Assembly: GCA_047495785.1 (NCBI GenBank)
Contig: JBLDXI010000021.1
Span: forward strand, 2,356,001 to 2,420,000
From: Lepidodermella squamata
Taxonomy: Eukaryota; Animalia; Gastrotricha
Length of the DNA stretch: 64,000 nucleotides
Direction of reading: 5' to 3'
Within the stretch, counting starts at the first letter, position 1. Every line of letters begins with the position of its first letter. The notes under the pieces were generated by a model. It was given only the letters and a program-made list of their open reading frames with translations. It made no database searches and was not told the origin of the DNA. Below, one piece after another: positions 1 to 64,000 of the stretch. The position numbers and the translations under genes are program-made.

Positions 1-225
1 GTGTTCTGCTTTCGGCAGTGCTCTCAGAAGCTGGTCATTAATGATTTTAGGACGCACGGAAGATCCAACAGACAGCGATAAATCATTACATAAGACGGGG
101 TAAGTGTTTCGGGCCCTTCTTCTTTCGAGAATTACACTAGTGGTTCGCCAGCTCGGAAGCCCTAGAATTTCGACACTATCTGAGCTGCGGTGCCGCACTT
201 TATGAGCTGACGACAAATTAGTCAT
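1..225 (-). CDS. 5' fragment of a probable adenosine deaminase-family (ADA/ADAL-like amidohydrolase) gene, truncated by the window edge
   Basis: Not in the ORF track. ATG at 225 opens 75 codons to position 1: MTNLSSAHK...KIINDQLLRALPKAEH. 'LPKAEH' resembles the N-terminal LPK(A/V)ELHxH metal-binding strand of adenosine deaminases. An acceptor-like ctcag lies ~35 nt upstream. Confidence 0.5.
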   Translation of the reverse strand, partial: MTNLSSAHKVRHRSSDSVEILGLPSWRTTSVILERRRARNTYPVLCNDLSLSVGSSVRPKIINDQLLRALPKAEH

Positions 226-2580
226 TTTTAAAGAGGACAGCCAGATAAAGAGGACGCCACTGAGTAATTCCAGAGTGGGTTTTATGTACTATGTAAAAGT
301 AGAACCAAAAAGATAAGCGAGAGGTGAGTGCCACTGATTGAATATTGCACGAAATACGCAAATATCACCAACAAGTGTATCAATAACTAAATTGATGGAT
401 TAAAATTGAAAATTGTGAATCGCCGATAAAATGGTGATTAATGGGCAGATGATTTCCTTTCTATCACTCATCATTAATTACAGCTAGCGTCTGACTGTAT
501 CACTGTCAAGCTTCAACCTCCACGTAAACATACCTACATGAATGGTTTCTTCCCTATAGCATGCTGCCGATCACGTATATTCTCACCTAGATTTAATCTC
601 ATTTTACGTCATATTGGGACATTGAGGTGGCTAAGCCAAATGAACAAGATGCCCGCAGCCCGCAGGTAAACGAGTGGGTGAGGACATCACATCGATCACG
701 AGTTTGCAGCATGTTTATCAAACGGTTTTGAGAATCCTAAATGAAATTAATTTCAAATTCAGTCAAGAATGTTGTTTCCAACCAATATTTAAATGGATTA
801 AAAATAATTTTTAAATATTTTTTCAGAGATTACGTCAAATGGGGCCCGCTATAATCATAGTGTTGCAACGAGCCCGTCATTTGACCCAATCTCGTCTCTC
901 ATCCTCTCCCTTCTGACCCCTGCGACTGATGACTGATGACTGGCAACCAAATGAACGATGATTTCACAATTTTACAAAAAATAACACTTTACCTGAATTA
1001 ATTAATGAATCACTCCACCTTTTCGCTTTCGCTGGGGTTATTGACAAGCTATGCAAATCAGTGCGCTATGCTCAATTTGGCACTTGGCAATGATGCTTCA
1101 TATGACTTCTCTTAATCGGGATGATATTTTTGCTACCGCATATAATTTTTTGCATTGAATGATATTGCTAATAAGTTTGGCTATAGCTATGACCTATGAC
1201 ATCCCAAGCATCCGGTGAGCACTAATTTTGCGTCTTGCCTTGTTTATAGCCATTAGCCATTCGCTGCATCATCCCGACTCCCGACTCCAGACTTTGCTCA
1301 TGGGTTTATTGTGTTTATTTATCCTGGGTGAGGGTCAGCAAAGCTTGGCTGAAAATCTGTTGAGTTGGTTTTTTGTTTGATAGCAGGCTAAGAGCTAAGA
1401 GGGCGAAGGGCTGATCGACTTGCGCTTTGGACATTTCCTTTGTCCAAAAGATTCTTTCAACAGGAACGATCTAACTTATAACATGTAAGTATGTTGCGCT
1501 GAAATACTTATATTTTCGAATTTTTGAAGATTTGATATAGTTTATGTTGGCCTTTGCCTTTTTACGTAGCCTTAGGGCTTTTTTACTTGATGTGTCTTCA
1601 AGTGGGGCTCCAGATCATCGATTACTGGGTAGCTTCCTTTGGTAAACGCTGTTACTCTTTCCAGCAATGGTTCCAAATGTGAAATCTCAGTATCCGTTTC
1701 TCATTTTCGCACCTTTGGTCATTTTTTATAGAAATTAGCATTGATTATGATTTGCCGATGAAAGTCTTGCTAGTTAATATCCAGTGTTAACGTGGGCAAT
1801 TAGCGTTTCTTACAGCTTACAGCTACCAGCTACCTATAAATTTAGCTTTCCTGTCTTAAATTCCTGTTAATAGGGATAAATTTGCATTATAATTTGGTAA
1901 TATCATTCCTGGGATCAATTTTAGATTTATTCACCTTGTCGAGAACAATTAAGCACTTCGGTACTGAGTTGCGCTAATGTTCATTTCCTCTTGGGTCAGT
2001 ATCTTAATTGTATTAGTTTGAAATCTAGCTTACGAACCTCGAAATTTATAATAATCACATGGCCTGAGCGGAAAAAAATATTTTTTCCTCAGTGGCGGAT
2101 CGGGTAACTTCATTTTTTGTCCGCCTAATTAGCATTTTTTTGAATTTGCGTTCACGTGCCAGTTGCACTGTTTAAGTGCGAAATATTTCCCGGCTGTCTT
2201 TTGTCTGATAAAAACGCTGGAAGTTGATACATTATTCAAAACCCGATTTGGCATGTAGCCCCGCGTTGAGCTAGCCTGCGCTGTTTTTGGCCGAGTTATA
2301 AAAAAACTAACTTGAAGTTTCACCACACATAACGTGACGTCGTGTGTGTTATGTTCACAATAGGGTATTTGTATTATTCCTAGAAACAGGTTGAAATTAG
2401 GATTGCCTAATACGCGTGATTGCATCAGGGGATTGGCTCGTGTTATCAGATGTGTTTGCGCGAAGGTGTGGGCTGTTTTGGCGTTGAGCCTTTCCTGTCT
2501 GAAAGCTTGCTCTTACGAATTGAGAACATTGTCTATTTTCTCTTTCCAAAAGTTAGATTATTTTTAATTGCTAGTCTTCG

Positions 2581-3946
2581 ATGGCTGACGGCATTTCTGA
2601 AGTTGCAGGCTGGATGGTCCAGGACGGTACTTTCCTGTTCACCTCAGAGTCTGTTGGCGAGGGCCACCCTGACAAACTGTGTGACCAGATCAGTGACGCC
2701 GTTTTGGATGCTATGCTCGCCGTTGACCCGGAAGCGAAAGTTGCTTGCGAAGTTGCTGCCAAATCGAACGAAATTAATGTTTTTGGCGAAGTGACATTTA
2801 ACGGTAGCATAAATAATGCTGTCTAATTATTCTATAGTTTACCGATTATACGTTGTTTCAGGCAAAGCTCACATTGACTTGGAGAAAATCGCCCGCGAAA
2901 CCGTTCGCGAGATCGGTTTTGATGATGCCGAAACTGGCATTGATTACCGGACCTGCCAAGTTCGAGTCCTCGTCGAAGGACAGAGTGGTGAAATTGCTCA
3001 AGCTGTCCATGTCGACAAGGACGATGCCAATCTCGGTGCTGGCGACCAAGGCATGATGTTCGGTTACGCCACCGATGAAACCCCCGAAATGATGCCGCTC
3101 ACCCTGGTTCTGTCTCACCGTCTCAATAAGCGCTTAGCAGATAAGCGCCGCGACGGTACTCTGCCGTGGGCACTGCCTGACACAAAGACCCAGGTGACAA
3201 TCGAATACAAGCCTGATCACGGAGCTGCGGTGCCTGTGCGCGTCACTGCCATTGTCATTTCGACGCAGCACCGCCCGACCGTTACCCTCGACCAGCTCAA
3301 AAAGGACCTGATGGAACATGTCATCAAGCCCGTCGTTCCGGCCAATCTACTCACCGATAAAACCGAGTTCTTCCTCAATCCCAGTGGCTCTTTCATTGTT
3401 GGCGGCCCGAAAGGCGACGCTGGTCTTACCGGTCGTAAAATTATTGTCGACACTTACGGCGGTTGGGGTGCTCATGGCGGTGGTGCTTTCTCTGGTAATT
3501 TACAATCATGATTTTCTTAGTTCAAGTTAAGCCATGATTATTTTCTATCAGGCAAGGACCCATCGAAGGTCGATCGCTCTGCTGCGTATGCTGCTCGCTG
3601 GGCAGCCAAGTCGCTCGTAGCGGCTGGCTTGGCCCGTCGCTGCCTCGTTCAGTTGTCGTACGCCATCGGCCACCCTGAGCCTATCTCGGTGACTGTTTTC
3701 CACTACGGCACTGCCAAGACGGGTCTAACGGCTGCTGATTTGCGTGACGTCCTGCTGAACAACTTCGACTTCCGCCCTGGCCACATTATCCGCGATTTGC
3801 AGCTGCGTCGCCCGATCTACCGTAAAACTGCCTGCTACGGTCACTTCGGCCGCGAAGAGGGTGGTCTGTTCACGTGGGAGGTCCCGAAAGCGCTCAAGAT
3901 CCCCCAATCGTGCATCCACAAAAACGCTACAGCCAAAAGCCAGTAA
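2581..3946 (+). CDS. MAT: S-adenosylmethionine synthetase (methionine adenosyltransferase), 3 coding exons
   Basis: Motifs [73 protein letters not shown] introns 2804-2861 and 3495-3551 restore the frame. Confidence 0.97.
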
Positions 3947-4709
3947 ATGAAGCAATATAAACTGCGATAGATAAATCGAAAGAAATAACGAACTTTGTCT
4001 GTATCTTCCAGGCGGTGCGTTGATGTATAAAAGCTTACAACAAAAATGAATAATTCCACCTCATCAGGTTTCGGATTTTTATATGATACCTTAATATTGC
4101 AACTCGCGAATGATGATTAAGTTCTCCCTTGTTTCTTTTGTTAATATTCTTATTTTGTGTGCGTTTGAGTGCGTTTCATTTTCCCAGAGAGAACGAGATC
4201 CGCCAATTTGTGATCATCTATACGTGGTTAATTTTCGTGTGGTTGATCAAAACATGATTGGTTTACCGCTTTAGTTCACCCATCACCTGCTACAGCCAGT
4301 AGTGATAAAAGAAAGTATATTGTGTAGAGCGGTGCCAACTATGCATAATTTTTTGTTGAGACTTATCATTGCAGTTGTTGTAAAGAGAAACTCTTTTTGC
4401 GTCTAATCTTTATTAAAAAAAACGGTGTGTATAACTAACTGAAATCGTGCGATAAACCATTCCGCTACGTATTATATGGTGAGCCAGGAGTTGGACGTAG
4501 CTTGCTGATATGAGAATCGATGAAGAAGATGATTGGTATTGAGCAATGAAATCTGTTGTGTTGGCTGAAATGGCAATTTACGCCTTGGAAAAAATCCACG
4601 ATTTTTGCTGTAGCTTTTGCGAATAAAATTATATTTTTGTTGAAAATAGGCTTTTATCGATCGCAGTGTCACGTCGGTTTTAAAGTCATTAGTTCGTTTC
4701 TATCGACGC

Positions 4710-6883
4710 ATGTCGGCCGTCGAACTCACCGAGTCGGTTGTCGCCGACCTTCGCACCCGCTGGGCCAACAAGTCGCCAGTCGCCGAGCGGCTATCGTCGA
4801 TGCCGCCGGCTGGCACGAATGGAGAAGACACTTCTAAACGATTGCTGCCAATAGCTGGCGCCCGGAATATTCTGATCACAAGCGCCCTACCATATGTTAA
4901 CAACGTCCCACATTTAGGTTAGACTAGATGATTGAAATAGCTCGCAATTCTATCACCTATCATTTTTAGGTAATATTATTGGATGCGTCCTCTCGGCTGA
5001 CATTTACGCAAGGTTTTGTCGCCTCCGTGGTTACAACACGCTTTACATTTGCGGGACCGATGAGTACGGAACTGCCACGGAGACTAAGGCCCTCGAGGAG
5101 AAGGTGACACCCCGCCAGATCTGTGATAAGTATCACGCGATTCACCGAGATGTGTATTCGTGGTTCAACATCTCTTTCGACTACTTCGGTCGCACCACCA
5201 CGGATAAACAAACAGCGATTTCTCAGGATATTTTCTGGAAATTACACCGGAACGGATTTATCCTGACCGATGCAATCGAGCAGCTGTTTTGCGAGACTTG
5301 CCAGCTGTACCTGGCCGATCGGTTCGTTGAGGGTACATGCCCGTCGTGCAAGTACAACAACGCCCGGGGAGACCAATGCGACGGTTGCGGTAAACTTTGC
5401 AACGCTGTCGAGTTGATTGAACCGCGGTGTAAAGTTTGCGCTAACACGCCACACGCTCGTTCGACCACTCATTTATTCCTGGATTTGCCGAAAATCGAGG
5501 ATAAACTTACCAAGTTCCTCGACCAGTCGACCAGCACGGGTGACTGGACGGACAACGCGAAACTGATTGCGAGGGCGTGGCTGAAAGAAGGTCTCAAGGT
5601 GAGAGAATCGATTAATTTTAAGGTGGAATTTTTAAAAATTCATCATTTCAGCCGCGTTGCATCACTCGTGATTTGAAATGGGGCACTCCATGCCCGTTGG
5701 AAGGATTTACTGACAAGGTTTTCTACGTGTGGTTTGATGCGCCGATCGGTTACATTTCGATCACGGCCAACTACACTGAACACTGGGAGAAATGGTGGAA
5801 GAACCCGAACGAAGTTCAACTATACAATTTCATGGCCAAGGACAATGTGCCATTCCATAGCATTATTTTCCCGTCATCGCTGCTAGGCGCTGATGATGGG
5901 TTTACTCTAGTCAACCACCTGGTCGCCACTGAGTACTTGAATTACGAGGAGGGCAAGTTCTCGAAGAGCCGTGGCGTCGGCGTCTTCGGCACCGATGTCC
6001 AGTCCACCGGCATCCCGAATGACTACTGGCGTTTCTACCTTCTGTACATTCGACCTGAAAGTTCCGATGCCACTTTCAACTGGGGCGATTTCGCCACCAA
6101 GGTCAACTCGGAGCTGCTCGCCAATCTTGGCAATTTCATCAACCGAGCCCTGGCGATGTGTGAGAAAACTTGGGGCGGAGTTGTGCCTGACTTGGCTGAA
6201 CTGACTACCCGCGATCTCGAGGCGCTCAGTCAAATCGAGGCTGAGGTCGGCAATTACGTTGACAGTCTCGAAAAGTCGAAGCTAAAGGACGGCATTCAGT
6301 CGATTTTATCAATTTCCCGCGTCGGAAACGGCTTCATGCAAATCAATGAGCCTTGGAAACTCCTCAAAGGTGATTTTAAAAATCATTTACTCGGGAAAAT
6401 ATCTCAACGTTATGTTAATTAGGATCTGATGAGGATAAAAATCGAGCTGCTACGGTTATTGGTGTTGCATGTAACATGGTTGCCATTTTGGCGACTCTCC
6501 TCGAGCCGTACATGCCCGACACGGCGAAAACCATTCGCAGCCAGTTGGGCATTGAAGATGTAGATCTCTCTTTCAAGCTGACGCCGCCGCTTGGCCGGCT
6601 GCTGCCTGCCGGGCACAAAATCGGCAAACCGGCGCCGCTGTTCCAGAAAATCGAGGATGCGCAGTGCGCCCAGTTCCGCGCCAAATTCGGCGGCGCCGAG
6701 GCTGCGGCGGCTTTCTCGGCAGCTCTCGCCGCCCCTGCGCCCGGCGCCAAGGGCGGGAAGCCGGGCAAACAACAGGGTGGCGAAAAAGCCCCGAAGCAAG
6801 AAAAGAAGCCGAAGCCTCCAAAGGAGCCAAAGGAGAAGAAAGACGACGCTGCTCAGCCTCAACAAAGTGCGGAGGCAAAGTGA
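4710..6883 (+). CDS. MARS1: Cytoplasmic methionyl-tRNA synthetase, 4 exons
   Basis: [16 protein letters not shown] (HIGH-type), Zn knuckle CxxC motifs, [15 protein letters not shown]. Introns 4918-4969, 5599-5651, 6370-6422. Confidence 0.97.
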
Positions 6884-7351
6884 AATGAGAACATTCCTGT
6901 TAGTGTGTGTGCAAAGTTCGACAGTTTATTCTTGCGCCTCGTTGAAACGAGTTCCGAGAGCACATCAGCTGGGCTTTAATGTAATAGTCTAATCTTATTC
7001 TTATGAGCATCGGTGACTTGACTGTTTGTGTGATTGTGAACTCAAATAAATAAAGTGAAGATAGCATTCCAATAAATGAGTTTTGGATTGTTTTCGCCGA
7101 GGGCAATCGCACGATGTTGTTTACCGTTCGGTTGCGGATGATTGATTTTGTTGATTAATCCGGCACAAGCAGCAAGTGCCGGCCCAGTTTTAATTAATGA
7201 CCGCATTATGGGTTTTTTACCGGTTCGAATAATCAATGTAGGAATTTTCCGAAATGGCTTTGTTTTTGGGGCTAGTACAGAAATATCATGTGCCATGTTG
7301 TGGCAGATAGAAAAGACTAGTCCAAGTTTTGCATTCTCTGTCTTTCGAAAA

Positions 7352-8364
7352 ATGAATGCCGGAGTCAAGTTACTGGTCGCTCTTTTTAGTTGCATAATTC
7401 TACCGCATGCAGTCGATGGAATTGTCTGCTACGAAGGGCTTCACACGGAACTCGCCTCGGGCGATGTTAAGTTCCGCTGGCACAATGTTACGGATGGCTG
7501 CTCAGCTTGTTTGAGTCTCAGCATAATTCAAACCGATATTTTCGGCGACCTCATGAAGCAAGTTTTCATTCGTCGAAATCACAAAATTATTCATTTCATT
7601 TAAACAGAATCGTCCACCAGTCTTGCGATTCGACAGGGCGAACCTGTTTGCAAATCAACTGCTTTGTAAGGAAAATGTTAAGATCTATGCGAAAAATTAG
7701 CTGAACACTTTTTTTTTAGTACAATGAAAAGACATTTCCAGCCGATGTCAAGATACAGGATGATTCGTCTCAGCAGTGCTCTTGCTGCACCACGAATTTC
7801 TGCAATCACGACAACGGAAAAACATCTCCACGATTCACTAGTATATCGATATTTTTATTCATTAATAAATTTTCCCACTTATTTTTTCTATATAAGAACC
7901 TCCGCCTTGTTTGTCGAGCGACGCCGAAGAACAGGATCCGTCTTGCGTCGGCTGTGTAACCGAAAGAAATATTACTTGGGATAGAACGATACTGTAATGC
8001 GAATTTTTTGTTATTTATTCTCCATTAAGGATAATCGCTGTTTTTCTTTTCGCTTTTCATGTGCTATAGAACGCGGAAGATGTGCTTATCTGACGGCTGC
8101 GCGGATTTCGCCAAGATGTGCGCCAACATCGACCATTGCGACACTATCAACAACGAGCAGTGCTCTTGCACCTGCAGTGTCAATTTTCCGCACAACAACT
8201 CGATTTCACGCCATCGAAGTGTTAGCAATCTCGAAAAAGTGCCCGTGATTTACCTTTTATCTGCCGCCGGTCGAATCAGTCCTATTTCCGCATGGCTCGC
8301 CTCTGTTAGTACCTTAACAGTTTTTCTGAGACTTTTCTGCAAAACTCTAGAAAATGATGATTAG
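7352..8364 (+). CDS. Secreted, probably GPI-anchored Ly6/uPAR (three-finger) protein with a second Cys-rich module, 5 exons
   Basis: Signal peptide MNAGVKLLVALFSCIILPHAVDG followed by IVCYEG. The spliced product gives CSAC, C..C..C and the CCTTNFCN Ly6 terminal signature, then a second Cys-rich unit and a hydrophobic C-tail. Introns 7558-7607 (GC-AG), 7666-7719, ~7841-7896, 7994-8069. Confidence 0.7.
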
Positions 8365-11008
8365 CGCAGGAAATAGTTTTATCTCTCAAATCAAGATTTC
8401 ATGCATCTGCTATCAGGTTTTATTTTTATTTACTCACATCATCTATGCGAGTTTGTATACTAATCGAGCAATAAAACTATTTCTGGACGGAAGCTTGGCC
8501 CAAAGGCGCATTATATATATTATCGCATGTTATAGCCGTTGCGGGCGCAGTTGCGGGCGACAGATGTGCGGGAGGGAATATAAAACAATTTTTTGCCGAA
8601 AAACAAAGCATAGGTTATATTTTGACCACCCCCGATCGTTATTGTTATGGAAGACCCCCTCATTGCACTTGCCTATATGTTATCGAATATACCAAAGTTT
8701 TATGACGGCACTCAATCATGTAAAAACAACATAGATTATTGTGATTTCGGGCTATAAAGAGGAATTACAATTTAGCCTAGATAGAATTTTCGCCACGAGT
8801 GGTTCATTTTATACCACTCAGACAATATGATATTGCCCAAAAATGTTACCGTCTTGACCAAGCCGTTGTTCAGCACGCTCTTGTAAAAGAAAAAAATCGA
8901 CTCGTTGTCAGACTGAAACCTCTTTCTGAGAAAATGATACATTCATGACAAGTGAGTAGGATCTTCATAATAAGATGTCTCCACTTCAGAGTTTCATGCC
9001 GTCATTTTTTCCGGCGTAAGCCTGCAACCCTTTACTGCCGCAATGCTATATAGCTTGTCTAGCGTATTATTACCTTGTTTCAAGTTTTATTGCGCACGCC
9101 GTGTTTTTTCTGCGGCCCGGCTTGATGACGGCTGATGTTTTTTCATGACTCAAGAGATTTGATTAGCGCAACTCGGTAGCGAATATTGCTTTTTTTTATT
9201 CAATTCAGTGTATTTGCGGTGCGCGCGCTCTTCGAGGCGGCTCGTTATATCGCCACCCTGTTGCATTATAACCTACAACCGCAAAAAGCGCATCTTAATC
9301 GCGGCTAGTTTTTTGCGCTCGTCATGATGCTCCTCGCCCAACATCTCGTATAATTTGGTTTCTTCGAAAAACCTTTCAGCGTGTGAAAAAATATTTATTT
9401 ATTTTGAATAAAATACTCTCTTTATAATAGCTTGTTGTTTTTTGGCATTTACGTTGCGCTGAGGCTGGCTCACTGTTCAAGGCGATGTGCGCAAGGTTTT
9501 TCAACGGATGATGGGCTTTCAGTCAAAGTTATAGACACTTTCTGTAACACATATTCGAAGAGTATATAGCCGGAAGAGTAAAGCGATACGAGAAATGATG
9601 ATGCCTTTTCAAGTTTTTATGCTCGACGCTGTTGAAAGCACTAGACAGTTTAAAGCGCCAGTGCTCTTTTCTATTTAGTTGCTGTAGTGTGAGAAAATCG
9701 CAATATTATTTTGCAATTAAGTAGTTAACGCGTTTTATTAGGGCTATTTTTCTATATAATAATAAGTCAGCTTCTCGGCAATTTCTGCATACTTCCTTCT
9801 ATTCAGAATCATTTATCAAGTCTGAGAAATCGCACCGGAGACACGCGCATCCAACCTTTCGACAGGAAATAGCGCGGCTGCGTTATGTTTCAGTATATAT
9901 AATGACGTTTCGATGATTCTTGCATTTTTAGGACGGAATAAAAAAGTAATTGAAATGCGCTAAATAGTCGCTGCTCACCTATTTATTGCCTTGACACTCT
10001 TTGATCTTACGGAAAATTAATTACGCTATTTTCTGTATTTCATCTCAGAGCCATTAAGAGTGACAGAAACGCCCATTAAGAAGTTAGAAGTGCCCGCTCA
10101 CGCAACGGAGCTGCTACTCTAAAATACAGAAAACAAAGGGCTGTGTGGTTTTTAGGTCAACCGCACCTTTTAGCGCGCGTTCAATTTCCTTCCCGCGGCA
10201 ATATTTTACGCGCACTATTTTCGATGGTGCCAGATCGTGTTTTGCTGACCAGAGGACCACAACAGACTTCCTTATTCGGAATGAATTCAAGTACGAGCAG
10301 CATAGTACATTAGAGCCGATCGCACGGTTGCTAGCTCTCGAGACGCTTTTTTCCATTTCCAAGGGCGTTACGCTTGAGCCGCCTTGAAAAATTCGATTAC
10401 CGTCGTACATGCTGATGAATGGATCGGGTGCGCGCTTTTTCCGAACAAATTATTTGTCTGCAGTTATTTCAAAAACTGACCGCTTTTTACTATGATGACT
10501 GAATTTGTTTAGAAATGCCTGCTGCGATAATGATGTTCACAAACACAAAACATTCACGCTATTTAAATATTTCATGTCAAGCTTCACCAGTGACCACACG
10601 CAAGCCTATAACGGCGTGTTTTATGGCCGCACCCCGCCGAAATTTCAGGTCATGCGGCGACAAGTTACACTCGCTGCGATCATCTATTGTATCGATTTGC
10701 CTGCCTGTGAAAGCCAACAACTGCTTATTAGTATACAGCCGGCAATAAATCGCGTATTATGCACGCGCTGATAACACGCGCCTTTCCCATCGGGCCCCAG
10801 CAGATTTTGAGCGCGTCTAGCCGCAAAAAAGACACCACTAATAATAGTGCCACCGCATTTCGAATTGCGCGCCGCTAAATCAAAAAAAGCGCATTTACCC
10901 GGTCTTAAATTTTTCTGATGCTTATTATAGGCGATTGTTTTCTACAAAAATAGTGCTCTCTAGTACGAGCAGAACAATATATTCATCAGAGGCAATGTGT
11001 GTGGTCAA

Positions 11009-13106
11009 ATGATGGCGATTTCGAGCCTTCTCTACCTGTTCGCCTTTTCTTTGCTGCTTGTCGCGGTATCGGCCGCTCAGGATCCAGTTCATGTGATTGA
11101 TTTGACCCGGCCAATCAAGCCTGAGGATGCTGGAACAGTGATTCTCCCGACAGTTTATCGGCTCGAAGAGTCTCTACGCGATGACAGCCGCGTTCTCGTC
11201 AATACAGTCGAAGTCAAGGACACGCGTAAGGCAACTAGTGCGCTCTTGCCGCGTGGTTTCTACGAAAACTTGGGCGGTGTCGACGCTCTTCAGGGTCGAC
11301 GGGTTCACGCTTTCATTGCCCCGTTGTCCAGCGACAGTTCAGCCGAGCGGCGGCGGTACTCGTGGACGCACGAAGACTTCGCCAAGGTGACTCCCCACTC
11401 AGTCGTCATACTCATAGACTCGTCGGCGTACGCAGATGACGAAGATCACGAGCACGACTTGCTGACAACCGAAGCTACTGATTGTTTGATATTCGACAAG
11501 CAAATATCAGTTTTAATCACAAACCATCGATATATTGACGGCAAGCGAGAGCTGGAAGCTTCCCGTCGAAAGTCGACGTATTGCAAAGGCCTTGCGCCGT
11601 GTAATTCGACTCAATCGGCTCAATTTGCCTCGCTCGAACTCGCGTTTTTAAACAACGGAATTGTTTTAATAGTATCGGCAGCGCCGGTGTCTCACGAAGA
11701 CGCCTTAAAAATGGGCGCAGCGGTGGCCGAGTCTCGGAAAGCGGCTCGGCAAAGGCTCCGACGCCATCACCACCATCAACGCCATGAGCGGAGTAAGCGA
11801 GGCTACGCTCTCGAATTCACTGACGACGAGTTCGATTCCAGCACATTTTTCTACGCGTATTTTCTGGTTTTCCAGCCAGACCGCACGGTACCAGTCGGAC
11901 TAGCTGCTGTGACCTTGCTCAATTTCACATCGAAGCAGCCAGTTTCGTTATCACACGAGTGGTTCCCGAAAGACCCGCTGTCAAACTCACTACCTCTATG
12001 GCCTGGAACACCAAAGCCGATCGTACGAGCGACCATGTCGACAAAAAGTGGTCGGGCGATGTTGTTTTCTGAGCAGCAAGCCGCGAATATCGGCGAGCAG
12101 CATCCCAATTTCTTCGCCGCCCCAGTTGGACCAGCCTTATCGCCGCAGCACCGCACCGTGCGCCCTCCGCGGCCGCATGTGCGTGTCAAGTTCGCGGAAC
12201 ACTTTGGCACCCACATTGACGCGCCTTATCATATGCTGCCTAACGGATCCGACATTGCGAAACTACCAAAATCAAAACTGTTCTCTAATTGCTGCTTCAA
12301 GGTTGACCTTTCGCGGCAGGTAAGGTTGATTTTTCGAATCTCAAATTTCGACCTCTCTGTTCTTGTTTCAGATGCTCCCAGGTCGTAAGACGTCGGCAAC
12401 CGAGCGTGGCATTTCTATATCGGACTACGAGGAGTTTGGACCTTCAAGCTCTTCGTTGAAACGCATGTCATCGGGCTGCGTCGCGCTCTTTCACACCGGC
12501 GTCAGCAAGTATTGGCGCAACAGCTCGCTTTACGTCAACCAAATGATTTTTCCCGGGGTTTCACGGGAACTGGCGTCAATGCTGGTGCAACCACCGCCTG
12601 GTGCGACTGAAGCCCGCTACGTCGGGCTGGGCATCGATACGCTCAGCATAGATCCAGGTCCGAGCGAAGATTTGTCCGCACATGTTATAGCTGCCTCGAA
12701 TGGCGCTTTTGTGCTCGAAAACCTGAACAATATACACCAACTGCCTGACGGAGGGAAACCGGTGCCCTGTCTCATTGTAAGCTCACTGATTTTGGAATCC
12801 ATTTACTCGTTCGCGGCCATCTGCTACTATTAACGACTCGCCCTTTTAATTTAATACTTTCAATTACTGAGATTTATCAATTGTTTCCAGATTCCGTTGA
12901 GCATCGATGGTGGATCGGGATCGCCTGCATCGGTTGTGGCGTTTTTAGGTCAAGAAGAAGCTTCATCTGTCGAAACGAGCCCTGAGTACGATGCTAGCTA
13001 TCCTTTCATAAAAGCGGCTCCTCGCGAACTCAACTCAGCATCCTCTCTACATATGCTGACTGTACTTATGGCCCTCGAACTTGGGTTACTAGCGATTTTC
13101 CGATGA
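11009..13106 (+). CDS. Secreted cyclase-family metallo-hydrolase (kynurenine formamidase/isatin hydrolase-like) with an N-terminal degenerate domain and a C-terminal hydrophobic/GPI signal
   Basis: EHFGTHIDAPYH (HxGTHxDxPxH), PLWPG, LGIDTLSID, VLENL, PLSIDGGSGSP. N-terminal signal peptide. Introns 12320-12371 and 12777-12890. Confidence 0.88.
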
Positions 13107-13854
13107 TACTCCATACTCTGATGTCTCGATCTGTAGAAATTTTTCTTTTTAGACACATAAATTCTATCATGAAACCTCTGTATTTTCCGTTTTTAATTTA
13201 TATTTTTTATTCGACGCACAGGGAAGCTATTTTAAGTGATTTTTGTTTCGGTTAGGTGTATTATTTTTCCCAACTTGCGATGTCATGTTGAAACTTTCGT
13301 CTATAATGACCCGAATCCTCTTGAAATCAAGATGTTTATTTTTTCATGAGCTGCTTCAAAAACAGAACTGAAGTAAAATTGATCAAATTTTGTTGGCTAT
13401 CAGACGTTTTGCCGAACCTACTGATCTCGAAGCTGCAACCTGTTAACTTGAAAAACACAACAAACACCTATTGGAGCAAACATTTTTATTCTTTCCATCG
13501 TTTTTACGCAATATTTAAATTATAGTTACGCCGAGTTTTTAGTAGCATAGTTTTCGCAATAGTCATAACATTTATTCAACAAAATATGTACAGAAGTTTT
13601 GCGAAGCTAATGAATTCTTTTAGGATTTATCAGCTCGTGAATCTATATACAACAGCGTTTCGCCGCAAATTCAAAGATACGCAGGTTCAAAAATTCCATG
13701 CTAAAGGTCATCCATCTTTGGTTTCAATTTTACAATAGATAAAAATATTTTCGCGATTTTGAGGTGAGACACTGATAGGGAGATGCTTTTGGTGTTAAAA
13801 AATTTAGAGCTATATGGGCAATAAAGCTTTTTAAAGGGAAAAGTGAGCTTGTAA

Positions 13855-16800
13855 TCAGAGCAGAGTTGCAGAAACGAGAGCGAGTGAGGGTGACGGCGGG
13901 GATGAAGGGAAGCCATGGGGCGACGCGTCCACTCGCTCGTCGTCATCAACAGGAGCTGGCATGAAACTCTGCGCCGCCAACTGCAACCGGTCGTCGTGTC
14001 TCGCCGTCGAGTCGCTGTGCGCCGGAGACGGTTGCCGGTAGTGAATGTCGACATTGTAGACGAAACCGGTTGGCGTGCGCTGGCGCCTACAGCCGCCGCC
14101 GTTATCAGCCGAGAAGTGGTGGGCGCCGCGGGTAGCCTGCGGGCGGAAGGGCGAGAAGCTACTCGAGTTGCAGCCGGTGATGTTGTTGAAGCTGGACGAC
14201 ACGGTGGAGTCTATAAACGGAAACTTGGCATATGTCTCGATGGGGCAGTACTGGTCGGATCCGTCGGCGGCGGCGCCGTTTTCGTAGGCGATGGAGGCGG
14301 CCACATCGTCGTCGGCGTCGGCGTCGTACACGTTCTCGGCCGCTGGAGCAGAAGCCCGGCGGCCAAACGCTGGCACCACGACCGCGGACTGCTGCTGCTG
14401 CTGCTGTTGCGACTCGTGAGGCGCCACCGCCAGGCTGCGGCCGTCGAGACTGTTCGAGAGCAGGCGCTGCTGGCTGCGCCGCTGTTGCCCGTCGGGCGGC
14501 GGCAGGCTGGTGAACGACGCGAAGCCCTCGTCGCCGGTGCTGCCGCTGGGGGCGATCGGGGCGTCGAGGCTGGCGTTGGAGCCCGACTGCTGGCTGGCGA
14601 CCAGGCTCGCGATGAACTTGGGCACCTCGCCGGTGTAGACGGCGCCGGCGGTCGCGCGTCGCTGTACTGCGCCATTTGCGCGACGAGCGCCAGCTGCGCG
14701 TCCGGGCCCGACAGCGACTCCTCCTCCAGCGCCATCATCGCCGCCGAAGGTGAAAAGACGCCGGGGTTTAGACTCGTCAGGTTGCTCGCGAACGCCATCA
14801 TCATCTGCTGCTGCTGTTGCTCGGCTGTCCGTGTCGTCATCGCCACGCTGTCTCTGCTGCTGCTGTTGTCTGTTTGCGTGCCGATAAGAGTCGGCGCCCA
14901 GCTGCGACGGCTGGGCTGCGATCGGCCGAAAGAATGTGGAGAAAATATTCGTGCGGAAGCTGCGAGTAGAAAACACAAATTAACCACTCGAATATAACAC
15001 AAAATCTATCATTCTACACCGCTAGAATATATAATATCAGAGAAACCACAGGCAAGCGCCTTCAAACTCCCGAAACCATTGTTTCATTTCAATCAAGTTA
15101 GTATTAGTGCAAGCTAAAAGAAAAATGCATTTAAGTGCGGTGAGTTAACAGGATAAATTCGGTGCAACCATTTCATGCAGGTGATCTCATGAACCGTGCG
15201 TGTTCTACTGATACGTTTTATCCATAGTTTACCCAACAACGATAGGTAATAACGCTTCTTTACTCTTTATTGTGTGATTATAGGTATTTTGTTATTTTCG
15301 CTGCTGGAATATGATATCGGCCTGTTCGAACTCGACGATGCTGCCGGCAGGTTTGCTGGCGGCAGCGACGGACGACGGTGACACGGCGCTGCCGGAACTG
15401 CGAATGATGTTATTATTCGCCGTCGGCACGAGCGCTTCGTCAGTGCCACTGCTGCTCGCCGGCGTTATCACCGAGAGGCGGCCCGAGCGCAGCGCCTTGA
15501 CGAAGGCCGTACCCGCCGACGTTCGCGGCTGGTAGCGCCTCACAACCGGCGCCGGTGCCACCATTATCGGATTTCTTCGCGGGCGTTAAAGAAAGGCGAA
15601 ACAAAAGAAAGTATAGGAATGAATACCAAAGCAAACAAAACAGCCTAGTATAAGAAAAGTTATAATCTATTCCCCGGTTCAAACCCGCGTCTTCTAATTT
15701 TTGGCTACCTATCAAATTTCGAGACAGCCGGTGTTTGTACTGACTGTTTCGCTCGGCGTGTCACATCGGCTGCTGCGGGCCGGCAGGGCGAAGCGAACCT
15801 TTTTCGGCGACGGCGATGCCCCGGCTGTTGACGGCGGCACCGCAGCCGAAGCTGAGCCCGTCAACTCCGCCAGGTCATCGTCACGCTCGATTTGACCGAT
15901 CGCGGTCTTTCGCCGTCGGATGACCAGGAAACGCCGCGCGCCACCAAAACGGTGACTCAGCCCACCCGGCGGCGGCGGGGCGGGCGGTTTGATGTGGTGG
16001 TAAATCACACTGCAAATTCATTCCCCGAAAGATAATAATAATAGCAACAACACATGAAAATAAATCAAATTTGCTGTGGGGTTAGGCGGTTTCAAGTGCG
16101 AAAAATCAAGCGACACTCGGGTTATTTTTCCGATAAAAAACGATAATGCGTGAAAAAGACATGTGCGCTTACTTGTCAAGCAGGCCGCCGTTATTACTAC
16201 TTTTCAGTGGGGCTTCTTCGCTGTGATTACTGTTATTGTTACTACTGCTTGGCGTGTTGACCGGACCCGGTAAACCGCTCGCCCGTGAATAGTGAACACG
16301 TGTCAGTGATACGGCGTTGTTCTTGTAAAAGTGGCCCGGATCTTTGTTGCCGTTCGTGATTTTAGTCGCCGCGCTTTCGGCTGGCAGGGTGCGCGAGTCG
16401 AAGAAGGCGGCCGTGTTGCCGTGTTGCGTCTCGCGCAGACTACTCGGTCCTCCGCTCATGATTGTTGTCGTGCCGCCGGCTTTGGGCTGGTGATGGCGAT
16501 TCGCCGAATCTGTACGGCCGCGTGGTGATAAGACAAGGTGAAGAAATTATAAGACAATGAGAATGCGCAATAAATGATTGGCTCTACGTTGCAATAATAT
16601 ATGATAGAACTAAAAAGCACCAAAGCAAAAAACGGACGACGAAACAAAACAGTGATGGAAGAACGATTGAATTCGAATTAAAGTGCGTAGATGCCGCAAA
16701 GCATGCACACAACCGAGATGACGACGAAAACGCGCGGATATATATGATTTTTTTAACAAAAAAAAAACGAAACAACGTCGATTTGGTAAAGCATCGACAA

Positions 16801-19800
16801 CTAACCAGCTGTGAGAAGGATTTCGAGGGCACGCATCTTTCGGTGGTACCTGCGGCGATCGCAAGGAAAATAGGAGAAGAGGAAACATATAATAACATTA
16901 TTAAACAACAATAATTTCATAGTTTATAGCACAAATATTTGAAAATAAATGGCTCTATTTTTTAAAGATTTTTTGTTTGAATAAATTTTCTCGAAAATAT
17001 TCGGGTCATGTGAATTTTGCGTCGCTGACGACGGCTATAGGCCTATCGTAGTCGCAGCCGGTGGACGAGCTGCTAGCGTTGCATTGCCTACTAGCGCAGT
17101 GCTCGGCTGCCTCTTTTGCGTACTTTTGCCTGAATACGATGAAGGCGGCGACGAGGATCAGGATCGACATGGTCAGGAACGAAACGATGACGATCGACAG
17201 GAAAGCCCATGACATGTACGTAGTGAAAGTCTCGTCGCTCGACGCTGCCTCCTGCTTGACGGCAGATACACGCTCTTCGACTCGAATCAAGTCGACAGGT
17301 GATGAGCCAGGCACAGTTATCGTCAGGTTCAGCAACACCGCAGACATCACATCAGGGCCAGCCGTTGAATTTTGCGATAGCAAAGGCAATGGCTACGACG
17401 AAAAATAATTCATCAGAAAAGATTGTTGAAGTTGAAATTAATTACCTGGAGTTGAATGACGACAAATCTCACGTAAACGTCTTTCATCGAATCAGAGCTG
17501 CGGTAAGCTCTGTAAAGCGATTTCCGCAAAGAGTCAGCATTGTTATCGAAATCGGCGTTTGGAACTGTCCTCTTAAAACTTGTCACACGCTTAGGATTCT
17601 CCGCTTCGTGGACGATTACATGCAACCTAATAAAAACAATACTAGAGTGAATCTCAAATTGATGGACGGAACTCACAAATCAGAGTCGGCGAATTTTGGA
17701 CCGAACCGCAGTGTAGGACCCGCCTCGACAACTTGCAGAGGCGCCATGTCTTCAACAGTGGATAGCGCGTCGTTTAGTGCCTGGACAAATCTGCTTGCAT
17801 ACAGTCTGTCGTCTTCATTTTCAGGCAAATATCGCGATATGTAATTCTCGTCAAAAGTCCCAGTCGGGTATCGAACGATTATATCGAGCAAGTTTGACAA
17901 ATTAGTGACAATCGGAATCTAAAAATCAAATTCATGAAATGCTCATAAATCACAAGAGCAACACAAGAGAAAATGTACCGTAATGAGAACTGTGGATTCT
18001 ACATTTTTCCTAATTGTCGAATTGTCCCAGGCCGAAATTGTCACCCGGATAGGGCTCGCTGGGTTGGCGAGCGAAAGAGGAGCACGCAGGTCGCCAGGCA
18101 AGACAGTGATAACTCCGGATGTTTCATTGAACGCGAAAAACCGCCGGAAAGCCGATAACTGGTTGTTCACGCTATCATGGGGCGACATTCGGTAGCGGAC
18201 AGCTGAGAAATCGGCATCGAAATCGCGATCAGCCAGGTAATCCCGTAAATCCGCAATCACATCGCCATCTCGGATGATAGGACTAAGGGCTCGGACTGTG
18301 AGCTCGCGTTTCTCGAAAACAGGCGCGTTGTCATTGATATCGAGCACTTCCACGGTGAAAGGCGTCTCGGATAGACAACGCGAAGCCGTGAGGTTGCAGT
18401 TAGCACCGTGGATAGACAACGTGAATGGGAAAATCACCTTGGACGAATTCTGCTGAGAAATCGCGGCCTCGTGGTCGATTGGCTTCTGCAAACACAACTC
18501 AACTTTATCGTTAATTTGCTTCGCAACGATGTAGCTGTTGTATTTCGAGTTTAGAATGTCGAATTGAAGGTCGTGGCAACAACTGATGAATTCCGGCTTC
18601 AACTTGAGAGTACCAAAACAACCAGACCATTCCTCCTTAACCTGGAAATTTAATTCGCCCGAGCTTTCGATAGCAACTGTATGATCCAGCGATTTCGGCG
18701 AATTTGAGGATTTAACAAATTTTTCAGTAGAGGTTTGACCCTTCTTGATAACCAGCGAAACTGTCGCAATGCTGCTGAGTGGTTCGGGTAGGCCATGGTC
18801 TGAGGCTTTGATAGCGAAATGGTAAAGACTGTTTGCGACTTTCTCGAAGTCGTTAGGCGATGCCTTGGCAGACACACTGACCCGTCCAGTCGACGGGTCA
18901 ATGTCGAATAAACGAGGCCCAGGGTATAGGTTCATATCAATAGAGTACGTGATAGCCGAGTTGTTGATGCTTCTATCACAATCCTTAGCAAGCGGCAGTT
19001 CGACGAGTTGGAAGCCTGGGATGAGAGCTGAAATATCTATATCGCCAAGCGCAACTGAGGCTTTGCCAAAGGTTGGAACGCAGTCATTTATGTCTTTCAC
19101 AGCGATGAGCAGACGCTTCGTAGCCGAGTTTGTCTGGTTCGCCAGAGCTGCTAGTGGGTTGTCCCTAACTAACAGCGTCAGTTCATAATTGTCGACAGTC
19201 TCCGCGTCTAATATTCCGTTAACAGTGACAGCGCCAGTGTAAGTGTTGATGGCGAAGTGGCCCTTTTCGTTACCGCCAACGATGAAATAGTTAAGGCGGC
19301 CGTACTCGCCAGTATCGCAGTCAGTGGCCCGCATTTCTGCGACCAGCTCACCGTGAGGAGCCAGCTCAGCCACGGTGGCGTAGTCTGGTGCGGAAGTGAA
19401 CGCTGGTACGCAGTCGTTTTCATCGAGTAGAGACACTGCGACGATGGCCCGAGCTCGATGTCCGGCTCGGTCCGTGCAAGTCACTGTGACGTTTAGCTGG
19501 CGCTGCGTTTCAAAGTCGAGCAGCTGCTTCGTGAACACGTCGCCAATGGGCGTCACGTCGATGAGATGCCGATCGCCCCACGGCTCAACTTCGATGTAAG
19601 TCGCATCGTCACTGTCTGCATCAATGCACTTGACAGCGCCGATTCGGCTCGAAATAGGAGCAGACTCCGAAACCTGGAAACCAACAAAGTTCAGTTAGGC
19701 TTAAATCTTGAAGTGTTACATTGTCTCCATTACAGATCTCATCTTTCATCTAAGAGTTGGGTGCACGTGCACTGATTTCCGTCTGAAACATGTTTACTAA

Positions 19801-22800
19801 GCAATGTTTTGCGACAGAAACAAAGATTCACATTTCATAATTATTTTGATTAGTTTTCGAATTCAAGTACGTCAAACAAGATTAAGTTCAATTTTGATGC
19901 CCGCAAAATCAGTGCTTAAAGGCAGTAAAATTACCTCGAAATGATAGTAACTATCAGCGCGGTCGAATTGCGGTGTCGCATCGTTGACGTCGGTAACTTG
20001 AATGACAAGGGTGCCAGTCGCGGTTTGCGCTTGCGAAACTGCATTCAGATCGCGGACTAAAATCGGAAGTTTAATCGCGTGCAACTGCTCGCGGTCCAGT
20101 TTATCCAGAAGCCGAACAAAACCGTTGCGTTTGTCGACTAAAAACAGTTTCTGAACCAAACTAGACAGCTGAGGCGACGTTGAAGCTGTCGAAAGGGGTG
20201 GCGGTGAGGTGAGAAGGGGTGATGTCGAGCTGCCCGGCACAGGCGAGTACAAGCTGTCGTTTTGATACTCGCCTAATGTCAACACTGACGACGAATTTCT
20301 CGGCGCCGGGCTAGTCGACGCTTCCACCCAATGCGGCCCGAATTCGGCCGAAACTAGGTCAGTAAGTAAAATGTATTCAAGGTTAGCATCGATATCCGGA
20401 TCTTCCGCAGACATGACTGCGAGGAATTTCTCCGGCGAAGAATTTTCGCTGACGGAGACATATTTAACCGCAGAAGGGATAAATTTGGGCGGCTTGTTGT
20501 TGACATCCAGAATTTTGACAACAACTTGGCAAGTTGTGTTTTGAGGTGGATTTCCAAGATCCTGGAGTCTGACCGATAGGTTATACATGCCAACAATGTC
20601 TTTGTCGAGCGAGTGGCCTGGTGACAGGCGCAGTTCGCCGGTTTCAGGGTTCAAGCTGAACGGGTTTTGCTGGTATGTGATAAAATTGCCAATGAGCATT
20701 TCGGACGCGCTCCAGCTGTAAACGATCCGCGAGTTGACAGTAAACGGCTCGTCGTTGTCACTCGCCGAAATTTGCGCCAGTGAATCGCTGATAGTGGCGT
20801 TTTCGTACACCTCGAAGTACATGCCGCCGTAGTTGCGCGATACGTCAACTGCGTTTGTCGAGTAACACTCGGGCGCGTTGTCATTTATGTCCGTAAAAGT
20901 CAAACGCAGAGTCGTATCGGAATAGAATGACGTCTGGTGGTAGGCGGCATTCGCGTCCTCGGCACGCAGTCCAATGATGACAGTAACCCCTCCACTCGCC
21001 CCGTTTGGCAAATGGCTCCGAAGCTGGAAAATAATAAAGCAAAAACTTGAATAAAACAAGAAAGTTAACAGTTGGTACCTTATCGACGTCGACGCTACTG
21101 ACAAGTTGCAGCACCCACTTGGCGCTGCCCGAATTATCGAAATGGCGGTTGAGCCGAAATTTGTCTTTCGTGAGAAAAGCTAGTTTAGCAGCCGGTGGCT
21201 GGTCAGGAATTTCGCTGGTTGATGCAACGTTTAGCAACAGGTCGACACTTGTGATCTGGACCACCGAATCGTTGTTAGGCGACGTGTCAGGGTCATGCAC
21301 CTGGAAAACGCAGTTGGGAACAACGCCCAACGTCTCTTCAGCTACGGTTGCAACGGAGCAGCTAGTGGGCAGAAAAGTTGGACCGTTGTCATTCACATCG
21401 AGCAGTTTAATGCGAACAACAGCGCTATCTGACAGCCCGCCGCCGTCGACGGCGCTGACGAAAAGTAGAAATTCGGATGTCATCTCGCGGTCGAGAGCTT
21501 GCCGGCCAACGCCAACACTGACAGTCAAGGATCCTGTCAGAGGGTCGAGATCGAATGGCAGCGCCAGATGTTGCATAGCCCCACCTTCGGAATTAGCGAT
21601 ATTAGAAGTCGAAATCGAGTAGGTAATCACGCCAAAACGATCAGGATCTGTATCGATTGCCTGTAATAATTTTCATCATTCGAAATTTTCCAAAAAATAT
21701 ATAAAAAATTAATTACGCCAATCTTTCCGACGAAAAGACCTTGCTCGGCATTTTCCATCACCTCGAAGGTGTAGGACTTCTTCTCGAAACGCGGTGCCTC
21801 GGTGTTGGCTGGTTGGATGGCAATGTTTACAACGGCCGTGGAATAACGCCGCTGGCCCCGCGCGTCCGGGAACACAGCTTCGGCTTTCAACTCGGCCGTC
21901 CACGTTGTGCCACTCAACGACTGAAGCAGGGTGTTGTTGGTGGTGGGTAGCAGTTCAACTAAAGTGGTTCCAGTAGCCACCGGTGGAACCACATTAAATA
22001 GTGACGGGCCATTTTCCGCAACTATTGACAGCTTGAAAACCGAGTTGCTACCCTAAAAAAAATTAACAAAAATAATAATAAGATGGTTAAAATACACTCG
22101 AACGCACTTCATCTATGTCAGTGACTCGGATACTTGTGTCGCCAGATGGTACTATGTTCCATTTCCCGGTTGCTGGAATCCAAACAGCAGTTAGGGCGTA
22201 AACTTTGGCCGAGAAAACAGGATCGTTGTCGTCAATGTCTGCCACTTTAACGATGACAGTGGCAATCGAAGCCGCGTTGTACGAGTAGCCTGATTTTGTT
22301 TGTGGTGATTTATTGATCTCTCGAGCTTCGACCTCCAGCCGTATCTCACCGTTAGGCAGCTGCTGGATATCGCTCGACTCGCGATCTATCGCCGCTGTCA
22401 GCCAGATGCGGCCGGTTTTACTGTCAATGGCGAAGTAAGACTTGAGCGATTCACTGCCTTTCACGCTGATAATGCTGAAAAACAACGTGCTGTTGATTAG
22501 GTAATCGCCATCACGTGCCGTTAATTGCACGACTTCGGTGGAGGGTTTCGCGTCCTCGGGCAACGTCACAGTGTAAATCGGGAGAGAAAATACCGGTGGC
22601 GCATCGTCTACGTCGTTAACAAGCACGACAATGTCGAGGTAATCGGTCAGTCCGGACTGGCCCGGTCCGCCCCGAGCGTCCTGAGCTTGCAGTGCCACAA
22701 CGTAAGACTGGACAACTTCAAAGTCCAACACGCCCGAAACAATCAGGCAGCAGACCACTTCCTGGCTGACATATGCGGTTTTTGTCTCGTTGCAGTTGAC

Positions 22801-23654
22801 ACGGAAGCTTGGCAAGGAAGACCCTGGTACATAAACCGGGGCAACGGGTGGTTTCACGGATAAAATTGTGACTTTGATCTCGACGTTGATTGAAGAAAAG
22901 TCACCGTCGAGCACCCTGAACCTTGTAATGCACTTCGAGTCGTACGAACCCTCGTCGATGCGAGCGATCGTTGTTGATATGTTAGCCCCGGCGCTTTTGT
23001 AATCGAGAAAACGAGGCGCGACGTCGTTGACATTGATCAGCCAGATCGGCGCTATTGAGTGATTGAAAAAATGAAGATGAGGGGTAACGTAGCCTCCGCC
23101 AGAGTCTGATTGATGAGCAGCAGCAACACCAAAGTTGATTGAAGGGATTTTATGCGTGCGGTACTCTTCGATGTTGACCGGTTCGCGTATGCATATGTGC
23201 ACGGCCGTGTGGTTCAGCTGTTCGAAAGTGAGGTGGCGAGAGCCGAACGGGTCGAAAAAGCGCCAAACGTAGACTGGTGGCGCTGCGGTCGGCGATGGCG
23301 TCGACATGGATTGCTTCACGTAAGGCTCGTTCACCGATAGAGTTGGGCCGTCGAAACAGAAACCCTTCTCGAAAGCTTCGCTGATTGTCAGCGGATTGGT
23401 TGTCGATCGGACTTTACCGTTAATTAAAATCGCATAATGACCGCTCGCAGATACAGCTGGAAAAATGGTAACATTTAATAAGAGAGAAAAGTGACGAATT
23501 TAATAATTTTTCAATTAATCAGGGTAAACATATAGTAACTTCCTATTAATCCTCCTAAATAAAAGAAAATCAGCTCACCTGGAAGAAGGACGAGCGTTAA
23601 AATGAAGGATAGGCGCGTCATCGTTTGTGTGTAATTGATTATCGCGTTCGCCAT
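13855..23654 (-). CDS. Large non-classical cadherin (CDH23/PCDH15/Cad87A-type): ~13 EC repeats, membrane-adjacent domain, TM, long alternatively spliced cytoplasmic tail
   Basis: Signal-peptide exon 23654-23579. Repeated DxNDxxP, LDRE/LDFE and AxDxD motifs across ORFs 22087-23334, 20881-21992, 19872-21104 and 17943-19556. TM in 17006-17389. Phase-consistent downstream exons at 16849, 16509, 16009, 15772, 15574 and 14959. Confidence 0.9.
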
Positions 23655-26600
23655 TTGGCTCGGTAAATAGAAATGATCGAGCGATTGCGACGATAACAGT
23701 AAACCAGTTCGTACATTCGAAAAAACCAGAAAATCACATCGAAATATTCTAGATTGTGAAAAGTAACAATTTTGTATAATATTTATTCAATTTAAGAATT
23801 TGCCGATATTTACGACAGATTCTAGGATACTATAAAACCCACTCGACCTTTGTTGCTTATTGCTTATTGTTTATTTCGGGGGGCGCGACGCATCGACGGC
23901 GACGACTCGTTGAGAGACAATAGCAGCGGAGATAATATTATGGTGGTGCGGAAATGTAATAATTGACATGCGAGATAGGCGCGCGCGCGTGAAGACCCTA
24001 ATTATTTATACTATCAACTAATGCCGCGAAATGAACTATGTTGAAATTTATTAGAGGCGTAATCACGGCCGTCGCGGATCCGGACATAGGGCATAGTAGT
24101 TAAAAACGGGTGTCGGAAAATAATGACGCCATCGCAACCAGACCGGGTAGCGTCGGCCCTGGTGTCATCCTACTGAACCGATATTGCTACAAAAACTGAT
24201 GAGGTCAAGCGGTTGGCATTAATGTTTCAACAAGGCGTTTCAACAACAAAAACGGCAACAAGCCAAACGCCGGCAAACCGGCGCGCCACGTTTGTGCCGC
24301 ACAGAATTTAGATTGCCGGCCGCGGCCGGGCGGGTGGGTGGCCTGGCGCGATTTTCGATTAGAAATCCCGCGCCGATGGTGATGAATGAATAAATGAAGG
24401 AATGAATGAATGAAAACATAACTGGGCAGCAAAATACAGAGCAGGCGCTTCCGGTGATTTGACGACCGACATCATGACACCGCGCGTCATCTTCGCGTAT
24501 AAGAGACCGCGCTATCGCCTCTAATAAATATCGCACGCCCGACAGAAAGCGAACTCTTGTAAATTTTTAATGAATAAATAAAAGTTCGCAGCAGTTTCGA
24601 CGCGCCCAAGCCGCGGGCACGGGCGATCATCGCTAATACAATAAAGTCTGCGTTTAATAGCGAGAAATCATCGCGGGAGCAACCCCGCCGCTGCCGACGA
24701 CGACGACGACGGATCATTGCGCGTTCAGACAGCCGTCGACTGCTGAGTTTTGCCCACAACGAAGACAACGGCCGCAACAACAACAACAACAGCGCGGCGC
24801 AAGAATCCGGCTGCGTTCGCGTTCCTAAATTTTTAACGCGCATCATTTACACCGCTCGACATCTTGAAGAGGTCGGCTCGAGTAATCACAACAACAACTC
24901 CACATCGTAGAGCCATCATCACGCCTAAATGGCTGGGAATGTCACAGCCTCGCTGAAATCGAGCCGCGATCCTATTCGTGTCTAAATGATAATTGTTGTC
25001 GCCAAAATAATCGGCGTTGAATGAGTGGCGCGCGCTCACGATCAACAAGTTGTTTTTGCAATTAATGAACCCTCCTCGTCAAGAGGCGGCGCTGGATAAT
25101 TTTCACTGAAAATTCCTACTAGGTGAATGAATAAGCGAAGGATGTTCATTTACAAGTATGACGTGTGAGGACGGCGCGCCGCTCTAAACGCGTGTTTGAG
25201 GACAAGCGAAGACGAAGAAAAAATCACGACCTGACCTTACTGACAGCCCAAGCAAAAAGTTTCCCACCGCGCACTGCCAAACGGCAAACAGGAGACAAAC
25301 GTCGTCGGGCGTTTATTTACCGGTTGTTCTGATAGCCCGGCTGGGACGTTTCTTACGTGCACAAATCTTGTCGTAAATAACAAAAATAATAAGTGCATAG
25401 TAACGCGATCGAACAGCCAATCGACGGTAGGTAGGTAATTATCGCTTGTTTGCTGCGCTATTCTCGACCTCTCGAGCACATGTTGATGTTTATGGCCTGC
25501 CGCAATTGCGGCCAATTACGGCAAACAAAAATTGCCGCCCGTCCACTCACGATGCGGCAAGAAAAAAAGTAGCGCTTTTTAAAAATCAATCGCCATAGCG
25601 AGGAGCCGACTTGCGTTTTAATGCGCAGTAAACATGCGCTTACAGTCAATATTTGGCAATTTGACACCCTATTCGCGACGAGAAAATCGACTAGGCTCAC
25701 CTGTCGTCGACGACTTTTCTGCGGGGACTGCGCGGGGACTAACTACGAAACCGGCTAACAAACAAAAACAGAGACAACAACGCTGTAATGATGCGCTATC
25801 GATGCTGTAATATTTGTAACGCGCGCAGCAATTAATGACCGGCGAGCGAGAGGAAAAAATTTAGTCGCCACAGGCTAATCAATGCAAAAATGATGAAGCA
25901 TAACGTACGACACAGCGCGCGTTGTGTAAATAAATTCGCGGCGATGATAACAGCGGCAGAACTGTCGACTAGCCTAAAAATCAAATTTAATTTTAAATAC
26001 TGCTAGCTATTATTACTAAACAGCAAAACTATTTAGTTTTTCGGGGAAACGATACCCCACCAACATCATAATCACGTGTACTACAGCGGTGTTGATGCAT
26101 TTAATAAACGGTAATAGCGCTCGTTGTTTTGTGCCTAAGGCTGACCTGCGGCAAAATTATTACACGGCTAGAGTCAGGCGGGGTCAATGATCGGCTCCGT
26201 CTAGCGCGATCAGTCCTGAGTGACCTGAAACTTGCTTAACAACTGACACAAAACTGCGCCAGTGCACGCGTGCGGCGAAACAGTGTCAAAACGTGCATTA
26301 GATTTGAGGACGTTTCGAACACAACCAGAGACGAAATCGTGAGTCAAGTTAAGGGATTGCGCAAGCCAGGTATGGCAATAACAATAAATAATGCAGTAAC
26401 AAATATCGGGGCAGGGCATGCAACGCGCTGCGCCGACTTGTGAGCGACAAATTTATAACGAGAACATGGCTTCAGCAATTAATTATACGAGGCAATTCTT
26501 CGGTTGAGCGTGTAATGAATCACCCATCAAACAGCGATCATTTTTCCAACATTTAGTTGTTTTCATGAGAAAATGGCAAAAATAATTGTTATTACAGAGC

Positions 26601-29065
26601 TGAGCAATAATTGGACAGGAGTTTCAGTCAACTCGTATCAACATGCATCGGCTAATGTATCTCGTTAATCATAAGTGGGATAACAATCTAAAGGCAAGTG
26701 AAAGGTGGCTGCCAGCGATTTGTTAACCAACAGCAAAAACATAGCATGGTAAAAGCGGCAACTTAAACCATTTGGCCGAATGCAACATCTTTATGGGCTG
26801 ATGAAAATGCTGTTTTTTTCTCGAGCGGCTCAGTGCCTCTGCAGTTAATGATGCGAATTTATATCGGAAAAATAAACACAGCCAGCGATCATCAGACACG
26901 AGCAAGGTGAAAAAAGAGAGCGTAAGACGCACCCTGAATGTAGTTGTTTTTTTTCTATTTGGACAGACGCAAGTCTCTCGAATACAAACATCCATTGTCC
27001 GAAGGCTAATTAAGGTGGTTAGCGCAAAATCAATCGCCTTTTAAATCCAATTTCAAAACGAATTACACAGAATATTAGGGATAAGTGAACAGGCAAATTG
27101 GCTTAAACCTCTGGCGACGCGGCGATGCAAAACTTGTTATTATTTACGACAAACAAAAATAGTCGTGGTTCGATCACGCACTTGTTTCAACAAAATACGC
27201 AATAAAACGATATAAAATGGTTGGAAACGAGCCGTTCAGAGAGTAAAACAACATAGAGCATTCATTTTTCAACATTAACTAAAAATTCGGGGCAAATGGC
27301 GCGGCGATTAGGCGTAGATTATATCCAAATCGATCGATGTTTACGCGCAGCACTTCGATGTTGTTGTTGTCGTCTTATATCATTGCATGGGAAGAAATTT
27401 ATGAACACGGCGCCAAGATCTCTCATTCAGCACGCACCGAATGTCGCGCTCGCTCAGCGCAAAGAAATCATCTCATCCGTTGCGCGTGTTGAAAAATAAC
27501 AATAAGAGCGCGCCTTTCGTTTCTACCAAATATCGCGTATTTAAAATAATTTAACCATCATCTAGAAAAGAAACAGGACTAAGACACAAGATGGCCTGCC
27601 TGCCCGCCATATTGACAAGGAAATAATAATCATGTAAATGGGCGGGGCCTATTTTCTCCCGCAACAAAGCAGTCGGGGTGCTGTTTGGCGCATCATCTTG
27701 GCGTTGTTATGATGTGGATGATATTGAACGGAAATGCTCGATGGCTATCTCCCGCTCTTGGCCTGTTAGCCGCTAAGCCGCAGTTGCCACAACGCACGAG
27801 ATACAAAACAGCAGCGCGAAAATTGTTTACCCATCAACGCCAGATCTGTCGTCAAAAACCTGAGTTGAAATATTGTAGAAAAAATCAGATAGGTGTTCAC
27901 TAAGCACCAATTCATGCATCTGCTTAATCCGATCGGAATTTCGCAGTAAATAGATAACAGCAGATAATATTGCAGTTATTGCCGTCATGTTCGTAAACCG
28001 AATATCAGTAATAGCATAATTCTCATTTGACCTTTCGTTACTTCCGCTCGGCGTGCAGGTGCCTCCATTTTTTGCACGCGCGCCGGCAGGTGCAGTTACA
28101 TATACCGCGGTTATTATTATTAATGATACCTATGTTAAGTACCATCTAAAAAATATATCTGTCAAAATAGTGATATAATAAACTGAGAATACAGCTCATC
28201 ATTGAGTGACAATCGACGCATTAACCCGATCATCGGAGGGCATGCGTGAAGCTAAATGAAAAAGTAACCAAAAATAACGTAGCAAAAGGGCAGTGGAGTG
28301 CATAAAAAATGGTCTGCGGTTGTTCAATGAATAGCCGATCACCACTGCATGAAAAACTCAACGGCACGTGTGTGGAACGATCAGTAACGCTTAATAGGAT
28401 GCAGAATTACGATGTTACTGGCTGGCAGCCGGAGCCGGCAATGTCTGGTGTGGAATGGCTGGCGTTTTTAAGGTCAACCTAACGCTTCTTACCCGGTTAT
28501 TAGAGCCTCAAATTTTGATATTTAGCTGGAAATTGTTTGCTCAACCTCTCGACACGCGTTCGCTAACAAAAACACGCTAACGAGTCCGGTGCAATAAAAC
28601 GGGACACAACGGGCGCGCCGCCTCTGTTCGAGCGCTTTCCGATAAAATATGCACATTATTTAATTAGTTCCACTAACGCGTTGTTCTGTCGATGTGCAGC
28701 AATATCTTCGCCAATGTTTGCTAAGCCCAATCTCAACTTAGGTCACCACTAAGTTAACGAGACGTAAGTACTCATTGTGAAACAAGAAACACAGGTAACA
28801 AATGCTCCATTTTACTTTCAATCATGGCTTCCACAATTTTATAAAAGTAACGAGAACGCAGCAATATTTTACAAAATATCATTTCGTACGAAGGGCTGAC
28901 CGGGGCAGTGCTACGATGGGGATCTAGTAAGGCTAGAACGATCTCACTTCGTAAGCTCAACAATGCCTCGTGTTGGCCAGATATATTATCAACTTATACG
29001 TAAAAACCAGAAAATAACGTTAGTTCCAAACACATTTTCGTTCAAGGCACGATTGTGTAATAAGA

Positions 29066-30406
29066 TTACATCGCGACAGCGGACCGTTTTAAGGTCATTT
29101 CGAACATCGCCGCACGGTTCTGAACGTCATGCTTCTTGACCCAGTGACCGTAGACGTTGAACGCAACTGCATCCAAGAGTTTTCTTGCCAGCCTGTCGCG
29201 GTAAGGGTCTGAACGAAGGAGATGTAGAGACAGGCCAGGTGATCGGCTTTCTCTAAGTCTGCGGCATGCAATAATGGTGAAAGCAGCGGCTCGGAAGTGT
29301 CCGAGAAGAGAGCTTGATTCCACGGCGAACGTCTTGCCATCGCTCTGCTTTTGGGCGACATAAAATCTCAGGAAAGGATGCTGCAGAGCTTCGGCAGCTG
29401 TAAGGCGCTTTTTAGGATCAAGCAAAAGCACGCGTTTTATCAAGTCCTTGGGAGGATCAGGAATATGGGCCCATTCTTGAGCTTCGTCCATTGCATACTG
29501 ACCAGCCATAATCAAACGCAACATTCGCATTTGCTGACGATGATAGAATGGAGGAAAACCGACTAGCAAAGTGTACATGATAACCTGTCAAAAGCAATCC
29601 GATTTGATCAGCATTTGTATGTTTTGGAAATTAAACTTACACCACAAGCCCAAATATCTACTTCTCTGCCATAACCAGGCGCATCTTCGTACATTGCAGC
29701 GTTAAGAGTTTCAGGAGCGAGGTAGCTTGGAGTTCCGCAGAGTTCGCGTAATCTCGGAGCATCGTCCTCCAAGAAAACTGCGAATCCGAAATCAGAAACT
29801 TTGATGTTCAAGTTGTTGTCTAGCAGGATGTTTTCAGGTTTCACGTCCCGATGGACAATTTTGTGCGAGTGAATGTAATCAACGGCAGAGAAAAGTTGCA
29901 CCATCAGCTTTCGTGTCTGTCTCATTGATACTGTGACCTTCTCGTTCATGAAATCGAATAATTCTCCTCGAGGACATCTAAGTACAGGATATTAAATAAC
30001 AAATATTATTTACGTTTGAAGCAAACGTACAATTCGAACACAAGAAACATGTGCGTCGGGGTCGACAAAAAGTCGTAGAGCGCAACTGCAAAAAAATCAT
30101 CAACTCATATCCAGCCAAAGAAACAAAGCAAATCTTACTTATATTTGGATGACCTGCCAATTTTCGCAATACAGTAACTTCGTTCTGCGTGGCCCTGACA
30201 AAATCCTCCGCGTCATGTTCCATGTTATGTAACGCCGATACATCGATCATCTTTACAGCTACTTCTCGCCCACATCTTTTGTCCAAGCACAGCTTAACAA
30301 CGCTAGATAATCCATGACCAAGAACCTTTTCCCTAGGCTCATATTTCTCGTAGAATTCTCGAGCATTCAATAAACATAGTGATGCGTCTGTTATACCACC
30401 GGACAT
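29066..30406 (-). CDS. PHKG: Phosphorylase kinase catalytic gamma subunit, 4 exons
   Basis: FYEKYEP..LGHGLSSVV, HRDVKPEN, DFG, ELCGTPSYLAPE, and the C-terminal DPYR...AFNVYGHWVKK...QNRAAMFE typical of PHKG. Confidence 0.95.
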
Positions 30407-31225
30407 TTTAAAGACCTAAATTCTGGCTAGCTGATATGATTGAAAAACAGTAATCATGAAAACATTCAGCATTATCAGCAAGTTTTTCTAAGCGTTAAAA
30501 ATTGAAGAATTATTATTGAACTTGAAGCAGGTTTGGGAGGTTAGCCTTTTTCTGCCTAAAATGGTAAGTAGGCGCTTGAATCGCGTAAAACCCCACAAAA
30601 TTCCTTCAAAATTGAATTTTCTAGTCTATCTTGCAATAATAACTAACCTAAATGGCTCAATCCGTGAATAATTCATAATTGGCGCCCATAATAAGGCGGT
30701 TACACGTAAAACGTAAAGCGTAGTACTTAGCCTGTCTTAGCGCAGCATCTTTGGTCATTATATTTCTATATTTGATTTATTTTTTTATTATAATACGTTT
30801 TTTGACAAATATCTAGATCAATGCAATTACTAGACTACTCAATACTAGATCAATACAATACAATCATTGGCATCTTTTCTGGCGCCTTCCGCTACATAGC
30901 GAAATTTGAGGCAAAAAAAAGCTATAGCGGCAGAAAACATTTCTCGGTTTTGGTTTGGAGGTTTGGAGGCTGCGCCATCATACCTTGGGGACCTCAGAAT
31001 TACTAAAAATTCTGACAGGGCAGCCTACAGCGTTCAAACGCTTCGTGGGGTTTCGCCGTCTTTGACGCGGCGCAAATTCAAGTAAACGGTCAACCTTCAA
31101 CATCTGCCGCGGTTGCTAGAGAGGTCACGGATAATCAGTCTAATCTGATAGTAGCTCACTTTTCGACGCCGTACGCCAAACTTGGTCGACATTCGGATGG
31201 TAAATGCATTATGATAAATGATAAT

Positions 31226-31340
31226 TTGATCTTGATCTTGATCTCGATCTCTTATTCCATTGCCCACCGAGAACAACATTCGAAACACTCGCTGCTCGCT
31301 GCACGAAGCACGAAGCACGAAGCACGAAGCATGAAGCACG
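31226..31340. repeat. Short tandem repeats (TTGATC)x~4 and (GCACGAA)x~5-6 in the PHKG/PGAM5 divergent intergenic region
   Basis: Directly visible at 31226-31251 and 31301-31340. Confidence 0.85.
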
Positions 31341-31708
31341 GAGAGCGACCGCAAAAAACGAACAAAACGAACTCGTTCGCCAAAAATGAAGCCTTTTTGC
31401 CACCCACAAATTCTAGTCAATTTGTCAAAAATATATTTTAATTAACTACCCTTAGTTTTAAAATTTAATGATTTAGCAACTACAAAAAATAAAGAAATTT
31501 TATATATGAAAACAAAATTTATGAAAGTGGCGGGCTTTTTCAGAGCCTGCTGGAACCTCCGCGTTTTCTTAGACGCCCGCAAGTCGCAAAGCCACCTATT
31601 TGTGGCGATTGTTTATTGGGCAGGTTTAGAGATTCGAACGGGAGATATTTCTCGCCTGGCATGATTGCGATTTAAAACTTACTTATTCCTTTTCAATAGT
31701 TCTTTTTA

Positions 31709-32752
31709 ATGGGAGATAAACAGCCGGAGAAGCGCATAAATTCATCTGCGTTCAGGCGAAGCGGTATATTTCTCATCAGCGTGGCCGTTGGTGCCACCGC
31801 TGTTGGAGCATATTATTTGCTGCAAGCTAGCGATTCGAAAAATGGTGTGATATCTGTCTTACGTGAAAAGCTATGCGAAAAACTGCAGTGCTCATCGAGT
31901 CAGCATGAATGCGGGCAATGGGATCATACGTGGGATAAGTACATAATTTTGTTTCCTTTTACCTTTTGTTCCAACTGCCAACGGTGAATTGTTAGGAAAG
32001 CCCTTGCTCGTTTTCTCTCTGAAGATGGTTCCGAGCAAAAAGAGGGATCTGGAAAAAAGTCTACTGTGACCCGCCATCTCATCTTTGTTCGTCATGGGCA
32101 GTATCACGACACATTTAAAAACGATAGTGAACGCACTTTAACTACAAAGGGGCGTCAACAGGCTACTTATACGGGCAGGCGCCTAAGAGAAATGGGCCTG
32201 AAATTTGATGTTTTTGTCCATTCTACGATGCGCAGAGCCGTTGAAACAGCTGATTTGATTGCCAAAGAGCTGACGATGGACAGTTCAATTGAGGTGTCTC
32301 TCTCCGAAACCGATTTGCTCCGTGAGGGCCATCCTATTGTCCCGGTTCCTTACTTTGGGAAGTCGATTACTTCCAAGGACCAAGAGCGCATCGAAGCTGC
32401 CTTTGACAATTTTTTTCATCGGCCTCCGCCAACTCAGGTATGAATTCGAAATTCCCAATCGGAATGAAAAATACACATTTTACTGCAGACTAAAGATACA
32501 TACGAGCTGTATGTATGTCACGCCAATGTTATCCGCTATTTGGCCCTCCGGGCCTTGCAGCTCGCTCCAACTGCGTGGTTGCGATTTTCGATTGCCCACG
32601 CATCGATTACGTGGTACGTATTTTATTTCCACGTCGATCATGTTTACTGGATGGTTAATTTTCACAGGATTTCTATTCGCTCTGATGGTTCAGTTAGTTT
32701 GCGACGAATGGGCGAAGCCGGTCATATTCCTTGGGAACTGGAGTCCCGTTGA
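31709..32752 (+). CDS. PGAM5: Mitochondrial Ser/Thr phosphatase PGAM5, 4 exons
   Basis: N-terminal TM, WDHTWD (WDxNWD motif), RHLIFVRHGQY, LLREG, YVCHANVIRY, RALQL, GEAGHIP. Confidence 0.95.
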
Positions 32753-32865
32753 AATTTCTTCAATGATTTGCTAAAGATATTGATCAAACCTGGCTAGCCG
32801 ATGTTTAATTATATCTTCTTCATAGCTTTCCGAGATAAAAAAAATGAATTTTAATAATTTTAGAG

Positions 32866-34423
32866 ATGTTTTTAAGAGTCGTACATATCAGTCGCCGATT
32901 TACTGGAACGCGGTTTGTAAAAACTGACACTAGTAACTTGGAAAATGAGAAATTAGACTGGAATGCGGAAGCTGCAGCTTGTCGACGTGAACTTCTAGAA
33001 TCTAATATACACGAGTCGCGAAAAGTTGTCAACCTACTTCTTGGTGGAAATAATGTTGACATCAGTTCAGGACTGCTAGCTAGTGTATTCTACGTTTTGA
33101 GCTTTGCTAACGGTAGAAAAATGGATATTTCGGAGAAAAGTGCTATATCAAAATTAACAAATCGCGTGGCCGAAAGCGCGTCTACCTTATCTGTCGACGA
33201 ATTGGCTATAATATCTGCTTCTATGCATCGAGCTCAGGTTGCCGTATCTGATAAACGTTTGCTGAATGCGATGGTCGTAGCACTAGGGAAATGTGATGAC
33301 TCTTCGAAAGTATTGAGAATTTTGAAGGTTTTGGATCTTAGCATTCGAAAATCTTTACCGCCAGAATCACTGCCAGCTGATACTGAGTTGTATGACCTCG
33401 CAAAATCTCTCTCTCGATTTTTAGCAATGCCAGACATAACCCCGCTGTACAGCACAAGAGTAATGCGATTTTGGCAAAAATTGAGAATATCAACGCCAGA
33501 ATTGGAACTAGCGCAGCAGCAATACACCAATTCAGTGCTTGAAGCTGGAAAACGACCTTTGCTGAGATGGCGTGTCAAAGACATTTCCCAAGCTGCATTT
33601 AGCTGCGGTTTTTTCGCCTACGACTGGTCAAAATTTTCCACGGCAGTGCTGAATGAGATCGAAATACGATTGACTGAATCGAAAAACTCCGACTCCCCTT
33701 ACATAAACGAAATCGCCAATTTTCCTGACGCTTATTTTCAAACTCTGCTTGGCCTGTTGTCACATGCTAACTGTACTCACTCCGATCGAATCGCTTCTTT
33801 GGTACGAAATCATGAAATCTTTCAGCGGTCTCCATCATTCGATGCCCGCAGCGTTGAAGCTTGGCAAACGTTACGAGTAGCGTGTGGTCTTGCCGTGAAA
33901 AGTAGACATGCAAATAATGAGGAGGCCGATCGACAGTCTCAGCGATTAACTGGAAGACAATATATGGTAGGATTTTCTCGTTCTGTTGTCAAATCATGGC
34001 CTCATTCAGTTTTTGTAGACTTTGCAGGTAGCTGACGCTGCTCGAATGGCCTTTCCGAAATCTCGCGTTCGTATTGCCCAGCTTCTGCCAGAATTCGCTT
34101 CCGAGGCCAAGGTGGATGTTGTGATAGAAAACATTGAAATTGACGGTAAACCTTCGAAGGTGTCACTTCTGCCGCTCCCTGAGCTGGCCTGTTATCGGCG
34201 ACTCGTTTACACAAAGCAGCCTCGAGATGCTAATATTAAGCAGCTGTTCTCCTTCTACCGACCTCAAGGAAGTGAACTACTTCGGCTTCGTTGCGTCGTA
34301 AACTCGGGTCTCGTGGATCGCGCGCTGCCTATTTTATGGCCGACATGGCGCACGTTACGCGAGAATAATCGGCATCTATTTGTCAGAAATATCCTTTTGA
34401 GATCCAATGGCACGTCAAAATAA
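32866..34423 (+). CDS. FASTK-family mitochondrial RNA-processing protein (FASTKD5-like) with C-terminal RAP-like domain, 2 exons
   Basis: Arg-rich presequence MFLRVVHISRRFTGTRF and a helical-repeat body. RVKDISQAAFSCGFF and EIANFPDAYFQTLLGL resemble FASTKD5 segments from memory. The second exon has a RAP-like pattern (VDVVI...LRLR...G...ILWPTW). Intron ~33967-34027. Confidence 0.65.
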
Positions 34424-34504
34424 TTGATTGTTGGGCTTTTCTATCAAATTGTTCGATGTTTTTTTAAGAGATTTCTCAACCTATTTAGTTTTTATCTACA
34501 AAAA

Positions 34505-35933
34505 ATGTTCCATGTGCGGAGGTATTTTAGCCAGTTATCCTCCAGGAAAAATATCGTGATGGCTTTGAGTGGAGGCGTTGATAGCTCAGCTGCAGCCATC
34601 CTTTTGAAACAGAAATATGGAGATTCGGCAAATATTGAAGGCATACACATCACATCATGGATGGTCGGTGCAAATGGAGACGACGAAGAAAGTTCGGCGT
34701 GTCCTGCAGCGACAACTGACGAGGACTACGAAGATGCGAAATTAGTGGCCAACGCGTTGAAACTGAAGTTGACCAGGATAGACCTAGTTCGCGATTATTG
34801 GTTGAATGTGTTCGAACCAATGCTTTCAGATTACTGCGACGGCCTGACTGTAAGTTTTTAACGACTAAGTTTGGTCAAAATTCTTATCTATCAAATTTTA
34901 ACTACAGCCAAACCCAGATATCGTTTGCAACCAGGCCATTAAATTTGGAGCGCTTTTTAACAAAATTGACCAACACTTTGGCGAAGACGCAATTCTGGCC
35001 ACTGGGCATTATGCTCAAATTTTAAACGCAGGAAATTCCCCTGCATCAAGTCAACTAATTACTTCCGTCGATTCTATTCATGATCAAACGGTATGATTGA
35101 TTGCCCAAGTCGTTTGTCAGATTTAACTACGGTATTTTACTAGTTTTTTCTTGCCCAAGTACCTTCTCCAGCGCTTTTTCGAACGCTTTTTCCTGTCGGT
35201 GGTTTGACGAAAGCGGAAGCTCGTAGTATCGTCAAAACTGCTTTTAATGGAACTTTAGAACGTATCAACAAGCGGCCCTCGTCGGCTGGCTTGTGCTTTG
35301 TCGGTCGCAGGCGGTCTTTCGCAGATTTTATTGGCAATTTCATTCCTCCAAGACAAGGCCGTTTCTTGGATGTCGACAGTCACGATGTTGTTGGAACTCA
35401 CAATGGTCGCCATCATTTTGCGATCGGGCAGCGGGTTCGCATCCCTGGGGTACAGCATGCATATTATGTTGTGGATAAGCAGCTCGGTGACCCTAATGAC
35501 ATACTGGTAGCGAGTGGGGCTGGCCATCCTGCGCTTTACACGCGAACTGTTACAACTAATCAACCGTTCTGGATCGGATCAAATCCCTTTGAAGAAATGA
35601 GCACCGACAAGTTGATTTGTTATTTCAGGTTTCAGCATCAGCATCCGCTTGTCAAATGCGAAATTCATAGAAAGTAATGGCTTTTGCCAAAACTTCACTT
35701 TGACATACTCGTTTGTTTCATGTTCTAGGATTTCAGGCCTACTGGTGGATTTAACGGAACGGCCGATGCGGGCTGTTTCACCTGGGCAATACGCCGTCTT
35801 CTATTTACCCATCAAAAATGGTATTGGATCTTACCGATGTTTGGGCTCAGCAAGAATAATTGGAAATCGCCCGTCTTTGAGAGATCTAGGGGTAGTGGAA
35901 CATCAGCCTACTCATCAAAACTTATTTGCTTAG
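34505..35933 (+). CDS. TRMU: Mitochondrial tRNA 2-thiouridylase (MnmA/MTU1), 4 exons
   Basis: [11 protein letters not shown]-loop, [35 protein letters not shown], plus a mitochondrial presequence. Confidence 0.95.
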
Positions 35934-36458
35934 CTGTCGCAGATTGTGCCTTATAACTCAACCGTCTTTCTACTGTTATTTTCAGTACATTTTAGTTGTT
36001 GAAAAACAATAAAACTCACACCTAGCAAACATTGAAATACTAGTCTTTATTATGTATCGAATTAATAGGAAAACTACGAACTAGTGTTCTATCGGCAAGC
36101 AGGAAAAATAACACTTGTGAAGTTCGAGGGTCGAGATCACTGGGCGAATATTGCATACCGAGCACGGTTTACAAAATAAAAAACTATAAAACATGACATA
36201 ATGTATAAATGAAGCTATGTAGCGTACAAATTCGAAAGAAGACGTAGATCAATGTATGCGCAATGGTTGGTAATGCCTCTATATAATAATATTTCGCAAC
36301 ATGGCCATAACTCACACGCCGCCAAGAAATCCTGTTGATAATGATACCGGTGTTCGAGCAAGGTTGAACGAGGGTTCGGAAAGCCTGACAAAAATGAATA
36401 CGATCAAACGAAAGTTCATCGAAGCGTGTCGGGAATTTACCTTGTAGAAACAAAGCTG

Positions 36459-37711
36459 CTATTTGCCACTTTGTTGTTTTTCGAAAAGTTAGGTTGAATT
36501 GATGTGCGGCGTGGTGGCGTACTACCGGGTATCATATTCTGGTATTTAAACGTAGTCTTTGACAAAATGTTGATTAGGTATTTTCTAAACGATGATACTT
36601 ACATCAGCACGAACTTTACGCACATGTCGATCAGCTTCCCGTCGCAGCTCTGCACTGCTCAAGTTTCTCAATTCGATAGTAGTATACTGAAAAATCCACG
36701 GTTTATATTCGTACATCCGGTGTCAATAAACAATAGGTACCTTCCAGTGAACTGGCTCAAAGCTTAAAATATTATGAGGTAGAAATTGAGACATCGTGAT
36801 TCGTTTAACCCGGTGCAATACTGTTGTGAAGAAACTTGGTAAAAAGAACGATTGTAAATGGCTGTAACTTGCCACATCGATAGCAGTTGATAAATTCTTC
36901 CAGCAACTCCCCCAAGCTCTGCGTTATGTAAAAGTTATCGGTGATATTATGTAGGTCAGCTTACCTGAAATACCATGGGTTTGTACATCAACTCTTCGCG
37001 TCGACTTAGACCAAGGGCTCCGAAACGTCCGTTGGATGTTACTCCCATAACAACATGCTTGTGAATTGTGTCGCCCAGTTTTGTCTTGAAGCCAATCGTG
37101 AATCTATCCACTTCTTCCAAAGGGTGTGTGAGATATCTTGAAGTTCACAAAATAGATCACATCGGTCAAGAATCATTGAAAATAAACATGCATTGAAAGA
37201 ATGACAGCTTCGAGGCATTTGATAGGTAAGCCTTCACGTATCATAGCTTTCGCATCGTTTGCGAAGCTACTGACCGGCTTCTCTTTTCTTATGTCGAAGA
37301 ACTGAGTACCCGTGTGGTTATATCTGCAAATGATATATAAAAGGTGAATGAGACTGTTGAATTTTACTTACTGCAGACTAATTAGATAGCGTTGAACCGC
37401 TTCGATTTTCTGCTCCGCAGTTTGGGATCTCAAAAAGATGGGAGGTTGAGGAAGAGGAATCTAAGAGAAACAGTACTGCAAAAAGGTCAAATATGGCTAC
37501 AGTAATTTACATCCGCCAGCTGATTGCTGTTTCGTATTTCTGATGCCAGCCGGTCGCCCTTCGGATGGATTTTACAGACGTGGCGCCACAAGCGCACGTA
37601 AGTGACGTCGTCGAGGGGGAATCCCCCACGATTCACCCAAAACCAGGTGACATTTTCATTTGCAGACCCTCCCGCTGATCCGATTATTTCTTTGTTCTTT
37701 TTCCATCCCAT
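36459..37711 (-). CDS. VASH: Vasohibin (tubulin detyrosinating carboxypeptidase), ~7 exons
   Basis: Spliced translation gives FWVNRGGFP, LQYNHTGTQFFDIRK, LPIKCLEAVIL (catalytic Cys), RFTIGFKT, HVVMG, GALGLSRR..LMYKP. Last-exon boundary provisional. Confidence 0.92.
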
Positions 37712-38341
37712 CTAAGAAAATAACTAAAATAGAAAAGGAAGCAACTAAAATCATTGATAGCCTTGTAAAATCGGCTTTGCTGGCACGCTCATATCAGGAA
37801 TGCTATTATGGCTGGTATATTTTTACTATCAATTTGTCAGCATTCAAGGTCTGCCGAGAGAAAATTTAAAATTGAAACAATGGATTGGAGGTGACTATAT
37901 CGATTACGGCGAGTTCAGCTGATAGACGGCAAGTAGGTAGGGGGGTAGGTAGGGTACTGACAAGCCGAGCGCCGCGAACGACTCAACGACATGACCATAA
38001 GGTCAGCGTAGTGGCTAGTCCGACAAGCATCCGAGAGAAATGTACTGGATGCACAGCCCTTCTACTGAACGCCCCTAACTGGGCCTGACTGAGGATGACG
38101 ACAAAATATTTAGATGTTGGTTCCTCTGAGCATTACCATTAGAGGAGTATGGCCACCCACGTCTACGCCCTTAAGCGGTGGCTGCGGGCGTATCCGTGTC
38201 AGAAGCTCGAAATCGTAAGTCGCGCCACATCAGTCAAAAGTCATAAGCTAAAAGCATCCAAGAGCGACACCAGTCGATCGCACTTCTACTAAGTCAGCTG
38301 TCAGCTTCAAATGTCAGCTGATGTTCATCGCTTTGATAATC

Positions 38342-38355
38342 GTTGCCATAGTAAC
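38342..38355. promoter_or_regulatory. RFX X-box in the vasohibin/CHMP7 divergent promoter
   Basis: GTTGCCATAGTAAC matches the X-box consensus GTNRCC-N-RGYAAC. Confidence 0.6.
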
Positions 38356-38656
38356 AGCAAGACATATAGCAAATAATATAAAATTAATTTATGAAAAATT
38401 TAAATAATAATTTGACATTTATGACTGTAAAGCCTTGACCAAGAAAAGAGCGCGCATTTTTTGTCCTTGAGGGCTTTTTACGTTTTATGCTTGCATGTTT
38501 CATTAGCATCTCTGCGCCAAGTCTCGCACACAGCATCTCTACGGCATGCAACCACGTGTGACTCATGCATGTTCTTGATTTCATCTCTCATTCTCAAACA
38601 TGGTGCTCACATTTAACCCCATGAGAGTCATTGATGACTTGGTTAGAATTATGAGT

Positions 38657-38676
38657 GGATGGATGGATGGATGGAT
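38657..38676. repeat. (GGAT)x5 microsatellite
   Basis: Directly visible. Confidence 0.8.
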
Positions 38677-39069
38677 TTATAAGCCCAATCGCCAGTTGCC
38701 CGACGATATGTTTGGGCATCAGTTTGAGAGTTTAGCACCCGAGTCACCGCTGTAGCGATGTTTTACACGGGCCAAGTGGCACAAAGGAGTAGAAAAATAA
38801 ATTAGAAAAATAACGTACCTGAAGTTAGCGGGCCATCCCCTGGCGGGCCACCCTTCCGTGTTACTTAAATTGTGATTTCTCGGTGTCGATGATTTGATTT
38901 GATTGATTTAGTCCCGAAAAAATGGGACAATGATTGATTTTGATTGATTGAAGGAGGTTCGTGATCTAAGCTGTAAGTCTAATCAAATCCAGCAGCTCAG
39001 ACTTGCAATGCTCAGCCATGTTTATTTTCGAATTTCACGTAGACATTTTTCTTCAACATTTTAGGTCTC

Positions 39070-40705
39070 ATGGAGAATTTGATTGATGCCGCCGGGGGAG
39101 ATGAAGTGCGACTTTCTGTGCTCATGTCTACCCTGCCAGGCGCCAATGCAATCCAATGGACTTCTACGGTCGACTTTTGGAGAGCACGAATTATGAATTA
39201 CTGCAGACACAATAAGCGGGCTTATTTTACTCCCGCCGAAGTCTTCGATGCATTTCAAATTGGGGACAAAAAGCCTTGGTGCCTTCCAGACGTGATAACA
39301 GATCTAATAAGGTTTTTTCAGTTGATGGGAGAGAAACATTTTTCAATTTTATTTTTACCCAGCAAGAATACTATTGTCGATTCTTTTACTATGGAGTCCA
39401 AGTTCAGTTGGCAATCGTGGGCCCTGAAGCAGTTTGTGTGGACACCGTTCGAAATGATCAGTTCCAGCATCAAGTCATATATCCCTTCACAGCCAACGGC
39501 ATCTTCTCAAGTGGAGAAACATCAACTACCCATAGCCTTAATGAGTCAAAATCTGTTCATTCCGTCTTTAATAGAGGTAAATTAATGCCATGGTTTATGG
39601 TTAACTGATAATAATAGTTTTGGCTATTGACTGCAGGAGTTTTCCGGAAAATATAAGCCTGTGAATAACGACGCTGACTCTTTTGATATGGTATTTTCCC
39701 CTGATGAATTCTGTTCCAAGCATCTGCCGGAAATTAAATGCGAGAAGACTAGACACTTTATCTTAGAGACATGGAAATCACAGGGAGTAATCAAATATGG
39801 CAAATTTAAAGGTCAAGAGGTAATTTCTATTGTTAAGCGTTCAATTCAATAATGGGATATTCTTGATTCAATCAGATCATCAAATTCGGCAATTCACCAG
39901 TTGATGAGCACGATTTTAATAAACTACAGCTGAAAGTTAGTATTTGCAACATGGAAGAAAAAATTCAATCCCGTGAAACGGCACACGAAGAAATGATGGA
40001 TAAAGTGAGTTGCTGATCTTCAATTTCCCTTCAAAATAACAACGTTTGCTTGTGCAGGTTCGAAATTCTCTTAAAAGTAATAACAAGCTGGCTGCGAAGC
40101 GCTTTTTGCGGCAGGCTAAAGTGATACGAGAGGAAATCGACAAATTAAGTTTGTATTTTTATTGCTTTTTATTTAAATTTCGTGTTTATAATTAATTGAT
40201 GATTAAGGAATAAATTGTGAGCGGTTACATGACGCAAAATCGACAATTGAAACCGCTGTGTTGAATGCTGAGGTAAGCGAAAGGTTTTGTTGCTCGACAA
40301 ATATAATCAAAAGTGTTTTAATTAGTTTGTTGGTGCTGTGAAGAACAGCGCGGACGCTTTGAAAGCTTACGCGACTCCGAAGCGCGTTGATGAAGTTCAT
40401 GACGCTTTGGATGATATTGCAGAGGTTGGATTTCCATGTTTTTCGCTAAAGCTTTACAGGAATTTATTTCAATTTAGCAAACCGCATTGGCAAATGAAAT
40501 TTCGTCAGCTTTATCTTCGCCGTCGAGTCCCGCCGCCTGCGACACTGCTGAACTGGAAGAGGAATTGGCCAATTTGATCATGGCTGATAAACCCAAAGCT
40601 CCATCTCTCGAGTTATCCGATCTTCCAGCTACGCCAAGTGGTGCGCTGAAACCCAACAAGGTGCTAGATCAGGGTACTCCGAAAGTCGCCACATTAGCTT
40701 CCTGA
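39070..40705 (+). CDS. CHMP7: ESCRT-III-related protein CHMP7 (winged-helix N-terminus plus Snf7 domain), multi-exon
   Basis: VDFWRARI and KPWCLPDVI N-terminal segments, AKRFLRQ coil, TPKRVDEVHDALDD, and an ELEEELANL...LSDLP Snf7-type tail. Confidence 0.8.
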
Positions 40706-43700
40706 TAATTCATCATTGTTTATGGCTGCCAAACCGCCTTCTTTTTCACCAGCCTGCTTTGTTTGATCAAAAATATATCCGCTTGTTGACTGAATTTGAT
40801 TGAGCGCCTATTTTTATTCAAGCCTCAGTACGGTGTCATATAAAGAGTACAGTTTTTTACGCTATCTTTCTTGGCTTTCATTATTGAGAAAGGTTTGATT
40901 GACGATTTGATGAAATAAATTGTTTGGGATCAACAACCTGCACTCAACCTGTCTCTAATTTGATCCTAAGATTATTGCGGCTTGACATCAGCATATGTTA
41001 TTGAGTTACGGAGTAGTCCGGTGACTTACTGGCGACTTCAATGAGATCGTAAAATGGCGGGTATGAATGATTTTATATGTGTCTAAAATGTGTCTATATA
41101 GACTCATAAATAAGGAAATAGGAAGGTGTCGCTAGGGGAGTAGCGCGGCCAGTCCTCAAAAAATGCTCGTTCACCGAACGTCTCAGCGCTGTCTGGTCCC
41201 AGGCGGCACGAGTTGCGCTCAACACCGCGCAGTGGCGTAGCCAGGGCAACAGGATTCTTATGTGCGACGCGAAATTTTCGATAGCTTTCATTTCCGCTTG
41301 TTTTTACTTCCGACAGTAGTTCGGATGAGAAAGCGATTTTCAATAGCATAATGCAGTTTTTTACAGTTTCGAAATAGCGCTAATGCCACAGCGAGAAAAC
41401 TTCGTGACTCTCAATGACGGAGTGCATGACGCTCTCTGGTGTATATTTATCTTGAAAGTCGATCATGCTTCTTTGAACTTGCTTCTTTCATCAAGAGAAC
41501 TCAAGTAAATCAGATTTACATAGGTAGGTGCAGCGATCAACATAGGTAGACGTTCTTTCAATTTTTTAGTACAGCAGCAAGCCTTGTCTATAGACTGGTA
41601 CAATGAGGGGAATTAGTACAAGCCGTGTTCAACTTTTAGCGATAATAATTATTGATTTGGGGTTTAGCCATATGAGCCTGATAATATCGATCTGCTTATT
41701 TTCGTAGTGACCTGGGAAGTGATTTCCAGCCATGTTTAGAATATCGCAGATGGCCTTACTCCTGCTATTCATCGCTGTACGAAATACAACTCTTGTCAGC
41801 CATGACATCCTGATATCGCTGATCTCATGTAACTTTTGAATTTTTATCATCGAGATGTGCCTTGATGGCATGCAAAATAATCGTTAGTTTCGACTTGAGC
41901 TATTTTGTTTTACCTAGCTTCTTATGCGGGAGAATCAAATTTCGCTCATAAAATAACACCTTTGCACCTGGAGCGCTTTCCTGCTAATCGGAAATGTATT
42001 TCTCGATTATTAATGACTGCTGCACACTCTTATCAGTTTTTAATCTTCACAAACAGCCATTTTTAACAATTTATACCGAACATTAATAGGACCGCGTTTC
42101 ACAGCTGATCTATTTTCCCGGATTTTTCAAACTTGATTTCATGACCTTTCTTATTACCAACACATTACTTAATATCAGGCGCTAGAAACCACGTAGTACC
42201 GCCAGGAAAACACATTTTATAGCGGAAGAGAGGATTTTATGATGAACAACAGAGACAGTTTCTGTATAACGCCAAATTTGATTTTACTGCTGCGTTTTTA
42301 TAAATGCGCTTTACGCTTAGCTGTGAGAATTATTGATTCATCAACTCACTTGTATAATTTCAGGCGAAAATATTCCGTGCGCGAGAAAAGCTAGCGTTTG
42401 CATATTATATGGGCATCATGTGAAATATTCGAAAAGCCATGGGAGGTAATACTGCTATTTATGCGACTGTCGTTTTTTACTGAGCTTCGCGAGGACACCA
42501 GTTAAATCTAAATGATATTTTTTTGGAAATTATCGACTTCATGTGCTATGTACAACCGTATTGCGCTCTGATTAATTTTTTCTGGTATAAAAAATGTAGT
42601 TCATATCGTGTGGGTGGGGGTCCCCAGCGCGTACGATGAACTCTTTGGTATGCGGCAGCCGGTCGGCTAAATATCAGGCGGCAAATTTTTATCAAGACGG
42701 CAGTTTTTTCAAATTTGCCGGCGTAAATTTGTCCATGATATAAAGCGCAGAGGCCATCGGCGATTATACAAGGCAATATCTTTGCGTGAACGCGATGTAT
42801 TTCGTCGCATAACCAAATTATAGTTTCGCTCACTTAGACTGCGCTCATTTTTTTGTAGATTTTCGCAATCGCAGTATGCATCTGCGATGATCGTTTTTTA
42901 TTGCCTCAGAGGCGTCCCATCTTCTCCAGTATTGTAAAATGACAAATCTTCTCTCAATAGCGGCTCTTGATTCGTTGTAGATTGCGCCGACCATCATACC
43001 GCACGTTTTTATTAACAAAAATGCGGCTTCAAGACCTCCTCGCAGACAGACTTGTTTCGTGTTTCTTTCTAGGCTTCCGAAGTTAAACAATACTGCCAGT
43101 GCAATCAAATCCAGCCATCGATCTCGAAATTTTACCGTTAGAGGTTTCCGCGAGTCAATCAAGCGCAAATATTATTAATTTGCCTTCTCTTTCTCAATTC
43201 TGTTTGCGCGAGGGTGAGCGCGTTGGAGTGGAAAATAGCCTTATTACAACATCAATATGGACTATTTTCATTTTCAATTAGTTACCTGTTTTATTTCCCA
43301 GCTGACCTATTGGAAATTGCTCTTATATTTAACTTCGATAAATTACATTACTCCTGTGCAAAAGAACTATCGCTCATCGGTGGTAAGTGGTAAGACGTGT
43401 CTGTGATACAGGTCTGTTTTCCCATATCCCCACTAAAAATGCTGTTAGCTGCTAGTTCAGATCGTCACTTCTTGTCTAGAAAATTAATTCTTAGAATAAG
43501 TACCGCTATACCGCTGTATGAACGATGCTCTGCTGTGGAAAGGATCCGAGAGCTGTCTGTGATGTGTTGTCGGAAGTGTCGAGAAAAGGTCATATGGACG
43601 TTGAGGAAATGTCCTATGAGTACTTTTGAATTTTTAAAGTTGTATCCCCTGATTAAAAATCTAATAATACACTGAAAATGCTATTGAAAGATTATTATCC

Positions 43701-45642
43701 ATTGATTGCCGTTATTCGTTCGCTGCGATAGAAGTATAAATATTGCTGGCTAAGACCGCACATCTTATGCGTAGTGGACAGTTGTTGCCTATGTCTTTCG
43801 TGTCTTTCACATCCAGTGGTTTACGCTATATCGGCTTCGTAACCTGGGTTTTTATTAACAAATCACATTTCAGCAAAATCTTCAAATTGCGCTGAGATAG
43901 TTATTGTCCATGTTTCCAGGAATTACCGCATGCAATACTCATCATTATATCAGGATCCAGCAAATAGCATCAAGTCAGCGAAGCACTTAGATGTAAAAGT
44001 TGTTTTACCAGAAGCCTATAAACACGAGGCGCACATTTTCTGCGATCGCTTACGCGCTGGTAATCGAATATAACCATTCTTCCGAATCTTATCTATGGAA
44101 CATGTACATGGAACACGTATAAGGGCGACTGGTTTGCCAAATTACCAACGCACATTAAGTTCAATTTTTTCTCCTTCATTTTGAAGCGAAGCGAGCACAA
44201 ATTCAATTTTGCTTCTGAGTTTCACTTTTTGCAGCGACGGACGCAGAAGTATATAAAAAATATAAAATACTCCGATGCGGCGTGCCCACAATGCGATAAG
44301 TTTGGCCGAAAACATATCATTACAATATTTTATTTCGCTAAATTACTTAGCTGCCGTCTGTCGATTTGCACTCCGCATATTTTACGACGAAAACATTGTT
44401 TTTTTCGTTTTCTTGTTCTCAAAATTTCAATGTTGATTTTCAGACATATAAAAGTTATATAATAAGGCTAATAGGATTAGAATTTCACGTTAAATGAAAT
44501 TGAATGGCTTGAGACTTCTTCCTCTGCCGCATCTTTCAACATATCGCCGATATAAATTATTCACAATTCAGAACCCCGCAAAGCGAACTTTTCTCGCATT
44601 ACAAGGCGATTTCACCCAATCGATCAAGGTAGAAAATGCTATTCGCTTCAATTACCAAGGCCTGTGGTGCCGTGGCGTTTTTTCTTTGAGGATTGACCTT
44701 TTGCCCTTACTGGTAATATCAGCATCAGCTGTTATCCTATCGCTTAGCATCCACGATATTATTTGTTTTATTGTTAACAGACCACCCGGTGAAAAAACGC
44801 ATTCGCCGCACGAAACCTCGTATATAATTCAACCGCCCTCCCAAATTTTTCTCGCACATCAATGGAAATAGCATTATAATGTCTGCAAGCGCAACATTCT
44901 TAATGCTGTTATTACTATTTTTATTTGTTATTGTTATAAATACATTTTTTAGCGAAAATCGGCGGCTAACGGACACTTTTGCCCTATATGCTCTAGTACA
45001 TATGCCGGTATTATTGTGCGATTGACTATCCAATTTATACTCAGCATGTACATTATACCTTCCCACGTTCTCGGTATAGTGATTCTGGTTCAACGTACAA
45101 TCGCCGGTATCATTTTGTTTGGCGCGTTTGATCGACTGTTATGAGGCTTCCAATTGGCCACTTCGCGTAGCCGAAAAACGCAACGAACCGATTGCAGAGA
45201 AATATATTTTTTCAGATCGTATTAGGAATAGGCTTTGTTATTTATTGTTTTTATTAACGCGTCGAATCTGATGATGGCTAGTGGCCGAATGGAGTTTTTC
45301 AAGAGTACAATATAGAGATTTGTTAAGTCATATATTCTGATCTGTCTGCCATCATTTGCTAGTTGTCTAGGATTTTAAACAAAACGATTGAAAGCGATAA
45401 CAGGAATCCGACGTACTTACAAATTGCCGATGGGTTACGCTTCGCTTGAACTGCGCAACCCCGGCCGTTTGCCGACTTAGTTGCGCCCGGCGTGTGAGCG
45501 CAATGCCGATTGCTTTCGTTGTCGTTGCATCATCTTCATCATCATCAATTTTTTCTGAGTCGAAACATAACCAGTTAAAGATCAGTTGCCTATCGCGAGT
45601 CGATCCCCGGAAGCCGCCTTGCCAGACCGCGGCGCACCCCCG

Positions 45643-48092
45643 ATGTCAACTAGCCCGTCTAGCCCGTTGTCGGCGAGCACCAGCGACCCTGACTGCAATT
45701 TCGCCCTAGTCATACCCACCACCCTCGGCAATTTGACTAACATCGCCGATGCCATCATCCGGTCGACGCACATGTCGACCAAGCTTATGGCGCCACTGCC
45801 AACAGTGTGGAACCCAGTGCGCAGCGCCAACACCCAACTGCCACCGTTCCTGCAACGCAACATCGACACATCGCCGCCTTTACTATCCACTTCAGCCGAC
45901 GAAAACGTGTCGTTGCTGGATGACTTTGACCTGTTCGGTGTTCCGTTCGCGCAGAGTGGTCACACGTGGCTGCACATAATTCTCGCTACATTGCTCATCG
46001 TCGCCATCATGATCATCATTATTTTCGGCAATGCCCTCGTCATCATCGCTGTTCAAGCAGATAAAAGTCTAAAGGGCATTCAAAACTACTTTATTGTCTC
46101 GCTAGCCGTGGCTGATCTTCTGGTAATTAAATTTCGATTCTCTCATCGACTTTGACTAATTTTCTTCTGTTTTTCATCTTAGGTGGGTCTGACTATCATG
46201 CCTTTATCTCTAGCAGTTGAACTGATGGGAAAATGGATATTTGGACAAATCGCTTGCAATCTTTGGCTCGGTGGAGATGTAAGCGCTCTCAATTTCATCC
46301 CGAAACTTTCATTAATGCTTCTTATGATGCCTTCTTAGGTCCTGCTATGCACAGCTTCGATTTTGAACCTCTGCATGATCAGCATCGATCGATATTGGTC
46401 GGTTACGCTGGCTGGTCAGTACACGGCTCGTGTGCGGAAGCACCGCGTCACAGTCATGATTGTTCTCGTTTGGATCCTGTCGACTCTGATCAGCCTGCCG
46501 CCGCTGGTCGGCGTGGCGCGGCGTAGCTCACGCGAAGACGAGTGCGAGCTTATGGACGACTTGTGGTACATCATCTACTCAACTTGTGGCTCTTTCTATG
46601 CGCCGCTCGTTGTCATGATTGTCGTCTACATTCGAATATTCGTCATAGCACGGCGAACTGCCCGGAAATCTGCTTTCAAGTTAACTAAACAGCTTCAACA
46701 AAAACGCCACAAACAGAAGCCTACGCCTGTTGCTGCTCAAATCAAAGGTATAACTTCAATTACAATTCTTCAGGATAATAATCAGTTTTTTTTTTATTTT
46801 AGGCTTGGCAGCCTTAAGTGCTCCGCCTAACAGCTGTGCTGCTAACGAAGTGACAAGTCCTAATAAAGAGAACCAAACGGCGGATACGCCTGCGGGGAGC
46901 GTTAATTTGACTGCTGAGAATCTCACGGTGATGAAAAATGTGGAGAACGGTGATATTGCGGGCGATCAGCCGGCGGCAGGTCACATTCCCGTCGCCGCCA
47001 GACGAACTGTTAGCCGCGAGCCAAGCAAGCCGAGCAGGTTCCGGCGATTCCTCCACCTGCTGCTGCTCAGAAAATACTTCCGCCGACGCAGTTCGTCAAC
47101 CAGTGGTGAAGATGCTGTTGGATTAGCTCTGTTGCGCAGGTCAGCCCAAGAATCAGTTCGCAGCGTTAGGAGTATTCGCACGGATGGCGACGATGACATT
47201 CGAAGCAGCGTGCGCGCCGGTAAAGTTGTGATGAGCAACGATCATGCCATCCACCAAGCGTCGTCAATGCTTGGCAACGTTGCCATGAGCTTGGCTGTCA
47301 TTCCCCGCACCGCACGCAGACGTGACTCCACGGCTTCGGAATTGCCGAATATTCTAAAGTCGCTCGCCGCTCCCGAGCTGCATCAAGTCGCTTTTGCCCC
47401 TATATCTTCGCCAGGTTTTTACCCCATTTAAAGATAGTGTATTAATTATTAAGCGGATTTTTTCTACAGCTGTTCGACAATCAACAAGCAAATCTTCGCC
47501 GGAAGATTCTGAGAGGCCGCTCGAAACAGCCGAAACTAAAGAGGAGGACGGTTCCTCCCCTGACAAGCCGGCTGTGAAAAGTTCTGTTTCAGGATTCAAG
47601 AGTAATAAAAAGGAACCTGTCGTTGCGCCCCAGTTGTCGCTAGCTGAGGAGGTTGAACGGCGGAAGAAACGTCTTGCTAAAGAGCGCGAGCGGCGAACAA
47701 CTCGAATCCTAGTCATTATCATGCTTAGTTTCATTGGCTGCTGGTTTCCTTTTTTTACACGTAAATTTCGCATAAATACTTTTCTTCAACTTGCACCTTT
47801 CCATCTGTTAACAGTTTACCTAGTTTCTGCGCTTGCAAAATGGGATGTGAACCGATTCATTTTTGCAACATTTTTCTGGTAAGCTCTCTTTTGACATTTT
47901 GAACAAAAATGGTTTCATATAATCATATATTATGCTTTAGGTTGGGATATTTCAACTCTGCGTTAAATCCTGTTTCCGTACGTTTCTCCTCATGTTTTGT
48001 TACGCACCTATATAATTGATTTCCTTACACAGTATGCTGCGTTCAATCAAGATTTTCGCGCGGCATTCAAGCGCCTTCTCAAAATGAAATGA
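45643..48092 (+). CDS. Class A biogenic-amine GPCR, alpha2-adrenergic/octopamine-alpha2-like, ~8 exons
   Basis: GNALV, QNYFIVSLAVADLLV, TM3 D..CTASILNLCMISIDRYWSVT, TM5 WYIIYSTCGSFYAP, a long ICL3, CWFPFF, FFWLGYFNSALNP, and a short C-tail AFNQDFRAAFKRLL. Confidence 0.9.
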
Positions 48093-48374
48093 TACATCGG
48101 TGATATTACTATTTGTGTGAGCTGTCCGGCGGATGAGGAGCCATCGACAGAATCCTTATACTAGTCATCCGATCAGCCTAGCTATTTTTTATAATCATAC
48201 TAGACTTGTTTCAGCTTTCATGTTCAAACGAATTCAGATTCAAAGGTGTCCTTTATTTTAATTGAGAATCGAGAGTAAAAATGCAAAACGACAAAGTTTG
48301 GCACCGTATTATCGCATGTATTATCGAGTTGGTATCTCAAGTTTTTCTGAGAAAGCGTATAGCTTCAGGAATCT

Positions 48375-49105
48375 CTATTGAGAGTAGGCAAAAGCTGATA
48401 GATCTACGCCAGTAAGATCTTCGTAGAAATTTGACTGACTGCTTTCAGCTGTGTCATCTATTTATTGAAAAATTTGTAAATTAGCAAATCGAAGTTTATT
48501 CTCAGTTACCTGAAGAAATCGCATTACTCGTTGGTATGAGTAAGCTGTTTCGAGCAGAAAAACTTTCAAGCGATTCGACGTACGCCGTGTTAGCAACATT
48601 CGTGGACCGCAGATTTTCCTATGAGAGAAGGCAGCCTGCTATAATTAGCAGTGGTAAGATGAGACAAAAGTACGAGTTCTTTTCTTTTGACGGCAATATC
48701 TTCCTTCATTTCAATAATGCGCTGCTCCAGGAACTTCTTCTTGCAGTCAGCTTCGACAGTAGCAACAAAGCAGGATGCCGCTTTTTCTGCCTATGAGTCA
48801 TGCGTTCAAAAATACGTCTGATATTTTGAAATTGTGCACAAACCAAGTTGAGAATTTCATCACTCAATTTCTTGTTTTTTCTTTGAGACAAGGTGATTTC
48901 ATTGCGCATAGTCTCGACTTCTGCTCTAACTTGACACAAATAATTCAACAGCAATTAACGGGAACTTTCACCGATGTTAAAACAAAAACCTACCGAAAGC
49001 CACTGCATTAGATAGCGAAGCAGCGGTGTCTTCAGCAAATTCCAGCTCTTGGATAATATTCGTAAATCTTTTCGCAATGGCTGATGCTTTCTCCGAGTTC
49101 TCCAT
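48375..49105 (-). CDS. Small coiled-coil protein of unknown function, 5 exons
   Basis: MENSEKASAIAKRFTNIIQELE... joined through phase-compatible GT-AG introns to VRAEVETMRNE..., ...FLEQRIIEMKEDIAVKRKEL, ENLRST... and a last exon ending FAYSQ*. Confidence 0.6.
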
Positions 49106-49622
49106 AGTTAACACTTCCCACGCGTGTTCGACTTAAGATCAAAGTTAACTTTCGATGAAAAAACAAAGGAATGTTTGTAACAAAGATTCTCGATTTATTT
49201 ATTCGTTCGATAAAGTATATTAAATTTCGAATAGGGATGCACGATAAAATTTCGATAAATAAGAAAAATGATAATATATTTTAATGATAGGCAAGACTGA
49301 CTAGTTTGGCAGAAATATCATGAAAGCCAATCAGGAACTTGATGAATTATAAACGTTTCTTCTAATGTCATAGGTCTTTCAATATAATTTATCAATAAAA
49401 TTGAGAATATTGTGCAACACGTTAAAATCTCAACAAGTATCCAAGTAAAAGATAATATTATTTGATCAAGTATAAAGCAGGTCAAGTTAGACAGGGTCGA
49501 GATTTAAATAACAAGACATGATTATCAATTATAAAACTCTGTACAGATTGCATATCTCTGTCGCCACAGTTGACTGACGATAGCACAACGAGAGAACTGC
49601 GACATGAAATTTTCTGGTGTTG

Positions 49623-50765
49623 TTAATCGCATTTGAAGATGTGAATGACAAAGTGATGGTTATCAATCTCAATGCAGCAGCGCAAGTCATCTTGGCCTTC
49701 AAGCCAATTTTCAGACGAGTCATATATCTGATATTTAGCTACAAAGTCGTCTGCTAATTCTGAAGCTTCTGAATCGCTAACATTCCTTCGCTCTTTCAAT
49801 ACAGGCAAGCAATGTTCCGTAAACAATTTGATGATCCTGTTTTCATCTGCATTAAATTGCATGATAGGCAGCACGAAGAAACCAGGACGTAGCAGACTAA
49901 GTGAATCGTGGACAGACTCAAGAATGAGGCGACTTAGGTGTGTGGGCACATTATTCGTGATTGTTCGGCAGCTAACCAAACAGTCGAGATATCTCTGCCG
50001 CCAAGAGGTCACGCCTCGTCCCCAGATGATTATTGGGAAATTGCCGATTGTAGCTAGCGTCATACAGGCTAGCATGCGCCCAGTCCTGCCATTGCCATCT
50101 TTGAAAGGGTGGATAGCCATGAAATGGTAGAGCAAATAAGCAGCTAGCTTAATAATTTTCTTCACCAAGATAACTTTGGATGCCCCGTTATCGAACATTC
50201 GCCGTATTTCGGCGTTGTAATCGTCTACTAAGGCATATAATTGATCTTCGATCACGCCTGGGTCGGGGTATGTATGATCATATCCTCTAGGTTTAGCGGA
50301 CGCAGTACGAAACTCCGACAGATTCCCATTCTTAGAGCCAATAATGCGCGAGTGAAGCCTACGAATGCTCTCGACTGATAGTAGCATATAGTCGATATCA
50401 CACTCCCCGTCCTTGATGTCGCATAACATTTCCAGTAAAAATGATTTCGAGTAGATCAGAGCGTTGAACAAGTTGCGAGTAACGACCTCTCTAGGTGTGG
50501 CTGAACTTGAAACGGGTGAGAGAGCATCTTCTGTTTCACCGACACTCACCGTGCCTATCTGAGAAATGCGGTTGGAACACAACACCCAAGCCACGGCGTT
50601 ATTTTTAAATGATATTTTGTGTTCGTTCGAGATTACACATTTCAGCCCAGAAGATGGCAAAGGAATCTCAATATCCAGTTCATCCAATTTTTTTACAATA
50701 TCCTCTGCAAGTGAAGTCGAGTCTGAACTGTTTGTTTCATCAGAAAAGTCAAAATCCACAAGCAT
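49623..50765 (-). CDS. Fic-domain protein (copy 1), intronless
   Basis: HPFKDGNGRTGR catalytic motif, EFRT flap, and YLDCL helix. The likely ATG is at 50765, 20 nt after a ttttatttag acceptor. Confidence 0.9.
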   Translation of the reverse strand: MLVDFDFSDETNSSDSTSLAEDIVKKLDELDIEIPLPSSGLKCVISNEHKISFKNNAVAWVLCSNRISQIGTVSVGETEDALSPVSSSATPREVVTRNLFNALIYSKSFLLEMLCDIKDGECDIDYMLLSVESIRRLHSRIIGSKNGNLSEFRTASAKPRGYDHTYPDPGVIEDQLYALVDDYNAEIRRMFDNGASKVILVKKIIKLAAYLLYHFMAIHPFKDGNGRTGRMLACMTLATIGNFPIIIWGRGVTSWRQRYLDCLVSCRTITNNVPTHLSRLILESVHDSLSLLRPGFFVLPIMQFNADENRIIKLFTEHCLPVLKERRNVSDSEASELADDFVAKYQIYDSSENWLEGQDDLRCCIEIDNHHFVIHIFKCD

Positions 50766-50884
50766 CAATGCAATTAACAAGTTTCCTAAATAAAATAAAA
50801 ACATAATAATCATAATTTGAATCGGTTTAATCATAAAAATCACCGCACTAAGGCAACAACAAGTCTTAGTTCAAACGATTAGTA

Positions 50885-51960
50885 TCAAAAGCGTGAAATA
50901 AAAAGTTCACAGAGGTATGAGTTGGTAATACAAATAACAAAACGGAGATCGCCATGAGTCAAAAGAAACTTCGGCTCTTCTATCTTCTTCTGAAAACAGA
51001 TCAGCAGATCGATGCAAGAGTTTAATTGATAGGCCTGTTTCTCATTTTTTTCAATTCCTTCCGATGAATGCGAGAGGGTGAAATTGCTGAGTAAACAATT
51101 TCACGGGGGTTCCATCGCTGTTTCTGTTGCAGCATTTGGAGAATCAGTGAATCCAATATTAGATCAGTCAGTTCCTTCGAATGTAGACTTTTCCTGGCAA
51201 ATTCAAGGGCACTCAGATAACGATCTCTTCCTTCTCGCGTCCATAGAGAAAAAGGAAATATCCCAAGTGATGAGAAGATGAACGTCAGCAACAATCGGCC
51301 CGTCCGACCATTGCCGTCGGGAAAAGGGTGTATATCAAGGAAACGCAATAAAAATGACGATGCCAATTTGATCAATCCTAGTATTTGTTTTTCTCGACAA
51401 CTTAGCACCTTGAGCCGAAGAATCGCGTTATTGAATTCATCAATAAGCTGATAAAGAAGGCCTTCAACTAGATCAGGTTCGGCATATTCGTATTGGCATT
51501 TATTAGGTCGGGCTCGATTTCGTCGAAAGTTGCCAATTTTCTTCCCAAGGACAGTGCCATTAATAAATTGCACAAATGATACAGAAAGAAGGAGATAATC
51601 CAGAGAAAACGGTGACTGCTCAATGGATATGACTTCACACCGAGAAATCAACGATTCTTTGACGAAATTTAGAGAGTTGAATAAACATACAGTTTCATCC
51701 ACTGCTCCATAATCGTCAACAGAACTTTGTGATAACTTGAAAACTTCGCTCGCCGAAACGGTTCCAGTTGATTCCATTTCATTACAGCGTAAAACCCAGC
51801 CTGCGAATTTCCTTCTTTCAGATACAGCCTGATTGGAAAGAATGAAGGGTGGAAGGTGGTTGGCGGGAATTAGAGGGATCAATCCCGATTCAATACTCTT
51901 ATACGCTCGAAGTATAAGGTCAGTCTTAGCGATATCAACTTCCGCTTCTGGTGCATCCAT
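50885..51960 (-). CDS. Fic-domain protein (copy 2), intronless; the ORF stops at 51022 but continues to 50885 after a 1-nt frameshift in an A7 run
   Basis: HPFPDGNGRTGR, GNFRR flap, YLSALE. The extended tail aligns with the C-terminus of copy 1. Confidence 0.85.
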
Positions 51961-52214
51961 CACTCGACCAAGTTGCAGAACTTTTGTAAGCGAAACCGCA
52001 GCTTACCAGTAGTTAACTAGAAGCTAGAAATATAGCCCTTCGATCACCTACAAATTCGATATCACAAATGAATAATGTTTATTTTCGAGCCTTTTGTTTG
52101 CGTTTCGTCATTTTCAAACCCATCGCGCTAAAAGTCTTGAATTTTATTTACAGTTAATAATAATTATTCATTTAATCTAAACATTTTGGAAGTATTAATT
52201 ATTTTGTGAGTTCT

Positions 52215-52227
52215 GTTGCTAGGCGAC
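52215..52227. promoter_or_regulatory. RFX X-box upstream of the ciliary gene CFAP99
   Basis: GTTGCTAGGCGAC, a near-consensus X-box ~520 nt upstream of the CFAP99 ATG. Confidence 0.6.
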
Positions 52228-52256
52228 AAGCGTCGCTCATCTATCCGCTCACGTCT

Positions 52257-52636
52257 TATCACCGCACACCACAGTATTATTTCACTATTGTTTTCTCCAT
52301 CTTATGTCCTAGTTACTAACTGGTACCTGTTACATCTGTGCTCAAAGTGTAACATTTAATTTTACCTTCTTACCTTCCACAGAAGCTCCTTTATGCTATT
52401 TAGGAAGAAATTACTATAAAGACAGACATTTCTGCTCAGCTGCTCAGCGAAAGCAATTTTTGCGAATGAAAGTATCACCGCATACCACAGTCTCTTACCA
52501 TTGTATTCCTCACGCGCCTCGCAAGCATTTTCCATCTTATGTCCTAGCTACTACCTGGGGCATCTGTGTTTAAATTGTAACATTTAATATTCAACTTTAC
52601 CTTCTTATCTTCCACAGAAGCTCCTTTGTGCTATTT
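52257..52636 (+). repeat. Imperfect direct duplication (~145-165 nt units) between Fic copy 2 and CFAP99
   Basis: tatcaccgca(c/t)accacagt ... tccatcttatgtcctag ... tgtaacatttaat ... tttaccttctta(c/t)cttccacagaagctcctt(t/g)tgctattt occurs at ~52257-52401 and ~52473-52636. Confidence 0.85.
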
Positions 52637-52743
52637 TGCTGTCGTAATCAGGAAGATAGTAATTATTGGTGAATCTATTTGTTCGCGGCACTTGTATTAT
52701 ATTTTTCAAAAATCACGGTGTTGTGAATTTTTCTATTAGATCG

Positions 52744-55322
52744 ATGGCAGCCAAAGAATTACTTACTCATTGTTATCAATTGCTGACATCGTTTAAAACA
52801 AACGACGAAGATGCCGAAATATTTGTTGAAAACTACATTACCTCCAATGGGGTGAGTACCTTTTGATTTAGCGATGTTCACTATTTTGTTTGGTTCATTA
52901 GATCTCCGATCCAATACTTGTCAAACATGTGAAAACTGTTTTCTTTGGCTGCGTCAAGTTTGAAAAAGTTATTCGCACAGTCGTGGATGCGTTTTACGCA
53001 AAAGAAGGGAGCACTGTATTACTCTCCGAAAGACATATTTACACAGGTAAATCATCATGCGATTGACCTTAGATGTTAAAGTTGAAATCACTTTCACTGC
53101 TTATGAAAAACTAGTGTTGACATATCTCATCTTGTTTTACGTGGACACGATTGGCATGCAATCATTTCGTCGAATTATTGATTCGCAGCATGTCGTTCGC
53201 ATGCACAAGGTAATTAATAAGGTTAACGGTTAACCCGTCTTCACTAAACTTCTCTTTAGTTTCTCGCTTTACTGTGCAACGAAAATAACTTATGTTCGTG
53301 GATGAAAGAAGCCTGGAAAAGAATTTACGATACCAGCTTCGTGGAAAGCAAACTACTCGAACACGTTTTAAGGTTTTTGAGATTTCAATACGGTGAAATA
53401 CTTATCATTTAATCTAATGCTATTTGTTGAAAGATGGCTTCCAGAGCTCAATGACCTAGTGATGCGGTTGGAAAGCAAAATAGCTAACGCTGAGCGAAAG
53501 CAATCGGATGACGAGGATTACGATTTAGGATTAAATGAAAAACCGAAGCGATTCACGGGTAAGTAATTTTTAGCTGGCACATAGTTGTGTAACCAATCTT
53601 TAACAGTCGCCGAGCCTTTTAAGTTGACGAAACCGAAACCTCGCGCAGTACCTGTACCCGAATTGGTAAGTATTTTCTCCCTCAAACGTTAATATTTACT
53701 TTCTCGCATTTCACAGATTGCAGACATGCCTAAAACTAAACCACCTCCTGAATCAATTTTTTCGCCCCCAAGAGAATTTGACGTGATAGAAGAAAAAAGA
53801 GAAGAAAATCGCCGCAAAGCACAAGCTCTCCTTGAGGATGCAAATGCTAATGAGTTTTCCTGCGCTGCCGCCTCCCGTACAAAGCCAGAAAAAGTTTTGC
53901 GGCGAATGGAAGAAATAAAAATGGAGCAGGATCAAAAACACGCATTCAAGCCTCCCCGGATGAATCCGACTCCAAAGAGTACCTTGCGATCTGACTTGAC
54001 CATAAAATTGAACACCGCAGCGATTTTACGAGAGAAAAAGCTATGCGAAGATATCGAGCGCGAGCAGCTGAAAAAGATAGAAGAACTAGAGAATGGTGCC
54101 TTTTCCGATGCGCAATATCGAACTTGGAAAACAGTCAAGGATCAGGAACAAGCCGAAGGTAAATGATTGGATCTGAGACATTAAAAAGGTATTTACTTTA
54201 TTTGCTGCTAGCTGTTAAAGCAGAGGCGGAACGTCGCATACTTGAAGGCCGCTTGGCGAGAGAGAAGGCTGAAGTAGCGTATGCAGAGGCAGCGGTAGAG
54301 CGAAAGAAAGCTGCTGATAGCATGAAGGAGGAAGCCAAGCTTCGCATCAAACAGTATTTGTCTGAAAGACTGGGTGAGCAAGCGGAAATGAGAAAAGCAG
54401 TTGACCAAATGGTCGCGGATCGAGGTAAAATAGCGGAATCGAAAGCGAAACTAAAGGAGATAAAGAAGAAGATGGTCCAAGAAGTGACCGCGGAAAGCCG
54501 AAGTTTGTTGGCTCAAGCTCTGGAAGAAGCGGAGGCCGAAATGCGAAAGCGAGCCGAACTAATTGCTCACATTCGTGCTTTGGAGTCAGTACCTCTGGTG
54601 CGGCAAAAGCTTTTCGACCGCACGGAGCCGGCTGGGTTTGGGTTTCTGGAAGAAATGTCCATTGCCGAGCTGGAGGAAAGAATAAACTTGGCGAAAGCTG
54701 CGCGAGAGAAGGAAGTTATGGAGCGGCAGGATATGATTGTGCAAGATAAGCGCCAAAAGCAGCAGATGCTCACCGAAGCCATGGATCGAATTGCTCGTCA
54801 TCGAATGGCTCGAAGCCGCATTGCTGCAGCTCAGAAGCTGAAAAATGAGTCAGTATTTCTTAACTTCTTAATATTCTTAGGTGTTTAAAGCTCAATCTTT
54901 TGACAGAGCTGAATCTGAGATCGAAAACACGCTATTATCATTCACTGCGACTTCTTCTAATCGTCCATTGTTGAAAACTCGCCACGACAGTATCAAGGAT
55001 CTTAACAGTATCACTGAAGAAAAACGAGCGCAGCTGAAAGAGCGGCGTATGCAGCTACTCCAGCAAATGAAGCCAACGCGATCTAGCAGCTTCACTAAAG
55101 ACAACAGTCTCATATCAACAAGTGCTGATCAGCGCCGAACCAAATTTAGGGTAAAATCAGTCGACAAATCTTATGCCTCATGAGTTATTTTTCTGCTTGT
55201 TTTAGAAACAACTGGAGGAGGGGCATTTTCAGGAGTTCGAAAAAGCCCAGCGTAAAACTGACCAAGCAATCGGCCAGGGACGCAAGAAAGATTGGGACAG
55301 CCTCAAACTCATATACTCATAA
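52744..55322 (+). CDS. CFAP99: Cilia- and flagella-associated protein 99, ~10 exons
   Basis: N-terminal helical region (VVDAFY...LTYLILF...W..IYD..FV), EPFKLTKPKPRAVPVPE, IKLNTAAILRE, GFGFLEEMSIAELEERI and long coiled coils. Confidence 0.85.
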
Positions 55323-55753
55323 GCCTGTGATACTCATTACTTTTTACGCTGTATTCAATCTGTGCCAAACAAACGAAGCCTTGTACAAAACTTTGTTAAA
55401 TTTCATAAGCGCCAAATCAGTAAATTTCATCGATTTTTCACATCTGTCGGCTTTATTTCATTAATTGCATACAAGGTTTACAGACTATGACGAATCAAAT
55501 TTTCAAATAATACGACGTTGAAATGGTTGAAATAAGAAATGTGACGAATGAGCAAGAGTGTTGCCATCTATTAGCAAACTTGATACAAAAAATGAGAAAT
55601 TTCATGCATAGCACGAGTTGGCAGATCATCGAAGCCAAAGAAACAAGAAAACAAATCGACAAGTCACAAATCGGCATTTCGAAAGATCAACAACATAAAA
55701 TGATAAAACCTATCTTTTATGATAAGGCGACTAGGAATATGAAGCTGAGAAGG

Positions 55754-58700
55754 TCAGTGATCACGAGCGGCATTACCGCTGTTTTTCTCGGCATACTTGG
55801 TTAAGTCGAGGGTGAACACTTGGCTGACGGTGATTTCATTACCAGGCTGAAAAATATGATTTAAGTCTCGATATCTGGTCACTTAGAATTGTAAATTAAG
55901 ACTTACAACAGGGCAGATGCCGATAAGAGCTTGAGCTTTGCAGAAAAATTCTTCCTTGAGCGAAATAACAATGAATTGGGTCTGCTTCCCTCGCTCTCGA
56001 ATGTAACTCGTGACTTTGGCGATGTTAGTGTTGTCAAGAGCCGCGTCGATCTCGTCGAGAACGAAGAATGGCGCCGGCTTAAAGCTGTGCAGAGCAAAAA
56101 GAAGGGCGAGGGCGGCAATCGTCTTCTCACCACCAGATAGAGAATCCATAGGACGGTAACGCTTTCCCGGCGCGATAACTTGATATTGAATTCCACCAAG
56201 GTACGGCTCATCTTGGTTATCGGCGGTGATTTCAGCCTGAGCTCCTGCGTTTCTAGCCAATGTCTTGTAAATATCGTCGATGTGGTCGGAAACGTGCTGC
56301 ATACATGCCTGGAAACGCTGCAACCGCTTGGCTTTCACTTTTTCAAACGTAGCCTGAGTTTTCTTTGCCAGTTTACGAGCCGCCTCGAATGTTGCCTCTG
56401 CGCTAGTGACGCGCTGCTGAACATCATCCAGACGCTCAATAGCTTTCAAGTTCGGGGCATGGACCTTGGAAAGCTGCTCCCTTTGTTCCGTCAACTTGGC
56501 TTTGAGACCATCGAGCGCCTTTTCGTAAGCGTCCTTCGTTTCTATTTCCGTGAGATCATCGTCCAAAATATCGTAATCGACATCAAGTTTCGCCTCGATA
56601 TCGTAGATACGCTTCGCATCTTCAGTTGAGAGGCTGTCAAGCTGACCATCGTCGACTTGCATGGCATCTGAATCCTGAGACCCGCCAGCGATTGACGTTC
56701 CACCAATTGGGACATCTTCCAGAGAACCCTTGTTGAGCGGAATTCGAATCTCCTCCAAGCGAGCTGTTTTAAACAGCATGTGGCGATCGGCTTTCAACTG
56801 CTCGAGACGATTTTCCAGAACTGTCACGTTGCGCTGAGTAGCCTGAACTTCTCGCTCATGCGTCTGGACTTGCTTCTGCGCCTCTTCTGTATGCCTTTCG
56901 TTGTCGCTCAACTGCGATTTCAACGCCATACGATGAGCCTTGTGACCTTCCAATTTCCGCGTCAAGTCGTCGATGATTTTCTTAACGTTGTCTTCCTCTT
57001 TCTTGACCGAGTCCAGCTCGTTCTCATCTTTCTTCACCTCGCGAGTCCATTTGTCGACGGTCGCTTTCGTTTTCTTGGTACGTTCGAATTCAATCTGATT
57101 TCGGAACTTGTCTGCCAATTCTTCGAACTCAAGGCGCTTACGCTCAGTCTCTTCTTGCTGCTTGACCTGTGTTTCTTCATACTGACGAATGTTAGCTACC
57201 TTGATTTTCTTACAAAAATCTGCGAAAACCACATCTTCGATCTTGTAAACCTTTTGACGCATTGGCTCAATCGTTTTCGCTTGACGATCGTCGATTCCAC
57301 GCTGAATCTCAAAAATCTTTGATTCAATGTCGCGAGACAGAGTTCGGCGCAACTCTTCCAACTCAGTTTCGTTCTGAGTGATGTGCTTCAATACGGCGTT
57401 ATAGTCCTGCTGGGTAAAGCTTATGCGTGCCTGCAAACCCTGGATTTGCGACCGGACGGAACCAAGGTCCGCATCTCGGCGGCGATAGCGTTCGACCTCG
57501 GGCAACTCTGCGCGCAGTTTTTCCTTACGACTGCGCAGCTTCGCCACTTCTTTTTCGTCCCAACGACGAGCCCTTTGACGCAAATCACTTGCACCTCCCG
57601 AAATGACACCAGATTTTTGAAACAAAGTGCCATCCAACGAAACCGACTTTTGACGCTCGTCGAGATTGAACGCAACGTGGCGAGCTGATTCAATATCGTC
57701 GCAAACCAGGGCATTCCCGCACGCAAACAGCAGCGCTTTTTGAAGAACAGGTAGGCTCGGATCGTGCTTCATAACGTCGAAGAGCAATTTGACGTTACGG
57801 GGCTCGCGGATTTCTCTGAGGCGTTCATTGATTGGCTTAGGTCTGATGTAGCTCAAAGGCATGAAAACTTCGCGCTCGATGCGTTGGTCTTTCAAGTAAC
57901 GAATGCATTGGCGGGCCGTGTCATCCGAATCGCAGACAATTGCATCCATATTACGACCAAAAACCTTAGTCACAGCGACTTGATACTTTTTCTCAGTGGG
58001 TTGGCATAAATCAAGAAGACGTCCGTAAACACCTGGAAACTGACTCTTCAGGGTGTCGATCAGTTCAGCTTTGCGAGCCTGGCCTAAATTTGGAACGAAT
58101 TAATCTGATTTTATTTACTGGTCTGCTCCAATCAAAATTACGTGAAATTTCTGACTGATCCACTGACAAATCATTCAACTGATGCACAACGCTTTCGAGC
58201 TCCTGTGTTATCTCATCATATCGTTTGCGACCTTGAACGATTTCCTGCTCGAATTTGCTTTCGTTTTCACGAGCTTCCTCCAATGCATTTTGGCTGGCCT
58301 AATTAAAAAACTTATGGGTGAATTATCAATGCTACAAAATCCTCAGAACTTACTTTCAAGTATTCCTCGAGCTTGTCCCTTCGTTTCTTGTTTTCATCCA
58401 TCTCAAGCTGTTTCTGTTGAATGCGGTTAAGCAGATCTTGCTTTTTCCGTTGTTCCGTGTGAAGGCGGTCTCGGTCCATGCGATCTTCGCGAGCCAAACC
58501 ATCCAATTCTTGTTGAAGTTGGGTGCTTTTGGTCGCAGCTTCGTCCTTCAGTCGACGGTACTCTTTCAATTGATCAGATTCGAGCCGGACATCTCGCTTT
58601 TTCGCTTCCTTGATTACATTATGCTCGAAAGTTTCTTTCTGCTTTTCGACGTCAGCAAGCTCTTGTTCAAGAACGCTCAGCTCTTTTCCGTGACTCTCGT

Positions 58701-59960
58701 TAGTCTTCTGGGCTTGAGCCAACTGCTTTTTAGACTGTTCCAATTTTTTCGTGGCATGAGCCGTCTTTTCTTTGGCTTTAATAAAGTTCGGCTGATGTTG
58801 GCCCAGATCGAGTTCCTGTTAACACCAAGTTTAAGATTTTTTATACATTCCAAGCGGGAAAGTCTCACCGTTCCTTTGATCAGCTGCTCGATGGTAGTCA
58901 ATTCGCGAGCTGTTTTGCCCTGATCTTGGCGCTTTTCCTTCAAAGCAGCCTCTAGCTTCGCTAAACGTGACTTCTGCTTCTCGAGTTCGGCATTTTTCTT
59001 ATCGAAATCTGCCTCTGCTTTGTTCATCTCATTCTCATTGTAAAGCAGCTGCAACAAGTGAATCTTGACCTGCGTATCTGACACTTCGTTAGTGAGTTGC
59101 CGATATCTGTCAGCTTCGTCTTTCTCCATTTTTGCCTCTTTTCTTTGAGCGTAGACACCCTTCCTCTTAAGAACGATTTCTTGAAAGTCGGCCTCAGCTT
59201 TCACCATTTCAGCTTTTGCTTCCTCATATTCATCGCGGAATTCGGCGGATCTGGTGAATCAAATGATTGCAAAGGTGCAATATGTATGAGTTGAAAGCAA
59301 CTGACCTGCTCATGTCCTCGAAAATTGCAGTACGTTCCTTCGCGTTCTTCATGGCAATAGTTTCAACCTGCCCTTGAAACACTAGGAAATTTTTCGACTT
59401 GATGCTGATGCCGAGGGCCTCGAGTTCGTCGGAATATTGTTGAGCGCTAACGCTCTGATCACAATAAATCACATTATTAAAATATGACAGATTACTCACA
59501 AAAAGGAGCAACTACCTTTCCGTCAATCTTGTGCTCTGAGGCGGCTCCGGCAATGATGCGAGTATAACTTTTCTCTATACCCGTGTCAATAGCTTGGAAT
59601 ACAACCATTACATAAGCTCGTGTCGCAACGGGTTTTCCAATAGGTGCTCCGTGAATAAGATCCTTAACACATTGAATAAGAATGATCAATTCAAAAAAGT
59701 CAACAAGCGTCATTTACAGGTAGTTTCTTCACGCGGAGGTTTGAAGTTTTCTCGCCCAAAACAAAGCATATCGCGTCCATCAAATTTGACTTGCCTGTGA
59801 ATTAATGTCTTGTAAATGCCAAAAGCAAAAGCTGGGTCTTACCTGATCCATTAGGTCCAATGATAGCTGAAAATGTCTTGAAGGGTCCAACTAGATGTTT
59901 CCCCTTATACGACTTGAAATTTTCAATTTCAAGCCTGTGTAAGAAATAATTTGAAGTCAT
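55754..59960 (-). CDS. SMC1: Cohesin subunit SMC1, ~9 exons
   Basis: [30 protein letters not shown] (Walker A), FLVFQG, hinge [36 protein letters not shown]. Confidence 0.97.
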
Positions 59961-61839
59961 TTGTCTATATAGCTGAAATAAGTAAGGTGGCCAATACGAA
60001 TTACAATACGAATAATAATATAGACCCAGGGCGGTTAAGACGGAATAAGATCTTGAGGAACAACATCATCAATATAAAATCCATGAGCTCCGGTGAATTT
60101 ATGTCATCTGATCATCAAAAGGTTATGCTAGCATGCGAATATAAAAACTACATATAGAGCAATGATAGAGCGATCGCTTGCTATAAAAAAAACATGGAGC
60201 GTTATAAGCGTCAGGCGCCGCATGAAGTAGTAGTAGTTCCCGTTGTATAACGTATTGCTGATCGCCAAATGAGGTCGCAACATTCAACACCTTCGCATAC
60301 CTCAGACCACAGCGACAAAAAGACGTGGATCCTCTAATGAGCAGGTCTGTTTTAGTGACTCAGCAGCCAGCAGCAAATCGACCTGCCCTTATACATTTTA
60401 ACTTGGGAACCTCAGATCACCAATGAAGCAAATCCTTGGGCCTTAGGCATAGAAAAACCCTACAGACGAAGACATTTGCCAATGCCTAGACAATAGTTGT
60501 GGCTTGGGAAAACCGCAAAGATGGAGGTCTATTTTACTGTAAAAATGAACTCCGAGTGCCTCTCAGGTTGAAGATGAAATGTTCTAGCCTGTGGAAAATA
60601 CTATTGGTGGTATCGATAGTCGACAACGGGAAACAGGCTCCTCTAACGGTCGGAATACTCAGAGGAAAAAATATCTAAATTGTTGTCGTCATCCTCAGTC
60701 AGGCCCGGTTATAGGCGTTCAGCAGAAGGGCAGAACATTCAGTACAGTCCTCTCGGATTCTTGTTGAACTAGCCACTAGGCTGGACCTTATGGTCATGTC
60801 CGCTTAGGCAACAATATAGTGTCCCCGCGGTGTTTTTTCGCAAAACACTTCACGGCAAAAAAGCGCGGCACAAAATTGAAACCGCCAAAGGTAGGATAAT
60901 GACGTATATATTAGGTAAAACCTTCTTAACTGGAAGAGGAGCAAAAATTAGAAACAGAATAACATAAAAATCAATAGGTAAAAATATTATCTGGAAATCG
61001 AGGTTGGCTAAAGTGCCGCTTTTAGCCTCTAAAGCTGAGTCCAACACATTTTTTCAGCGTGTTTGGGATCGGATTCTTTCTGCTTGTTGTGCTTCGTTGC
61101 CGCTTTACAGCGCTAATCAGCCAAGGCGACCAATGTGGTTTCCGGTTGCAAATTGGCAGACGTTTTTTTAGTAGCCGTCCGTTTTCTGTTGAAGCTGAAA
61201 GGGTTTTGTTGAAAGCTTCAAGAAGAAAATAGGCATGATGAGTGATATCCGATCAATGCCCTATGTCTGTACTTTCACAGCTGCCTGTGCTCAGAATAAC
61301 TTGATAGCTTTGAGCGTTTATCATTAATGCTATTATTACTATGATTTGCTGGTGTTTTGTTCCGGCAGCAATTCTTACGGGAGGCAGAAATGGGTCACGT
61401 TGGAAAATGTAATACCGTTGTGAAATTGGGCATTTCTTAATTAATGATGAACCTGGCTAAATTTCTGAAATTTGCTCTGAAGCCAGCGCAAATATTGAAA
61501 TGCTTGCAGCTCCCACATATCTTGCATTTGTTGCCTGGTGCCGGAGGCGAAGCATCGAGCTGCGATTAACGGAAGGAAAATTATGGTGAATTCCCCGCAC
61601 TTTTGACGATAGATTCAGATTTATACCGCTTTTACTCCAAGCTGGGTAGAGTTACCTCAATTAAAAGTTTCCTATTGAAAGTCTTGTTATTTCCTTGCGT
61701 TAGTAGTTGTAGATTGCAAAGAAGAAAATAAATTTATTGAAAGAACATGGATCGGCCTGATGTTCAAGTGTTCATATTTCACATTATATATTCCATATTT
61801 ATTCTAATTTTTGTGGTTTCATAGAGGCAATTATAAACA

Positions 61840-63344
<1,505 letters not shown>

Positions 63345-64000
63345 AATGCAGAAGTGATATATTGATGGAACGTGAGTTGGGCAAACTGGAGGTCTAGATG
63401 GCGATCCTTGTTGTTTATATTGCTTCGATGAACTGATAAGTTTCGATTCTTTTACTAGTGCTAACATTCGGCTCCTGTCTTTCGTCTGACCGGAGTTAAA
63501 ACTATTTAGGTTCCGATAAATCCGCGTACTATGTGGTGATCCGTTTTGTGGTAAAAATGAAGCTGCGAGTGAAAAACGCGTGCTATCAAGAGGCGTGAGT
63601 CTGCACATTCAGAAATGTATATTTTTGGCATGACAATATCTAGCCTATTGGGGTGGTGTGTTGGGGTGTACCGTCGTTATTATTGTGTGAGACATGTCCG
63701 CTTGTTCATCCTATACCCGGGCGCAATATCGTTGAATGTTGTAAAATTATAATTCTTCTTCGACTGTGCCTTGCCTTAATCTTTCTCGTGTTTTATGTTG
63801 GAGTCGATATTTGCTCAGCCCAGGTATAGCCTCACAGCGCGGTGTGACCGTTGATCAGGCAGCAATTGTTGTGCTCTCCTCCCAACAAGCCGCTGTGGAT
63901 GCGTTTTATGTGATCGCCATAGGCCTCAGGTGCTCCAAGCGCGCACCTAGTGTATTCATTGTACATCATAATTTACTTTCATTCAAAGTGATGATTGTAA

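Follow-up and report, generated by a model that had tools for sequence, protein, structure and literature searches.

FICD/HYPE is the animal ER AMPylase and deAMPylase of BiP. In Fic enzymes generally, an inhibitory glutamate holds the second arginine of the catalytic motif and keeps ATP from binding productively; in bacterial Fic proteins as well as FICD, substitution of this residue switches AMPylation on, and deAMPylation by FICD requires it. According to a 2021 review (PMC8097203), the only functional fic gene of most metazoans is FICD, which acts in the ER, and the 2015 survey that distinguished four eukaryotic Fic groups likewise gives FICD as the metazoan one (PMC4454073). Our literature search found no description of soluble, non-FICD Fic enzymes in animals, and such proteins are unnamed in databases.

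Here we analyze a window of 64,000 nucleotides (the whole stretch of DNA under study) from the gastrotrich Lepidodermella squamata, which contains two adjacent Fic genes, here termed FicA and FicB. We consider it probable that these are real, intronless, soluble class-II Fic paralogues belonging to a patchy, non-FICD clade and restricted to this lineage at this locus. Judged by their sequences, they are a known kind of enzyme in an unusual host, drawn from an unstudied clade and differing from each other at the inhibitory glutamate.

Two co-oriented, intronless Fic genes between native neighbors

The minus strand carries two co-oriented ORFs (51022-51963 and 49623-50843; Table 1), for each of which the Fic family PF02661 is the sole Pfam match, at 47.9 bits for FicA and 61.9 bits for FicB against a gathering cut-off of 24 bits. 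The catalytic motif HxFx[D/E]GN[G/K]RxxR is complete in both, in the form HPFxDGNGRxxR. The two proteins are 34% identical across about 260 residues, and their sequences mark them as paralogues of each other. Pfam finds no TPR repeats in either, and there is no TM-like segment in FicA, nor in FicB if translation starts at ATG 50765; the only hydrophobic maxima are those of the buried helix that follows the motif. If translation began at the upstream in-frame ATG 50834, FicB would gain a hydrophobic segment at its N-terminus (KD 2.56). Because relatives have starts of the form M..LDFxIxE that align with the FicB N-terminus MLVDFDFSDE, ATG 50765 is taken as the probable start, the RNA contigs leaving 50709-50843 uncovered. 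The C-terminal 85 residues of FicB match no Pfam family and are modeled by AF2 as a strand, two helices and a terminal beta-hairpin. A profile HMM of the tails of relatives scores this extension no higher than shuffled sequences, and the hhalign alignment ends at residue 289; a likeness to those tails in length and in the closing strand pattern is no more than an impression.

Table 1. Positions of the two Fic genes, their motifs and the flanking genes within the window.
Feature	Position	Strand	Remarks
FicA CDS	51022..51960	-	Upstream gene of the pair; 312 aa + stop; ATG 51960
FicB CDS	49623..50765	-	Downstream gene of the pair; 380 aa + stop; probable ATG 50765
FicA catalytic motif HPFPDGNGRTGR, H211-R222	51295..51330	-	
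FicB catalytic motif HPFKDGNGRTGR, H219-R230	50076..50111	-	
FicA inhibitory-helix motif C-N-E-M-E-S, Glu = E63	51769..51786	-	
FicB inhibitory-helix position S-N-R-I-S-Q, Ser = S68	50559..50576	-	
FicB C-terminal extension, residues 296-380	49626..49880	-	AF2 secondary structure, lower pLDDT
Spacer from FicA stop to FicB start, 256 nt	50766..51021	-	FicA 3'UTR and in-frame ATG 50834, use uncertain
Divergent intergenic region, FicA to CFAP99-like gene	51961..52900	.	RNA gap 52012-52901; repeats D1-D3
7TM (rhodopsin-type) receptor exons, flanking native gene	45586..47882	+	End conserved in related species
CFAP99-like coiled-coil gene, flanking, native	52901..55183	+	Spliced RNA contig; CFAP99_CC on the relative's orthologue

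Contigs assembled from an RNA run (X2) are colinear with the genome, with no joints, over 49220-50708 and 50844-52012, while a contig from the same run over the CFAP99-like neighbor lacks five introns, each bounded by GT..AG and 48-68 nt long; FicA and FicB are therefore both intronless and transcribed. Their transcript levels resemble those of the neighboring genes, and coverage ends at 52012 and restarts at 52901, with zero depth in the spacer at 52.2-52.9 kb. Long single exons are common in the window, as exemplified by a 389-aa ORF at 32866-34035. FicA has a third-position GC content (GC3) of 0.37 and FicB one of 0.47; the neighbors range from 0.47 to 0.56.

The pair sits in a contig several megabases long, within a genome of 121 Mb, and the same window contains cadherin, SMC1, eRF1, SAM-synthetase and further eukaryotic genes, with spiralian animals as the nearest named matches of the host eRF1 (about 75-79%). 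The 5.8-kb Fic segment is single copy in the genome, and a search for transposon-like terminal repeats flanking the pair and for a second genomic copy found neither. Upstream of FicA there is a local two-copy duplication of about 230 nt (52257-52636; repeats D1-D3). Contigs from a second run (X1) have even DNA depth across genes and flanks and resolve two haplotypes in the spacer.

The same gene order, namely 7TM receptor, CFAP99, SMC1 and eRF1, is found on metagenome contigs of a related species, whose eRF1 is 88% identical to that of the host and whose coding DNA has an identity of about 64-79% in the aligned blocks. Blocks shared by blastn include 47676-47883 at the receptor end and 53770-54831 in the CFAP99-like gene, and the receptor gene of the relative has a 7tm_1 match. 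The interval between receptor and CFAP99 spans 2.6 kb in the relative versus 5.9 kb here, and tblastn at E-values up to 10 detected no Fic-like sequence within it. The pair is thus lineage-specific at this locus in a comparison with one relative, which either a gain here or a loss there could explain.

A contaminant or a misassembly, weighed since bacteria are where soluble Fic genes typically occur, has no observation in its favor and is exceedingly improbable as the origin of this segment, given a multi-megabase contig in which native, spliced genes flank the pair in an order kept by the relative, the even depth of DNA contigs across genes and flanks, and the presence of the stretch in runs of three studies, two of which contain at least half of its sampled words. 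These data bear out most of what an earlier note on this DNA had read from the letters: two co-oriented Fic ORFs with full motifs (ORFs and Pfam agree on their placement), no TM anchor or TPRs (none from the supported starts), a highly divergent pair (34% identity), no coding introns (RNA data, which it proposed as a check, have no joints over either gene), and insertion between conserved genes (a native receptor and a CFAP99-like gene in an order shared with the relative).

Relation to FICD, folds and the inhibitory glutamate

Besides FicA and FicB, the 121 Mb of the genome contain one more Fic locus, making three in all: a canonical, intron-bearing FICD on another contig (C1, about 288-290 kb), with an N-terminal TM segment, TPR-like sequence, several exons, the inhibitory motif TVAIEGN and the catalytic motif HPFKDGNGRTSR. 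This count agrees with the designation of the pair as non-FICD in the earlier note, which had suggested copy number as a check. In an exon-by-exon comparison with FICD, the motif-bearing last exon ranked 261st for FicA and 149th for FicB among 264 Fic matches, a ranking limited to the region that this exon covers; short BLASTP gave no alignment between the inhibitory-helix region and the FICD exon. Orthology to FICD was rejected for both genes, since from the supported starts they encode neither TM anchor nor TPRs and FICD is among the Fic sequences least similar to them.

AF2 models both proteins as all-helical Fic folds (pLDDT 83 for FicA and 82 for FicB). Their top Foldseek matches in the PDB are FICD and BtFic (3cuc), with TM scores of 0.5-0.7, and the match probability is 1.00 to FICD, BtFic and SoFic. 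In an alignment of 84 sequences, the H, F, N, R and R of the motif are each conserved in 82-84 and are kept by both proteins, as are the flap Arg and Tyr, which are invariant. Since all catalytic residues and these two flap residues are retained, both proteins are predicted to be active. The inhibitory-helix Glu, present in 79 of the 84 sequences, is kept by FicA (E63) and replaced by Ser in FicB (S68), one of three substitutions at this column. Relative to the class-II motif [S/T]xxxE[G/N], FicA thus keeps the Glu within non-canonical flanks, while FicB has exchanged it for Ser. A further Ser substitution in FicB affects a flap position that is Gly in 82 of the 84 sequences.

The latter substitution is one of several observations that could suggest expressed but decaying passengers, or else highly diverged FICD retrocopies, a pair of readings that we regard as rather unlikely. 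Between the reference and two runs from close samples, FicB differs at eight non-synonymous and three synonymous sites (pN/pS about 0.76) and FicA at three of each (pN/pS about 0.31). The many non-synonymous differences in FicB would be expected under decay, though counts this small cannot judge selection and leave room for relaxed constraint on FicB. An anonymous contig from another organism bears a FicA-like gene whose reading frame shifts at the motif, which also counts towards decay. However, both ORFs have stayed intact despite having diverged to 34% identity, every catalytic residue is kept, and both genes are transcribed at neighbor-like levels. As to retrocopies, which intronless genes can be, the low similarity rank of the FICD exon argues against a FICD origin, and the start motif of FicB is common to non-FICD relatives.

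On the probable reading, that of real class-II paralogues, FicA and FicB would be soluble class-II Fic (Fido) enzymes made from separately transcribed genes, and both are predicted to act as nucleotidyl (AMP) transferases outside the ER lumen. From the Glu in FicA and the Ser in FicB, together with the established biochemistry of Fic enzymes, we infer a possible division of labor, in which FicB would be competent to AMPylate constitutively and without restraint, and FicA would act either as an AMPylase under gating or as a deAMPylase. Extended further, and with considerable doubt on our part, the pair may represent an unrecognized family of paired soluble Fic proteins of scattered eukaryotes and giant viruses that works as a cytosolic switch, with FicB writing AMP and FicA gating or erasing it. 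If this were true, some animals would have Fic-based signaling or defense outside the ER and independent of FICD.

The asymmetry at the Glu position, the close linkage and common orientation of the genes, and their presence or absence as a unit between relatives would also be expected of a toxin-antidote or selfish module, in which a brakeless FicB serves as the toxin and FicA as its neutralizer, by analogy with bacterial FicT/FicA. We consider such a module very unlikely, in that FicA is a complete Fic enzyme with a catalytic site, not a small separate helix like the class-I antitoxins, and in that the other paired loci that we read do not have this Glu asymmetry. Membership in the class-I toxin-antitoxin systems themselves was rejected, there being no small separate antitoxin and both genes encoding full Fic enzymes.

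Relatives and possible sources of the pair

Word-index protein searches retrieved nearly nothing for FicB and only weak matches for FicA, and the ESM Atlas gave generic Fic neighbors only, with a eukaryote/Mollusca 'Fido' cluster as a lead. An exhaustive HMMER search of 1.84 billion representative proteins used a four-sequence profile, two of whose members are anonymous SRA proteins. These two came out on top, followed by a continuum descending from 138 bits, and among the matches listed 150 relatives score 95-138 bits. FicA and FicB are reciprocal best matches of each other (123 bits). Most relatives are anonymous metagenome or SRA proteins, and cluster look-ups supplied few names.

A tree of 88 rows (IQ-TREE, LG+C20, quick search, with long branches) contains a 97% branch that places all named bacteria and archaea on one side and a 65-row clade on the other. 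The clade comprises FicA and FicB with the anonymous SRA proteins P0001 and P0131, a group that includes a Brachionus calyciflorus protein, and a group of 35. In the free quick tree FicA pairs with P0131, but the AU test preferred FicA and FicB as sisters, an arrangement that it did not reject and that has the higher likelihood (p-AU 0.91); on this basis we make no claim of a duplication that preceded speciation.

Nine contigs of relatives were read, and the type of DNA is evident in seven. P0001 and P0131 lie on short AT-rich contigs. Four contigs from the group of 35 are eukaryote-like, being long and of low coding density, and the genes seen near Fic on one or another of them are Mob1 together with a kinase, Arf (one exon), a nexin of the SNX13 type, SCO1 and RVT; on three of these four there is an adjacent pair of Fic genes. 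A contig from the other group has 27% GC and 83% coding density; most of its genes are ORFans, and Skp1 and two Fic genes in tandem are present as well. In composition, which is the basis of this comparison, it looks like a giant virus. A further relative is on a contig of 24% GC with a T5orf172 gene, and the rotifer protein (Brachionus calyciflorus, CAF1049846.1) is on a contig of 26% GC with one called gene. Neighboring genes on two of the relatives' contigs revealed no close kinship to this genome. Taken together, the hosts of these contigs make the clade look eukaryote- and virus-associated as well as patchy, though most of its members are unlabeled. The rotifer is the only other named animal seen in it, so that the pair does not nest within a widespread, vertically inherited animal Fic clade, the outcome that the earlier note had named as evidence against its view.

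That note had proposed horizontal acquisition or lineage expansion, with bacterial toxins and effectors as the typical soluble Fic proteins. Lineage specificity at the locus holds, as described above; the bacterial source is not supported. In favor of a recent, direct transfer of toxin- or effector-type Fic genes from bacteria are the lack of introns in both genes and the distribution of the family, in that Fic proteins are overwhelmingly bacterial and the eukaryotic groups have been attributed to several transfers (PMC4454073). However, in one genome per GTDB species, searched with the pattern HPF[PK]DGNG, matches were confined to the motif region. Among 1,584 genomes drawn evenly from four large bacterial phyla, with at most five candidates scored per genome, the best reached 82 bits against the family profile, below all 150 of the listed relatives. 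The pair comes near no curated NCBIfam cut-off and resembles curated bacterial or defense families in generic Fic similarity only, bacterial promoter and terminator scans at the pair stayed at chance level, and GC and GC3 are near those of the host. The genomes searched thus hold no close prokaryotic relative, the named prokaryotes are set apart by the 97% branch, and the 34% identity between the copies indicates that the event was old. We judge a recent bacterial transfer to be very improbable.

Capture of a two-gene Fic cassette from a giant virus or another eukaryote, which then came to lie between the receptor and CFAP99-like genes, is possible, if on balance doubtful. It is compatible with the preferred reading as class-II paralogues of a patchy clade, of which it merely specifies the source. 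One sister group includes both the ORFan-rich contig of 27% GC with its Skp1 gene and tandem Fic pair and the contig of 24% GC with T5orf172, adjacent Fic pairs recur among the relatives, and the pair is missing at the syntenic site of the related species. On the other hand, an IMG/VR scan returned motif-level matches only, neither other viral genes nor terminal repeats flank the pair, FicA and FicB form a branch of their own that is not nested in the virus-like group, and the viral nature of the relatives' contigs is a matter of composition only.

Comparison with described Fic systems

An animal with two additional, expressed, anchorless Fic enzymes, one of which has lost the inhibitory Glu, would provide a naturally occurring system for testing Fic-mediated AMPylation outside the ER. 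The locus also illustrates that an intronless animal gene of bacterial appearance need not derive directly from bacteria, and the adjacent Fic pairs on eukaryote- and giant-virus-like contigs hint at a wider, uncharacterized family.

The pair shares with FICD/HYPE the Fic fold, the catalytic motif and the class-II arrangement, in which the inhibitory helix precedes the core within one chain, and FICD/HYPE is its best structural match in the PDB, yet identity in structural alignments is only about 18-20%. FICD/HYPE has a TM anchor and TPRs, both of which are missing from FicA and FicB, and it needs for deAMPylation the inhibitory Glu that FicB has lost. Bacterial class-II Fic proteins (BtFic 3cuc, SoFic, CdFic) resemble the pair in being soluble single chains that combine a helical N-terminus, an inhibitory helix and the core, and BtFic is the best sequence match in the PDB, though with E-values of just 1e-6 to 1e-7. 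In contrast to these proteins, FicA and FicB have no winged-helix C-terminal domain, reside on an animal chromosome and fall among eukaryote- and virus-associated sequences in the tree. The class-I FicT/FicA systems (VbhT/VbhA) likewise consist of two linked genes, one of which encodes a Fic active site free of inhibition; there, however, the partner is a small antitoxin helix, while here it is a full-length catalytic Fic protein, and FicB retains a helix of its own in which Ser replaces Glu.

The eukaryote- and giant-virus-like 'Fido domain-containing' proteins, of which CAF1049846.1 is an example, belong to the same 65-row clade, have in common the signature P.SL[YW]...R..Y after the catalytic motif as well as an inhibitory motif of the form SNxxE..GT, and often occur as adjacent pairs; to our knowledge, none has been studied. 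Their identity to FicA and FicB is only 25-38%, and the loss of the Glu from one partner of a pair is a peculiarity of FicB.

Start and surroundings of the Fic pair

With the start of FicB, one of the two intronless soluble Fic genes of the window, taken as the ATG at 50765, the adjoining stretch 50766-50843 contains upstream ATGs in frame with the gene, the first of them at 50834. A protein begun at these ATGs would gain a strongly hydrophobic N-terminal segment (IMIIMFLFYLGNLLIALML). This same stretch has a pyrimidine-rich end, ...ttatttag, which by its sequence looks like a splice acceptor, and 50709-50843 is exactly the part that is left without cover by RNA contigs.

FicA and the CFAP99-like gene are separated by a divergent spacer, which at 52257-52636 holds a local duplication, with two copies of about 230 nt made up of blocks that are 73-95% identical. 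Between the 7TM receptor gene and FicB, low-depth contigs from the RNA run X2 contain three joints of opposite strands at 48391-49053. These could be artefacts of a hairpin-like or antisense kind, or they could stem from a small structured transcript.

Elsewhere in the window, a single 463-aa ORF (10997-12388) encodes a Pfam 'Putative cyclase' domain (PF04199, kynurenine-formamidase-type), a bacterial-looking family that is found here in animal DNA. In the Fic-less interval of the one related species, metagenome contigs L138 and L139 both carry a minus-strand 122-aa ORF at 1353-1721, which has no Pfam family and for which blastn detected no counterpart in the window.

Adjacent Fic genes among relatives

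Fic genes of the sister clade lie two side by side on three long eukaryote-like contigs, and adjacent pairs seem to be a recurring arrangement among the relatives of FicA and FicB.

Sister-clade Fic pairs on eukaryote-like contigs
Contig and positions	Arrangement	Protein lengths
L145:5876-11134	tandem	379 + 377 aa
L142:1879-4879	tandem	447 + 292 aa
L143:2734-4894	divergent	314 + 297 aa

Fic genes on two further contigs

On L010, an anonymous SRA contig, a FicA-like gene (794-1460) is broken by a frameshift at its catalytic motif, which reads HPLYDGNGRT. It adjoins a deoxynucleoside-kinase-like gene, whose in-frame stops look like small introns.

The 105-kb ENA metagenome contig L147 looks like a giant virus, with 27% GC, 83% coding sequence, a majority of ORFans and one Skp1_POZ gene. 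It carries two tandem Fic genes (7180-9485; 463 and 283 aa) separated by 62 nt, and the 283-aa protein falls in the same broad clade as FicA and FicB.
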